From assembly GCA_038087875.1 (NCBI GenBank), contig CM075986.1:11222001-11286000 (forward strand): a stretch of DNA of 64,000 nt, read 5' to 3'. The translations under genes and the position numbers were made by a program. The stretch's first letter is position 1. The number at the start of each line of letters is the position of its first letter. Below, piece by piece: positions 1 to 64,000 of the stretch. This stretch comes from Malacoraja senta (lineage: Eukaryota). The notes under the pieces were generated by a model, which was not told where the DNA came from, made no database searches, and worked only from the letters and a program-made list of their open reading frames with translations.

Positions 1-183
1 CAATCTTCACCGAAGCCAACTGACCTACAAACCTGTACTTTGGAGTGTGGGAGGAAACTGGAGCATCCGGAGAAAACCAACGCAGGTCACAGGGTGAACG
101 TTCAAACTCCGTACAGACTGCACCCCTAGTCAGAACCCGGGTCTCTGGCACTGTAAGGCAGCAACTTTATCGCTTTGCCATTC
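1..183 (-). mobile_element. HE1-like V-SINE, cut by window edge
   Basis: Reverse complement matches the head and core of the full SINE copies (e.g. 11555-11850). Confidence 0.85.
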
Positions 184-199
184 CTGGGGTCGCAATATT

Positions 200-455
200 A
201 CAAGGATTAATTATCTCAGTCCCAGAATATTGTTACAAGAATTTCTCAGGACACTGATCCAGGTCCAATCACCTCAGCTGCTTCATCAAGGACCTTCCCT
301 GCATCATCATTTCAGAATAAGAAGAATATATGATAAAGATATAGTCTTCAGTACCATTTGCCATTCCTTAAGTCCACAAATTCACAGCCATGTGTAGAAA
401 GACAAAGACAATATTCAGCCTTGGACAGATTATTAGCAAATAACATACAACCCAC
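200..455 (+). mobile_element. Old non-LTR retrotransposon RT fragment
   Basis: Degenerate SQSQNI...SCFIKDLPCII resembling the VPQGSVLGP..FSCFINDLPSII RT motif; same family as 60279-61620. Confidence 0.55.
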
Positions 456-700
456 AGGAGTGGGAGAATCTGGGACCAGAAGTCATAGCCTCAGAATAAA
501 AGGATGTACCATTAGAAAGGAGATGAGGAGGAATTTCTTTAGTCAGAAGGTGGTGAATCTGTGGAATTCATTGCCTCAGATGGGTGTGGAAGCCAAGTCA
601 ATGGATATCTTTAAGGCAGATATGGACAGATCCTTGATTAGTACGGGTGTCAGGGGTTATGGGGAAAAGGCAGGAGAATGGGATTGAGAGGGAAAGAAGA
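456..700 (+). mobile_element. CR1-type LINE 3' fragment
   Basis: ORF reads TRSHSLRIKG...RNFFSQKVVNLWNSLPQ...GYGEKAG, a typical CR1 ORF2 C-terminus. Confidence 0.85.
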
Positions 701-1292
701 AGCAAATGACCACATGCAACACTGGCACAAGCTTAGCGGCTCCCAAATTCTTGGGTCCAAGCACAGCAGCAATATTAAAAAATCCATTGCTAGCCTCCTT
801 AAAGAGGCTGAATGCGGCTCATGGCATGCACTTTGCAAAATATTGCGTTGAGTTTTGGTCATCCTGCTAAAGGAAAAATGCCATAAAGCTGGAAAAAGTG
901 CAGAAATGATTCATGAGGATGTTGCCAGGACTTGAGTTATAACACAAGGTTGGACAGGCTCGGACTTTATTCCTTGGAGCGTGGGAGTCAGGAGTATATG
1001 GAAATGTATTAAATAATGAGGAACACAGAGACAGCGAATACATAGTATTTTTCCCTTGAGTTGGAAAATCAAGAACACAAGGGCATAGGTTTAAGGTGAG
1101 AGGGGAAAGATTTAGTAGGAACTTGCTGGGGAATTTTTTCACACAGAGAATGGTGCGCATATGAAACAAACTACAATACGAAGTTAGTGAGAAGGGTGTA
1201 CTAACAATATTTGGAAGACATTTGGACAGATACAAGAATAGGAAAGGAATAGAGAGATAATGGTCAAAGGCAGGCAGATGGGACTGGCTACA

Positions 1293-1897
1293 AGGGTACT
1301 TGATTCCTTCTGCAGTTGTACAGAGCCCTAGTGAGACCACACCTGGAGTATTGTGTGCAGTTTTGGTCCCCTAATTTGAGGAAGGACATTCTTGCTATTG
1401 AGGGAGTCCAGCGCAGGTTTACAAGGTTAATTCCTGGGATGGCGGGACTGTCATATGCTGAGAGAATGGAGTAGCTGGGCTTGTACACTCTGGAGTTTAG
1501 AAGGATGAGAGGGAATCCCATTGAAACATATAAGATTGTTAAGGGTTTGGACAAGTTAGAGGCAGGAAACATGTTCCCGATGTTGGGGGAGTCCAGAACT
1601 AGGGGCCAGTTTAAGAATAAGGAGTAAGCCATTTAGAACGGAGACGAGGAAACACTTTTTCTCACAGAGAGTGGTGAGTCTGTGGAATTCTCTGCCTCAA
1701 AGGGTTAGGGTTAGGGTTAGGCCGGTTCTCTGGATACTTTCAAGAGAAAGCTAGATAGGGCTTTTAAAAATAGCGGAGTCAGGGGATATGGGGAGAAGGC
1801 AGGAACGGGGTACTGATCAGCCATGAACACATTGAATGGCGGTGCTGGCTCGAAGGGCCGAATGGCCTACTCCTGCACCTATTGTCTATTGTCTATC
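1293..1897 (+). mobile_element. Young 5'-truncated CR1-type LINE
   Basis: Reads QLYRALVRPHLEYCVQFWSP...; ends in a (tattgtc)n tail; near-identical to 45494-45965. Confidence 0.9.
1701..1721 (+). repeat. Short interstitial telomeric repeat AGGG(TTAGGG)2TTAGG inside CR1
   Basis: Absent from the paralogous CR1 copy at 45746-45758 (aggg-cagtgg-agg). Confidence 0.85.
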
Positions 1898-2317
1898 GAT
1901 TGGCATGGACGACTTGGGCCGATGAGCCTGTTTCCATACTGTATGACTCTAAGACTCAATGAGAGACTTAATATTGGTGCCACAGCTGATCGTTGCTGAT
2001 GTTTATCCCCATTAGAATACAAAGGTTGCATGTGTTTGTTGAAAGCTTCACCCTGTGGAGCATCCTGCTCCCTCTGTTGACACTGTCATCACTGTTTTCA
2101 CTTGGCATTGTTATTTCTGACAGTAGGCAGCTCCATAAAGGAAGAACAAGCTTGAATAGTTGATGCTGCATTCAAAAAGAAATGTGCTTTCTTGCAGTTT
2201 AAATTTAATTACAGATGTTAAGCATCACAGAAACATACGTGTGCTGTCATAACATTGACGAAAGGATATAAAAAAAGAATAGTCAAGCAAGAACTTAAGA
2301 AAGACCTTTCCTGATAT

Positions 2318-2567
2318 TACAGGAGCCTGAAATCTGTTACATCCAGGTTCAGGAACAGCTACTTCCCCACAGCCATTAGGCTATTAAACTCGCCAACAAA
2401 CAGACTCTGAACTGTAACAGACTATTGCACATATCTGTTTATTTATGTGTATATTGAACTGAACTGTTCTGTATTTATGCTTACAATATTCTGTTGTGCT
2501 GCAGCAAGCAAGAATTTCATTGTCCTATCTGGAACACATGACAATAAATTCTCTTGACTTGACTTGA
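2318..2567 (+). mobile_element. Rex1/Babar-type LINE 3' end
   Basis: YRSLKSVTSRFRNSYFPTAIRLLN (DUF1891-like RT C-terminus); 3' UTR ends gacaataaa plus (cttga)n. Confidence 0.75.
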
Positions 2568-2615
2568 CAAATCAAGTCAAGAGTTACAAATCAGTTACAG
2601 CACAGGAGAAAGTCC

Positions 2616-2910
2616 GGTCACATTTCGGGTCGGGACCCTTCTTCAGACTGATAAGGATAGTCGGGGGAAAGGTGAAAAAGAGAGTCTGTGTGGAACAAAG
2701 TGGCAAATGATAGGTGGATATCGGAGAAGAAAGTTTTTGATTTGCAGATGGGTAGCGTACGTGACAAGATTAGAGGTGAAAAGGAGACAAGAGGGTGTTA
2801 GATAAAGAGAGAAGAGTAGGAATGAAATGCAAAACTGGAGGGACGGCTCTGGGGGAAAGGGAGATGATTGTAGAGGAATGGGGGTGGGTCGATGGTTGGG
2901 AGAAGTGGGC
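2616..2910 (-). mobile_element. Penelope-like 3' region with hammerhead motif
   Basis: Reverse complement: pyrimidine-rich region, then cagtCTGAAGAagggtcccgacccGAAAtg; homologous to 62705-63017. Confidence 0.75.
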
Positions 2911-3540
2911 AATACAGCTCATCTCACTTTCCTGCCTTTCAACACATTTCTTCTACAATAGTACAAGATGCTAAATAATATCAGCAAGTTATCACACTTT
3001 TCACGTTTCCTCATTTTTCCTCTCCATTCCACCTGAAAGTTCTCCGCTTGCTAGTGCCATTCTCTCTATGAAGCTCACAACCCGACGACCAAGTTATCTT
3101 CCACCTCCACTTCTCCCACCACCATCCCCTTCCCCCCCCCCCCCCAAACTAGGTGTAACGGTCGCCAATTGGCCTAACCACCAGACTGCTCAAACAGGCT
3201 AAGAGCTGTCTGCGGCCAGCAACTCGCTGGATGTGGAGGTCAAACCTACATGGTCATGTGGAGAACATACAAAGTCCATACAGATATCACCAAGGTTAGA
3301 ATCAAACCCAGTCTGCTGGAGTTGTGAGACAGCTGCATCTCCCGCACCCCTGGCTGGCAAAAACCTTTTCTCTCATTTATTATTTTTAATCTGCATTAGA
3401 GATGTCCTTGAAAGTGGGCCACCCCGCCTCCGACTCAATAACTCAAGCCTTGCCTGTAACCGCCACCACCCATAGAATTAGTCATTAAAATTAGACTGCC
3501 AGTGTGCACCAGCGCAGCTAAATGCAACAGTATGGAAACC

Positions 3541-3684
3541 ATCTGAAGAAAGGTTTGAAGAAAGGTTCCGACCCGAAACGCCGCCTATTCCTTTCCTCCA
3601 GGGATGCTGGCTGACCCGCTGTGTTACTCCAGCATTTTGTGTGTATCTTTGGGTTAAACCAGCATCTGCAGTTCCTTCCTACAC
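3541..3684 (+). mobile_element. Short PLE-derived insertion with degenerate hammerhead
   Basis: ctgaagaa...acccgaaac...gcatctgcagttccttcctacac; flanked by t(a/g)tggaaacc at 3531-40 and 3685-94. Confidence 0.75.
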
Positions 3685-4080
3685 TGTGGAAACCTCCATT
3701 CAATGTTAAAATGAAAGACTAGTGTTGAATTCATTTGTCGTACTCTTTTATCGTGGATGAACATGGAGTGTCGTCATTCAGCAGCAGGCAGTCGAATCTG
3801 CCTTGCCATTCAACTGGAAGAAGTCCTTCAATACAAAAACAAATTATAATGGCAAGAAAAGCTATTTTTATGTAATAGCATGCCTTTCACATTGACTATG
3901 CAAAACAGTAAACTGTGAAGACAGCACAGGCAAGCTCACATTGTCCCAGATATTCAGCAGAGGAAATTCAACATGATCAGTGAATTACAGAATAACGCCC
4001 TCTGACTCTCAGATCTCTGCACTCCCCGGTTCAGCCAACTTGTCATCGCCTGACCAAGGCCTCAGCCCGGGAAAATAATC

Positions 4081-4130
4081 AATTTATTGTTACTTTGCCG
4101 AAAGTAATTTATTGTTACTTTGCCGAAAGT
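4081..4130. repeat. Perfect 25-bp tandem duplication
   Basis: aatttattgttactttgccgaaagt x2. Confidence 0.95.
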
Positions 4131-4230
4131 CACGTCACAGCTTTTAGGAATGCAAAGGCAATGTTAAGCAATGACCGCTGTACTGGATTGCACAAAAAAA
4201 AGCTTCTTGCCATCTTTCTCTAATTTATTC

Positions 4231-4377
4231 CTGTTTGGGGATGCAGGGGGAAACGGGAGCATCCGGACAAAACCCTGTGGTCCCAGGGAGAACGTACAAA
4301 CTCCATACAGACAGCATCGAACCCGGTTCTCTGGTGCTGTGAGGAAGCAACTCTACCACTGCGCCACTGTACCGCCC
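4231..4377 (-). mobile_element. HE1-like SINE, partial
   Basis: Similarity to the head and core of other copies. Confidence 0.75.
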
Positions 4378-4800
4378 AATCTGCGGTACTGGATTGACAC
4401 AAATCCTTTTTCTTGCTCTCTTTATCTAGTTTAGTCCTGGATTTCTCTGCTTCCACAAGTTTGCTGAATAGAAGATATCACGGCTCTGCCATTCTGCCTA
4501 TCTCTTTCTGGCAAAGAAACTGTGGGGGAGATTCCAGCAGATAATTGAAATATTTGTATGTCCAGTTTCTCAACAGTGTGGATAACTTAAACCAGTGGGG
4601 AAAAATTGAGACGGATCCAATTTCTCCCCGATCTGAAGGACTTACAGGATGGTCTTGAGCATTCTGTGCCCATGTATGAGGGACACACAGATGCCCTGCA
4701 TAATCAGCAGGAGGAATGCATCACCTCACACACAACCCCCTAAGCTGCCCTCGCAGGCACTTCCTCTTTTACCTGTGAAAGAATCTGCAATATGCAGAAT

Positions 4801-5091
4801 AGTTTAATTTAGTTTCGAGCTACAGTGCTGAAACAGGCCCTTTGGCCCACCGGGTCTGCACCGACCAGCGATCCCCGCACACTACTACTATCCTACATAC
4901 ACACTATGGACAATTTATAACGTCACCAAGCTAATTAGCCTACAAACCTGTATGTCTCTGGAGTGTGGGAGGAAACCAGAGCACCCGGAGAAAACCAACG
5001 CAGGTCACAAACAACTTACAGAGAGCACTAGAGAACCAGGGTCTCGAGTGCTGTAAGGCAGCAACTCTACCGCTGCGCCATCGTGCCGCCC
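4801..5091 (-). mobile_element. HE1-like SINE
   Basis: Tail to head in reverse, ending cgtgccgccc. Confidence 0.85.
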
Positions 5092-6485
5092 CACATAATC
5101 ACAATATTTCTCTCAGAACCCATAAAAACAGATCAGAAGCAAGTCAGCCTGAATCCCAAGGTATTTCCTCGGCAATACTAGTGAGTACACCACAATAAAA
5201 GCTCCTCTAACAGCCTTCGCCCAGCCTTGTGTAATGAGCTAGACAGATTAACACTATTACAAATGCAAACATTGCACATCTATGCATTAAAGACTCAGAA
5301 ATGATTGAAGATATTTCATGCTGCCAAATATACCTGGCAGTGGGAAAAAAGAACAAATTTATTAGCAGGGGAATATTGCCAGCTTCCGCCTCTCCTGGAA
5401 GTCTGCAGTGTCAGACAGAATCCCCAAGTTCAGTACAGTTGGCGTGTTGAACACTTCTAAAATACAACATGGTATAAATACAACAAAATAACTTCCATAA
5501 TAGTTTGCTTGTCTTAAAAGCCTCCTCTTCGACCCATCCTCTTGAAACCTAATCAACTTCTACTGCTCTATAGAGCGCCCAAGAAATATTTTTGCCTCTT
5601 ATTACTTTACGATTCACAGCACAATTGGTCCTAACATAAGTCCACAACACAATCACAATAAAGGCTCAGACGCAATTTTTTTCTATTCATTCATAAAAAC
5701 ATTTAAATGTAGTTTACAAGATAAGATTGCCCCTTCATAAAGGGTTTTCAAATTTGAGCTTTTGCATTGAAGCAGGGCTCCATTAAGTTGAGTATGTGCT
5801 TTGAGAACAATGGAAGTTAAACTGAAAAATGGCTCAGGCAAAAGGTTTATTAAAAATTGATACCACAGCATTACCAATATCCTGATTTATAGCAGTACCA
5901 TGTTAAACCTATAATATTCCTATCATTTTTTTTCTCTGCAGCGATAATCGTAAACTAAAGGAATTAAGTTCCTGTCCCTCGGGCTAGCACTGTAATATGG
6001 AATTGCTTTCAACTGACATGGGCCATTACAATGATGATGAAACTGCTATGCCACAACAAAGACAGCTGTACCCCAGTTACAGGGCCACTCGTATATTACT
6101 GGGTCAATTGATCAATGATATATGGGTTCAAATGTTGGCCTAGTGAATGACTACCTCACAAAAATATACCACTGATCGACTCCTGCTAAAAGTGGACTTG
6201 GAATTAGTTTGCAGCAGATGATTTCAGTGGGGCATTGCAGTGAAGTTTGAGTTTCCTGCATGAAGGATTTGAATAGGATCAATTCATAGACATCGAGTTA
6301 TCCTTGCACGACTTATAAAGACCCACTCAAGTCTTTTAAATGAGAATTGCACAGCTGAATAGCCTGCCTACATATACAGTCACACTCACAGAGGAAAATT
6401 ACTGACTGGAATAAAGTGGAGTTGTTTAGCGATTGTGGACTTACGTCCGACAGCCAAATATTTGTAATGGAGATTGAAATTTGGG

Positions 6486-6845
6486 GTGTGTGTGTGTNNN
6501 NNNNNNNNNNNNNNNNNNNNNNNNNNNNNNNNNNNNNNNNNNNNNNNNNNNNNNNNNNNNNNNNNNNNNNNNNNNNNNNNNNNNNNNNNNNNNNNNNNNN
6601 NNNNNNNNNNNNNNNNNNNNNNNNNNNNNNNNNNNNNNNNNNNNNNNNNNNNNNNNNNNAGGTGTATGTGTGTGCCCGTGCGTGTGTGTGCGCCTGTGTC
6701 GATGTGTCCATGCATGTCCATGTGTAAGTATCCGTGTGTATGTGTGTCCCTGTCCGTGTTTACACGTATGTGTGTCTGTGTGTGTCCCCCTACATGTGTG
6801 TGTGTATGTGTGTCCCCATGTGTTTGTGTCCATGTGCTTCTGTGT
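6486..6845. repeat. (TG)-rich simple repeat spanning an assembly gap (N at 6498-6659)
   Basis: Direct observation. Confidence 0.95.
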
Positions 6846-7966
6846 AGGGGGAGGGGTACTGGTGGACATCTAAGGTGTAAGTGAAAATGAAGTAAAATGC
6901 CCACAAATGTGACACAGTGTCTCATATCGGACACTGAAGTCCGAGTTTTGATGTTACTTTCATACTCATGTTTTTCATAAAGATCACCAGTGAGAAAACC
7001 GATAAGGGAGCATCTATTTTAATTCCCAGTCAGGTATGCCTTTTCCTGGACCAACCTGCAACACAAGGATATGTTTGCAGAACTACGATTAGCAAAGCAG
7101 CAAACCAGAAGAAAATGTTACAAATCATCAATTTTTCTCCTGCAATAATTTTGGACCTCTGCCACCAATCACTACGTATAAAGCAATGTTTCACCTGCCA
7201 ACATTTTCATCTTGCACCTGCAGACCCACAAGCTGGGGAACAACTTATCAATCTAAACAAAGCTCATTTCAGTCCTGTCTTTTCTCCTTCTTAATCTACA
7301 CCTCAGTGTAAAATTAGCCTGCCTCACCTCATTCAGCTTTGAAATTAACATCAATTATTAAACAGGTACATTAATGCAAACCATAAAAATTGATTACCTC
7401 TTAAAGATGTCAAGAGGCCTGCATTTAATTAACAAATGGCATGGGGAAGGTTGTGCTTAATGGAGGTCATGCATACTTAGATCATAAACAGTAAACGGCA
7501 TGTTTAAATGAAGTGTAATTCCAAACGACAATTGGGGCTTTGCGTTAAACATCAATGTGCGACACAGTTAGAGCATTTCACTCGGGTTAGAGCATTTTCC
7601 AACTTAGTCAAAGGTACCCTTTCCCAATATGCTGTATCGGCAGTGGTACCACAATAATTAGTAGCAACATTTTCACAGCAAAATCTCAGTGTTAACTGAT
7701 CAAAGTGCCAACATATCTCTAAGTAATGGATAGCAATGTTAGGATTTGCTCATGATTGTTTAGGTTCCTAAGTTAATGTCGGCTGTTTATGGCCGTTTAT
7801 AAGATTACGATCTGACGTTGGACTCTGAGGAATTCAGCAATAAGAGCAAAATTGCAGCAATTTCCTACCACTTATGCAGGAATTAGCCCAAACTATCTCT
7901 ACCAGGTTAGACCATGTAGCATGAATGAAAGCAGCTCCATCTATAATGGCTGAGGGTTAAACATAA

Positions 7967-8207
7967 TGTTGAAGGAAGGAACTGCAGATGCTGGTTTACA
8001 CCGAAGATACACACAAATTGCTGGAGTAACTCAGCAGGACAGGCAGCATCTCTGGAGAGAAGGAATGGGTGACGTTTCAGGTCGAGACCATTCTTCATAG
8101 TGAAAAATGATTCTGAAGGAGGGGGTCGACCCAAAAAGTCACCCATTCCTTCTATCCAGAGATGCTACCTGTCCTGCTGAGTTACTCCAGCAATTTTGTG
8201 TCTATCT
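7967..8207. mobile_element. PLE-derived fold-back palindrome, 14-bp TSD
   Basis: Inverted arms, each with a degenerate hammerhead core; TSD agggttaaacataa at 7953-7966 and 8208-8221. Confidence 0.85.
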
Positions 8208-8454
8208 AGGGTTAAACATAAGCTGTGGGCAACTTATCTTATAACACTTTTAGAATAGTTAAATATTTTGATTTGATTGTAGGTATATTTGATATTTTCA
8301 AATCACTTTTTTAGAATTAATTTTAATTTTTATAAAAAAACAATGTACATTCAAAAATTTGTTTCATAATGTTTTTTAATATCTCTGAACATCAGAGATG
8401 GGGGAACTCAAAGCTTTTGACAGTGACTGCGCCAGGTCATGGTTTAGCCAGCAA

Positions 8455-8765
8455 CCATAAATTCATAAATTCTAGAAGCATAAATTAGGCCATTCGGCTC
8501 AACAAGGAACCCCTATTCTCCTGCCTTCTCCCCATAACTCCTGACACCCTTACTAATCAAGAATCTGTCAATCTCCGCCTTAAAAATATCCATTGACGGC
8601 CTCCACAGCCGTCTGTGGCAATGAATTCCACAGATTCAGCACCCTCTGAATATAGAAATACCTTCCCATCTCCTGTCTAAAGGTACGTCCTTTTATTCTG
8701 AGGCTATGCCCTCTGGTCCGAGACTCTCCCGCTAGTGGAAACATCCTCTCCACGTTCACTCTTTC
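8455..8765 (-). mobile_element. CR1-type LINE 3' fragment
   Basis: ORF 8580-8771: RMFPLAGESRTRGHSLRIKG...LNLWNSLPQ. Confidence 0.85.
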
Positions 8766-8923
8766 AACCAAAGTTGTTGTCAGCAGCCCCTCCTGTCACC
8801 CCCGCCACAAGACAGTGTTCATCATGCCCCTGTTGTGGATCTATCTCCCCGTTGAGGATCAGGCTGGCTTGGAAACAGGTGATGCTGAAGCATCCACCAA
8901 AGACAAGTGCAGGACTTTAGTGT

Positions 8924-9199
8924 GCAGAAAGGAACTGCAGATGCCGGTTTAAACCGAAGATAGACACAAAAAGCTGGAGTAATACAGCGGATCAGGCTGC
9001 ATCTGCATCTCTGGAGAGAAGGAATCAGTGACTTTTCGGGTTTATAGCCTTCTTCAGACTGAGAGTCAGGGGAAAGGGAAACGTTTCCCTTGCCCTGACT
9101 CCGAGTCCGAAGAAGGATGTCGACCTGAAGCGTCACCCATTCCTTCTCTCCAGAGATCCTGCCTGACCCGCTGTATTACTCCAGCTGTTTGTGTCGATC
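8924..9199. mobile_element. PLE-derived fold-back palindrome, ~16-bp TSD
   Basis: Symmetric about aaacgttt (~9079-9086); flanks tgcaggactttagtgt (8908-23) and tgcacgacttcagtgt (9200-15). Confidence 0.8.
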
Positions 9200-10307
9200 T
9201 GCACGACTTCAGTGTTGGGGTGAGAAGGAAGTGTTGGGTGGCTGGGTATAATGTCAGCGTCAATACCTACCCGACAGTTTACAATCACACAAATTCACTT
9301 TGTAGTCGAGACATTTATTCACTGTAGGTTTTATCCCAAATTACCACAAACACTGAACTAGAATTCTGTTGTGCTGCGCAAATAAAGCTTTGTATGAGAT
9401 TTTGTACATATTCATTTATCTTCAGACCCTTCACTCTTCAAAGAGCCAAATCAAAGTAACTGGTAACCTTTATACCTAGACAGAAAATAAAACTGTCAAT
9501 AAAACAAATGATTTTTTGATGAAAAAATTCTTTCAATCGGGCCGATGGATTAAATTAGGGACTTACCCTCACTTACTGTAAAACCAACATTGAAAATATT
9601 TCATGGGAATTAATATAGTCCAGGCAGATGATTTGGTTGAATGATGCAGTAATATGTCACTTTGTATTGGCCAGAAGTGATATTACTATTGCACTTTTAT
9701 AGAGTATCCATTTTCAACATTCACGGGATAGGATTTATTTCACACAAATGGGCTGAACTGGTAATTCATTTATAAGTTATGGTCTACACCATAAGTAGAA
9801 TAGAAATCGTCTATTACAGGCCTTCTGAACGTCTTCTGTTTTGTAGAATGCATAAAAGATTCATCCGCTGTGCCCAGCTCAGTAGGTTTGTACAGAGAAT
9901 TGCAGAATAATAGACCTAATGGTTTCAAATCCCATCCTGTGCTGACCGATAAGTACCGGTGATAGGGGCATTATTATTTGTTTCAGTTCTCCTATCTTTT
10001 GACCACAGTTAGAAGTGCATGTGAATAGTTGGCAAGAGGAAGGCTTAGTTCCACGTGCTCAAGCATTCATTTTCTAACCAAATTAAGAAAGGCTAGAAAA
10101 GCACAAGACTGCATCTTGGTGTGCACAGGCTAAAGCACCTTATGGGCAACAGAGAATAAAGGAGAAAATAAAACGTAAAGCATCTCCTGGTTCCCCACCA
10201 TTAATTACTTATCCCAGGAACACAAACTCATATCCCAAACTTTAGTTTGGATTTTCTGTTAAATATTTTAAAAGTTAAAAGTAAGAGCTTTTTAAATTTT
10301 AGTGGGG

Positions 10308-10604
10308 AGGGGGCACAGTGCCTTACAGCCCCAGACATTCTGGTTCGATCCTGACCACGGGTGTTGTCTGTACGGAGTTTGTATGTTCGCCCTGTGACCG
10401 TGTGGGTTTTCTCCGGGTGCTCCAGTTTCCCTTCCACACTCCAAAGACGAACAGGTTTGTAGGTTAATTGGCTTTGGTAAAAAAATTGTAAATTGTCCCT
10501 CGTGTTTAGGATCGTGCTAACGTATGGGGTGAATGCTGGTTGGCGTGGACTCGGTGGGCTGAAGGGCTCGTTCGCACACTGTATCTCTAAAAGATAAAGT
10601 AAAA
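10308..10604 (+). mobile_element. HE1-like SINE
   Basis: B-box-like ggttcgatcc, V-SINE core, tail ctgtatctctaaa. Confidence 0.85.
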
Positions 10605-10717
10605 CTCATATTCTTGTATTTCTCCTATTTCATTATGAATAGGAGAGGCCAATATGCCCATGATGTCAATGCCACTGTCAGAATAACCCCAATAATCAAA
10701 TGTCCCCTCACTTAAGA

Positions 10718-10880
10718 GTCATAGAATCATGTTGCACAGGAACAGGCCCTTTGGCCCAACTTGCTCATGCTGACCAAAATGCCTCATCTAAGTGAGTCCT
10801 GCTACCGGTGTTTGGCCCATATCCCTCTAAACCTTTCCTATCCATGCACCTGTCCAAATGTCGTTTAAATATTGTCAGAG
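10718..10880 (-). mobile_element. CR1-type LINE 3' tail
   Basis: Reverse of the ...gagggatatgggccaaac...ggcctgtt...tctatgact tail. Confidence 0.7.
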
Positions 10881-11554
10881 TACTTATCTCCGGGTACTCT
10901 GTTCTCTCCTCCCCAATTCTCCTACCACCCACCTACAATTGACAGTAGCCCATCATCCACCACATATCTCCTGTGAGCATTCCTGCACCCAACGATTGGC
11001 CATAAAGCACCCTTCATTCTGTCTGCCAATGGCTCCCGGATTTCTGCACTGGCCAGCAATGTTTTACTATTTGCTAGGGCCTTTCCTACTCGCAAACTGA
11101 CAACCCCACCAAAATGATTGATGGCCAAGCATGAAACAGAACTAAGTAATTTAATACAAAGGCTCCACGATAAGATTTAATCCAAACTCTCAAGTTTCCA
11201 GGAACTGCAGGTCTGACTGCGACCAAGCCACAACGCCAGCCAACCAGCCTTGTTTTATATTCCAGTGAAATGTTACAATTTCCTGTAACATTCGAAATGA
11301 CTTGATTTCATCAAGTGTCAATGAAATATAAATGCAATCATAGAGCATTGTATAAGCTTAAATTATTTGTTATACTCGCTATTAATTAGCGAGTCTTGAT
11401 AGATGTGGGAAGTGCACGAACAGTGGTTAGTTTATATCCTTCACGTGGTGTTAAATTTAAAGAACATAAAATAAAACAGATAAAAATACCTCACATTTGT
11501 TGCAAATTCCTGCAGTTCAAAATGGCCATTAAATAGAGTTTATCCACTCATGTA

Positions 11555-11850
11555 GGGCGGCATGGTGGTGCAGGGGTAGAGTTGCTGTCTTACAGCGCCA
11601 GAGATCCGGGTTTGATCCTGACTATGTGTGCTGTCTGTACGGAGTTTGTACGTTCTCCCTTGACCTGCGTGGGTTTTCTCCAAGATCTTCGGTTTCCTCC
11701 CACACTCCAAAGACATACAGGATTGTAGGTTAATTGGCTTGGTGTAAATGTAAAATTGTCCCTAGTGTGTAGGTTAGTGATAGTCGGCGCGGACTCGGTG
11801 GCCCAAAGGGCCTGTTTCCGCGCTGTATCTCTAAACTAAACTAAACTAAA
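11555..11850 (+). mobile_element. HE1-like V-SINE, near full length
   Basis: gggcggcatggtggtgcag tRNA-like head, core ...ggtttcctcccacactccaaagac, tail gggcctgtttccgcgctgtatctc(taaac)n. Confidence 0.9.
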
Positions 11851-12849
11851 TATGCAAATGATGCAGTTTTAGGCAAAAATTAATATTTCAAAACTCTAAT
11901 CATTTAAAAATAAGGAAACATAAATATTTGGTGCTGTTGCTTGACTAGATTGCATCGATCTTGAGATTAGCTTTACATGCCAATGATCTTCAGCTGTCAG
12001 CTGGATTCCAAAGTGAATCATGCAATTTTGCTGAATGGTGAAAAACATTTCTAATCCTATTCTCCACTTATCCAAAACCAAATCAATTCGTCATCCTAAA
12101 ACTGACCCTCATCATTTGATTTGACCTAAAATTGTGAGTATATATGCCCATAATCAATTTTTCACCTCATCTATTTTTTGGAAGAGGCCACAATAATGAA
12201 ACACACATATTTGGGCCAATGTAACTGAGAAACAGTTCTATTGGAAACACACCACTGAAGCAGACATTTTAAACAATGAGGGTACAGTTTTCCATAATAA
12301 AGATAGGAAAATATTACTTGGAATTTACTGACTGGGATAACTGGGCCTGCACTTGTGACCAAATGCAAATCCATATACATTAACTACTAGACCTTTGCAC
12401 CATTATGATTTTGTAATATGACATTTTAATTTACAATGAAACAGAATACCCAATAATAAACAAAAGCTCTCCTCATTGAGGCCAATGAGACAATGTTAAC
12501 AACAACTTTAATATACACAAATCAAAACAGAAAAATGTGTACATTTACAATGAGATCTAGCAAATCAATGCGTAATTCATGCATCTGTAATTGAACTAGA
12601 AAAATAGAATGAAAAAAAGAAAAAAAACGACCGGATAAATTGGTTAACAGAAAATGAACAGAGGAAAAGATACAGAAGAAAACACATTTTTCCACGAAAA
12701 GAAATGTGAAGATCTTACAAAACGTATTTTAATTCTATTATATAAGGAACAAAGAGGATGTTTCACAGAAGCAAAGATAATAAAATAATAATAATGTCTA
12801 GAATATGGAGGTTGGAATTTACAAGTAGTGACAAACAAATTAACTCTGC

Positions 12850-13165
12850 ATAACAGTGTCAGAGTCCTGGGTTCGATGCTGACTACGGGTGCTGTCTGTA
12901 TGGAGTTTGTTCGTTGTCACTGTGACCAGGTGGGTTTTATCCGGGTGCTCCAGTTTCCTCCCACACTCCAAAGACGTACAGGTAGGTAGGTTAATTGGCT
13001 TCACTGTACCAATTGGTGCATGTGACAATAAATCTCTTTTGAACTTTGGTAAGTTGTAAAATTGTCCCTGGTATGTCGGATAGTGTTAGTGTGTGGGGTG
13101 ATCACTGGTCGCTGCGGACTTGGTGGGCCGAAAGGCCTGTTTCCACCCTTTATCACTAAAGTCTA
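12850..13165 (+). mobile_element. HE1-like SINE carrying a ~45-bp Rex-type LINE tail (~13001-13047)
   Basis: SINE similarity interrupted by tcactgtaccaattggtgcatgtgacaataaa. Confidence 0.75.
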
Positions 13166-13767
13166 CATTAGACTTCCAACTGTTTGTTCGAGTCAAATAG
13201 GGAACTATTCAGCTAGGAAGAGGAGCCTTGGATGATGTTGGAACTTTAATAAGAATGAAGAAATGCGAGGCCAACTTTATTATTCATTAGAAACTGTGAG
13301 GAGTTTGTTGGGGGCAAGTGCAGGGGGTGGGGAAAAGATAGCAGGGAGACAAGCTAAAGGGCCTGTCCCACTTAGGAGACCTCCACCGCGACCTCTGGCG
13401 ACCTTAAGCAACTTTTTTTTTTAAATCAAGGTTGCGGTGACCTACAACCTCCTACGACCTTCCACGACTATGTGTACAACCTCCTACGACTACGTTGAAG
13501 ACCTCCCTCGACTATGAAGAAGACCTCCTTCGACTATGTTGAAGACTGGCTTCGACCATGTACGTTTTACTCGAGGATGGTCTCTGGCAAATTAGTCCGT
13601 GAATGAGCATGACCCCCTTCCACCTCAGAGGACCACACCAAAAACAAACAATGACCAGTGACGAGTGTCTACAGCTCAAATGATCACCTGATAAAACGAT
13701 GTCACGTTTCTCCATTTTTTCTCACTAAAAAATGCCTGCCAGGTTTTTTTTTAAATCATTCTGAACC

Positions 13768-14033
13768 ATGCAAGGAAGGAAGGAACTCGTTTGGAGGATG
13801 TTAGTAAAAATATTACTGCTGTTTGCAGTAGCCCTTTTGCTTCAGCAACCTTTTAAGGAAGGCAGAAGGGGAAGAGCAAGGGTGAAGAGGAAGCACAAGA
13901 AGAGGTCTCAATGGGTGAATGGAGATGATGTGATGGACTGTCCCAGTACACCAGATGACTGGGAGAGTGGCGCTGGGCTTTGACAAAAGATGGAACTTTA
14001 AGCACACATGTGGGGCAGTGGATGGCAAGCATG
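13768..14033 (+). pseudogene. Harbinger transposase remnant (N-terminus and first catalytic Asp motif)
   Basis: ...KRKHKKRSQWV, deletion, CPSTPDDW, frameshift, RVALGFDKRWNFKHTCGAVDGKH (13964-14032). Matches the WNFPxxxGAxDGKH motif of DDE_Tnp_4/HARBI1-type transposases. Confidence 0.8.
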
Positions 14034-14425
14034 ACATTCTTGTCCCTGTAACCCTCATTTTCCTTGTCGTACATTCTGCTGGAACCATTCCTCAAGGTCC
14101 CCCTCCTGCTGCCTGGTGAAGGTGTAGGGCATAACCTTCCTCCAGTGAATGGGGCATCTGCCTCTGATGCTGTGTCAGGCACAGGAGAAAGGGCTGCTTT
14201 GCTGACTTCAAATGAGGCAGTGAAGGATAGGCTGGTGGTGGGGACATATACTACCACCCTAGTCTCCTCCTCCAGGGGTCTCTCATGCAGGGATACCTCC
14301 TCCTGCACTATCACCTCCTGTGGCATCACCTCCTGCCACTCCTCCTCCTGGGTGGGCAACACCTGCATGGCAGGGTTTTTTTAGGGTTGTGCCCTCCCCC
14401 TGCGCTGCTGCCTTTGTGGTGCCAT
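14034..14425 (-). pseudogene. Harbinger ORF2 Myb/SANT/MADF-like remnant
   Basis: MAPQRQQRRGRAQP, acidic linker, then FTRQQEGDLEEWFQQN / MYDKENEGYRDKN across frameshifts, resembling a MADF N-terminus; convergent with the transposase. Confidence 0.65.
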
Positions 14426-15537
14426 CTCTAAAACACAAGTCTCCTCTCCAAAAAACTCTCCAGCTATGAATGAACATGCCTTGGAGTGACAGAGGTGACG
14501 TTCTGCTGTTTAAATAACCTTTTTTTTCTACTGACCTTTTTTTCACCCCGGAGCTATTACCTTCGACTACCTTCGACTACCTACGACAAGCATCACGACC
14601 TACTACGACCGACTTCGACCAGACCTACGACTAAAAAAAAATATTGATTTTTCCCACGGCGACCTATTTTTAGTCGCGGTCAATTTTTAACTTTTTGAAA
14701 AATACGCCGTGACCTAGCTGAAGCCTCGACTACGCAGAGACCACTCTCGACCATGAAGGAGAGTGACGAACACCTCCTACGACCTTGTGGCAACCTTGCC
14801 GCGACTATGGGTCGTGGGCAAACTTGCCAGAGGTCGTGGTGGAGGTCGCTCAAGTGGGACAGGGGCTTTAGACTCTCCTAACATTGTAATTATTAAGCAT
14901 AAGTCTGTATGTGTACATTGCATACTGCATGTGTACATTGCACCTACCAGGAGGTGGTCACATTTAAGTTCCTGTGCAATCCTCTTGTTAAATAAAATTT
15001 CCACTCAAATAGATGCACAATTAACAATAGTCTGTAATTTCCAGACACGCACATGCTAACAGCTGGGTCTTTCCAGTGAAGCACATATTCATAAAACTTC
15101 CCTCTTTAAGGGGAAAATAAAAATAAAAAGTAAAGCTCTCTGAGGCAGAGTCGGTGTGGGTGAGTGGGTGTTCAACTTGAGATAAGAGAACTGAACAAAG
15201 CCACACATGCGAACACATGAAAGATGAGAGAGGGAGACAAAGTGCTGATTAAGCTTTTAGGAAACAGGAAATGTTTTCTCAGAAAAAAGAAAGAGAAATA
15301 GAGAAGGTTAATCCTGGTAATCATTTCAGATCTACATATTTCAAAGAGGTGTGCCTTTGGTAAAATGCAGGTATAGCAAGTAATTAGAAAGGTAAATTGA
15401 ACATTAACCGTTATGCAAAATAATTGGCATCTAGAAGAAGTGATGGTATACTGCGGCTGTACAAGGCATTGGTACTACACCTGGAGTAAGGCATATTGTT
15501 TTGGATATCATTTATGGAAGGATACATTTGAACTTGA

Positions 15538-15824
15538 CTTTAGACTTTGGAGATACAGTGCGGAAACAGGCCCTTTCGCCCACGTCGACCAGCAATCACA
15601 CCGTACACTAACACTATCTTACACACTAGGCTTTTTTTACTGAAGCCAATCAACCTACAAAACCTACAAACCTGTATATCTTTGGAGTGAAGGAGGAAAC
15701 CGGAGCACCCGGAGAAAAACAAAGCGGTCACCGGGAGAATGTACAAGCTCTGTACAGGCAGCACCCGTAGTCAGAATCTAACCTGGGTCTCTGGTGCTGT
15801 GAGGCAGCAACTCTACCAATGCCG
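15538..15824 (-). mobile_element. HE1-like SINE
   Basis: Similarity to other copies. Confidence 0.85.
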
Positions 15825-16174
15825 ATTTGGAGGTCCAAGCCGCTGAGGTTGGCCTCCCGTTCCGACGTCGGAGTTCCAACATCCCGGCGAGCGGGCCTGA
15901 GCAGCGGGCCGCCCGTAGCGGCGACTGCGGAGGGCTCCGGAGGCCCCGACCACGGGTGAACATCAGGAACATTAGAGGAAGATGACTGACTTTGGTGCCT
16001 TCCCTCACAGTGGGAAACTTTGATTCTGCTGTGTGGGGATGTTTTATGTTGAACTCTATCGTGTGTTGTGTTCTTTATTTTATTGTATGGCTGTATGGTG
16101 ATCACATTTCACTGTGCCAACTGGCACATGTGACAAATAAATGTATCTTGTATCTTGTATCCAGTATCTTGTAT
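15825..16174 (+). mobile_element. GC-rich non-autonomous retroelement, 3' part with Rex-type tail
   Basis: Shares a gccttcc.tcacagtg...ctgtg...ggatgtt block with ~59778-59827; ends gtgacaaataaa(tgtatct)n. Confidence 0.55.
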
Positions 16175-16366
16175 GCGGTCACAGGGATAGCGTACAGACT
16201 CTGTACAGACAGCACCCATAGTGAAGATCGAATCCGGATCTCTAGCGCTGTAAGGCAGCTCTTCTCCCTAGTGTGTAGGATAGTGCTAGTATACAGGGTG
16301 ATCGCTGATCGGCACAGACTCAGTGGGCCGAAAGGCCTGTTTCCACACTGTCTCTCTAAAGTCTAA
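16175..16366. mobile_element. HE1-like SINE with inverted 5' part
   Basis: 16175-16259 matches the head/core on the - strand; 16265-16366 matches the tail on the + strand. Confidence 0.65.
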
Positions 16367-17329
16367 AGAGTGGTGAGAGCCCAATCACTGAAAATGTCCA
16401 AAGCATGTGTAGACTGAATGCTGTCTACAGGGGAGTCAAGGATGGCATGGAGTGGCCACCAATACAAGATCAACCACAATCATTGATTGCCCTGCTCCTA
16501 TCCCTTAAAATACTTTTTAGTAGGTTTAATTTTAAGTATTAAATGTTTTGACAAATATGAAAATGCCCAGAGATGGGTTTCTGCTTAGAAAATAATTCTC
16601 CAGGGCACAGAAGATCAGTTATTACCCACAAAATACTGTTGATGAATGAATAAGATCTGTTCATAACACCCTTCCATAAACAATTAACCCAATTTGGTAA
16701 GGTTCAATCAATGGTCTAAATCTTCCATCCAAAGAGAACGATTCTATTCCACAAACCACGGTTACTCAATGCATAAGCCACAGAAAAATGGAAGGACGCC
16801 TTTTGCAATCAAAGAATAATTCTTAGCTCTTAACAACCCAATCTTTGAGGAATAGCATTAAAAGAGAAGTACAACACGGCAAATATATTCACCATAACAG
16901 GTTCCATTCCTTGAACTGGTGGATTAATTTACAGTGCAGCCCAGCTTTTTAAGTCCTTAATAACACTATGCTTTTTAAGCTCCTATACTCCTTAATAGCA
17001 GTATGCCCGTTGAGATCTCATCTTACAAAAGTATGGAAGATTGATAATAACTTGGAAATTATTCACTCAAAAGATTACAGGCAATCAAGCTGCAGATCAG
17101 GAAATATGTGACAGATTTAGACAAGAACACTTAACACACATAAAAACAATGACTTTCAACCCATATAAGAAACAATCAGATATCACAATGGGAGACTGCA
17201 TTCGAATGTTTAAGTTAAATGGATCAAATGCACCCAATCACCTCATACTTAACTACTGTCAATCTTGCGCATTGCAACATGGATTTTAATGGTGGTCAGG
17301 TTGACTTCATACGTTCCTAGAGTTGAATC

Positions 17330-17620
17330 ATACCATTCAAGAACACGCATGTCCTAATCACTCCCCAGTCATCTCTCTTCTCCCTTCTCCTGTCGGGCAA
17401 AAGATATAAAAGGTCGTCGAGCAAGGATATATTCCTGATTTACCAATCTACCTCGTTATGCACCTTGCACTTTTTAGGCATCTGCACTTTCTTTGTGGCT
17501 GTAACACTTTTTTGCACTCACTGATATATTCATGTATGCTATGATTTGCTTAGATAATATGCAAAACAAAGTTTTTCACTGTATCTCGGTACGTGTAACA
17601 TCAATAATATACCAACACCA
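17330..17620 (+). mobile_element. Rex1/Babar-type LINE 3' fragment
   Basis: Degenerate ...FSLLLSGKRYK; 3' UTR ends tttcactgtatctcggtacgtgtaac. Confidence 0.55.
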
Positions 17621-17883
17621 AAATCAGCTCATGTCTTGCATGCATGACTAGGAAACGCATCAATGACCAAAGTGTGCCATTAAACTGGAATCTGAGTGAT
17701 GATCAGGACTGGAAATCCAAGTTCACGACTCCCCTCCGTAATCCCAAGACAATAATAATTTGCCAGCTAATATTCTGACTGCGGTCACCCAACTCGGTGG
17801 AGTCAAAAATGAAAACACGGGACTTTCTGCCGTACACTTGAATACTGGGATGGGCATGGCGGAAAGCCCATACTTTCACTATA

Positions 17884-18514
17884 TTTTAGTTTAGAGATAC
17901 AGTGAGGAAACAGGCCCTTCGGCCCACCGGGTCCGCGCCGACCAGCGATCCCCGCACATTAAAGGGCCTCTCCCACTGAACGAGGTAATTCAAGAGTTCT
18001 CCCGAGTTTCCCCTGATTCGAACTCGGAGAATTACGGTAATACCCACTCGTAGGTACTCGGGGCTCTCGTGGACATTTTTCAACATGTTGAAAAATCTTC
18101 ACGAGCTTACCGCGTTTCCCCAGTACCTGCCGTTAGCGTTTCGAGCCGCTAAGAGACGTCCCGAGCTCCGACGTACCCGCTACGTACATTCTACATACTT
18201 ACCACGAGTTTGATTTTTTTTAAACTCGGGAGAGCTCTTGAATTACCTCGTACAGTGGGACAGGCCCTTAACACTATCCTACACCCACTAGGGACAATTT
18301 AAAAAAAAAACATTTTACCAAACCAATTAACCTACAAACCTGTACGTCTTTGGAATGTGGGAGGAAACCGAAGATCTCGGAGAAAACCCACGCAGATCAC
18401 GGGGAGAACGTAAAACTCAGTACAGACAGCACCCGCAATCGGGGTCGAACCCGGGTCTCCGGCGCTGCATTCGCTGTAAGGCAGCAACTCTACCGTTGCG
18501 CCACCGTGACTGCC
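17884..18514 (-). mobile_element. HE1-like SINE split by a Harbinger MITE
   Basis: SINE sequence is continuous across the insert: cacat-TAA...TAA-cactatcc. Confidence 0.9.
17963..18268. mobile_element. Harbinger MITE (306 bp), TAA TSD
   Basis: TIRs agggcctctcccact / agtgggacaggccct; TAA at 17960-62 and 18269-71; removing it restores the host SINE. Confidence 0.9.
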
Positions 18515-20319
18515 ATTCTAACCATTAATTCCATCATCTTCTCTCTCCTTTTGCAAAGCTTGTATTTTGATTTCAGAGCCACATGCTTTGTTTCAGAGCT
18601 TTAAAAAAAAAGTGAAACTTTAAACATTTCAATACTCAGAGCCTTAGTGACTCCATCAATACTTACTAGCTAATGCCTAGGATACACTGTAATTTGAAAA
18701 TTTGGACAGCTCTACAGCATCACAAAAATCAGTCTCCGATGTGTATTACAAGACCTGCAGCTTCATTCTGTGTTCGCCAGAACAAACAAGACCAACACAG
18801 TGAGCTTTTGTTGAGCGTCTGGCTGTGGGCACAATTACAAGCCTGTTTCAATGTAGGATTGTGCACCCAAAAATGCATCACACAATGACACAATTGGCAT
18901 CATTCTGCTATACAATGCTTTATGTTCTGAAACACTTTCCCTGAAGCCATTTCAACTGGATTCAATTAAAGAAAACCTTTGGTAAAACCAAGACTAAAGT
19001 AAAATTGTTCTCCTATCTGCCACTCAGAAGGCAATACTAACAAGCTGCAGAGAGATGAGTGTGCAGCAGAACCAGCATTTTGAAGCCATTGCATTGTCAT
19101 ACATGCAAAGAATGTAACTTAAATTCTATCTATCAGAACTAAGTAACTGTTCATTACATATCACTTGTTTAAAACGTTTAAATAGTCATGGCACTTGAGG
19201 TTAAAAAATTCCTCTACTCATAAATTACCAAGTATGCTTCTTATATGAAACCAAATTAAAGTTAGTCAAATGAAAAGAGAATGGCAATGATTATTTGATT
19301 TCACCCAATGTGGGGTGACTGTATGAAAGTAGATTCTAAAAATAAGTAAATATTCCAAAGGAAAAGCATCTCTGATTGTTTTTAATTGATTAATGTTACT
19401 TAATTATTTATTGTATAAATGTTGTTGTTCAGGCAATGTGCCGTGAAATTTTTTGCTAAGTTAAAGATGTCCTATAAATGGAAATGTCATTGCATAAATT
19501 TAGTCTCTTTGGTTCCCTAGAATTTTTTGCAATCCAAATACTTCACATCAACTTATACCTAATAACTGTTCTCGGCCCTACAATAAGCGCAAACTGGATG
19601 AATTTGCTGTCAATATGGTCTCCTCTGCATCTCACCCTCCATCTGATGAAATTTCCAATGATGCTCCATAGATGCTGCCTCACCCATTGAGTTTCTCCAG
19701 CATTTTGTGTCTACCCTCATTTCAATAAATCTATGTTGCTGTGCATCTATGGTATGATGAAAGTTAATTATTTTTGTTTAATACATATTATAGTATATTC
19801 ACAAAGATTCTTTTTCATGGCCCCTCACCAAATCATTCCTGTATTCATTAATCCCCCTCCACCTCACCTAGCGGCCAATCCCATTCCCCAATAAATGTAT
19901 ATTTTTATTTGGTCTCTGGTTTCTGGTCTTTCATGCTTGAGATTAATGGAGGATATGGATTTGCTTTCAATATTGAAAGTTCAAAACAGATGATAGCAAT
20001 ACGTTACACGGACATACTCCAAGAGATCTAAAACAAACGAATTTGAGGGAAAGTTAATCGTTCTTGTTTTTATAAACTTAATGAATTAAATCTTCTGTCT
20101 ATAATCCCACATTTTGGTCCTTCAACTACTGGAGACAATGAGCACAACATGGTGACTCGGCAGTTAATTTTGCCACGTTACAGCTCCAGAAATCCCAGTT
20201 CAATCCTGACCTCGGGAGGAGAATTTGCATATTCTCTCCTTGACCACATGGGTTTCCTCTGGATGGTATGGTTTCATATTCATATCAATATTTCTGCATA
20301 AGAGGGATGGGTGGCACAG

Positions 20320-21090
20320 TCATACAGCGTGGAAACAGGCCCTTCGCCCAAACTTGTCCATGCCAATCAACATCTCCCATCTATACTTGTCCCACCTGCC
20401 TTCATTCGACTTATATATCCTTCTAAATCTATCCTATCCATGTACCTGTCTAAATATTTTTTAAACATTGTGATAGTACCTACCTCAACTACCTCCTCTG
20501 GCAGCTCATTCCATACACCTACCACCCTTTCTGTAAAAGTGTTGCCTGGGGATGAAACTGTTCCTAAGTCTGGAGGTGCGGGCATAGAAGGCCTTGTAAC
20601 GTCTGCTGGAAGGTAGGAGTTCGAACAGTCCATCTACAGACCTCCCCAGAAACCTGCCATTCACTGTGTAGGTACTGACCTGGTTTGACGTCCCAAAATA
20701 CACCTCTTACTTCTCTGTATTAAACTCCATTAACCATTCCTCAGCCCACCTGCCCAACCGATCAAGATCCTGCTGCAATTTTTCACAACCATCTTCACTA
20801 TTTCCAATGCCACCCACTTTAGTGCCATCCGCAAACTTATTAGTGTCATGTGCAAACTTAAGTTGCAGATTGGCCACAGAGATAAGGCACAGTATCGCAG
20901 TTTCCTCCCACATCCTAGTGATGAACTGTAGGTTAATTGACGATTGTAAATTCATAAGTTCATAAGTGATAGGAGCAGAATTGGGCCATTTGGCCCGTCA
21001 AGTCTACTCGGCCATTCAATCATGGCGGATCTATCTCTCCCTCCTAACCCCATTCTCATGCCTTCTCCCCATGACCCCTGACACCCGTTA
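20320..21090 (-). mobile_element. Cluster of CR1 fragments with a Rex-type piece (20540-20625)
   Basis: ORFs ERVVGVWNELPEEVVE, KFADGTKVGG...LQQDLDRLGRWAEEWLMEFN and LFELLPSSRRYKAFYARTSRLRNSF. Confidence 0.8.
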
Positions 21091-21456
21091 GGGTGGATGG
21101 ATTATCATTAGGATGGATGGGAGGAAGGTGAAATGGGGTTGTGATGATGGGCATGTGAGAAAATAGTTCACAGGGAAATAAATGAGAATGCTCGGTTGGC
21201 TGGCAGAGACCCAAGGGGATGAATGGCCTCCTCCTCTGTTGTAACAAATTTGTGAAAGCACGTTTCAAGCTCAGTCAGCACAAGTAGTTCTGCTTTTACA
21301 GTTCTTTCTATAATACGAATTGGATACAATGCAATTGATGAATTGAGGGAACATTATTTGTATTACACCAACCACATTTGTGATAACACAATCTCAAAAG
21401 GTTCAAAGGTCTTTTATTGCCACGTGGACCAATTAAGGTACAGCAAAACGCGATAG

Positions 21457-21492
21457 AAGAATGGAGAATCACTAAAGAATGGAGAATCACTA
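21457..21492. repeat. 18-bp tandem duplication at the damaged left end of a Harbinger element
   Basis: aagaatggagaatcacta x2. Confidence 0.9.
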
Positions 21493-21496
21493 AAAT

Positions 21497-22209
21497 CACT
21501 TAGGCAACCTTATTTGCGAGTTCAGGATACTCTGCGTCCGCCACAAGGTCGCCACATGTTCGTAGGTGGTCTCTGGTGAGTCTCCTTCACGGTCGAGAGG
21601 AGTTCCCGCATGGTGGTAACTATTCGCGGCCTCAGTATGGTCGCGCAAAATTTTTCAACATTTTTTCGCGACAAAAAAATTGGTCGGCATGGAGAAAATC
21701 GATACTTTTGAAGTCGTAGTGCAGTGGTAGTGGGGTTGCCATGTCGTTGTAGGTAGTCGAGGTAGCTGTAGGAAATCTCCTTTGCTGACCGGGCATTTTA
21801 ATTGGCTCATTGGGGAAAAAAAAACATAAGCAAGAGATTTCAGAGCCAAGGAAAACCGACCGGTATTGTTAAATGCCCGCTAAACGTCACAGCTGTGTAT
21901 CCCTGGCTTCTTAAAATGTGTCTCCACTCCTCCCCTTCTCCCACCCCCCCCCCCCCCCCCGCTCTTTTAAATCACTTACCGTACAATGTGCTAGCCGTCT
22001 TTAACCTTGCTGTTCATCGCGGATATCACCTTGGCTTTGCACCGTGTGAATTTCATACAGCGCTCCCCCCGCTTTCCCTAGCCCCCACTCTGTGTGTGTG
22101 CGTGCGTGTGTGTGTTCCGCGCTGATGGTTGCGTATTTTCAGGCGAGTGCCCCCGAGCTTGAAGGTCGCAGACAGTCCGCTGAAAAGTCGCGTAAGTGGG
22201 ACAGGCCCT
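21497..22209 (-). mobile_element. Non-autonomous Harbinger element, left TIR lost
   Basis: Right TIR aagtgggacaggccct plus TTA; 21540-21770 resembles the reverse complement of 14570-14810. Confidence 0.8.
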
Positions 22210-23287
22210 TTACTTTGGAAATTGACAAGCTGAAAAGGGTGTCTTGGGGGGAAAAAATTATCAGAATTGGAAGAAAAAGCTTACAAGTAACTTCCCCACA
22301 GTAATCAGATACAATTCTCTCTTAAGAAGACAGTCTGTCAGTTTCACCACAGGAGGCCACTGAAATTGACACGTGTAATGATACTCTATTAAACAGTATA
22401 ACATAGAGCCTTTATTATGTTTAGCTTGCAGTAACAAGACTACACCTATGGCTATAAAAAACCCCGTTATTTCTGAAAATCCTGCAGGAAAAATAACTTT
22501 GTTATTACATGTATCATACACTGTAGCCCCAAACCCCTCTTTTCGCCATTGACACTACTGCTTTCAATAACACAACTTTTTATAATGCAAAGGTTCCTTA
22601 GGAACCCAACTATCATATTATAGCATGTATTGCACGTTGATTCAAGTACTGCATGTACTTGAATCCTCCAAATGGATTTGCAGATTTGCAGTTAATCCTT
22701 TGTAAACACTTTCTAAAGCAAGGCACCCAAATGCTGCACATTCACGATTCAGCAATTATGTCTTTGCGAAGTTTAAAAACTCATCATTACCTCGTGGCAT
22801 TATTTTATATATCTCTTGCGATAACACCAAGAAAGGCAGTGCTTTATATTTAAAGCAGCCCTATTTATGTAAGTGAGCTTTTCACTCTCCAGCTGAAGGT
22901 TACCTCTCAACAGTATGTGGTTGCAGCTCTTGAGGATGTTGCCCAAGTAAATCATGCGCAAAGTGGGCTTAAATCCTCATTATCTCATTTGGTAATGCCA
23001 CTGCCATGTGGATAAATTAAAATGTCTTGGAACACTAATTTTGTTATTCCTGCTCCATCTTACTGCAGCTTTCCTCTTCAATTTCCTATTCTCAATGCTC
23101 CAGCATTGTGCATCAAGCCATTTATTAAAAAATAATGAATACCGAACATATTTGTTTTTACTCCTTCCGAATCACCATCAATTATTTAATTATTCCTGCA
23201 GCAAGCAAGCCTTCCTTTATTAATATTTCCACTTCTTCCACTCTCACATTTTCTTTGTCCTCCTAAATATAAAATGACAATAAAAGA

Positions 23288-23289
<2 letters not shown>

Positions 23290-23325
<36 letters not shown>
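23290..23325. repeat. (ATT)n microsatellite
   Basis: Direct observation. Confidence 0.95.
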
Positions 23326-23328
<3 letters not shown>

Positions 23329-24048
23329 TGGGCCCTGACGTGTTTACTTTCTATTCTTTTCTAGTTTGCTGTCAGATTTCTGTTAGTTCATTTCCCATTT
23401 TTATCGTGACGACATGGTCTAGATTTCCCTGTACAGTAATTGGATCCAGTTCCTCTACTTAATTTCCCCACACCCCATTCATTGCCATTATAACATTTTA
23501 AATGTTTTTGTTAATTTTCTGCGTTTCCTTTGCCATTTTTTGTTTAGGCTACATAACATCCTTCACTTTAATCTGCTCCTTGTTTTTAATGAGTCTATTT
23601 GATTGCATTCGTCTACTAAAATCTCTCTGGATCATGTGTTTCTCTCTGCAAGACTCGCGGATTTACGTTTTTTTCCCAGTTGCCCTTCATATTTTGGTAT
23701 TTAATGAACAACTTGCAAGTTGGCATTCTTCTTCCTACAATTGAAACGTGTTATAGTGGGTGCAAAGTGCTTTGGGATGGTTTGAGGTCATGAATGGCAC
23801 TATATAAACATAAATATTTCTTTCTTGTATTTCACACCTTCAGCTGTTTATTGATTTCCCCAGGCAGCTAGTCCTTCTGTATTACAGCACAGGGTAAGGG
23901 AAGTAAGAGCCAGTTTTACCGCTTATGAAATTCATTCCTTCCTTATTTTCTAATTCAAGCCTATCTTGCAGGATGGAGAGGACACAAGTAGTGGAGTTAT
24001 TCAGTTGGTCAGGCAGCATCTCACGAGAACATGGATAGGATGGAGACC

Positions 24049-24254
24049 TGTAGATTGATGATGCATGTGAATCAATCACACTTAGCCAGCATCACTAACT
24101 CCAACCCATTATAACATTTATACTAACTCCCATTCCCAGCATCGTTAGTTGAAGCAGCTAGGATGAACTGACAACACCTCGTTTTGTAATGCTGCCAAGT
24201 TATTGTGTTGATTAAAGATGTGTGTAAATCTTATACAGTTTAATGTGATTTACA
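24049..24254 (+). repeat. 5' LTR
   Basis: TG...CA; ATTAAA at 24211-16; 5 substitutions relative to the 3' LTR. Confidence 0.95.
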
Positions 24255-24272
24255 TGGTGTCAGAAGTGGGAT
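24255..24272 (+). promoter_or_regulatory. 18-nt primer-binding sequence, exact complement of the tRNA-Leu 3' end
   Basis: TGGTGTCAGAAGTGGGAT is the reverse complement of AUCCCACUUCUGACACCA (vertebrate tRNA-Leu CAA/CAG-type 3' end, recalled rather than searched). Confidence 0.85.
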
Positions 24273-24589
24273 GGTGTGGGCGCTTAATGGCAGTGTTCAG
24301 GTCTTTGGGATTAATGCACAGGCGGATTTCATCCTTTCCCTTCTTGACTGTGGCAATCATGGTTGAGACCCAGTCGGTGGGGTCGCTGACTGCTTCAATT
24401 ACGCCTTTGGAGACCATGTCCTTCAGCATAGAGTGAACCCTGTCAGTCATGGCAAATGACAATCGGTGCGGGGCTCGGATTACGGGTGTCACATCGGGGT
24501 CAGTAATAATCTTGTAGGACACAGGCAACTTGCCTAGGTTGTTGTCGAAGAGACCAGGGAATTCATTCAGTGGATCAAAAGAAACTTGC
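24267..24589 (-). pseudogene. Inverted Gypsy RT N-terminal fragment
   Basis: FPGLFDNNLGKLP...PVIRAPHRL...KGVIEAVSDPTDWVSTM...DEIRLCINPKDLNTAIKRPHHP. Confidence 0.9.
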
Positions 24590-24967
24590 AGTTCTGCATG
24601 CGTGCACCGCATCCTCTAGCGATAACTCTGGCCGTCTCAGGAGCTCTGATCTGAGCTTTTGAACGGTGATACCATTCACTAAAATATCCCTCGTTAACTG
24701 ATCAGTCAACTGATCCAATGGCATTTCCTGAAATCGACTACGTTGGGCTAGATACATCAAAGAAGAAATAAATGAGTCAACTCGTTCCCCGGGAAGTTGA
24801 CGACGAGAGAAAAACCTTGCCCTGTCCAAAATGTGATTTGAGGGCAGGTCACAGATCTGGGACAGTTTACGCAGCAAAACATTAGGGTCAGTAGGAGACT
24901 CCGCCGGTGTAATTACCTGGTCATTGGCATCAAAGACAAGAGGCTCAGGCTTCCGACAAGTAGCCAT
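24590..24967 (-). pseudogene. gag: Inverted, internally deleted gag
   Basis: MATCRKPEPLVFDAN...RARFFSRRQLPGERVDSFISSL...RDILVNGI...LLRRPELSLEDAVHACR; zinc knuckle and protease absent. Confidence 0.85.
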
Positions 24968-25032
24968 CGTAAAGTAAAGCAAAACTCACAAAAGATAAAA
25001 TAAAAACCGTTATACAAGAGGAGTGGATAAGA

Positions 25033-25066
25033 CCACTTCTGACGCCATGTAAATCACATTAAACTG
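25033..25066 (-). promoter_or_regulatory. Inverted native PBS (15 nt) plus the last 19 nt of the LTR
   Basis: Reverse complement reads cagtttaatgtgatttaca-TGGCGTCAGAAGTGG-tct. Confidence 0.9.
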
Positions 25067-25109
25067 GCCATTCGGGATCAACTCTGCCAGTGAAGTCTTC
25101 CAAAGAACT

Positions 25110-27437
25110 ATGGAGCAATTATTCGAGGATCTGCCTTGTGCCATTATTGTCGATGATATCCTTGTCTATGGTAAAGACGTAGCAGAACATGACCACAATC
25201 TCAGGCTCATCTTGGAGCGTGCTGTCAAGATCAACCTCAAGTTCAATCCTGACAAGTGCAAGTTCAGGGTTCCAGTGGTCTCCTACGTCGGCCACATCTT
25301 CACCCCTGATGGCCTCAAACCGGATCCGAAGAAAACTACTGCCATCACAGAAATGCCTGCACCCACTGACGTGAAAGGCCTGCAACGTTTCCTGGGCATG
25401 GTAAACTATCTCGGAAAGTTCATACCAAACCTCAGCGAACTAAGCTCCACACTGCGGCAGCTGACAAAAAAGGACACTGCATGGTCATGGTTCCAGCAAC
25501 ATCAGGATGCCTTTGATGTTCTAAAATCCAAACTGACCAGTGCACCGACCCTGACTTTTTTCGACCTGAAACGTCCGGTGGTGATCACCTGCGATGCCTC
25601 GAAATTCGGGCTCGGTGCAGCCTGCCTGCAACCGTCTGATGATGGCACCCTACTACCTGTCGTGTATGCCTCTCGCACCATGACCGACACGGAGCAACAC
25701 TACACGCAAATCGAAAAGGAACTGCTGGCTGTCGTCTTTGCCTGCTCCAAATTCCACGACTTCGTCTATGGCAACATGTTCACGGTCGAGACGGACCATC
25801 AACCACTGGTGACAATCCTGAACAAGCCTATCCATGCCGCTCCAGCTTGCCTGCAGCGCATGATGATGCAGCTGCAGCGGTACGACTTCTCTATTACCTA
25901 CACAAAGGGTAAGGACATGCATGTCGCTGACACACTCTCTCGTGCTCCTCGAGCGTCTTGCGAACAACACCCGCATGAACGGGAGAATTTCACGGTTCTC
26001 GGTGTCGGTCTAATCTCCAGCAAGCAACTGCGCACTCTGGCCGCGCACACTGCTAATGATGATACGCTTCAAGCCCTCTCATCCATCATCAAAACAGGCT
26101 GGCCAGACAAACAATCCAACACGCCCACAGAGGTGCAGCCGTACTACTTGGTCCGTGATGAACTGGTGGTTCAGGATGGTGTGGTCGTTAAGGGTCACAA
26201 GGTAGTGGTACCTTCATCGCTACAAGACGAATACTTCAAAGAGGTACACAGCGGTCACCCAGGAGCCGACTCCACACTGGCACGCGCCCGGGATCTGTTC
26301 TACTGGCCCGGAATGGCCACGTACATCCAGGACCGCGTAGCCTCCTGCCCCACTTGCAACAATCTTGCGCCTCATCAGCAGCGGCAACCCCTTCTGCAAC
26401 AACCTCCACCAGCACTGTCTTGGTCGTCGCTGGCTGCGGACATTTTCGAATGGTGCGGTAAGCACTACCTCGTTCTGGTCGACACATTTTCCAACTGGTT
26501 TGAACTTGACCAACTGACCTCCCTCACGTCTGAGATGGTCATCAAGAAGCTGAAAAGACAATTCTCAGCCTATGGCATTCCTGTCCTTCTGAGAACCGAC
26601 AATGGTCCACAGTTCACCAGCCACTTGTTCAAGCTTTTCGCAGACCGATGGAACTTCCAGCACGTCACAAGCAGTCCCGAGTATCCACAGAGTAATGGAC
26701 TCGCTGAACGCGCTGTCAGAAGCGCCAAGCACTTGCTGGAGGGAGCGCGCATTTCAAAATCAGACGTTTATCTCGATCTCCTGAATCTCAGAAACATCGC
26801 AAGAGATGGAACCTTGGGGTCACCAGCACAGCGGCTGCTGTCGAGGGTGACGAGATCTCCGGTCCCCATCGCACAACAGCAGCTGGTTCCTCGGGTGTTG
26901 AAGCCCGCCACTATCCAGCAACGTCTCCAAGAGAAGCACGACATCCAGAAACGGTCATACGACAGTTCCAGCAGACCACTCCAGCCTCTACTGCCGGGCC
27001 AGGTCGTCCGTCTACGAACTCCAACTGGACATTCTCGTCTGGGGGTTGTTGTACGCCCGACTGATGAGCCGCGATCGTACCTTGTGGACTGTGAGGGAGC
27101 GGTATACCGGAGAAGTCGACAACACCTGCTTGCTGTGAAGGAGCCCAGACTACCGCCTGCTGATCCCTATGCTCCGCCGCTCCAGTTCCAGCCGCCTTCC
27201 GCAATGTCTCCCGCCCGTCCCCGCATGCCTGGCACCCCCCCACGTTCCTCTGTCTCCACTAACCACGGGGTTACACCCACCGCATGTTTCCCCCCTCGGT
27301 CACCACAATCCTCTCCCGTGCGATTTTCACCTTCAGCCTCTACGCCTAATCCTTCAGTTGAGGGAGGGGATGGTTGGGTCCGCACGCGCTCGGGCCATGT
27401 TAGTAGACCACCAGACAGGTATGGCGAGTATGTTTAA
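25110..27437 (+). CDS. pol: N-terminally truncated Gypsy Pol: RT C-half, RNase H, integrase (775 aa, open)
   Basis: PFGINSASEVFQ just upstream; IVDDILV (RT); CDASKFG, EKELLA, TDHQPL, ADTLSR (RNase H); HSGHPG..CPTC zinc finger; ADIF, TDNGPQF, SNGLAERAV (DDE); C-terminal RTRSG..PDRY. The first RT catalytic Asp region is missing. Confidence 0.9.
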   Translation: MEQLFEDLPCAIIVDDILVYGKDVAEHDHNLRLILERAVKINLKFNPDKCKFRVPVVSYVGHIFTPDGLKPDPKKTTAITEMPAPTDVKGLQRFLGMVNYLGKFIPNLSELSSTLRQLTKKDTAWSWFQQHQDAFDVLKSKLTSAPTLTFFDLKRPVVITCDASKFGLGAACLQPSDDGTLLPVVYASRTMTDTEQHYTQIEKELLAVVFACSKFHDFVYGNMFTVETDHQPLVTILNKPIHAAPACLQRMMMQLQRYDFSITYTKGKDMHVADTLSRAPRASCEQHPHERENFTVLGVGLISSKQLRTLAAHTANDDTLQALSSIIKTGWPDKQSNTPTEVQPYYLVRDELVVQDGVVVKGHKVVVPSSLQDEYFKEVHSGHPGADSTLARARDLFYWPGMATYIQDRVASCPTCNNLAPHQQRQPLLQQPPPALSWSSLAADIFEWCGKHYLVLVDTFSNWFELDQLTSLTSEMVIKKLKRQFSAYGIPVLLRTDNGPQFTSHLFKLFADRWNFQHVTSSPEYPQSNGLAERAVRSAKHLLEGARISKSDVYLDLLNLRNIARDGTLGSPAQRLLSRVTRSPVPIAQQQLVPRVLKPATIQQRLQEKHDIQKRSYDSSSRPLQPLLPGQVVRLRTPTGHSRLGVVVRPTDEPRSYLVDCEGAVYRRSRQHLLAVKEPRLPPADPYAPPLQFQPPSAMSPARPRMPGTPPRSSVSTNHGVTPTACFPPRSPQSSPVRFSPSASTPNPSVEGGDGWVRTRSGHVSRPPDRYGEYV

Positions 27438-27464
27438 TACACTTCCTTTCCACATTTAATCTTT

Positions 27465-27475
27465 AGGGGGAAGGA
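27465..27475 (+). promoter_or_regulatory. Polypurine tract
   Basis: agggggaagga directly before the 3' LTR. Confidence 0.9.
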
Positions 27476-27681
27476 TGTAGATTGATGATGCATGTGAATC
27501 AATCACACTTAGCCAGCATCACTAACTCCACCCCATTATAACATTTATACTAACGCCCATTCCCAGCACCGTTAGTTGAAGCAGCTAGGATGAACTGACA
27601 ACACCTCGTTTTGTAATGCTGCCAAGTTACTGTGCTGATTAAAGATGTGTGTAAATCTTATACAGTTTAATGTGATTTACA
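27476..27681 (+). repeat. 3' LTR
   Basis: 206 bp, TG...CA. Confidence 0.95.
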
Positions 27682-28154
27682 GAAGCTTCCTCCAGATTTT
27701 ACCACTGATGGAGACACTCAAGGTAATCTATGTTGGCCTCTTAACCTGCAAGCATTTGGGATGGGGGACGAAGTGAGTGCACCCAGGGACAAACCCAAGA
27801 TGTAATGTGCAGCACATGCAATAATAATTCCCATGACAATTGAGAAAGGAATTGGATGTTCAGCTGAGGAAGGATCCCAACCCGAAACGTCACCCATCCT
27901 TTCTCCAGAGATGCTTCCTGACCTGCTGAGTATCTCCAGCACTTTGTGTCTATCTTAGGAATAGCTGGGCTCAAATGGTCGAGCAGCTTGCTCTAGTCAT
28001 TGATTATTATTATTGCATGTGCTGCACATTACATCTTGGGTTTGTCCCTGGGTGCACTCACTTCGTCCCCCATCCCAAATGCTTGCAGGTTAAGAGGCCA
28101 ACATAGATTACCTTGAGTGTCTCCATCAGTGGTAAAATCTGGAGGAAGCTTCTG
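27680..28154. repeat. Perfect 149-bp inverted repeat (27680-27828 / 28006-28154) with 177-bp spacer
   Basis: Arms identical by manual comparison; the spacer holds an older PLE/hammerhead fragment (~27861-27957). Confidence 0.9.
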
Positions 28155-28774
28155 GGGAAAAAGGGGAGAATAAAAAATGGTTCAGATGCTCAATAGTCTA
28201 AATGGTTACTTGATGGTTAATTCTGATCTGGTTGGCCAAAAGACGTTGCCACACTGCACGCCACTCTCTCTTTGTTTTTTTGTTTCTTCCTGTAAAATGT
28301 AACTGGTACCGTTCCAATGCCTAACTCTGATAGCAAGCTAAACAAAAATATACCATGCATTCAATTTATTTTTCTTTTAAGTAAAATGATACTGATCGAA
28401 AAGGTTACGTAAAAGCTTTATTAGTATTTTGGAAGTGCATACCTACAGGCAATGATTGGCATGATTGCCATTATCATAAGTTGAAGAGACCCATCTCACA
28501 GTCAAAGGAATTATAGTGAAAATACTTTTCGTGAAAATGTTTTTTTACTCCTTCAAATTTTACACCTGCTTCCTACCTGCACCTTAACAAAATGCATTAT
28601 TGTAACATATCCTGTAAGTTTTTTTGCCTCAGGGATATTTACACCACAATTTCTCATACAGTACTGCATCACATTGTGGACCATGTATCCGTTAAAATCC
28701 CCACTCCTGCTGTTTAGGGTTCGTGAATTTTTAAACAGGAATAAGCTATTGTCAGGATAAATATTGATTTTGGT

Positions 28775-29092
28775 TTAGCTTAGTTTCGTTTATCGTCACG
28801 TGTACCGAGGTACAGTGAAAAGCTTTTGTTGCATGCCAACCAGTCAGCGGAAAGGCACTACATGATTACAAGCGACTTTGAGTCCTGAAAAGCGCTATAT
28901 AAATAAAATGTATTATTATTATTATTATTATTCAAGCCATCCACAGAGTACAGATTCATGATAAAATAAATAATGTTTAGTGCAAGATAAAGTCCAGTAA
29001 AGTCCGATTAAAGATAGTCCGAGAGGCTCCAATGAGATAGATAGTAGCTCAGGACTGCTCTCTAGTTGTTGGTAGGATGGTTCAGTTGCCTG
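28775..29092 (-). mobile_element. Rex-type LINE 3' end with an inserted L2-type tail (~28871-28931, + strand)
   Basis: Reverse of the tttcactgtacctcggtacacgtgac tail; the insert is agcgactttgag...aaagcgctatataaat(att)n. Confidence 0.65.
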
Positions 29093-29222
29093 AATTATTA
29101 GAATTGTTTTTGTGAATGAAATAATGTTGCTGCTGCTTCAGGATGTTTCTGCAGTCAATGGATGTCTGTAGCTCACATTCTCCAGAACAATATGGAAGTT
29201 GAAGAGAGTCAACCCTAACCAA

Positions 29223-29535
29223 TGGTGGCACAGTGGCGCCACTGGTAGAGCTGTAGCCATAGTGCCAAAGACCCGAGTTAGATGACCTCAGGTGGTGTCT
29301 GCGTGGAGTTTGCACGTTCTCCTATTACTGCGTGGGTTTCCTCCGGATGCCCAATTTCCTTGCCAAATCCCTAAAGCATGTGGATTTGCAGTTTAATTGG
29401 CTTCTGTAAAATTGGCTCTGATGTGCAGGGAGTGAATGAGAAAGTGGGATAACATAGAACTAGTGTGAACTAGTTCAATGGTCAGCGTGAACATGGTGGG
29501 TGCAATGGCTTGTTTTAATGCTGCATCTCTAAACT
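29223..29535 (+). mobile_element. Older HE1-like SINE
   Basis: Diverged head, core and tail. Confidence 0.75.
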
Positions 29536-30235
29536 GAGGGGGTCAAGGAAAGAGCGTTCACGATCTCTAAACTAAACTCTTACCTGTAATTCAGACATTT
29601 AGTGTCACTAACATCCAAGAGGAAGAACCAATTAGTCCAAATTTCCCCAGATATTGGCCCAAGGCATGTTGAATTAAAAAAAGAAACATTAACAATAAAT
29701 CAGAATTATTTTACTGTCACGCTATCATTCCTGACAACTCCTTTCTCAGTCTGCTGATCAACATATCGTATCATCCTCTCACTTGTAATGTTGCAATTAG
29801 AGTGTTTTGAATCTTTGGAATTCTTTAGCCCAGACAGCTGTGAAGGCCAACTCACTGAATATATTTGAGGTTAAGATTAGCAACTATTGGTCTGTGGAGA
29901 AGTCAAAGCTTTTGGGGAACAAGCTTGGAAGTTAAATAACCAATTCTTGAAAACATAAAAATTAAATGTTCTACAAGACACTCAAGAGAGTACAGAAATA
30001 AATTCTGAAGAAATCAATTCTGGTTCTCCCGTGATTCTTTGACAAGCTCTTTCAATGCTTTAACTCCGTCAAGTTATTTCTTACTCTACTATTAAGCATT
30101 TCCGTGCAATGCGTAACATTCACTTTGACCATAGCTGTGAGGTCCAGTAGAAATTTCAAACAGTGCCACAACACTTTGGCAAGTGTTGGGAAGAGAAAAA
30201 ATACAGTTCATAAACCTCCAAACAATCTAGCTTCA

Positions 30236-30531
30236 TGAGATCAGCTTGCCCATACATTGACACTGTATACTGAGATAGCTTGTCTGTACATTAACTCTGT
30301 ACACTGAGATAGCTTGTCTGTACATTAACTCTGTACACTGAGATAGCTTGTCTGTACATTCACACTGTATACTGAGGTAGCTTGCATGTACATTAACTCT
30401 GTACACTGAGGCAGCTTGCATGTACATTGACACTGTATACTGAGATAGCTTGCATGGACATTGACACTGTACAGTGAGACAGTTTGCCTGCATATTGACA
30501 CTGTACACCAAGATAGTTTGTCTGTACATTG
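30236..30531. repeat. 34-bp minisatellite, ~8.7 copies
   Basis: Unit tgagatagcttgtctgtacattaactctgtacac starting at 30271, 30305, 30339, 30373, 30407, 30441 and 30475, plus flanking variant copies. Confidence 0.9.
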
Positions 30532-31257
30532 CTTGCAGCCAAAGACAGCTGCCAACTCAGAGCACCTATGATGGTTCAGTGGTGTCAATGCAATGTCCAT
30601 GGTACCACAGGTGTCCGCTATGAAATTTGTCATTGCCTTCAAGTTGTCTCCACATGCTTGGGTTGATTGAAGAATAGGATCTTTGAAGATCAAGATCTCC
30701 AATACCCCCACTAAATGCATGGTCCATTTTCCAGCAATGGACTCAAAATGAACCAGGCCTTAACTCAAATTAGTGGTTGGGGACAAGTGGCAATAGGGGG
30801 GGGTGGGGAGGGGAGGAGTCACATTTTGTAATGCTGTGGATTTTGTTTTGTACTAATCAGTGTAAATAAAATAAAGATCGAAGAATGAAGCAGCATCTGT
30901 GAAGGCAAAAGGTGCTCGTTAAAGTTTCAGGTCAGGACTGATGCGACGTCTCAACCCAACACACCAACGTACAAATTTTGCCTAAATTGATGCTGCCTTA
31001 TCCACTGAGTTCCTCCTGTGGCTGTTCTTTGTTCCACAGTCCAGCATCTGCAGTTTATTTTGTTTTAATAACTTCACGGCTCACTGTTGTGCAAGGCTAA
31101 CCAGAAAGAAAAAATGCCAAATCATTATCACGTTGACACAAGTCAGGTTGTCCGTGTTGTCAAAGATCAAGAGTCTATAACAATTGCAAACTATGCATCT
31201 GGACAAAAATAAGAACAATAAAAAATTGCAATACATCTCAAGGATTGCCAGTGCACT

Positions 31258-31301
31258 ATTCATTCATTCATTCATTCATTCATTCATTCATTCAATCATT
31301 C
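31258..31301. repeat. (CATT)n microsatellite
   Basis: Direct observation. Confidence 0.95.
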
Positions 31302-31867
31302 AGGAGTGAGCTAAACATCCGTCTTTCAACCTGAGGACATGGGTTGAATATTGGTGTAAAATTCTTCAGATTTGCCAAATTGGTTTAAATCTAGTTTTTT
31401 AGGTGAACCATATTTCAGCTGAAGAGAGACATAACGTTCTGGAGCAACACAGTGGGTCAGGCACCTGTTCCTTTCCTCCAGAGATGCTGCCTGACCTGCT
31501 GAGTATAAACCAGCATCTGCAGTTCCTTCCGACACCTTTATTTCACCTTTTTGATTCACTTGATTCCTCTGTATTTTTTTAATTGCTGAGCCACTTTTCC
31601 ACACCGATTATCTTTCCCTATGTCAATACTGGACAACTTCTTAGCACGTTTTGTATTGGTGCTTTTAATGCAGTTAAAGAATGCTCGTCAATTCGTAAAA
31701 TTAAATTTCATAACATGTACTAAATGTGATGGAAATTAAACACAATAATAAGTACAGCTAACAATCATAAATAGATTGGGAACACCAAACCAGCAATCAA
31801 AAAAGTGTGAACAAAATTTGTGGTTGCAATCTCTCTACATACTGAACAATTAGTGCTAACAGTACCG

Positions 31868-32107
31868 TTTTGAGCCGGTCCCGTCATCTCATTTTCACCC
31901 TACAGCCTGTTTCCTTTATCATCGTTACTTTTTTGCATATCTTTTATTCATTTTTCTTTATCTCTTCACATCATCGTCTATATCTCTCATTTCCCTTATC
32001 CCTAACCAGTCTGAAGAAGGGTCTCGACCCGAAACATCACCCATTCCTTCTCTCCAGAGATGCTGCCTGTCCCGCTGAGCTACTCCAGCTTTTTTTGTCT
32101 ATCTTCA
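31868..32107 (+). mobile_element. Penelope-like 3' region with mutated hammerhead (32011-32038)
   Basis: CTGAAGAagggtctcgacccGAAACaTC; homologous to 62760-63017. Confidence 0.8.
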
Positions 32108-32795
32108 CAAAGTCCTGTTGGTTTTTGACTAAGTTCAGAAAGAAAGGTTATCTTTATTTGAGTAAATGCCACTGGACAGATAGGACAACAGGAAGAGAGG
32201 GAATGTACCCTTAGGGAAGGAAACATGAAGCAGCACAACAATATGTAGGTCAAAAATTGATTCAAAGTCAAAGCAGATTATTTTCCAAATAGTATTTACA
32301 AAAACATTTTTCAGAAAAACCAATGGCCTGGAATTTGCAACAAAAATAGCTCTGACAAGAAGAAAATGTCTGTAGTAAACACATGCAACATAACACACTG
32401 GAATCTAAGTCACCATTAAGACTTTTTCGGATCTTGAATGTGTTATTCTAGCCTTCACTGCACAATCAGTCCAGAATCAGTGAAATCATACATTTTTTTT
32501 CCTCCTGTTTTTATTTCTGAAGCATTCACCCTGCGAAAAGCACGAAAACTTACATCCACATGAATGTGATGTGCTTATTTTGTGGCGAGGGCACAGGTTT
32601 GGTTTTTGAGCAACCTTTCTGGATTTTCATAAACAAACATGCATGTTAACTGAATGACAAATGTCTGTGTATTTAAGAAAATTAAAGCTAATTTATGATA
32701 TTTGTATTTTCCACTTAAATATGTGTATACCCTAAACTTTATTTTGCTTCCTGTTAAATATTTAACAAGTTAGAAGTTGGTGCGTTTACTTTTTA

Positions 32796-33063
32796 GGGGA
32801 GGCACAGTGGCGCAGCGGTAGAGTTGCTGCCTTACAGCGCCAGAGACCCGGATTCGATCCAGACTCCGGGTGCTGTGATCGCGTGGGTTTTCTCCAGGAC
32901 CCACACCCCAAAGACGTGCAGGTTTGTAAGCTTATTGGCTTCTGTAAATTGCTCCTCAGTGTAGGATGCAAAAGTAGGATAACATCGAACTTAGTGAGTG
33001 GGTGATCGATGTTCGGCATGGACTCAGTGGGCCGAAGGGCCTGTTTCCATGTTGCATCTCAAA
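32796..33063 (+). mobile_element. HE1-like SINE
   Basis: Head, core with deletions, tail. Confidence 0.85.
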
Positions 33064-33635
33064 AACTCTGTGGTTTATGGTTTTAGAATTCTTCCATCTA
33101 ATTGGTTTATTTAGTTTAGTTTGTTGTCACGTGTACTAAGGTACATAGAAAAGCTTTTGTTGCGTGCGGAAAGACTAAACATGATTACAATCAAGCCATC
33201 CAGAGAGTACAGACACATGATAAAGGGAATAAGGTTTAGTGTAAGGCTAGTTAGTCAGTTTAATGATATTGTCGTTGCTTGATGCCACAGGTCCTCCAAA
33301 GGTAGCTCCTGATTGCAACAGACATCCATAAAGGGGACATCCATCCCGGGATGTTTCTCTGTAGTCAGTGACAGGTGTTGTTGCTGGGCTAATACCTATT
33401 TGCTTTTTCACCGTAAAAATCTCAAATTTCAATCTTCTGTCATGAACACATGATAAAGAATAGATCAACAGTCTTCTTCTAAATCTGTACATCTGTACAC
33501 ACTGCAGATAATATCCCAGTTGCCCTTGAATGTTAAGAATTTCAGCGTTCACCTTTGCAAATGAGGTTGACAAATGGTCACCTATCATTTCTACCATAAC
33601 GTGGATGAAGTGAAACAACTTATCTATGCATCCAT

Positions 33636-33922
33636 GGGCAGCACAGTGGTGCAGCGGTAGAGTTGCTGCCTTACAGTGACAGAGACCCGGGGACGGTCTT
33701 GATTATGGATGCTGTCTGGCCGGAGTTTGTACGTTCTCCCTGGGACCACGTGGGTTTTCTCCGGATGCTCCCGTTTCCCCCTACATTCCAAAGATGTGCA
33801 GGTTTGTAGGTTCTATAAATTGTTCCTAGAGTGTAGGATAGAGCTAGTGTATGGGGTGATTGTCGATCAGCGCTGACTCAGTGGGCCAAAGGGCCTGTTT
33901 CCACACTGTATCTCCAAACTAA
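33636..33922 (+). mobile_element. HE1-like SINE
   Basis: Head, core and tail similarity. Confidence 0.85.
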
Positions 33923-34184
33923 TAGCGTTGATTGTCTCCTGGATGTTATTTGAAAATATTGTACACACATTTCAGATCAAATAATTTGAAGCAAATTATA
34001 TTCTGGAGATAATAATAATAATAATAGATTTTATTTATATAGATGGATACACAAAAGACTGCAAATGCTGGAACATTAAGCAAAAAACTAAACTGCTGGA
34101 GAAACTCAGTGGGTCAGGCAGTATCCATGGATGGAAATGGATAGATGACATTTGGAATCAGAACCTTTCTTTAAGACTGGATCT

Positions 34185-34616
34185 TAAAGGGCAGGGGAGA
34201 TGCACTGGAGATCCTTCCCTTCAGAAGAGAATTTAAGCTGAGACCTCTGTAGAAGGGTCTCGACCCAAAACAATACCCATTCCTTCTATCCAGAGATGCT
34301 GCCTGACCCGCTGAGTCACTCCAGCATTTTGTGTCTGTCGTCGGTGTGAACCAGCATCTGCAGTTCCTTCCCACACACCTCATCTGCCCTTTCAGGTTGT
34401 TAGAAAAGATGACTATTTGAAGACTAAAGATGACAGAAAAGAGTTTCAGGGAAGAACAAAGCAATTCTCTCCCTGTGTTCTGGCCAATGTTCATCACTCA
34501 ATTGATTTTCTCTGAAGCAGATTGTCTCATTACTGTCATTAGAAGCGTGCCGTACACAAATGGGCTGCCATGTTGTAATATTACCACATTAACTACACGA
34601 TTAAAGCTCATTGGCC
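34185..34616 (+). mobile_element. Old DeuSINE (SacSINE1-like), interrupted by a PLE piece (~34248-34376)
   Basis: ctgccctttcaggt...ctatttgaag...tctccctgtgttctggccaatgttcatc...cacaaatgggctgcc resembles the Deu domain as recalled. Confidence 0.6.
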
Positions 34617-35050
34617 CACTCTGAGAATACAATAGACAATAGGTGCAGGAGTAGGCCATTCGGCCCTTCGAGCCAGCACCGCCATTCAATATGATCATGG
34701 CAAAATATACCATTTAATGCAAAACACCTTTGTTTTCCTAATGCCTTGTTCATTTCCTTATGCTAATTCACAATGTGTTATCTTTATTGACACATTCTTG
34801 ATATTGTCAAGAATGCCTGGTCCAAACAAGCTGCTGCACATCCCTCTGGAAACACTGAATAGACCTGAAAAACAAAACACTGCAATGCTGGCAGCTTGAT
34901 TTTTTTTAAATATCCCACTTAAGAAGTTGTTTTCAATCCCACTTCTTAAGCCAGTGACCCATGGCAGCCAATTGACATTAAATTGTTCCCTCTGTCACTC
35001 CACTGGCCTTTTCATCAAAATATACTGGCCAGCAACCTGGATTCACACAC

Positions 35051-35331
35051 TGGTAGAGTGGTAGAGTTGCTGCTCTACAGCGCCAGAGACCCGGATTCAA
35101 TCTTGACTACGGGTGCCGTATGTGCGGAGTTTGCACATACTCCCCGTGACCTGTGTGGGGTTTCTCCAGGATCTCCAGTTTCCTCCCACACTCCAGACAT
35201 GCAGCTTTGTAGGTTAATTGGCTTGGTATAATTGTAAATTGTCCCTCGTGTGTATAGGGTGGTATTAGGGTGCGGGGATTGTTTGTCGATGCTGATTTCC
35301 ATGCTGTATCTCTCAACTAAAATAAACTAAA
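35051..35331 (+). mobile_element. HE1-like SINE
   Basis: Similarity to other copies. Confidence 0.85.
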
Positions 35332-37093
35332 CCTCTGGTCCAAGTGAAGAACCATAAACAGAAATCTAAATCTGTAGTTTTAACACAAACAAATTCCATT
35401 TTAAACAATAATAAGTACACAATCATGCCTTGTTAATTAGGGTAATTTCAGAGCACTAGGAGCCAACGCATGCTGGAGAATGACTAAAGCCACTTAGCTG
35501 TACAAATTGTGTTTTATAAATTAGACAGCCTTAAGCAATGTCCATTATATCCAATACTCTTGATGGTGGCAATGAATTACTATCTATCCAATAACAGTTA
35601 GTGTACAGGAAGGGCAGGTTACAATCTGATTTCAGCAAAGCATATCATAAAACCTTTGATGCCCTCATTTATGAATTCAAAGCACAACCTTTCTCAGTGG
35701 AAAAGATTTCCTTGGCTGTACACATGCATCGAAAGTGATTCAATTAAAGTAACCATTTGTACATTTTCATGTCATTTATGAAAGTTGCAATAAAGTCACT
35801 TTATCAAACAATGTAATTGCTTCTTTAGATGACAGTATTTCACCAAAGCGACAAAGATTAGCCTTCAGCAGATTCCAAGTCTTTTCTAAATGACCAGCTT
35901 GGAGCACCGAGGAGAAAATATGTCAGTGTCTGCAGCCTCTGACTAAGGCTGTGTAAATCTTCCACACCACATTGACCAGACAATGGGAGCAGTTCTGATT
36001 AATGGGCCATTACTCTTAATTTAAAAGCTGGGAATGAGATCTATCTATACAGTTACTGATAGGTCTCATAAAAAGGAGACTGTCAGATCCCGATCTCTGG
36101 CAATGCCTCACTAAAGATAACAGGGAAAAACAAAAAATACTGTGCCCTACAACTAGTCCATCCCAGCAACCTGTTCCACTAATTTCGAAGCAACATTCTC
36201 CCCGCCAAAAAAAGCTATACATCAACTGGCCTACTTGCACAATGTGAGCTGCAAGGCAAAGAGATGGTTTGAGAGCACAGATAATGGGATCAAACGAAAC
36301 ACAGTTTACAGCCACCATCAAATAAATCACAGTTGACAGGCTTTCTCATTAAGAGAATTAAGAAAAACAGTAATTTCACTGGACTTCATCCATCATCATG
36401 CCGTAATTTCAAGTGAAAGATAAGGTGCATACTTTCAGCTAAACTTCTCTCAGGGCATTTTCATTAGCAAATGTGAACAATTCCGTCAAACAGCATACAT
36501 ACATGGAAGAGGAAACAGAATGGAAAGGTGGGGGTGGGATGATAAAAGGATGATTACAAGTTACTTATGACTAGTACAAAGATCTTTGTACATAATATAT
36601 CTGAGTCCAATGACCATTAGTGGATCAAAGGAATGCAATCAAAATAGTAAATAAAAAAACAAAAGAAATCTTGAGCATCAAAGGTACTTGGATTTAATTT
36701 AGCAAAGGGAAAATTCAGTCTATTGTCAGGGATTTCACCCCTACATAGTAAGTCACCAATAAATGCAATAAAGCTTATGAATACATTTATTGGCCAAGTA
36801 TTCACATACAAGGAATTTGCCTTGGTGCTCCACCCACAAGTGACAACATGACATACTGTGACAGTTAGGAATAACACATAAAACATTAAACATTAATAAT
36901 AAAATGTTTATTATTATAAAACTTGACAGACTAGCCACTATTACAAACTTGGAATTAAATAGTAAAATATGAAACATACTGTAAGGTTGTTGGAGGAGTG
37001 AGGGGAAATTGAATACTAAGTTTGGATCGATTAAAATGAGCTTCCTGATCAATCATTATTTTGTGCTGGCGAGAGTACTAGATTGGGCACAAT

Positions 37094-37235
37094 CGAAGGT
37101 AGACCTGAAGAAGGGTCTCGACCCGAAACGTCATCCATTCCTTCTCTCCAAAGATGCTGCCTGTCCCGCTGAGTTACTCCAACATTTTGTGTCTACCTTC
37201 GATTTAAACCTGCATCTGCAGTTCCTTCCTACACA
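37094..37235 (+). mobile_element. Short PLE-derived insertion with intact hammerhead core
   Basis: Short inverted 5' piece atcgaaggtagac; TSD tgggcacaat at 37084-93 and 37239-48. Confidence 0.85.
37105..37132 (+). ncRNA. Minimal type-I hammerhead ribozyme motif
   Basis: CUGAAGA-A-GGGUC(UC)GACCC-GAAAC-GUC; predicted cleavage after 37132. Confidence 0.65.
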
Positions 37236-37719
37236 GGATGGGCACAATAGTTTGTAAAGGACTTTTCCCATCACAATGTACATCCAGGTGGTAAAATGCA
37301 CTCTAATGAAGTTACTTTAAACATTATATATTCATATTCAAACAAATGTCTCGCTCTGTAAAGGGCAGGGGGGGGGGGGGGGATAATAATCAGATGAGTT
37401 GACAAGAAACTGTTGCAAAGAAGCAAACAGAGAAATCAACTAGAAATACAGGGAGCAGAAGAGCAAAGGGCAACAAGGACGACAGTCCCACTGGAAAATA
37501 GATAGACTGCAACATGCATGAGTTTTTGCTGCCTTCAGTTTCCTTCACCTATCTTTGTTGCCTACACTCTAATTCACCAAGTTCCATGCAGTCACCGCCC
37601 TTTTTACTCATCGATAGGCGCTGGTTCAAGTCTGATCAATGCGCCGATTGTTAGTTTTTTTCCTTACAATCATAAACATCGCCTCTCCCTTCCCATCACT
37701 GTAGGCTCTTCCAATCTTA

Positions 37720-38348
37720 TGGCACTGTCCCACGGGCAGGCGGTTACTGGCGGTGAAGCGCGGCGTCGCTGGAAGCGGGGACCGTGCGGCTACCGCGTGA
37801 GCGCCGCGCGTATGCCGCGGGAGCGCCGCATGGGTGCCGCGCGGGGGATCTCCGTACGGCCGGTCCCACGAGCTTGCGGTAAGTTAAAAAAAATTAAACC
37901 TTACCGGAAGCTGTTGCCGCGCGTATGCCGGGTGGTCACTGTACGGCCTGTCCCACGGGCCGACTGGAATGGATATCGCGCGGCGTCGGGTGAAGACGTC
38001 ATCGCGCAACGCAAAGCGCTACGTGATGACGTCAATTCGGCTCGCAGCACTGTGGCGGTGCTAGTGGTGCTCACGGCGCACTGGCGGCGGCTGTGGCGGT
38101 GCTCGTGCCGCACTGGCGGCGGCTGTGGCGGTGCTCGTGCCACACTGGCGGCGGCTGTGCGGTAGGACAACATTTTTGAACGTTGTTGACTTTTTGTGAG
38201 CACCGTGCGGTGTTGGGACCAACACAGCACGGTCCCGGCGGTGTGCGTGGGACCGACCCCGCGGGCCATGCGCGGTCTCTGGCGGTCCACGAGCGGTCCC
38301 GACTTCCTGCTTCACCGCCAGTAACCGCATACCCGTGAGACAGGCCTT
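37720..38348. mobile_element. Harbinger MITE, GC-rich, with an internal 32-bp tandem repeat (38079-38163)
   Basis: TIRs tggcactgtcccacggg / cccgtgagacaggcctt; TTA and TAA flanks; internal TIR-like copies at ~37856 and ~37942. Confidence 0.8.
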
Positions 38349-38827
38349 TAACAACTTCCCAATTTTCTGTAAATCTCCATTTCTAGCCTCTTGCAGATAC
38401 TTAATTACAATTGCGATGCCACCAACAGCTGTACTTTCAGCTGCTTGGTCCCCAAGCACTGCAATTTCCTCCCTTAACCTCGTCATCTCCTCTCATTTAG
38501 GAGGCTCATTAAATCCCTCTTCTTTGATCATCTGAACTAATATCTCCTCGTGTGGCTTTGTGTCAATTTTTTAAATTCTAAACACTCCTATGAATCACAT
38601 AGAAATGTTTTAGTCATTTAAAGACACCCTATGTAATAAAATTCGTTAAGTTATGGAAATTAATATGACCACATGGTTCAAGCAGTCCTTCCAAGTTTCA
38701 GGAATCTGGAGAAAAATGGTTACTAAGAGATATATTTTTGCCCAGGGTGAATAAAAAATTCATTCAGTAAATAAAATACATCCAAATAAAAGAGATAAAG
38801 ATACAGAAAGTGGAGGAAAGTAATTTG

Positions 38828-39046
38828 AGAAACTCAGCGGGTGCGGCAGCATCTATGGAGCGAAGGAAATAGGCAACGTTTCGGGCCGAAACCCTTCTTC
38901 AGACTGAAGAAGGGTTTCAGGTCTGAAGAAGGGTTTCGGCCCGAAACGTTGCCTATTTCCTTCGCTCCATAGATGCTGCCGCACCCGCTGAGTTTCTCCA
39001 GCACTTTTGTCTACCTTCGATTTTCCAGCATCTGCAGTTCCTTCTT
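38828..39046 (+). mobile_element. Young PLE-derived fold-back insertion, perfect 78-bp arms, 15-bp TSD
   Basis: Arms 38827-38904 and 38921-38998; TSD gaggaaagtaatttg at 38813-27 and 39047-61. Confidence 0.9.
38919..38954 (+). ncRNA. Minimal hammerhead ribozyme motif (mirror copy on - strand at 38875-38902)
   Basis: AGGU-CUGAAGA-A-GGGU(UUCG)GCCC-GAAAC-GUU-GCCU: stem I 4 bp, stem II with UUCG loop, palindromic stem III AACGUU. Confidence 0.7.
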
Positions 39047-39278
39047 GAGGAAAGTAATTTGTTGAATTGAACCTTTATCAGTCGAAAGTCTAATTGGCTA
39101 CCTATATGGGACAATACCATGGCATGTTCAAAGTAAGGGGAAGAATTGAATCAAAAAGAACAAAATATTTTTTTTAAAGACTAAGTAAATCACAATGAAA
39201 ACAATGTCTTTAAAAAGAAATATTGCACTTGTTAGGAAATGACATTGCTTGAAGCCAAATAAAGTAGTGTACAAGTCA

Positions 39279-39461
39279 AAGATCAACATAAAGTGCTGGA
39301 GTAACTCAGCAGGTCAGGCAGCATCTCTGGAGAAAATGGATGGGTGACGTTTTGGGTCCTGATCCATCCTTTTTGTCCAGAGATACTGCCTGACCTGCTG
39401 AGTTACTCCAGCACCTTGTGTGTATCTTTGTTATAAACCAGGGTCTACAGTTCTTTGTTTC
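39279..39461. mobile_element. Older PLE-derived fold-back insertion, 11-bp TSD
   Basis: TSD tgtacaagtca at 39268-78 and 39462-72. Confidence 0.75.
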
Positions 39462-40317
39462 TGTACAAGTCATTTTGGTAATGCCAATCATGCATTGACT
39501 TCCCTACAGAAGCCAGAAACTAACCCAAGCTAGATCCAATGAAGAAAAAGCAGCTTGCTAAAGGAAAACTGGCAATTGTTCACTGATAAAGTCAAACAAA
39601 TTTATATTCTTAACTTTGAAATGCAAAAAGAACTGGATTTTATATCAGACGTTAATAACTACACAGCTTATCACAGCACAACCAGTTCATACATTTACAA
39701 TAAAAATTAAATTCTTCTTAAGTTTTACTGCACCAGGAAGACAGAATTTAGTTTCACACTGGCGTGGTAACTTCACACAATAGCTGATACTTGTCGCTAT
39801 TATATGAACTGGAAAATCACCCACCGGAATGCTTATAGTAACTGGAGAAGAATTATTTCTTATAACGCCAGGAAGGTTATGCAGTGTAACAGGATTATTC
39901 TGCTGCCTGGGTGGAACAATATTTAAGTAGTCTATTTCCAAGGAGAATAAAATCAAATTCATGCACAAAGGCAATGAATCCCGAGATGTGGCAATACAAG
40001 ATCTTTGCCTATTTCTTTCAAACTGCTTTTTGTTCCATTTTTATATTCATTCACAGTATGTGGGCACCCCAAATTGCTCCTAAGCCACACAGCCATTGCA
40101 CAGGGCAGTGAAGAGACACCTACTCGATGGGTCTGGAACGACACTTTGGACAGTCAGAGTAAGGATGGCTAATGCACCACATGGGCTTTGATGATAATCT
40201 AGTTGTTTTATGTTCACCACTACAATGCTAGCTTTATCATTCCAGAATCACTTAACTCCCAATGACACAAATCATCCAAAACCCCAGTTGTTGCAGTGCG
40301 GATTGGAGCGCATTTCA

Positions 40318-40572
40318 GTTTCTTCCCAGCTGTTATCAGGCAACTGAACCACCCTATCAACAACTAGGGAGCAGTCCTGAGCTTATTGGAGACTCTCGGA
40401 CTATCTTTAATCGGACTTTATCTTGCACGAAACGTTATTCTCTTTATCATGTACACTGTGTATGGATGGCTTAATTGTAATCATGTGTTGTCTATTCACT
40501 GACTAGTTAGCACGCAACAACAGTTTTTCACTGTACCTCGGTACACGTGACAATAATCTAAACTATAACTAA
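40318..40572 (+). mobile_element. Rex-type LINE 3' end
   Basis: SFFPAVIRQLN followed by the tail tttcactgtacctcggtacacgtgacaataa. Confidence 0.7.
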
Positions 40573-42302
40573 TTTCACTATCATTCGACGGCGCCCTAGA
40601 CACTGACCTGGTAACATTACAACCATGCAAACATATAGTAATACAATCAATGCATAAAGTGTCATCTTCAATAATATCCTCAATAAGATACGATAACCAC
40701 ATGTCTGGAGAGAAAGAAATATTCTTTTCTCTAAGAGACAAGGCTGTGTGACAAAGAAACAAGTTCACAGAAATAGGGAATTGTTTAACTTAGACAAACT
40801 TTCAGAACTCCCAAACTTTTAAGTATCACCAGCACCCCAGAGGGAAATGATAATTTAATGACCAAACAAACCATAATTCTCAAAGTATGAAAACAAAAAT
40901 CAGTGTACAATAGATCAAATATCCAAATCCTAATGGACATTACATTGAGGAGAAGTGTGGTCCTAAAAATGAAAGAGAAAGTTGGAAATGATTGAGTCAT
41001 GATCACCATGGATTTGCCTGGATGGATAATTCTATTGTCAGATGTTGTCGAATGTAAGATGGTCACCTACAGCGAGTCCAGGAGAAACATCTTGACCCAG
41101 TAGGTGGTTAGAATGTGAAATTCACTGCTACAAGGCGAGGCCAAGCCAAATACCAAACATATACTGGAGGAAACCCAGAAAAGAAGATAAATGAGAAAGG
41201 AATAGAATATTAAACTGACAGAATTAGATAAAGATGGGTGGGAAGGAATTCAAGTGGAGCATAAACGATGGAATAAGCTAATTGAATTATATAGCCTGTG
41301 GGCACACATTTCTTACACCTTCCCAATCACGCTGTTCCTTTCCCCTCCTCATGCTTATCGCTGAGTATCTCATTTTCTTTCTCTCTCCCCCATCTTTCCT
41401 CTCCCTCCCATCCACTTCCCTCTCTCTGGCTTCACATTTCACCTCTTCTTTCCAAACTCCCTACCTTTTGTCCCCTTTTCAACATTGGCTTGTGTCACTA
41501 TCTCAATGCATCTGCCAAACCTGTATCCATCTATCACATGCCAAGCTTTTTGAAAATTGAAGCAAGTGAATTAATCCAATGTAAACAATCTTTTCTTTTA
41601 AATTTTCCCTGTAAAACTAAACGTTCCTGCAATTATTGGCATCTCTCCTCTTTGCTCTCTCTCAGCCAACTTTTCCCTCTTGATAATATTTGAAAATTGT
41701 TTTCCTGTGAGAACTTACTGCGAACACATCTGAACGGTTTATGCCATATACATTTTATGTCATTTGAGAAATTTATGATCCGTGTTACTGTCTGAGGAAA
41801 AGCATGCATCACGTGATTGCAGAAAATCTATAAACTGAGAGATTCTACCGTGCATAAAACGGCACAACAATGGATTTATGGGCAAAAGTCTCTGTGTTAT
41901 TTATCTTCATCTAGTAATTCAATTCCAAACAGATTTTTCAGAGATTAATGATGATATTCAGATAGCAGAAGGTCATTTTCTAATCCAGATGACCAAATAA
42001 ATGAGTTTTCTTGTGCTTAAAATACTAAACACCTAATTTTTAACACCCAAAACTAAGGGAAAAAATGTTAATTAAAATTAATTTTCATGAGTGTTTTCAT
42101 TACCTTTTATTCTTCCTGCTGTTTCGTTGGTATATTTTTCCTTATAATAAAATCTTCATGTGTTGTTCTTTAATACCCGTCTACCATGAACCTTTAAAAG
42201 AATATATGGATTAAAAAAAACTTTTGGCTCACAAGGTGTACAATACCAGTTACCAAATGTCCTCCTTTTCTATGGCCCATAAATTATTATGAATAGATGA
42301 TA

Positions 42303-42457
42303 GGTAGACAAAAATGCTGGAGAAACAGACTGAAGAAGGGTCTCGACCCGAAACGTCGCCTATTTCCTTCGCTCCATAGATGCTGCCTCACCCGCTGAGT
42401 TTCTCCAGCATTTTTGTCTACCTTCGATTTTCCAGCATCTGCAGTTCCTTCTTAAAC
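42303..42457 (+). mobile_element. Young PLE-derived insertion with intact hammerhead core (42330-42357), 14-bp TSD
   Basis: TSD atgaatagatgata at 42289-302 and 42458-471; 25-nt inverted 5' piece. Confidence 0.9.
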
Positions 42458-42496
42458 ATGAATAGATGATATGTTGCTATAAAGTCGGGGGACACA

Positions 42497-42815
42497 CAAC
42501 AGGAAACAGGCTCTCCAGCCCATCTTGTCACGTTGACCATCCACCACCTATTTAGACTGAGCGTGCATTAATCTCATTAGTTGTTCTCCCCACACTGTCA
42601 GGAACTCTCCTCAGCCTCTACCATTCAAATGGGGCAATTTACCATGGCCAATTAACTGAACAACTTGCTCATCTTTGGTGTATGTGAGAAAACCAGAGCA
42701 CCCAGAGGAAACCCACGCCACTGCAAGAAGGTAGAAACTCCACACAGACAGCACCAGGTCAGGACTGAACCCCTGTCTCTGGCACGGCAAGGCAATTGAT
42801 CTATTGGCTGCACCA
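42497..42815 (-). mobile_element. Old HE1-like SINE
   Basis: Diverged similarity to other copies. Confidence 0.65.
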
Positions 42816-44632
42816 TCAGTATTCTCTAAGGAATGAAGTCCAATGGCCTGGATTTTGGTGTTTTGTCCAGTACTTCCATAAGGAACTGCTAGCATTTATC
42901 CTCATAACGGTCGCCAAACCCATGATCATTCCTTCAAATGCAGAAGCCTCACTCTTCCTGCTGTAACATTGCCATGTAACATGCAATCTGAGCTCTACCA
43001 CGTTGCTCCCCGCAAAGTCAAACAGTAGAGCACGAATCTGCTGGAATTCCCCAGCATTTACACAGGGAACCTGCTCTTGAATCCGGCAAAAGGTAATGCA
43101 TGTCACAGGTTGCACAAGCCCATTCTTAACATTAAGGATTTTGTGGATGCAAGGAAGGAACGAAGGCATCAATTTATTTTGTTTAAATTATGTCTTTACT
43201 GTAATGCAGTTATTTAAAGAGCAAAACTGGAGGCAGGACTTTGTCGCCAAAGTTCTTCTGAAGAGCTACAGAAGTGGGCTTTACTCTTGCTTGTCCACGT
43301 GATCCAATTCTAGTGTTCGAGGCACTGGCCCACTCTGCTCCAAAACGATCTTGGCCAGCAAGGTCATCCTTCCAGATACGAACAAGATTAATGCATACGA
43401 TACATTGATGCATCTCAGCTGTGTGGAGGCTGGGGCCCCACCAAGTCAATCCTGGGCTCTGCTGCAGGATTAAGATTGGATTGATTCTCCCAGGCCAATA
43501 TTTAATTGTTATTAAATAAGGCAAAGTTCAGCTCAACCAAAGTATTCATTCTGCTTTGTTAGAACATTCCTTTACTGGAGTCTGTATTTTAATTCAAGAC
43601 TGCATGTCAGGAGCAACTAGCATGTGAAACAATTCTGCATTTGACACAGAGTATGGCACCTTTAAATCTAGCATCCACACTTCTCTCACATTTGCATGAG
43701 CACTAGCAAGACAATGGTTCCTGTGCGGGCTCTGTAATTTTCAAATACTGCATTTGTGATCCGTTCCGTGTGTTCCTCAGCAGGGATTTGTAGTCATTTG
43801 GAAATCAGCAAACATCAGTATTAGTTAGAAAATTCCCAGTGCAACAATTTTACAGATGTATAAAATATGGCATATTGTTTGATTGTGCTTTACGATGTCC
43901 CTTATCAAAATATAAATGTCCTTGGTAACTAACATACTGGGTTCCTTTACTATGGAAGGTTGCCAATTTCTTGCGTTGTTCAAATAGGCAATCTTTATGT
44001 CTGTATCCAATAATGTAGCATTGGCAGGGATTCAGCAACACAAAACAGGCTCCTTATTCATGAAGACATCATTGCTGGAGTTTAATCAAACTAAGTTTGC
44101 ATGAAATATTCACATGCATACACATTCCAGCAGATAACGATGGAAGTGGGCACCATTGTTATTTTTTTGCTGTTTTCATTTGGAGTTGCTAAATCCAATT
44201 ATTTTATCTCTGTAGTAAACAGCTGAAAGATACCCAGGAACAAAACCGCAGTATGATTTGCCTGACCCTGCTCTGCACCAGGTTTAATGGTTAATGGTTA
44301 TCTATCTGCCACCCGTGACTAAAGTTTCCTTGAACAAGAGTATTTCTGTAGCACTTAAATGGTTCCTTAATTCCATTACAAATGGACCAGTGCACTATGA
44401 CCAGTTTAATTGTTCAGAAGAAGCCAGATTATATTACAAACAAGTGATTAAGTACCACAGGTAATGTATCATTGGAAAATGAACAAACAAATCCTCTTGG
44501 AAACAGATTACATTGACAATTGTGCATTTTTCAACAGCAACAAAGGCAAGCCCTTTACCTTATCCAGCTTCATTACTTCATCTATACCTCCAGATACTCT
44601 GACGCCTCCTCTCTGCTCGAGTCACTAAGAAC

Positions 44633-44932
44633 ACGGTGGCGCAGTAGCACAGCGGTAGAGTTGCTGCCTTATAGCGCCAGAGATGCCAGGTTCGATCCTG
44701 ACTACAGGTGCTGTCTGTACGGAGTTTATATTTCTCTACCCGTGACCTGTGTGGGCTTTCTCCGGGATCTCCGGTTTACTCCCACACTCCCAAGGCGTAC
44801 ATGTTTGAAGGTTAATTGGCTTGATATAATTGTTAATTGTCCCAAGTATGTGTAGAATAGCGTTAGTGCCTGGGGATCGCACGGACTCGGTGAGCCGAAG
44901 GCCCTGTTTCCTCGCTGTATCACTAAACTAAA
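44633..44932 (+). mobile_element. HE1-like SINE
   Basis: Head, core and tail similarity. Confidence 0.85.
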
Positions 44933-45493
44933 CACAATAGAAAATGTTCTCAATGACACGGTGTGCTAACTGAAATACTTTTATTGTGATACTGACTTCC
45001 AAATTAAGTTATGCTTAGGTTTATTTGTTTTACAAAAGTCAGCCAAATAATTGTGATAAAATCTTCAGGGAATTGTATTTTCTTTAATATAAACATCCTG
45101 CCAGAGGCACTCAAATTTATGCTGATCTCACAAAAAATAGAAAGCACAGCTTGAATTTAACAATAACTGGTGAAGACAACCACTCCTTGCTCACAGCAAG
45201 TACTAACATGCTGCACTGTGAGGGAAAAGGACAGAGCACCTTGCCTGAGAGTTACCTGGCAAAATTGTCATCAAATTTAAGTGAAGTAACCGAGGAACAT
45301 CCTCTCCCTTCTCAACTTCAGGCTCAACAGTTTCTGCACCTTCAATTCACAGTCTTCACTTCTTTCAAACTAGCTGAGAGTTATTGCAATTAGCATTTGC
45401 TGTTCTTGTGCATCTTTTCATCGTCTGAATCCCTAATCCCATCCGATTCTGAAAGCTCTCTCTGCATAAATGCTAGTTGCCTATCTCAACGGT

Positions 45494-45965
45494 TCATATG
45501 CTGAGAGAATGGAGCAGCTGGGCTTGTACACTCTGGAGTTTAGAAGGATGAGAGGGTATCTCATTGAAACATATAAGATTGTTAAGGGTTTGGACACGCT
45601 AGAGGCAGGAAACATGTTCCCGATGTTGGGGGAGTCCAGAACCAGGGGCCACAGTTTAAGAATAAGGAGTAAGCCAGTTAGAACGGAGACGAGGAAACAC
45701 TTTTTCTCACAGAGAGTGGTGAGTCTGTGGAATTCTCTGCCTCAGAGGGCAGTGGAGGCAGGTTCTCTGGATGCTTTCAAGAGAGAGCTAGATAGGGCTC
45801 TTAAAAATAGCGGAGTCAGGGGATATGGGGAGAAGGCAGGAACAGGGTACTGATTGGGGATGATCAGCCATGATCACATTGGCTGATCATCCCCAATCAG
45901 TACCCTGTTCCTGGCTCGAAGGGCAGAATGGCCTACTCCTGCACCTATTGTCTATTGTCTATTGT
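45494..45965 (+). mobile_element. Young 5'-truncated CR1-type LINE
   Basis: Open C-terminus SYAERMEQLGLYTLEFRRMRG...NSLPQ...GYGEKAGTGY*; (tattgtc)n tail. Confidence 0.9.
45837..45913. repeat. Perfect hairpin, 34-bp arms and 9-nt loop, at the CR1 ORF2 end and 3' UTR
   Basis: caggaacagggtactgattggggatgatcagcca-tgatcacat-exact reverse complement. Confidence 0.95.
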
Positions 45966-46019
45966 TCCTGTGGTCCACTGCAGCATGGAGGCTTTTACAG
46001 CAGAAATGACCTAGGACAC

Positions 46020-46359
46020 AGGGGAATGAGAGGAATAGATCAGGTAGACACACAGAGTCTCTTGTCCAGAGTAGGGGAATAGAGAACCCGAGAACATAGG
46101 TTTACGGTGAGAGGGGGGGGAGAAATTTAATAAGAACCTGAGGGGTGATTTTTACCCACAAATGGTGGTAGGTGTATGGAATGAGCTGCCAGAGAGGGCA
46201 GTTGAGGTAGTTTAAGAAAGAGTTCGACAGGTACATGGGTAGGACAGGTTTAGAGGGATATGGGCAGCAGGCAGGTGGGACTAGTGTAGATGGGACATGT
46301 TGGCCGGTGCGGGCAAGTTGGGCGGAAGGGCCTGTTTTCACACTGTATGACTCTATGAC
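46020..46359 (+). mobile_element. CR1-type LINE 3' end
   Basis: ...gtatggaatgagctgccaga...ctgtatgactctatga tail. Confidence 0.8.
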
Positions 46360-46793
46360 AAGTGAATTAAACATACATCTGATTGCCTTCCCCATTCACA
46401 AGTAACGCTGCTTAGGGTGGTGGAGTTCCTTCAACCGTAGACACTAAAGGGATAAAATGATATTTGAAGCAACAAAGACATTATGATTCAAAGTCCATGG
46501 GCAATAAGTCAGATAAAGTATTTTCTTATTTGCAATGCCCACAATAGTTAAATAATGTGTCAACATACTAAGAGTTATCCTCCGATTCAGATTTGTTTAT
46601 TGTCATATACATCGTGGTGCAATGAAATTCTTTCTTCACATGAAGCTCACAGAGTAAACAATAAATAAGTACAACAATAAAGGCAATGTAAATGCAAAAC
46701 AGCAGAATGGGGCTAAGATTGTACTGCAATCTGAAGTAGTACAAGGTGCAATAACTGAATACCTGAATGTGGGAGAGTTAAGCTTGAGAGTAA

Positions 46794-46996
46794 TGGGCCA
46801 GTCGCACTGGCGATTTTTTGGGTGACTACAGGCGACTGCTGCAAAATTTTCAACATGTTGAAAATTTTTCGGCAACAGTGGCGACAATTTTGGCTGTCCT
46901 AAGTTGTCGTAGGTGCTGTCGTAGGTTGTCGCCAGGTGTCGTAGGTGAATTCCATTAAAACTAGTTCCTGGCAATCGCCTAAGTGGGACAGGCCCT
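46794..46996. mobile_element. Harbinger MITE (203 bp), TAA TSD
   Basis: TIRs tgggccagtcgcact / agtgggacaggccct; TAA at 46791-93 and 46997-99. Confidence 0.85.
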
Positions 46997-47529
46997 TAAG
47001 CAGCAATACCTCCGGAAAGAGATTGCAAAAAACGGTGATCAGTTCAAGCGTGTGATAGCTGTGGGGAAGAGTTGTTCTTAAGTCCGGGCTTTCAAGCTCT
47101 TGTTTCTTCTCCCAGAAGGTAGAAGAGAGAAAAGGGAAGGGCCAGGGTAGCAAGAACCTTGGTGATACTTCCAGCTTTTTTTTGATACAATGCATTGTGA
47201 AGATTGACTGGATGAATGCCTGTGATAGACAAGCCTGTGATAGACTAGGCTGTGTTCACCACTCTCTGAAGGTTCAGGCGGTCAAGAGCAGAGCAGCTTC
47301 CATATCAGGCTGAGATGCATCCCATCAAAATACTTCATGTAATGCCTCGGTGAAAGTTTAAGAAAATCCTCGCGGGCATGCTGAATCTTCTCAGATGCTT
47401 AAGACCCTTTGGGTCTCAACCCGAAACACCACTCGTTCCTTCTCTCCCGAGATGCTGCCTGTCCCGCTGAGTTACTCCAGCTTTTTGTGTCTATCTTCGG
47501 TTTAAACCAGCATCTGCAGTTCCTTTGGT

Positions 47530-48120
47530 ACAGATGGATCTGGATGTGCCTGGAGGAGCGGGGCGGATGGTTTGTGATGTGGTGCCCTTCTTCTGCTGCT
47601 TTCTCAGTGCGCATTCACTAACTGGTTTTCCCTACTATTCTCCATGCTCCTTTGCCACTTTGAGTGTCCATGGGCTAGATTCCCAGCAGCAAGAAGGGAC
47701 AGTTCCAGGAATTATCGGTGGCTGCTACAGGAACCTAAAGGCCTTCCTCCTGCACCATCCTTTCAGCCATACATTCATCTGCCCAATCCTTCTATTTATA
47801 TACTCACTCTCATGTGGCTCTGGATTACAATCAGTGATCATTGAAGGAGATGATGAATTTCAAGTATTTCATCATCGATGCCTGCTTCTATGTTTTCCAG
47901 AATCTCGATGTGAATCATCATTGTTGTCGGGCAGTAAGATGCAGCAAGGCAGCATGGTTGATGATATTTATCTCGTGAATGCGAAGTGTAAGGTCTATCT
48001 TCTTCTCGGCTTCAGTGAATAAGTTGATGCGGGCTTGGAGCTTGGCTTCAGGTTGTGGCACACGCAAGCATCCCCCACATACTGCATCCGACTGAGTGGT
48101 GGATGATCTTCGTTCTGAAG
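47530..48120 (-). mobile_element. Old RTE-type LINE remnant with a CR1 ORF1 (esterase) fragment at ~47720-47835
   Basis: EAKLQARINLFTEAEKKIDLTL (RT region after the YADD motif); SEYINRRIGQMNVWLKGWCRRKAFRFL. Confidence 0.55.
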
Positions 48121-48659
48121 TGTGGTCAAACATACGCAGCAGTCCATTTGTGAAACGTCAAATCACATTGTCAACAGAACAAAAAACCTTGATCTAATTT
48201 TTAAACAAGCAGGAAATAGATATAAGAGAACTGGCAGACTGCAGGTTCAATAAATACGTCATATCTAGAAATAGATAAAAAACAATAACAATGCTTTACT
48301 TTGCACTCCTGTGGTTAAAAGGCTCCATTCTCAGTGGCAGCTGATGCTCCACGAGCTACTGTACTGCACATTGAGATTTGCTATTTCACACCTAGACTGT
48401 AAAAGTGAAAACGACCTGTGAGGGAAAACCGAACACTTACTCAATGGTCGGATGAAAAAAATGCTTCTGGCATAATTGAGTGCAAGTTACTGCTGTCCTA
48501 TTCCAGGCAATTTTGGGCACATACTTCGAAACAATATACAGAAGGTTACCCTGAACATTAAGCAAATTTTACTGCTTTAAAATTGCACTAATTTTTCCAA
48601 ACTTCATGAATAAGAAAAATATATTCAATGAAAGTTACTTATTATATTTAGTTATGATT

Positions 48660-48935
48660 AGTTTAGTTTAGTTTATTGTCACGTGTACCGAGGTACAGTG
48701 AAAAGCTTTTTTGTTGCTTGCTATCCAGTCAGCAGGAGGCCTATATATGATTACAGTCAAGCCGCCCGCAGTGTACAGATACAGGATAAAGTGAATAATC
48801 AGATAATAAGTGAATAAGTGATGTGAATAATAAGATAAAGTCCAGTAAAGTCCGATTAAAGATGGTCCGAGGGTCCCCAATGAGGTAGATGGTAGGTCAG
48901 GGCCACTCTCTAGTTGGTGATAAGATGGTTCAGTA
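48660..48935 (-). mobile_element. Rex-type LINE 3' end
   Basis: Homologous to 28775-29092 and 40318-40572. Confidence 0.7.
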
Positions 48936-51860
48936 AAGCAACTGCAGAATCAAACAAATGAAATAATACTTCACAACCTGCAAGGTGCCGCACCTCACCC
49001 TCGCCTGGAGGCCTGGCTTGCTCGTCGCAGAGCCACGAAGCCTGTTTTTGAGAAGGAAGCTGCTGAGCCCAGCCTCTGCTCATCTTGAGGACCAGAGAAC
49101 CGGAGAGAAGGGTGGAGAGAAACAAGATGGTGGTGGCGGGTAAAGGGACGATGGAGGAACTGGGTTCTTGCCTCCCGCACACTCAAGGTTGACTGCGAGA
49201 GGCATCCTGGGGCACAAAGGCAGAACGGTGGGTGGCCGGATAGAGGGACGATGGTTCGCTGGCCGATCCGTACCAAGGCAATGGCTGGAGGCCCTGCACC
49301 AGCCTGGGGCTCAACTGGATCGGGCATCGCTCCAAGAGACCAAGTGCGCAGTCCAGACGCAGCCTGCAGCGGCACCAACGTGGAGGACACCTACAACTTT
49401 GCTTGTCCTGGCCAACCCTGCAACGCCGCCAGGACAATGTCCTTTATGGCCAGCTGCACTTAAAGCAATTTGGACGCCAAACCTTGTATATTGTCTTAGT
49501 GGACTATTTCTAAACGTGTTGTACTTAATCTAGGATTGTGCTTATGTATAGTAAAACTTTGCTGAACTGTATGCAAAAAAAATAATTTGACTGTACCTCG
49601 GTACATATGACAATAAAGAAACATTAAACCATTGATGAAGCGCTCACCTTCGAGAAACAGACAACGCGAAGAACAGATAAAGCCCAAAGTGCTGGAATAA
49701 CTGAGCAGGTCAAGCAGCATCTTTGTAAAACATGGATTGGTGACGTTTTGGGTCGGGACCCTTCTTGAACCTGATGAAAGATCATCCACTAAATCCCACC
49801 CCATGGCTGCTGCCTGAACTGCTAAGTAGGTCCAGCATTGCACATTTTAATAATATAAAAAGGAATGTTGGTACTACAACCTAGCTCAAAGTTCAAATCT
49901 TCCAATTTCCATTCCTTGTTAACAAAATGCAAGGTGACAAATGAAACAAATATCTTGTTTTGAATCCAATTAATACTTCTTCTGTCCTGATGTGCGGGCA
50001 GGAACGGCCCTTGATGAAAAGCTACATTAAAAACCCAGCCATTTCAAGAAAGGCAAGCCACACTGCTAACTTGCCATTCCATGTGACATTATCACATGAC
50101 AAACGTATCACATGCTGTGTGCAGCACAAAAAACATGCCATTTAACAAGAGCGTTATGTGAAAACTGCAGTGAGAAACAAGACAAAAACAAAAGCATAAC
50201 TATTGCTAAATCACAGACTTCATGGGAAACAAGGCATAAACAATACGATAAACAAAACTGTTGCTAAACTGAAAATCTTCCGAAGCTCTTGAGGCTTAAA
50301 CCATGAACCGAACTTGGCTAAACGTTCAAAACAATTAACTAATTTGAGTGCATTTTGTAAAAGGTTATGAGCTCTGCTCCACTGACTTTGACATTTCCAT
50401 CCTCTGTTGGCCATTTATTGCAGATTTTTATTTTACAGATGCTTCATTTGAGAATATTGTTTAAAAAAACCCTGAAATTATAGACATGCCAAAACTGTTT
50501 TAGTTCCTCCAGGATTCATTGCGTTTTAAAATACATTTTATCCAATGAAAGGTTATACTTACGCAGTCTTATGATTCAATACTCTTCACAGAGTGCTTTG
50601 TTACCTGATAAAGGAAAATTTGCCAATTAAATCCATTAATACAGCAGATTATTCACTCGCTGAAAGGCATTATGTTGGAGTAGATACTAATTAAAAACCC
50701 ACTAAATTATTATTATCCAGTTCCACAAATCTTTGTTTCTCTATCTTCAACATTCATTTGAGGGAATAATTAAGGATATATCTTCCTTGGTTACCACTGC
50801 AACTTGTACAGAGAGAAAAATATATCTGCCAGGACGATTTAGATTTTAATCCTGCAACCAGGAAGTTTACTATAGGAATCAGAATTTATCGATTTTGCCT
50901 TTCCATTCATATCAGCATCACCATCAACAACTGTCAAACAAGTACATGAAGAGGCTTCTCTCATAGATCCTCGCTCTGGGGAAAGCAAGCATCAGAAAAC
51001 TGAGCGTTGAAAAATATATCTATAAAGAACATTAATAGAAAAGATGGCAATAGAATGATATTGTGGCCTGAGGATTCAGTGTGCCAGGGTGCCAATCTCT
51101 TTTGGAACACTGCTCAAGTTATGATTCTTTGCAAGAGCCTAGACAATTAATAATTCTACCTTCTACAGCTCTGAGAGTTATCACAATCAAATTCAATCTC
51201 CAACCTTAACCTCCATCAAGAATCACCAGAAGCCTCCCCTTTGCCACAAAGCATACCCCAAGGCAAATCCAGCTGGGATCAGCTAACTCCATAGAGGCGG
51301 CAGATACTAGCCAGGGCCTTTCTGTCATTGATAGCACAGTTCAACCATGGGAAACTTACTTATATTTGCAACTCAGATAGAGGTATGTGAGAACATTAGA
51401 GCAAAGGGGAGCTTTATCTCACAAATACAGCGGGATCTAATTTCTGGCACAGATCGATTTCCCTTCAGTATCAACTTCGGGAACTACAACCGTGCCAAAA
51501 AAAATAAATACTCTTGGTTACCATTGCAATGAAGGAAACTACTTTGCCCAATTTTGCAGGGAAATTATGTTAGACAGGATCAAAACAAAGGGTGTAACCA
51601 GTGTTTCAGGAACTCAACCGATTATAGTTAACCTACGAGGGGTTCTATTTGGCTGCAATTTACAGTCTGCAGCCACCGACCGAATCCAAAAATAATAAAA
51701 CTTTATTACTGGTAAATAGCTGGAGATTAGTTTTAACTATTTCAGGACCGTAGCACATTCACTAAAATCATAAACATTGAAAATAATATTTCATAAAGGA
51801 TTGTTTTGGACAAAATAATAAGAATGCATATTATATCTGTGCACAGTGGTGCAGCGGTAA

Positions 51861-52142
51861 GGGCGGCACGGTGGCGCAACAGGAGAGTTGCTGCCTTGCA
51901 GCGCGAGAGACTCGGGTTCGATCCTGACTACTCCTGCTGTCTGTACGTAGCTTGTATGCTCTCCCTGTGACCACGTGGGTTAGCACCGAGTGCTCCGGTT
52001 TCCTCCCACACTCTAAAGACGGACAGGTTTGTCGGTTAATTGGCTTCGGCAAGTTGTAAAATTGTCCCAGGCATGGGAAGGTTAGTATACGGGATGATCG
52101 CTGGTGGGCCGAAGAGCCTGTTTCCGCACTGTATTTCTGAAG
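51861..52142 (+). mobile_element. HE1-like SINE
   Basis: gggcggcacggtggcgca head, core, tail. Confidence 0.85.
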
Positions 52143-52337
52143 TTCAGGCCTTAAAGTCCGGCCATAATCCCTCTCCTGATTGGTTTTCATACAGTCCAGT
52201 TTGTGTGTGCATGTGCAAGAATGACTAACAAATTAGTGGTGTAATAAGGCCACTTACTAAGACCTCAAAATGCTGCCCCTGTCTGTTCCAGTTCAGTTGC
52301 AACCACAGCAGTTTGCAAACACCTACTGCTACATCTC

Positions 52338-52590
52338 TGAGCAAACTCGCATAAACCCACTGCATCGGTGAGACCGGGCATAGGAGAGGCAACCGCTTCA
52401 CTGAACAGTTGCGCTGTGTTTTCAAGGGCCAGCTGAAGCTCCATGTCGATAGCCATTTTAATTCCCTTCCAATACCGACCCGAATGTCCTCGACCTCCAC
52501 CACCAACACGGTGAAATCACAAACAAAAGAACAGCACCTCATGTTCCACTTTGGTATCCTACAACCCAACTGAATCATCTAATTTCACTA
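52338..52590 (+). pseudogene. Penelope GIY-YIG endonuclease remnant
   Basis: CIGETGHRRGNRFTEQLRCV...SHFNSLP...EQHLMFHFGILQPN (YIGET..RF.EH motif). Confidence 0.75.
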
Positions 52591-52749
52591 ATAACAGGAA
52601 ATAAACCAAATATGGTTCTGAGTACATGGGTACAACAGGTAGTGCATAGAAAAAAGAATCAGAGTGCAGTACATAATGTTACAGCCATGGAAAGTCCAGG
52701 TAATAAAAGTGCAAGGTCCGCGCTGTATCTTTAAAGTCTAAAGTAAAGT

Positions 52750-53660
52750 ATAAACAGTAGGAGCACAGCCTCATGGTCAGATTTTCCAAAATGTGGACTG
52801 GGATAGAAGGGTAGGCAGCTTTGCTGGTTGTGTCGCAGTAGCCTCCGGCATTTTATCCTCCAATGCGACAAAAGACATGTCGATAGTATTTTCTAAAGGG
52901 CCTGTCCCACTTGGGCGTCATTTGCGCGTCATTTACACGACAGGCCGGTAGTGACGGACGCGCGACTGTCATGCAAAAATCGTCTAGCAGTACGACAGTC
53001 GCGCGCCAAGTGCTCTTGAGGGCCCTGCTTCTTTTGGGAGCCATTTGCGATGTCGTTCGTACTTAGTCCGATCTCCGTGGCAAGGATTTTCCCACTGAAA
53101 TTTTTTCAAAACTACGTGTGCTTTATACCCATGTGGTCACGTGGTGCAGAGCTCAAATGACGCGCAAATGGCGCGCTGACGGCGTACGGGCGGCACATGG
53201 TTACTGACGTTGACGCACAGTGATGGGCAATGTTCGTGCGTCACCGTGCGTCACCACGCGCTATACGTACACCGTCAGTACGTCAGCGTGCGCTAGGGAT
53301 ACGTCACGGAGGTGGCGTGCAAGGATTTTGAGCATCCCAAAATCCTGGGGCGCCGCGCGTTACCCCGCGTCACTGCATATGCCACCATGCCTCACCACGC
53401 GCCAACCAAATTTTAGGATGTTGCGTAAATGACGTGCAAATGACCAAGAAGCAGACCCTCCACCTCTTGCCTTGCACGAGGACGCCGCAAAGTCCATCCG
53501 GTGAATTGAGAAGGCCTCCTGTTGTATGGCACAGTCAGGTGAAGCAGGTGTGAGCCATGTCTCTGTAAAACAGAGTACACGCAGTTTCTCAATTCCCTAA
53601 GCTAGGTCTGTCTTGCTTTAAGTTCACCCAGCTTGTTTACAATAGCTTGGATTTTCAATA
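52750..53660 (-). mobile_element. Rex-type LINE APE endonuclease remnant, split by a MITE
   Basis: VLCFTETWLTPASPD..FSIHRMD..GGG (~53455-53582) and PHFGKSDHEAVLL (~52758-52796). Confidence 0.7.
52897..53448. mobile_element. Harbinger MITE, right TIR tip deleted
   Basis: TAA plus agggcctgtcccacttgggcgtcatttgcgcgtcattta; inverted subterminal copy taaatgacgtgcaaatgac at ~53426-53444. Confidence 0.8.
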
Positions 53661-55404
53661 TGTTGGGATATTCAAACTAAGATAAGATCAGAAGAATGGC
53701 CAAGATGTAAAAGCAGAAAGACAATAATGAAAAAAGGAGGAAACGATTTAATGAATTCTTATTTTTATTGGATTTGTTGATCGCTACTACTTTTAATTAT
53801 TAGCTATCTCCAGATGTTTAATTGCTGTGATGTGAAAGGTCAGTATATTTTTAAATATGCTAACACCAGCCAACTGATACAAAACCTATTATTTCTCATA
53901 TTAATTAGTCTGCTAGTTAAGATTCTTTAAAAAAGAATAACACAGATTAATATCATCAGTAAATCTTAGCATTGTTGCTCACTTATACTACATCGCCAGT
54001 TGGATCAATGCAAGCACTTCATCTCAAAAAGGTTTGCGGTTTTCTACATCTTTAGGGCTCCAGAGCCTTCAGTTCAGTTCAGTGCAGCAGTCTCAGCAAT
54101 GGAAACTGTTGGATGCAGTATTAAACCCAGGACCTATTTTAAATATTACGCCACTCTTCAAAGAAGAGTCGGCGTTTACTTCTTAAACTAACATTACTAA
54201 AGCAGAGTGACTGGACAGATCACGAAGGGTCTCGACCCAAAACGTTACCCATTCCTTCTCTCCAGGGATGCTACCTGTACCGCTGAGTTACTCCAGCATT
54301 TTGTGTTCAGATCACATTTAATGTAAGTTTATTGATGCCCCTACCATCATTCACAACATTGACTTCATTTCAGAATATATTCCTTCAAAGCTTTAAAGAT
54401 ATCCTGAAACATGCTATATTGCTACCCAGTCAGTTCTTTAAATATTAGTAAAAATTGAATATCACACTCCACATAGTTTGATTTAAGTATAACAAAATAT
54501 TGCAGCTCAGACTGAAATAGATATTAATGCAGAGAAACTTTGCCAAATATCCACAATGATTTTTGGAGTTGTGGCTAGATTGAGGTGAAACTACTGGTTT
54601 GTAAATGTTAAACAGAGAGAAAAAAAAATCACTGAGCCTTGAGTGGATTAGAACAACACAAAATGACTTCCCCCAATTGCTGAAACAGGGATTCTGATCA
54701 CCGAGGAACTGCTTTTGTAAACGAAAGGGCTCTTGGACTGGTTGTGCCGTAAACAGAATATGCTTGAATGTAATCATGGGCAAGGCATTGACCCCTCAAT
54801 GACAAAAATCACTGAGGAAGTGAAGACCAATGTTGCACAACCAAAATAAAGTGTGTTAACCCTCAAGCATATAACCTACTTGATTTGAAAAGGAGGAAGA
54901 GATATTATTTTTTATCAAAAACAGAAGTCGTCCTATTTTCAAAACTGATGAATTTTCCAACTTGAAGAGACTGTATTCTGACCCAAAATCTACAGATATC
55001 TGTCTTAGTTGTTAACTTGCTAGAGATATAAACGCAGCTGTACTAAGTTTAACAAAACTATTAATGCACTTATTATGGACACAATTATAATTTTGACAAT
55101 AGCCAAGTAGATGTTCTCCCACTGTGTTTCACTCTGTAATTAATTCACTCAGATCAATCAATGAGCAATAGTGAACTATCTATTTTCTTGGATGTTATCT
55201 TAATACACAACATAAAACTTGGAGGCATAAAGACCCGTGAATAGATATAAACAGGATGGTGCAAAGGGTAGATAGGTAGCAGGTGAAATTGAAAGCCAAG
55301 AAATGTGAAATGTTAATTTCTGGAAGTATGAAAATGGTACAATTTAAAAACAACACAGATGTGAGGGTATGTCTGAAAAGTTTGTTGGAAGTGGGAAGTG
55401 CTGA

Positions 55405-55685
55405 CAGCAGTACAGCTGCTGCCTTATAGCACCAGAGACCCAGGTTCGATCCTGACTATGGGTGCTGTCTGCACAGAGTTTGTATCTTCTCCCTATAACC
55501 CCATGGGTTTCATCCAGCAGCTCCGGTTTCCTCACACATTCCAAAGACGTGCAGGTTTGTAGGTTATGTGGCTTCTATAAAGTGTCTCTAGCGTGTAGGA
55601 TAGAACTAGTGTACGGGTGATCGCTGGTCGGCTCGCACTCGATGGGCCAAAGGGCCTGTTTCCAAGCTGTATCTCCAAACTAAAC
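55405..55685 (+). mobile_element. HE1-like SINE
   Basis: Similarity to other copies. Confidence 0.8.
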
Positions 55686-55689
55686 AATG

Positions 55690-56340
55690 TTAACAACATT
55701 GTCATCCACATCCTTAGTGGAGATAACAGTGGGCTCAGCATCGACCCCTGCAGTACTCCACTCTACGCTAGGCTCCAATCAGAACAACAATTCTCCACAA
55801 CTACTCTTTGACTCCTTTCTCCCAGCCAACTTTGAATCCAACAGGCTAGCTCAGCTTAGATTACATGCCCTCTAACCTTCCCACTAGGCTACGATGCTGG
55901 ACTTTGTCAAAGGCGTTACTGACGTTCATGCAGACAATGTTCAATGCCTTGCCCTCATTAATCCTCTTGGTGACCTCTTCAACAACTCTATCAGATTTGT
56001 GAGACAAGATTTCACACACACACAAAGGCACGCTGACCATCCCTAATCAGTCGTGCCTATCCAAATACTGGTAGATCCTGCCCCAAAGAATTATTTCCAA
56101 ACAACTTTCCCACCACTAACGTTACGCTCAACAACCTGTAGGTCCCTGGATTGTCATGGCTGCCCTTCTTAAATAACAGTATACCATTGGTCACCCTGTA
56201 GTCTTCCAAAACTTAACCAAATGATAGCTAATGATGATGAAAATATCTCTAAAATGGACTCTCCAATTTCCTCCCAAGCTTCGCATAAGATCCAAAAAAT
56301 GCGCGGTCAGCTGCGGGGGATTTATCCACCTTAATGCATT
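55690..56340 (-). mobile_element. Old CR1 RT remnant
   Basis: NEGKALNIVCMNVSNAFDKV and VLQGSMLSPLL motifs. Confidence 0.7.
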
Positions 56341-57059
56341 TTAAAACGGCTGATACAGTGCAAGATGTAGAATTTTGGTAATTTAAATCACGAAATTATA
56401 CAACAAATTGCATGGCCGTCATGAGTTGTAAAACAGAGAGACCTCAGAGTATAGGTACATAATTCCTTGTTACTCAGGCCATTGAATATTGGAGACTCGT
56501 GTAACAACTGTGTAAGTTGTTGGTGAGGCTATACTTGGAGTATTGCATGCAGTATAGGTTGCCCAGCTATACAACGGATGTCATTAAACTGGAAAAAGAT
56601 GCAGTAAAGAGTCTTAGGGATGTTATGACTTATGAGATGATGATATGACTTATTATCCAATAAGATCAAGATCATTCTATTTTACCCACAATTCATGTTA
56701 CATGCTCGGGATCTTCACTTGACAAAACGGATCCTTAAAATCGGCTTTGTAAGTCTCCCTTCGTTAGGGTGCCTTGCTGCCTTCTCTTTATTTGTGGAAC
56801 AATGCACCATATAGCTGCCCTAAATGTGTCTGCAGAATAAAAACCAAGGTAATAGTGACCCCCATGGGTACCGTTAATACATTGCAGTCAAATGCCCATC
56901 ACAATAGTGGAATATCTTGGTGAGAACTTGTCGTGACATTCCATTTAAGCATCTCTCTTAAGAGGCATAGACAGCACATAAATAGGCCCTTTGGTCCACC
57001 ATGTCAATGTTGACCATGGAGTACCTAACTATACTCATCCTATTTTCCAGAAACCGTTT

Positions 57060-57720
57060 AAGAGGCTTACGGGCCAAATGCAGGCAAATAGGACCAAATC
57101 ACGTAGGCAACTTGATTGGCATGGATGAGTTGGGCCATAGAGCCGCATGTCCTTGCTGTGTAACTCTATGATTCTTGGACATTAGGCTCATAACCTTCCA
57201 TGCCTTGGCATTTAGATACTTCTTAAATGTTGAAGGGTCTCTGCCTTAACCACCTCCTTGGGTGGTGCAATTAGATTTTAGAAGAAAAAAAAATCTTCCT
57301 CAGCTCCATTCCTAACCTCCTGTACCTCACCTTAAGAAGTATTCCCCCTCTGGTATTATACAGTTTTGCTATTGGGAAAAGTTTCTTCTTATCTCCCCCA
57401 ATTGCCTCCCCTTATTATTTTGCACACTTTGATCAGGTCTCCTTCAGCCTCCTCTCCTGTAAGGTAAACAAACCCAGCCTTTCCAATCCCTTCTCATAAC
57501 AAATATTCCATCCCAGGCAACACCCTGGGGGTTTCCAACATCCTGGTGGACTTCCTCTGCACCTTCTCCAGCACAACTATTTTCTTCCTACTATAAATGT
57601 GACATACAGAACTACACACAGTACTCCGGTTGTGCCTTACCCAAGGATAAACAAAGTTGTACCATGGTCTTTCCATTCTTATGATGTGTGCCCCAGATAA
57701 GAAAGGCTCTTATGCCTCCA
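57060..57720. mobile_element. Tail-to-tail old CR1 3' fragments (+ 57060-57175, - 57180-57720)
   Basis: CR1 tail on +; degenerate LEKVQRKSTRML on -. Confidence 0.6.
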
Positions 57721-59136
57721 TGCTCATTCAGCTCCAATCGACTCCATCACAAGCAATTGCATGGCACCTCCCACATTTGGAAAATAACAGTATCTATGGA
57801 TCACATTGTCAAGTTTCATGTTAGCCTGCCTGCACTTACATAAAATACTCACCTTTTACTTTAAGCTCAAACGTTGGAATGTGCGTTTCTGCTTTTTGCC
57901 AACTATTAACATCCACAATTATTTATTAAAAAGAGAAAATTGAGTGTTGTGGAAAACAGGCTGCATAACATACTAGAATTAATGTTAAATAGATGTTGAT
58001 AGTCACTGTGAAATCAGTGGGCTGAAGGGAGACACAAAATGCTGGAGTAACTCAGCGGGTCAGGCAGCATCTCTGGAGGAAAGGAACAGGTGACGTTTCG
58101 GGACAAGACCATTCTTCAGACTGAAGGGTCTGCTTCCGTGCTGTGAGATTTTAAGCTATTTCAACCAACTGGAGGCATGTGTTGAAAATGGCAGAAACTA
58201 TTCAGTAGAAATAGCTCTGTATCAATTGTTGTTGTTCATCGGTCATTCCACTGTAGTTTGTGCACACTGTGTGTGGTATTTCACCAACATAGGAATGACG
58301 ATTCCACATATTCTTCTCATAATAATGGGGAAGTTAAAGCTTTTGCCAAGGATAATTAACAGAACAATTATATTACATATCTTAAATAATAAATAGAGGC
58401 CACAAATTCAACATTCACCATTAAATAGTATTCAAATCATGACAACTGATTAATAATAAATATATTGAGAATAATACTGAAGTAGTGAGTTGAAAGTCAG
58501 TGGGTTTGACGCAAGTAGTTACAGAGAAAAATCTGGGTTTTTTTTCTGAACACCACTGTACATGAATACTATTTCACAAGATATTGCTGGATAACATCTC
58601 GTTTAACTTGCCATCTTTAGTTGTGTTACTGTCAAATATGGTGAGTCAATGGGAACCATCTGAGCCACTTCCCTTCCAGCTGCCTCAGCACAGGAAGAGA
58701 AGCTGAATGTATTGTCAGCAAAACCTATTTGTTTTTCAACACCCAATTTTCTCTTTAGAATGGATTCCAGAGTGCTAATGGCTCTCACCATACGACTTAG
58801 TTGCTTGCAGCATGCCGAGTGCCAAATCCTGCCCTTCCCCAGCATCCACTCCAAACAGATTCTATTATATCAGTAGGGATTGTAAACTTGGCTATTTCCC
58901 ACTTGTCCATAAATAAAAATAATAATTGTCCCAGGTTAAACATATTCATTGAAATGTCAGGGATCTGGTCATCACTGATAAGGCGACCATTTATTGTCCA
59001 TCCAAAATTGTCCTTGAGGATAAGATGTCAAGCCACCATCTTGAACCGCTGCAATCCTTCAGATGACGGCTACACTATAATTGGTTGTTTTTTTGTGTGT
59101 ATGTATGTGCGCATGTATATATACAGTATATATTAG

Positions 59137-59935
59137 TGTGGCGGCACCTAACAAACGGCAGCGGCTCGACTGCAGTCCGTCTGTCTTTTTTTTAATTTTT
59201 GTCCCCTTAGATGTATGTTTTTGGTTTTAATTTTTATTATTTTTAGCTGTGTATATGTGGGGGGGTGGGGTGGGGGAAACCATTTAATCTCTTCTCTGTA
59301 CGGGGACCCGACTTTTTCCCTGTCGGGTCTCCGGTGTCGTTGGGCCTAACATCGCGGAGCCGGCGGCGGCCTCCAACCGGAACCAACCTGAGGGCTCCAG
59401 TCGCGGAGCCTGCGGACTCACCATCGCTGAGCTGGCTGACTTCGGAGCGGGGAGAGCTGTGGTGGCGCACGGCTGCAACCCGACTTCGGAGCTTCGAAGG
59501 CTCCGGCCGCAGGCCCGGTGGACAGGAACATGGGGAGCTCGCAGGTTCCTGGTGGGAGACTGCTTTTCGGAGCTCCCGCAATGGCAACTTCTCCCGCCGG
59601 AATCGCGGGGTTTAAATGACTCGGAGCGGGGCCTAACATCGCCCGGCCCGGCTTAAACTGCCTCGACACTTACCATCGCCCGCCGTGGGCTTTAACATTG
59701 TGAGCCCTTGTCGCCTCGACGCTGCAGTTGGACTGCTGGACCACGGAAGAAGAACAAAGGGAAGAGAGAAGACTTTTGCCTTCCATCACAGTGAGGAGGT
59801 GTTGGAGATTCACTGTGATGGATGTTTGGGTAAGTTGTGTTAAGTGTGTGTCTTGGTTTTTATGTAATGTCTTACTGCAGGAATAAAATTTCGTTCAAAC
59901 CTTGTCTGTTTGAATGGCAATAAAAGGCATTCTAT
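59137..59935 (+). mobile_element. GC-rich ~800-bp non-coding retroelement-like insertion
   Basis: Sharp GC/CpG-rich block with hairpins, internal gggcctaacatcgc repeats and aataaa at the 3' end, embedded in an (AT)-rich Rex-type 3' UTR. Confidence 0.6.
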
Positions 59936-60105
59936 TATATATATATATATACATATGATTTTTATATGATATATGTATGATCAATATATATATATATATA
60001 TGCGTGTGTGTGTGTGTGTGTGTATTTGTGAGAACTTTTTTTATACACAACTTTTTCTCTCTCTTGTTTATTATATTGTTTACAGTGCACTATGTTTACA
60101 GATTC

Positions 60106-60194
60106 GCTCCATAGATGCTGCTGCACCCGCTGAGTTTCTCCAGCATTTTTGTGTACCTTCGATTTTCCAGCATCTGCAGTTCCTTCTTTAACAC
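60106..60194 (+). mobile_element. PLE 3' tip insertion (89 bp), 14-bp TSD
   Basis: TSD atgtttacagattc at 60092-105 and 60195-208. Confidence 0.9.
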
Positions 60195-60278
60195 ATGTTT
60201 ACAGATTCTGTTGTGCTGCTGTAAGTAAGAATTTCACTGTTCTATCTGGGACACATGACAATAAAATACTCTTGACTC

Positions 60279-61620
60279 TTGGTACTCTCAGGCAAAGTAT
60301 TTGAAGATTACAATGACGTGCAACCTGGAGGGAACCCCCCCCCCCCCCCCCACCCGAGTTCCCAATCAGTTGTTGCCTTGCCTTTCCTGGCGATAGAGGT
60401 CACCTGTTCAAGATGTGCAGTTGAAGTAGCTCATGTGAGTAACAGCAGTAAACTTTGTAGATGGTATTCGCTATAGTCAGTGAGCACCAGTGGCAGAAGG
60501 CATGAACATTTAAGGTGTTTGATGGGGTGCCAATCATACTTTATCCTGAATCCTGTAAGTTAGTTAAGTAGCATTCATTGGGGCAAATGGAGAGCACTGC
60601 ACCATACTTCCGACATGTTCCTTGTATCTGGTGGGAAGAAGGGTAGACAATCATAAGCGGCCAGTTTTAGTCACAAGCCATTTATGTAATACAATTATCC
60701 AATTGAGTTTCTGGTCAAAGGTAGCCCACGAATTATTATGGTGGAGGATTCAGTGATGGCAATATCATTGAATGTTACGAGGCAGCAATTAGACTGTCTC
60801 TAGATAGAAATGGTCATTGTCATCCACTATTGAGGCATGAATGCTACCTGCCACTTTTCAGTCCATACCTTATTATTATCAGGCTCTGGATGCATGGATT
60901 GCCACAGAAAGAACATTGCAATGATCAGCAGACATACCCACTTTTGATCTAATGATAGAAGGAAGATCATTGAGGAAGCAGCTGCAGATTGTTGGGCCAA
61001 GCACTGCCTGGAGGAACTATCGCAGCTGGGATGATTGACCTCAAATAACCATCAATCATCTTGAACTGTGCAAGGTACAACTTTAACAACTGGAGTATTT
61101 TTGTTCTGATGCCCAATTGACCGGTTTTACCAAGGCTCCTTGATGTCAAAAGCAGACATTCTCCCGTGGAATTCAACTCTTTGGTGACATTTGCTTCAAG
61201 GCTGTGCTGAGGTCTGCAGAGTGATCTGGTAAAGCCCAGACTGGACAGGATATTGGCAAGCAATGCCACTGGATAGCACTGAATATGACAGTTTCCATCA
61301 GTTCTATGTTGAGTACAAAGCAACTGATGGGCAGTAGATAGTTGGATTAGATTTCTTCTGCTTTTTGTAAATTTGACGTACCCTGGACAATTCTTCCACG
61401 TTAATAGTTAATTGCCAGCTGATCTTAAACTATACTGGAAAAATTGCTTGGGGAAAAAGATGGTTCGAGAGTGCACGTCTTCAGTACTACAGCAGAGATG
61501 TAGTCTAGTCCCATAGTCTATTCTGTATTCAGTGCTCTCAGCCATTACTTGAAATCACGTGGAGTAAATTGAACTGATGGAGACTGGCTTCTGTGTGGAG
61601 ACTGGGTGATTTTATGAGAG
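60279..61620 (-). mobile_element. Old LINE RT remnant (3' end continues at ~58955-59080)
   Basis: Degenerate LLLTSR / VPPGSAWPNNLQLL / GMSADHC, corresponding to the ALDI, VPQGSVLGP and MFADD motifs. Confidence 0.6.
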
Positions 61621-62547
61621 ATGGTTCCTTTATTCAGTGCTTCTGGATGAATATAATCGCAAATAGTGTCATAGAGTCATACAGCCCTTTGGCCCACTCG
61701 ACAATGCGTACCAAGATGCACCACCTTAAGCTTGTCCCATCTTCCCACGTTTGGCCCATATCCCCCTGAACCTTTCCTTCCATGCACCAAATATCCAAAT
61801 ATCTTTTTACCGGTCTCAACTACTTCCTTTGGCACATCGTTCCATATCTCCACCTATGCAAATGCACATATTATTCTCTGCCTCTGTTAAAGACAGGGGA
61901 TTAGAAGTGGCAGGACTGCAGAGTATCCATCTGATTCAATGGTTATATGGTTGATTAGCACTTTCTAATGCATTCCATGTCTCTGCATCACTCAGTTGGT
62001 ATCTCATCATCTTTAGTGCATGCCTGAAGCCACTCCAGCATGTTTTCAACACGTATTGAAATCGGCTCAATTCTATGGCTTAATGGCCATTTTGAAGAGA
62101 GGGAAATGGCAGGCCATTGGGTGACATTCTGTACTGGTGTACATTTCTACTGCTGCTGCAGATTAACTGCTGATTGTCATGTGCTTCTGGTGTTGAATGG
62201 CCAAAATACACCATCAATCTACAACAGTGAACTGGCATCCTTAATACCATCTCCACAACATTCTTCTTTCATGTTTCTGTTGTCACCCTTTACATGATTT
62301 CAATAAAAAGCACGTCAGCCCTCTTCTGGAATTGCTCAAACATTGCTAAATGCCAGAATTGGCCACAATAAAGTGCACATTTGCAATCTAGCTTCCTCTC
62401 AAGTGAAACCCCCCCCCCCCAGTAAATGTGCATTTAAGGCAAGCATATCATCCTTCTGGCTTCGGGTTCCTACATATTCAAGACAGATCTTCATCACGAC
62501 GATCTTTAATCCAGTCCAATATTAGATGGTGAGCGATGGTTCCAAAA

Positions 62548-63017
62548 CACTTTAACTCCACCTCCCATTTCCATACTGATCTTTCTGTCCTGGGCCTCCT
62601 CCACTGTCAGAGTAAGGCCCAATGCAAATTGGAGGAACAGCGCCTCATATTTCACTTGGGCAGCTTACAACAATATGAATATTGATTTCTCTAACTTCAA
62701 GTAACCCTTGCTTTACCTCTCCCTCCATCCCTCCTCCACCCTAATTCTCCGACGAGTTTCACTTTCCTTTTGATTAATTTTACTGATTGTATGCCTCCTT
62801 GTCCCTTCCCCTCAGCTAACAATGAACCATTCTACATTTTCTTATCATCGTCAGCTTTGATCTGTCATTTTCACACCCTACCCTTCCACATATCTCTAGA
62901 CTCCCTCTACCCTGACTCTCAGTTTGAAGAAGGGTCGTGACCCAAAATGTCGGCCATCCTTTCCCTCCAGAGATACTGCCAGTATCACTAAGTTGCTCCA
63001 GCACTTTGTGTCCATCT
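62548..63017 (+). mobile_element. Penelope-like element 3' end: GIY-YIG C-terminus, stop, 3' region, degenerate hammerhead (62924-62951)
   Basis: HFNSTSHFHTDLSVLGLLHCQSKAQCKLEEQRLIFHLGSLQ / MNIDFSNFK* (stop at 62702-04). Confidence 0.85.
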
Positions 63018-63284
63018 CTAGTATTAGCTGGAGCAGATCTGCCTGCAGACGTAAAATATCAAAAACATGTACATAGTGACTAATGCTACATAGTAGTAAT
63101 ATAGTGATTGAGCCAATAACTTCACTTGGACATATCCAGGTACAAACTATGGGGAGGCCCACCCAATCAACATCCCTCACTATGACCACACAGAATTGCA
63201 AACAAAAAGAACCACACTTTTTTTCTGGCATTTTCAACAATTATGGATCCTATAATACGTTATGCTTGAAACAATTCTACAAAA

Positions 63285-63586
63285 GGGCGGCAGGGTGGAG
63301 CAGCGGAAGAGTTGCTGCCTTACAGCGCCAGAGACCCGGGTTTGATCCTGACTATAGGCGCAGTCTGTATGGTTTGTATGTTCTCGCCGTGACCTGTGTG
63401 GGTTTTCTCCGAGTGCTCCGGTTTCCTCCCACGCTCCAAAGACGTACAGGTTTGAAGGTTAATTGACTTCGGTAAAATTGTAAAAATTGTCGCTAGTGTG
63501 TGTGTAGAATAGTGCTAGTGTGCGGGGATCGCTGGTCGGCATGGACTCGGTTGGCCAAAGGGCTGGTGTCCATAAACTAAACTGAA
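63285..63586 (+). mobile_element. HE1-like SINE
   Basis: Head, core and tail similarity. Confidence 0.85.
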
Positions 63587-64000
63587 ACACAATACAGTGA
63601 ATCAAACCCTGAATCAACGTCCATGAGCTCAAAACATCTGGTGGCACTGAAATCTAGTGAGGTTTAACTTTATACATAAATTCAAGGAGGGCCTCCACAA
63701 TCTGAACAGCTTTGATGGAACAATGGTTTCCTGCTGTTTGTCAATGACTTGATTCAGTATCATATGGTTTAGCCAGAGCCATATGTTGCAATATCAATAT
63801 ACTACTTTGTTTGAACTGAGGTCTGAACTGCAGAAATTAGACAAAAAAATTTGAATTTTAGTATGTTGAGGCTAGCACTATATTCAATTGGCACTCTGTT
63901 ACATGCAAGCAAAGGCAGGCTAAATCAACATAAGGCCTCACAACCAATCTCAATCCTTGCCTCAGTTCACATACAAATATTTTTGCAACAAATATTTCCA

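Follow-up and report, generated by a model that had tools for sequence, protein, structure and literature searches.

An inverted gag-RT block in a Ty3/gypsy element of Malacoraja senta, probably begun by a mis-primed plus-strand strong-stop DNA

Most of what is known about errors of second-strand transfer comes from HIV-1 proviruses and cell-culture vectors. LINE-1 5' inversions, in the account that Ostertag and Kazazian reportedly gave in 2001, are made by twin priming, in which the second priming takes place on plus-sense RNA and a small deletion or duplication is left at the junction. Twin priming is target-primed and belongs to a non-LTR element without tRNA, PBS or strong-stop DNA, whereas the element described here is of the LTR type. 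Among defective HIV-1 proviruses, aberrant or delayed second-strand transfer has left tRNA(Lys3) inserts at the deletion junction (PMC12657518), and internal inversions occur in about 1-3% of HIV-1 proviruses (PMC9278108). The locus analysed here lies in a stretch of 64,000 nucleotides of the Malacoraja senta genome, hereafter the window, and, like the HIV-1 second-strand-transfer errors, it is a defective product that was integrated all the same (PMC12657518). The HIV-1 acceptor was minus-strand DNA and the outcome a deletion, whereas the acceptor here would be plus-sense and the outcome is an inverted block; in addition, the window element shows no read-through past nt 18 or 19 of the tRNA, and it is a germline Ty3/gypsy element and not a retrovirus. 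With the inverted HIV-1 proviruses (PMC9278108) it shares flanking LTRs and an internal reverse-complement segment, often accompanied by deletions. In the literature consulted, the breakpoints of those proviruses were not tied to the PBS or the tRNA end and no mechanism was given for them, whereas the window element has a defined left junction. In the literature we found no description of a strong-stop end priming an inverted block, which is no proof of absence. Second-strand transfers with tRNA sequence at the junction and counted proviral inversions are known already; what appears to be new is an inversion primed by strong-stop DNA.

The element is a defective Ty3/gypsy LTR element of 3.6 kb (3,633 bp) at window positions 24049-27681. 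It is bounded by direct repeats of 206 nt with TG..CA ends, both on the plus strand: a 5' LTR (24049-24254) and a 3' LTR (27476-27681) that are 97.6% identical (5 differences over 206 nt, 2.4% divergence). In the 5' LTR a conserved ATTAAA signal (24211-24216) is followed, 20 nt downstream, by a CA (24236-24237). No target-site duplication of 4-6 bp is present, as AGACC stands before the 5' LTR (24044-24048) and GAAGC after the 3' LTR (27682-27686), and this absence leaves the integration history of the copy not clean. The 18-mer TGGTGTCAGAAGTGGGAT (24255-24272, plus strand) abuts the 5' LTR and is followed by a block in minus orientation; from 25067 to 27437 the element continues in plus orientation with pol, from mid-RT (PFGINS) through RNase H and integrase, as indicated by Pfam, blastx and the comparison with a canonical relative. 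Within this sense part an ORF at 25110-27437 is open for 775 aa, and the Pfam domains follow in the order RVT_1 (C-terminal part), RT_RNaseH / RT_RNaseH_2, Integrase_H2C2 and rve. The polypurine tract AGGGGGAAGGA (27465-27475, plus strand) adjoins the 3' LTR.

The canonical relatives are an element on contig L004 and proteins annotated as 'Gypsy retrotransposon integrase-like protein 1' or 'K02A2.6-like'. The gag piece of the window, used as query, matched a single protein, P0121, with 82% identity, and its source is the 12.5-kb ENA contig L004. The L004 element is collinear (LTR, PBS, leader, gag, ~500 nt, RT N-terminus, 157 nt, rest of pol, 3' LTR), it is 81-89% identical to the window at the nucleotide level, and its LTR is homologous to the 5' LTR of the window. 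The top protein matches are Gypsy polyproteins, and identity to full-length teleost polyproteins is 53-58%; by blastx the sense pol at 25059-27422 corresponds to aa 593-1352 of full-length relatives of ~1,350 aa. Like its canonical relatives the window element has a tRNA-Leu(CAA) PBS abutting the LTR and the same domain order. The relatives are collinear, whereas in the window copy the PBS-to-RT block is inverted, the protease and 157 nt of RT are missing and the PBS is 18 nt long. The paired TG..CA LTRs, the tRNA-complementary PBS, the polypurine tract and the RT-RNase H-integrase order are those of Ty3/gypsy elements, and a collinear, complete gag-protease-RT region is what the copy lacks: gag and the RT N-terminus are inverted, and the protease and the 157 nt of RT are gone. 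On its sequence features the element is a defective derivative of a Ty3/gypsy (Metaviridae) LTR retrotransposon with tRNA-Leu(CAA) as primer. No second copy of the element was found elsewhere in the window, and exact-protein look-ups with three window ORFs gave no match.

The inverted block begins with the N-terminal part of RT, which ends in ...KRPHHP (24267-24591, minus strand; 89% identical to L004 8054-7730); by blastx, 24567-24268 matches aa 443-542 of full-length relatives. Next comes the N-terminal part of gag (24593-24967, minus strand), with its ATG at 24967-24965 and 81% nucleotide identity to L004 7226-6882; here 24925-24593 matches aa 75-180 of full-length relatives, and the gag part as a whole aa 71-183. 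It is followed by the 5' untranslated leader (24968-25032, minus strand), placed by alignment to L004 6603-6720, and by a PBS of 15 nt, TGGCGTCAGAAGTGG (25033-25047, minus strand). The block ends with the last 19 nt of an LTR (25048-25066, minus strand), identical to 24236-24254. In consequence of this arrangement 24236-24269 and 25033-25066 form an inverted repeat of 34 nt, composed of the 19-nt LTR end and the 15-nt PBS, in which 1 position is mismatched (E 1.4e-9 by BLAST within the window). The preliminary description of this locus had given the same order (antisense RT N-terminus, gag, 5' UTR, PBS and 19 nt of LTR, then sense pol at PFGINS), and both blastx and L004 bear it out; the structure as a whole is present where it was placed, by the sequence itself, BLAST self-comparison, blastx and L004. 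Several features had gone unmentioned there, namely the gag-protease deletion, the 157-nt RT loss, the absent target-site duplication and a 149-nt palindrome.

Comparison with L004 fixes both breakpoints. At junction 1, L004 continues from CACCATCCCA into TGAAG (His-His-Pro-Met across this point), whereas the window continues from CACCATCCCA into CTTCTGACACCA. The window departs from L004 right after CATCCCA, and RT sequence and tRNA copy have exactly ATCCCA in common, which places junction 1 inside nt 13-18 of the 18-mer; the same position is found in a second contig, L005, discussed below. The overlap of 6 nt (24267-24272, TGGGAT/ATCCCA) is thus common to the 18-mer and the RT codons CAT-CCC-A, and the earlier statement that TGGGAT is the antisense of these codons stands against the canonical sequence. 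At junction 2 (25066/25067), L004 reads GAGAATG/CCATTCGG and the window TTAAACTG/GCCATTCGG, rejoining the canonical sequence at GCCATTCGG; there is no overlap or microhomology. Between the two breakpoints 157 nt of RT are lost. A further junction lies within the inverted block at about 24588-24593 (minus strand), where the sequence reads GCATGCAG/AACTGCAAG and the gag C-terminus, the zinc-knuckle region and the protease are absent, a gap of ~500 nt relative to L004 and ~770 nt relative to the teleost relatives. A contig of X20 departs from the window at 24591. This gag-protease deletion may have been in the template already, or it may be the product of a third switch.

The 18-mer is exactly complementary to the 3'-terminal 18 nt of tRNA-Leu(CAA). 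The mammalian tRNA-Leu(CAA) 3' end is printed as ...GGTTCGAATCCCACTTCTGACACCA, and a published probe starts with the 18-mer (PMC10359600, PMC7997516). The match is 18/18, CCA included, as had been claimed before, with these published sequences and a read-through contig, and not the skate's own gene, as reference; there are no tRNA genes within the window. The inverted PBS matches the tRNA complement in 14/15 positions and is followed in sense by TCT, also in agreement with the earlier account. Native PBSs in related elements are shorter than 18 nt: all five compared (L004, three teleost relatives and the window's own inverted copy) have 13-15 nt, and none has the 18-mer that intact members might have carried natively. 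In L004 the PBS is TGGTGTCAGAAGTG, 14 nt, and in the three teleost relatives it is 13-14 nt, each directly after the CA of the LTR. Since the relatives' PBSs are only 13-15 nt long, an 18-nt PBS is not native to this group of elements, and the 18-mer is best taken for plus-strand strong-stop DNA that was templated by the tRNA. As a separate observation, positions 6589-6616 of L004 read 14-nt PBS, AC, TGGGAT, CCACTCC, so that the last 6 nt of the tRNA copy recur after another 2 nt, which may be the trace of an earlier repair or slippage in the PBS region.

We consider it probable that the inversion arose when plus-strand strong-stop DNA mis-primed, in the cDNA of this copy or of an ancestor. 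Plus-strand strong-stop DNA would consist of the LTR and an 18-nt copy of the tRNA 3' end. Its extension on the short native PBS would be blocked or hindered, as its last three bases GAT would face TCT. The 3' end ...GTGGGAT could instead anneal to the ATCCCA hexamer at the His-Pro codons of RT on a plus-sense strand, which would be either a co-packaged second RNA or plus-strand DNA. Extension would then copy this strand backwards through the RT N-terminus, gag, the leader, the native PBS and 19 nt of the LTR. A second, homology-free switch would return synthesis to minus-strand DNA 157 nt downstream of the first site, and plus-strand synthesis would thereafter continue to the 3' LTR. We infer in which order the steps took place, which plus-sense strand was the acceptor, what caused the second switch and whether the copy is the direct product or descends from a rearranged lineage. 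Two features of aberrant plus-strand transfer are found here, a junction just after an intact 5' LTR with a tRNA-templated PBS copy, and short complementarity (6 nt); the usual minus-strand DNA acceptor with a simple deletion is replaced by a plus-sense acceptor and an inversion. Because the acceptor is plus-sense, the inversion is a variant and not a typical case of aberrant second-strand transfer.

The same sequence at junction 1 would also result if the donor had carried the 15-nt native PBS and had overlapped its acceptor by 3 nt (TGG/CCA). Such a donor predicts an arbitrary CCA site, whereas the CCA that is observed is preceded by ATC, which is rare: only 1-2 of 80-95 CCA sites in these elements have ATC in front. 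The hexamer ATCCCA occurs at two sites only in the PBS-to-RT stretch of the progenitor, at junction 1 and at 24306-24311, and the 6-nt overlap at junction 1 is rarer than chance among CCA sites. Because ATC rarely precedes CCA, an 18-nt donor is ~40-60 times likelier than a 15-nt one, and the shorter donor is strongly disfavoured. Beside the second hexamer we noted an X18 contig in which the 18-mer end (24272) plus an extra TA is joined to antisense RT at 24312, just past the second TGGGAT (24306-24311); its arrangement may represent another inverted copy made via the other ATCCCA site, or a deletion variant.

Two readings of the junction go further than the comparison allows. The preliminary description had presented it as a record, at nucleotide resolution, of the stop of reverse transcriptase at m1A58, but the terminal 6-7 nt are common to the acceptor and the stop is only bracketed, with the donor end lying at nt 15 to 18 or 19. 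To take the single mismatch of the 34-nt inverted repeat (T vs C at PBS position 4) as a sign of tRNA templating would over-read it, as ordinary mutation explains it equally well. With 2.4% LTR divergence 0.8 differences are predicted in 34 nt, and we rejected the mismatch as uninformative on tRNA templating. The relatives have T at PBS position 4, and the five LTR differences all have A/T on the 5' side as well. These differences (24104, 24128, 24142, 24203 and 24208 vs 27531, 27555, 27569, 27630 and 27635) have, in 5/5 cases, A/T on the 5' side and C/G on the 3' side, and a family contig of another organism has the 3' LTR state at 3 of the 5 sites. Errors or deamination in strong-stop DNA could lie behind the 5:0 asymmetry, as could recombination between copies or mere chance.

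Junction 2 counts against the proposed mechanism, as it lacks microhomology and as the depth of 19 nt into the LTR is not accounted for by it. The point of the second switch (24236, the CA 20 nt past ATTAAA) could be the R/U5 border or a template end; no 5'/3' overlap that would delimit an R region was found in transcript-like contigs of teleost relatives. A different route would explain this junction. A nascent minus strand in RT would jump to the 3' end of a 19-nt abortive tRNA-primed DNA, copy these 19 nt and 18 nt of the tRNA up to m1A58, and re-land on the RNA at ATCCCA. The outcome would be a collinear element with a 37-nt inverted LTR-PBS insert, whose 34-nt inverted repeats would later recombine and flip the segment between them. 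It employs the same 6-nt overlap, and it accounts for both the blunt junction 2, as an end-to-end jump, and the length of exactly 19 nt. Still, we regard this detour as quite improbable, since it requires an additional rare inversion step and since L005, which has the same left junction, a full LTR and another inverted block, is directly predicted by the simpler mis-priming model.

Rearrangement of the integrated copy during host replication or repair, by fold-back or microhomology-mediated template switching, could likewise leave a deletion together with an inversion that is flanked by an inverted duplication. Such events typically give inverted duplications joined through short microhomology, and they would fit both the perfect palindrome of 149 nt next to the 3' LTR and the absent target-site duplication. 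The microhomology that fold-back or MMBIR would lead one to expect is missing at junction 2, and chance would have to place the left breakpoint at nt 15 of the PBS and at a CCA preceded by ATC (~2% of sites). Junction 1 is also found again in a diverged contig whose LTRs are different, and in the runs of several organisms, for which a private event cannot account. A chromosomal origin is in our view highly improbable.

This recurrence came to light when a search with the antisense RT ORF gave P0122, a protein whose C-terminus ...HHPTSDTM is the same PBS-encoded tail. Its source is L005, a Logan contig from a separate run. Read as reverse complement, L005 has an LTR end and then the identical 18-mer, followed by antisense RT and protease corresponding to L004 8054 back to 7429 (626 nt), by ~20 nt of unassigned sequence and then by sense pol from RNase H. 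Its divergence from the window copy is 11% in the internal part and about 23% in the LTR. The left junction, from the 18-mer to antisense RT, is identical in both copies, which are old and distinct, whereas the inverted block and the right junction differ; the search for further copies of the inversion that had been proposed earlier thus recovered the left junction and not the right one. Another candidate carrier of a related junction, P0123/L006, was rejected on inspection because the junction is absent. For a 65-nt probe over junction 1, 4/4 sampled words were found in runs of three organisms and 3/4 in small runs of several more, with only 4 words sampled and 23 of the 35 possible words being junction-specific. 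A contig in a low-coverage run of another organism starts at 24267 and stops at 24593, the two junctions flanking the RT block, and its ends are as one would expect for graph branch points at multi-copy alternative junctions.

L005 and the wide occurrence of the probe words argue against misassembly as well as against a private chromosomal rearrangement. An assembly error that merged reads of different copies had to be considered, as the family is highly repeated, its contigs break everywhere and the neighbouring perfect palindrome is possibly an artefact itself. Among the matches listed from Logan contigs, dominated by SINE and family contigs, none bridges either junction of the window locus. 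The identical junction 1 in the independent contig L005, the junction words in many runs and the tRNA-defined ends, which mis-joins do not produce, make such an error scarcely credible. Nesting is another conceivable source of opposite orientations: a second copy would have inserted in antisense, and two deletions would have spared only the present block. High-copy families often show self-nesting, and the present one is very abundant. An LTR end is found at neither of the two junctions, two independent deletions would have to stop at the PBS and 19 nt inside the LTR, and the 6-nt overlap with the tRNA copy would be a coincidence that L005 shares; nesting therefore has only a very slight chance of being correct. 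Autointegration was rejected since neither junction lies at an LTR terminus.

For the mis-priming of strong-stop DNA that had been proposed for this locus, the hexamer overlap, the short native PBSs, the rarity of ATC and L005 all speak in favour, but in place of the direct product the locus may hold a descendant of it, or the outcome of one among several recurrent events. Sharing of junction 1 points either to a recurrent hot spot at the hexamer or to an old rearranged lineage that was mobilised in trans. The internal 19-nt LTR piece, which is identical to the element's own LTR, and the differing right junctions would slightly favour recurrence, and the fact that the junction words are so widespread would rather point to propagation.

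A same-species contig, present in two runs, has the LTR and the 18-mer, then G-TGAACCCAC, and then sense pol at 26340. The window at 26340 reads GCCTCC, the next six bases of the tRNA-Leu(CAA) complement, so that a 34-nt tRNA copy is joined by a 6-nt overlap to a normal minus-strand acceptor. This read-through contig belongs to the same class as the HIV-1 deletions with tRNA(Lys3) inserts (PMC12657518), and it indicates that microhomology-guided aberrant plus-strand transfer does occur in this family. Opposite A58 it has a G, and position 19 in the window has the same base; given this G, as many as 7 nt could overlap at junction 1.

Taken over the whole family, we put forward as a tentative possibility that the short PBS (13-15 nt) leaves strong-stop DNA with a mismatched tail and thereby leads to recurrent mis-priming at the few complementary hexamers that gives both deletions and inversions, and that at least one inverted derivative, with a perfect 18-nt PBS and with LTRs and polypurine tract kept, was mobilised in trans and became a non-autonomous lineage across related species. 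The inversion junction would be a defined one, in which the tRNA-templated strong-stop end paired via six bases to a plus-sense site, and its presence in two diverged copies suggests a simple rule for where inversions start. A family-wide census could measure, in vivo, the strong-stop end on the tRNA, the frequency of read-through at m1A58 and the cost of a short PBS. Copies of this kind also confuse the annotation of transposable elements, as gag and pol stand on opposite strands within one LTR pair.

The surroundings of the element are rich in repeats. On the 5' side it is flanked by a SINE tail in antisense. On the other side, a perfect inverted repeat of 149 nt (27680-27828 / 28006-28154, 100% complementary) begins exactly at the end of the 3' LTR, with a spacer of 177 nt that includes a SINE fragment. 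Its right arm and flank are matched without differences by an X18 contig that starts at 28006 and are present with ~95% identity in X1, a related organism. This palindrome either arose after the LTR insertion or is an artefact of the assembly, and it may explain the missing target-site duplication. Further downstream, the tandem array at 30209-30548 has a period of 34 nt and comprises at least 7 copies, which overlap and are 73-88% identical. A SINE-like repeat with TCCAGAGATGCTGCCTGACC is present in many copies and in both orientations (18329-18514, 19665-19720, 27870-27955 and 31477-35195), and its summed contig depth is extremely high in every run compared.
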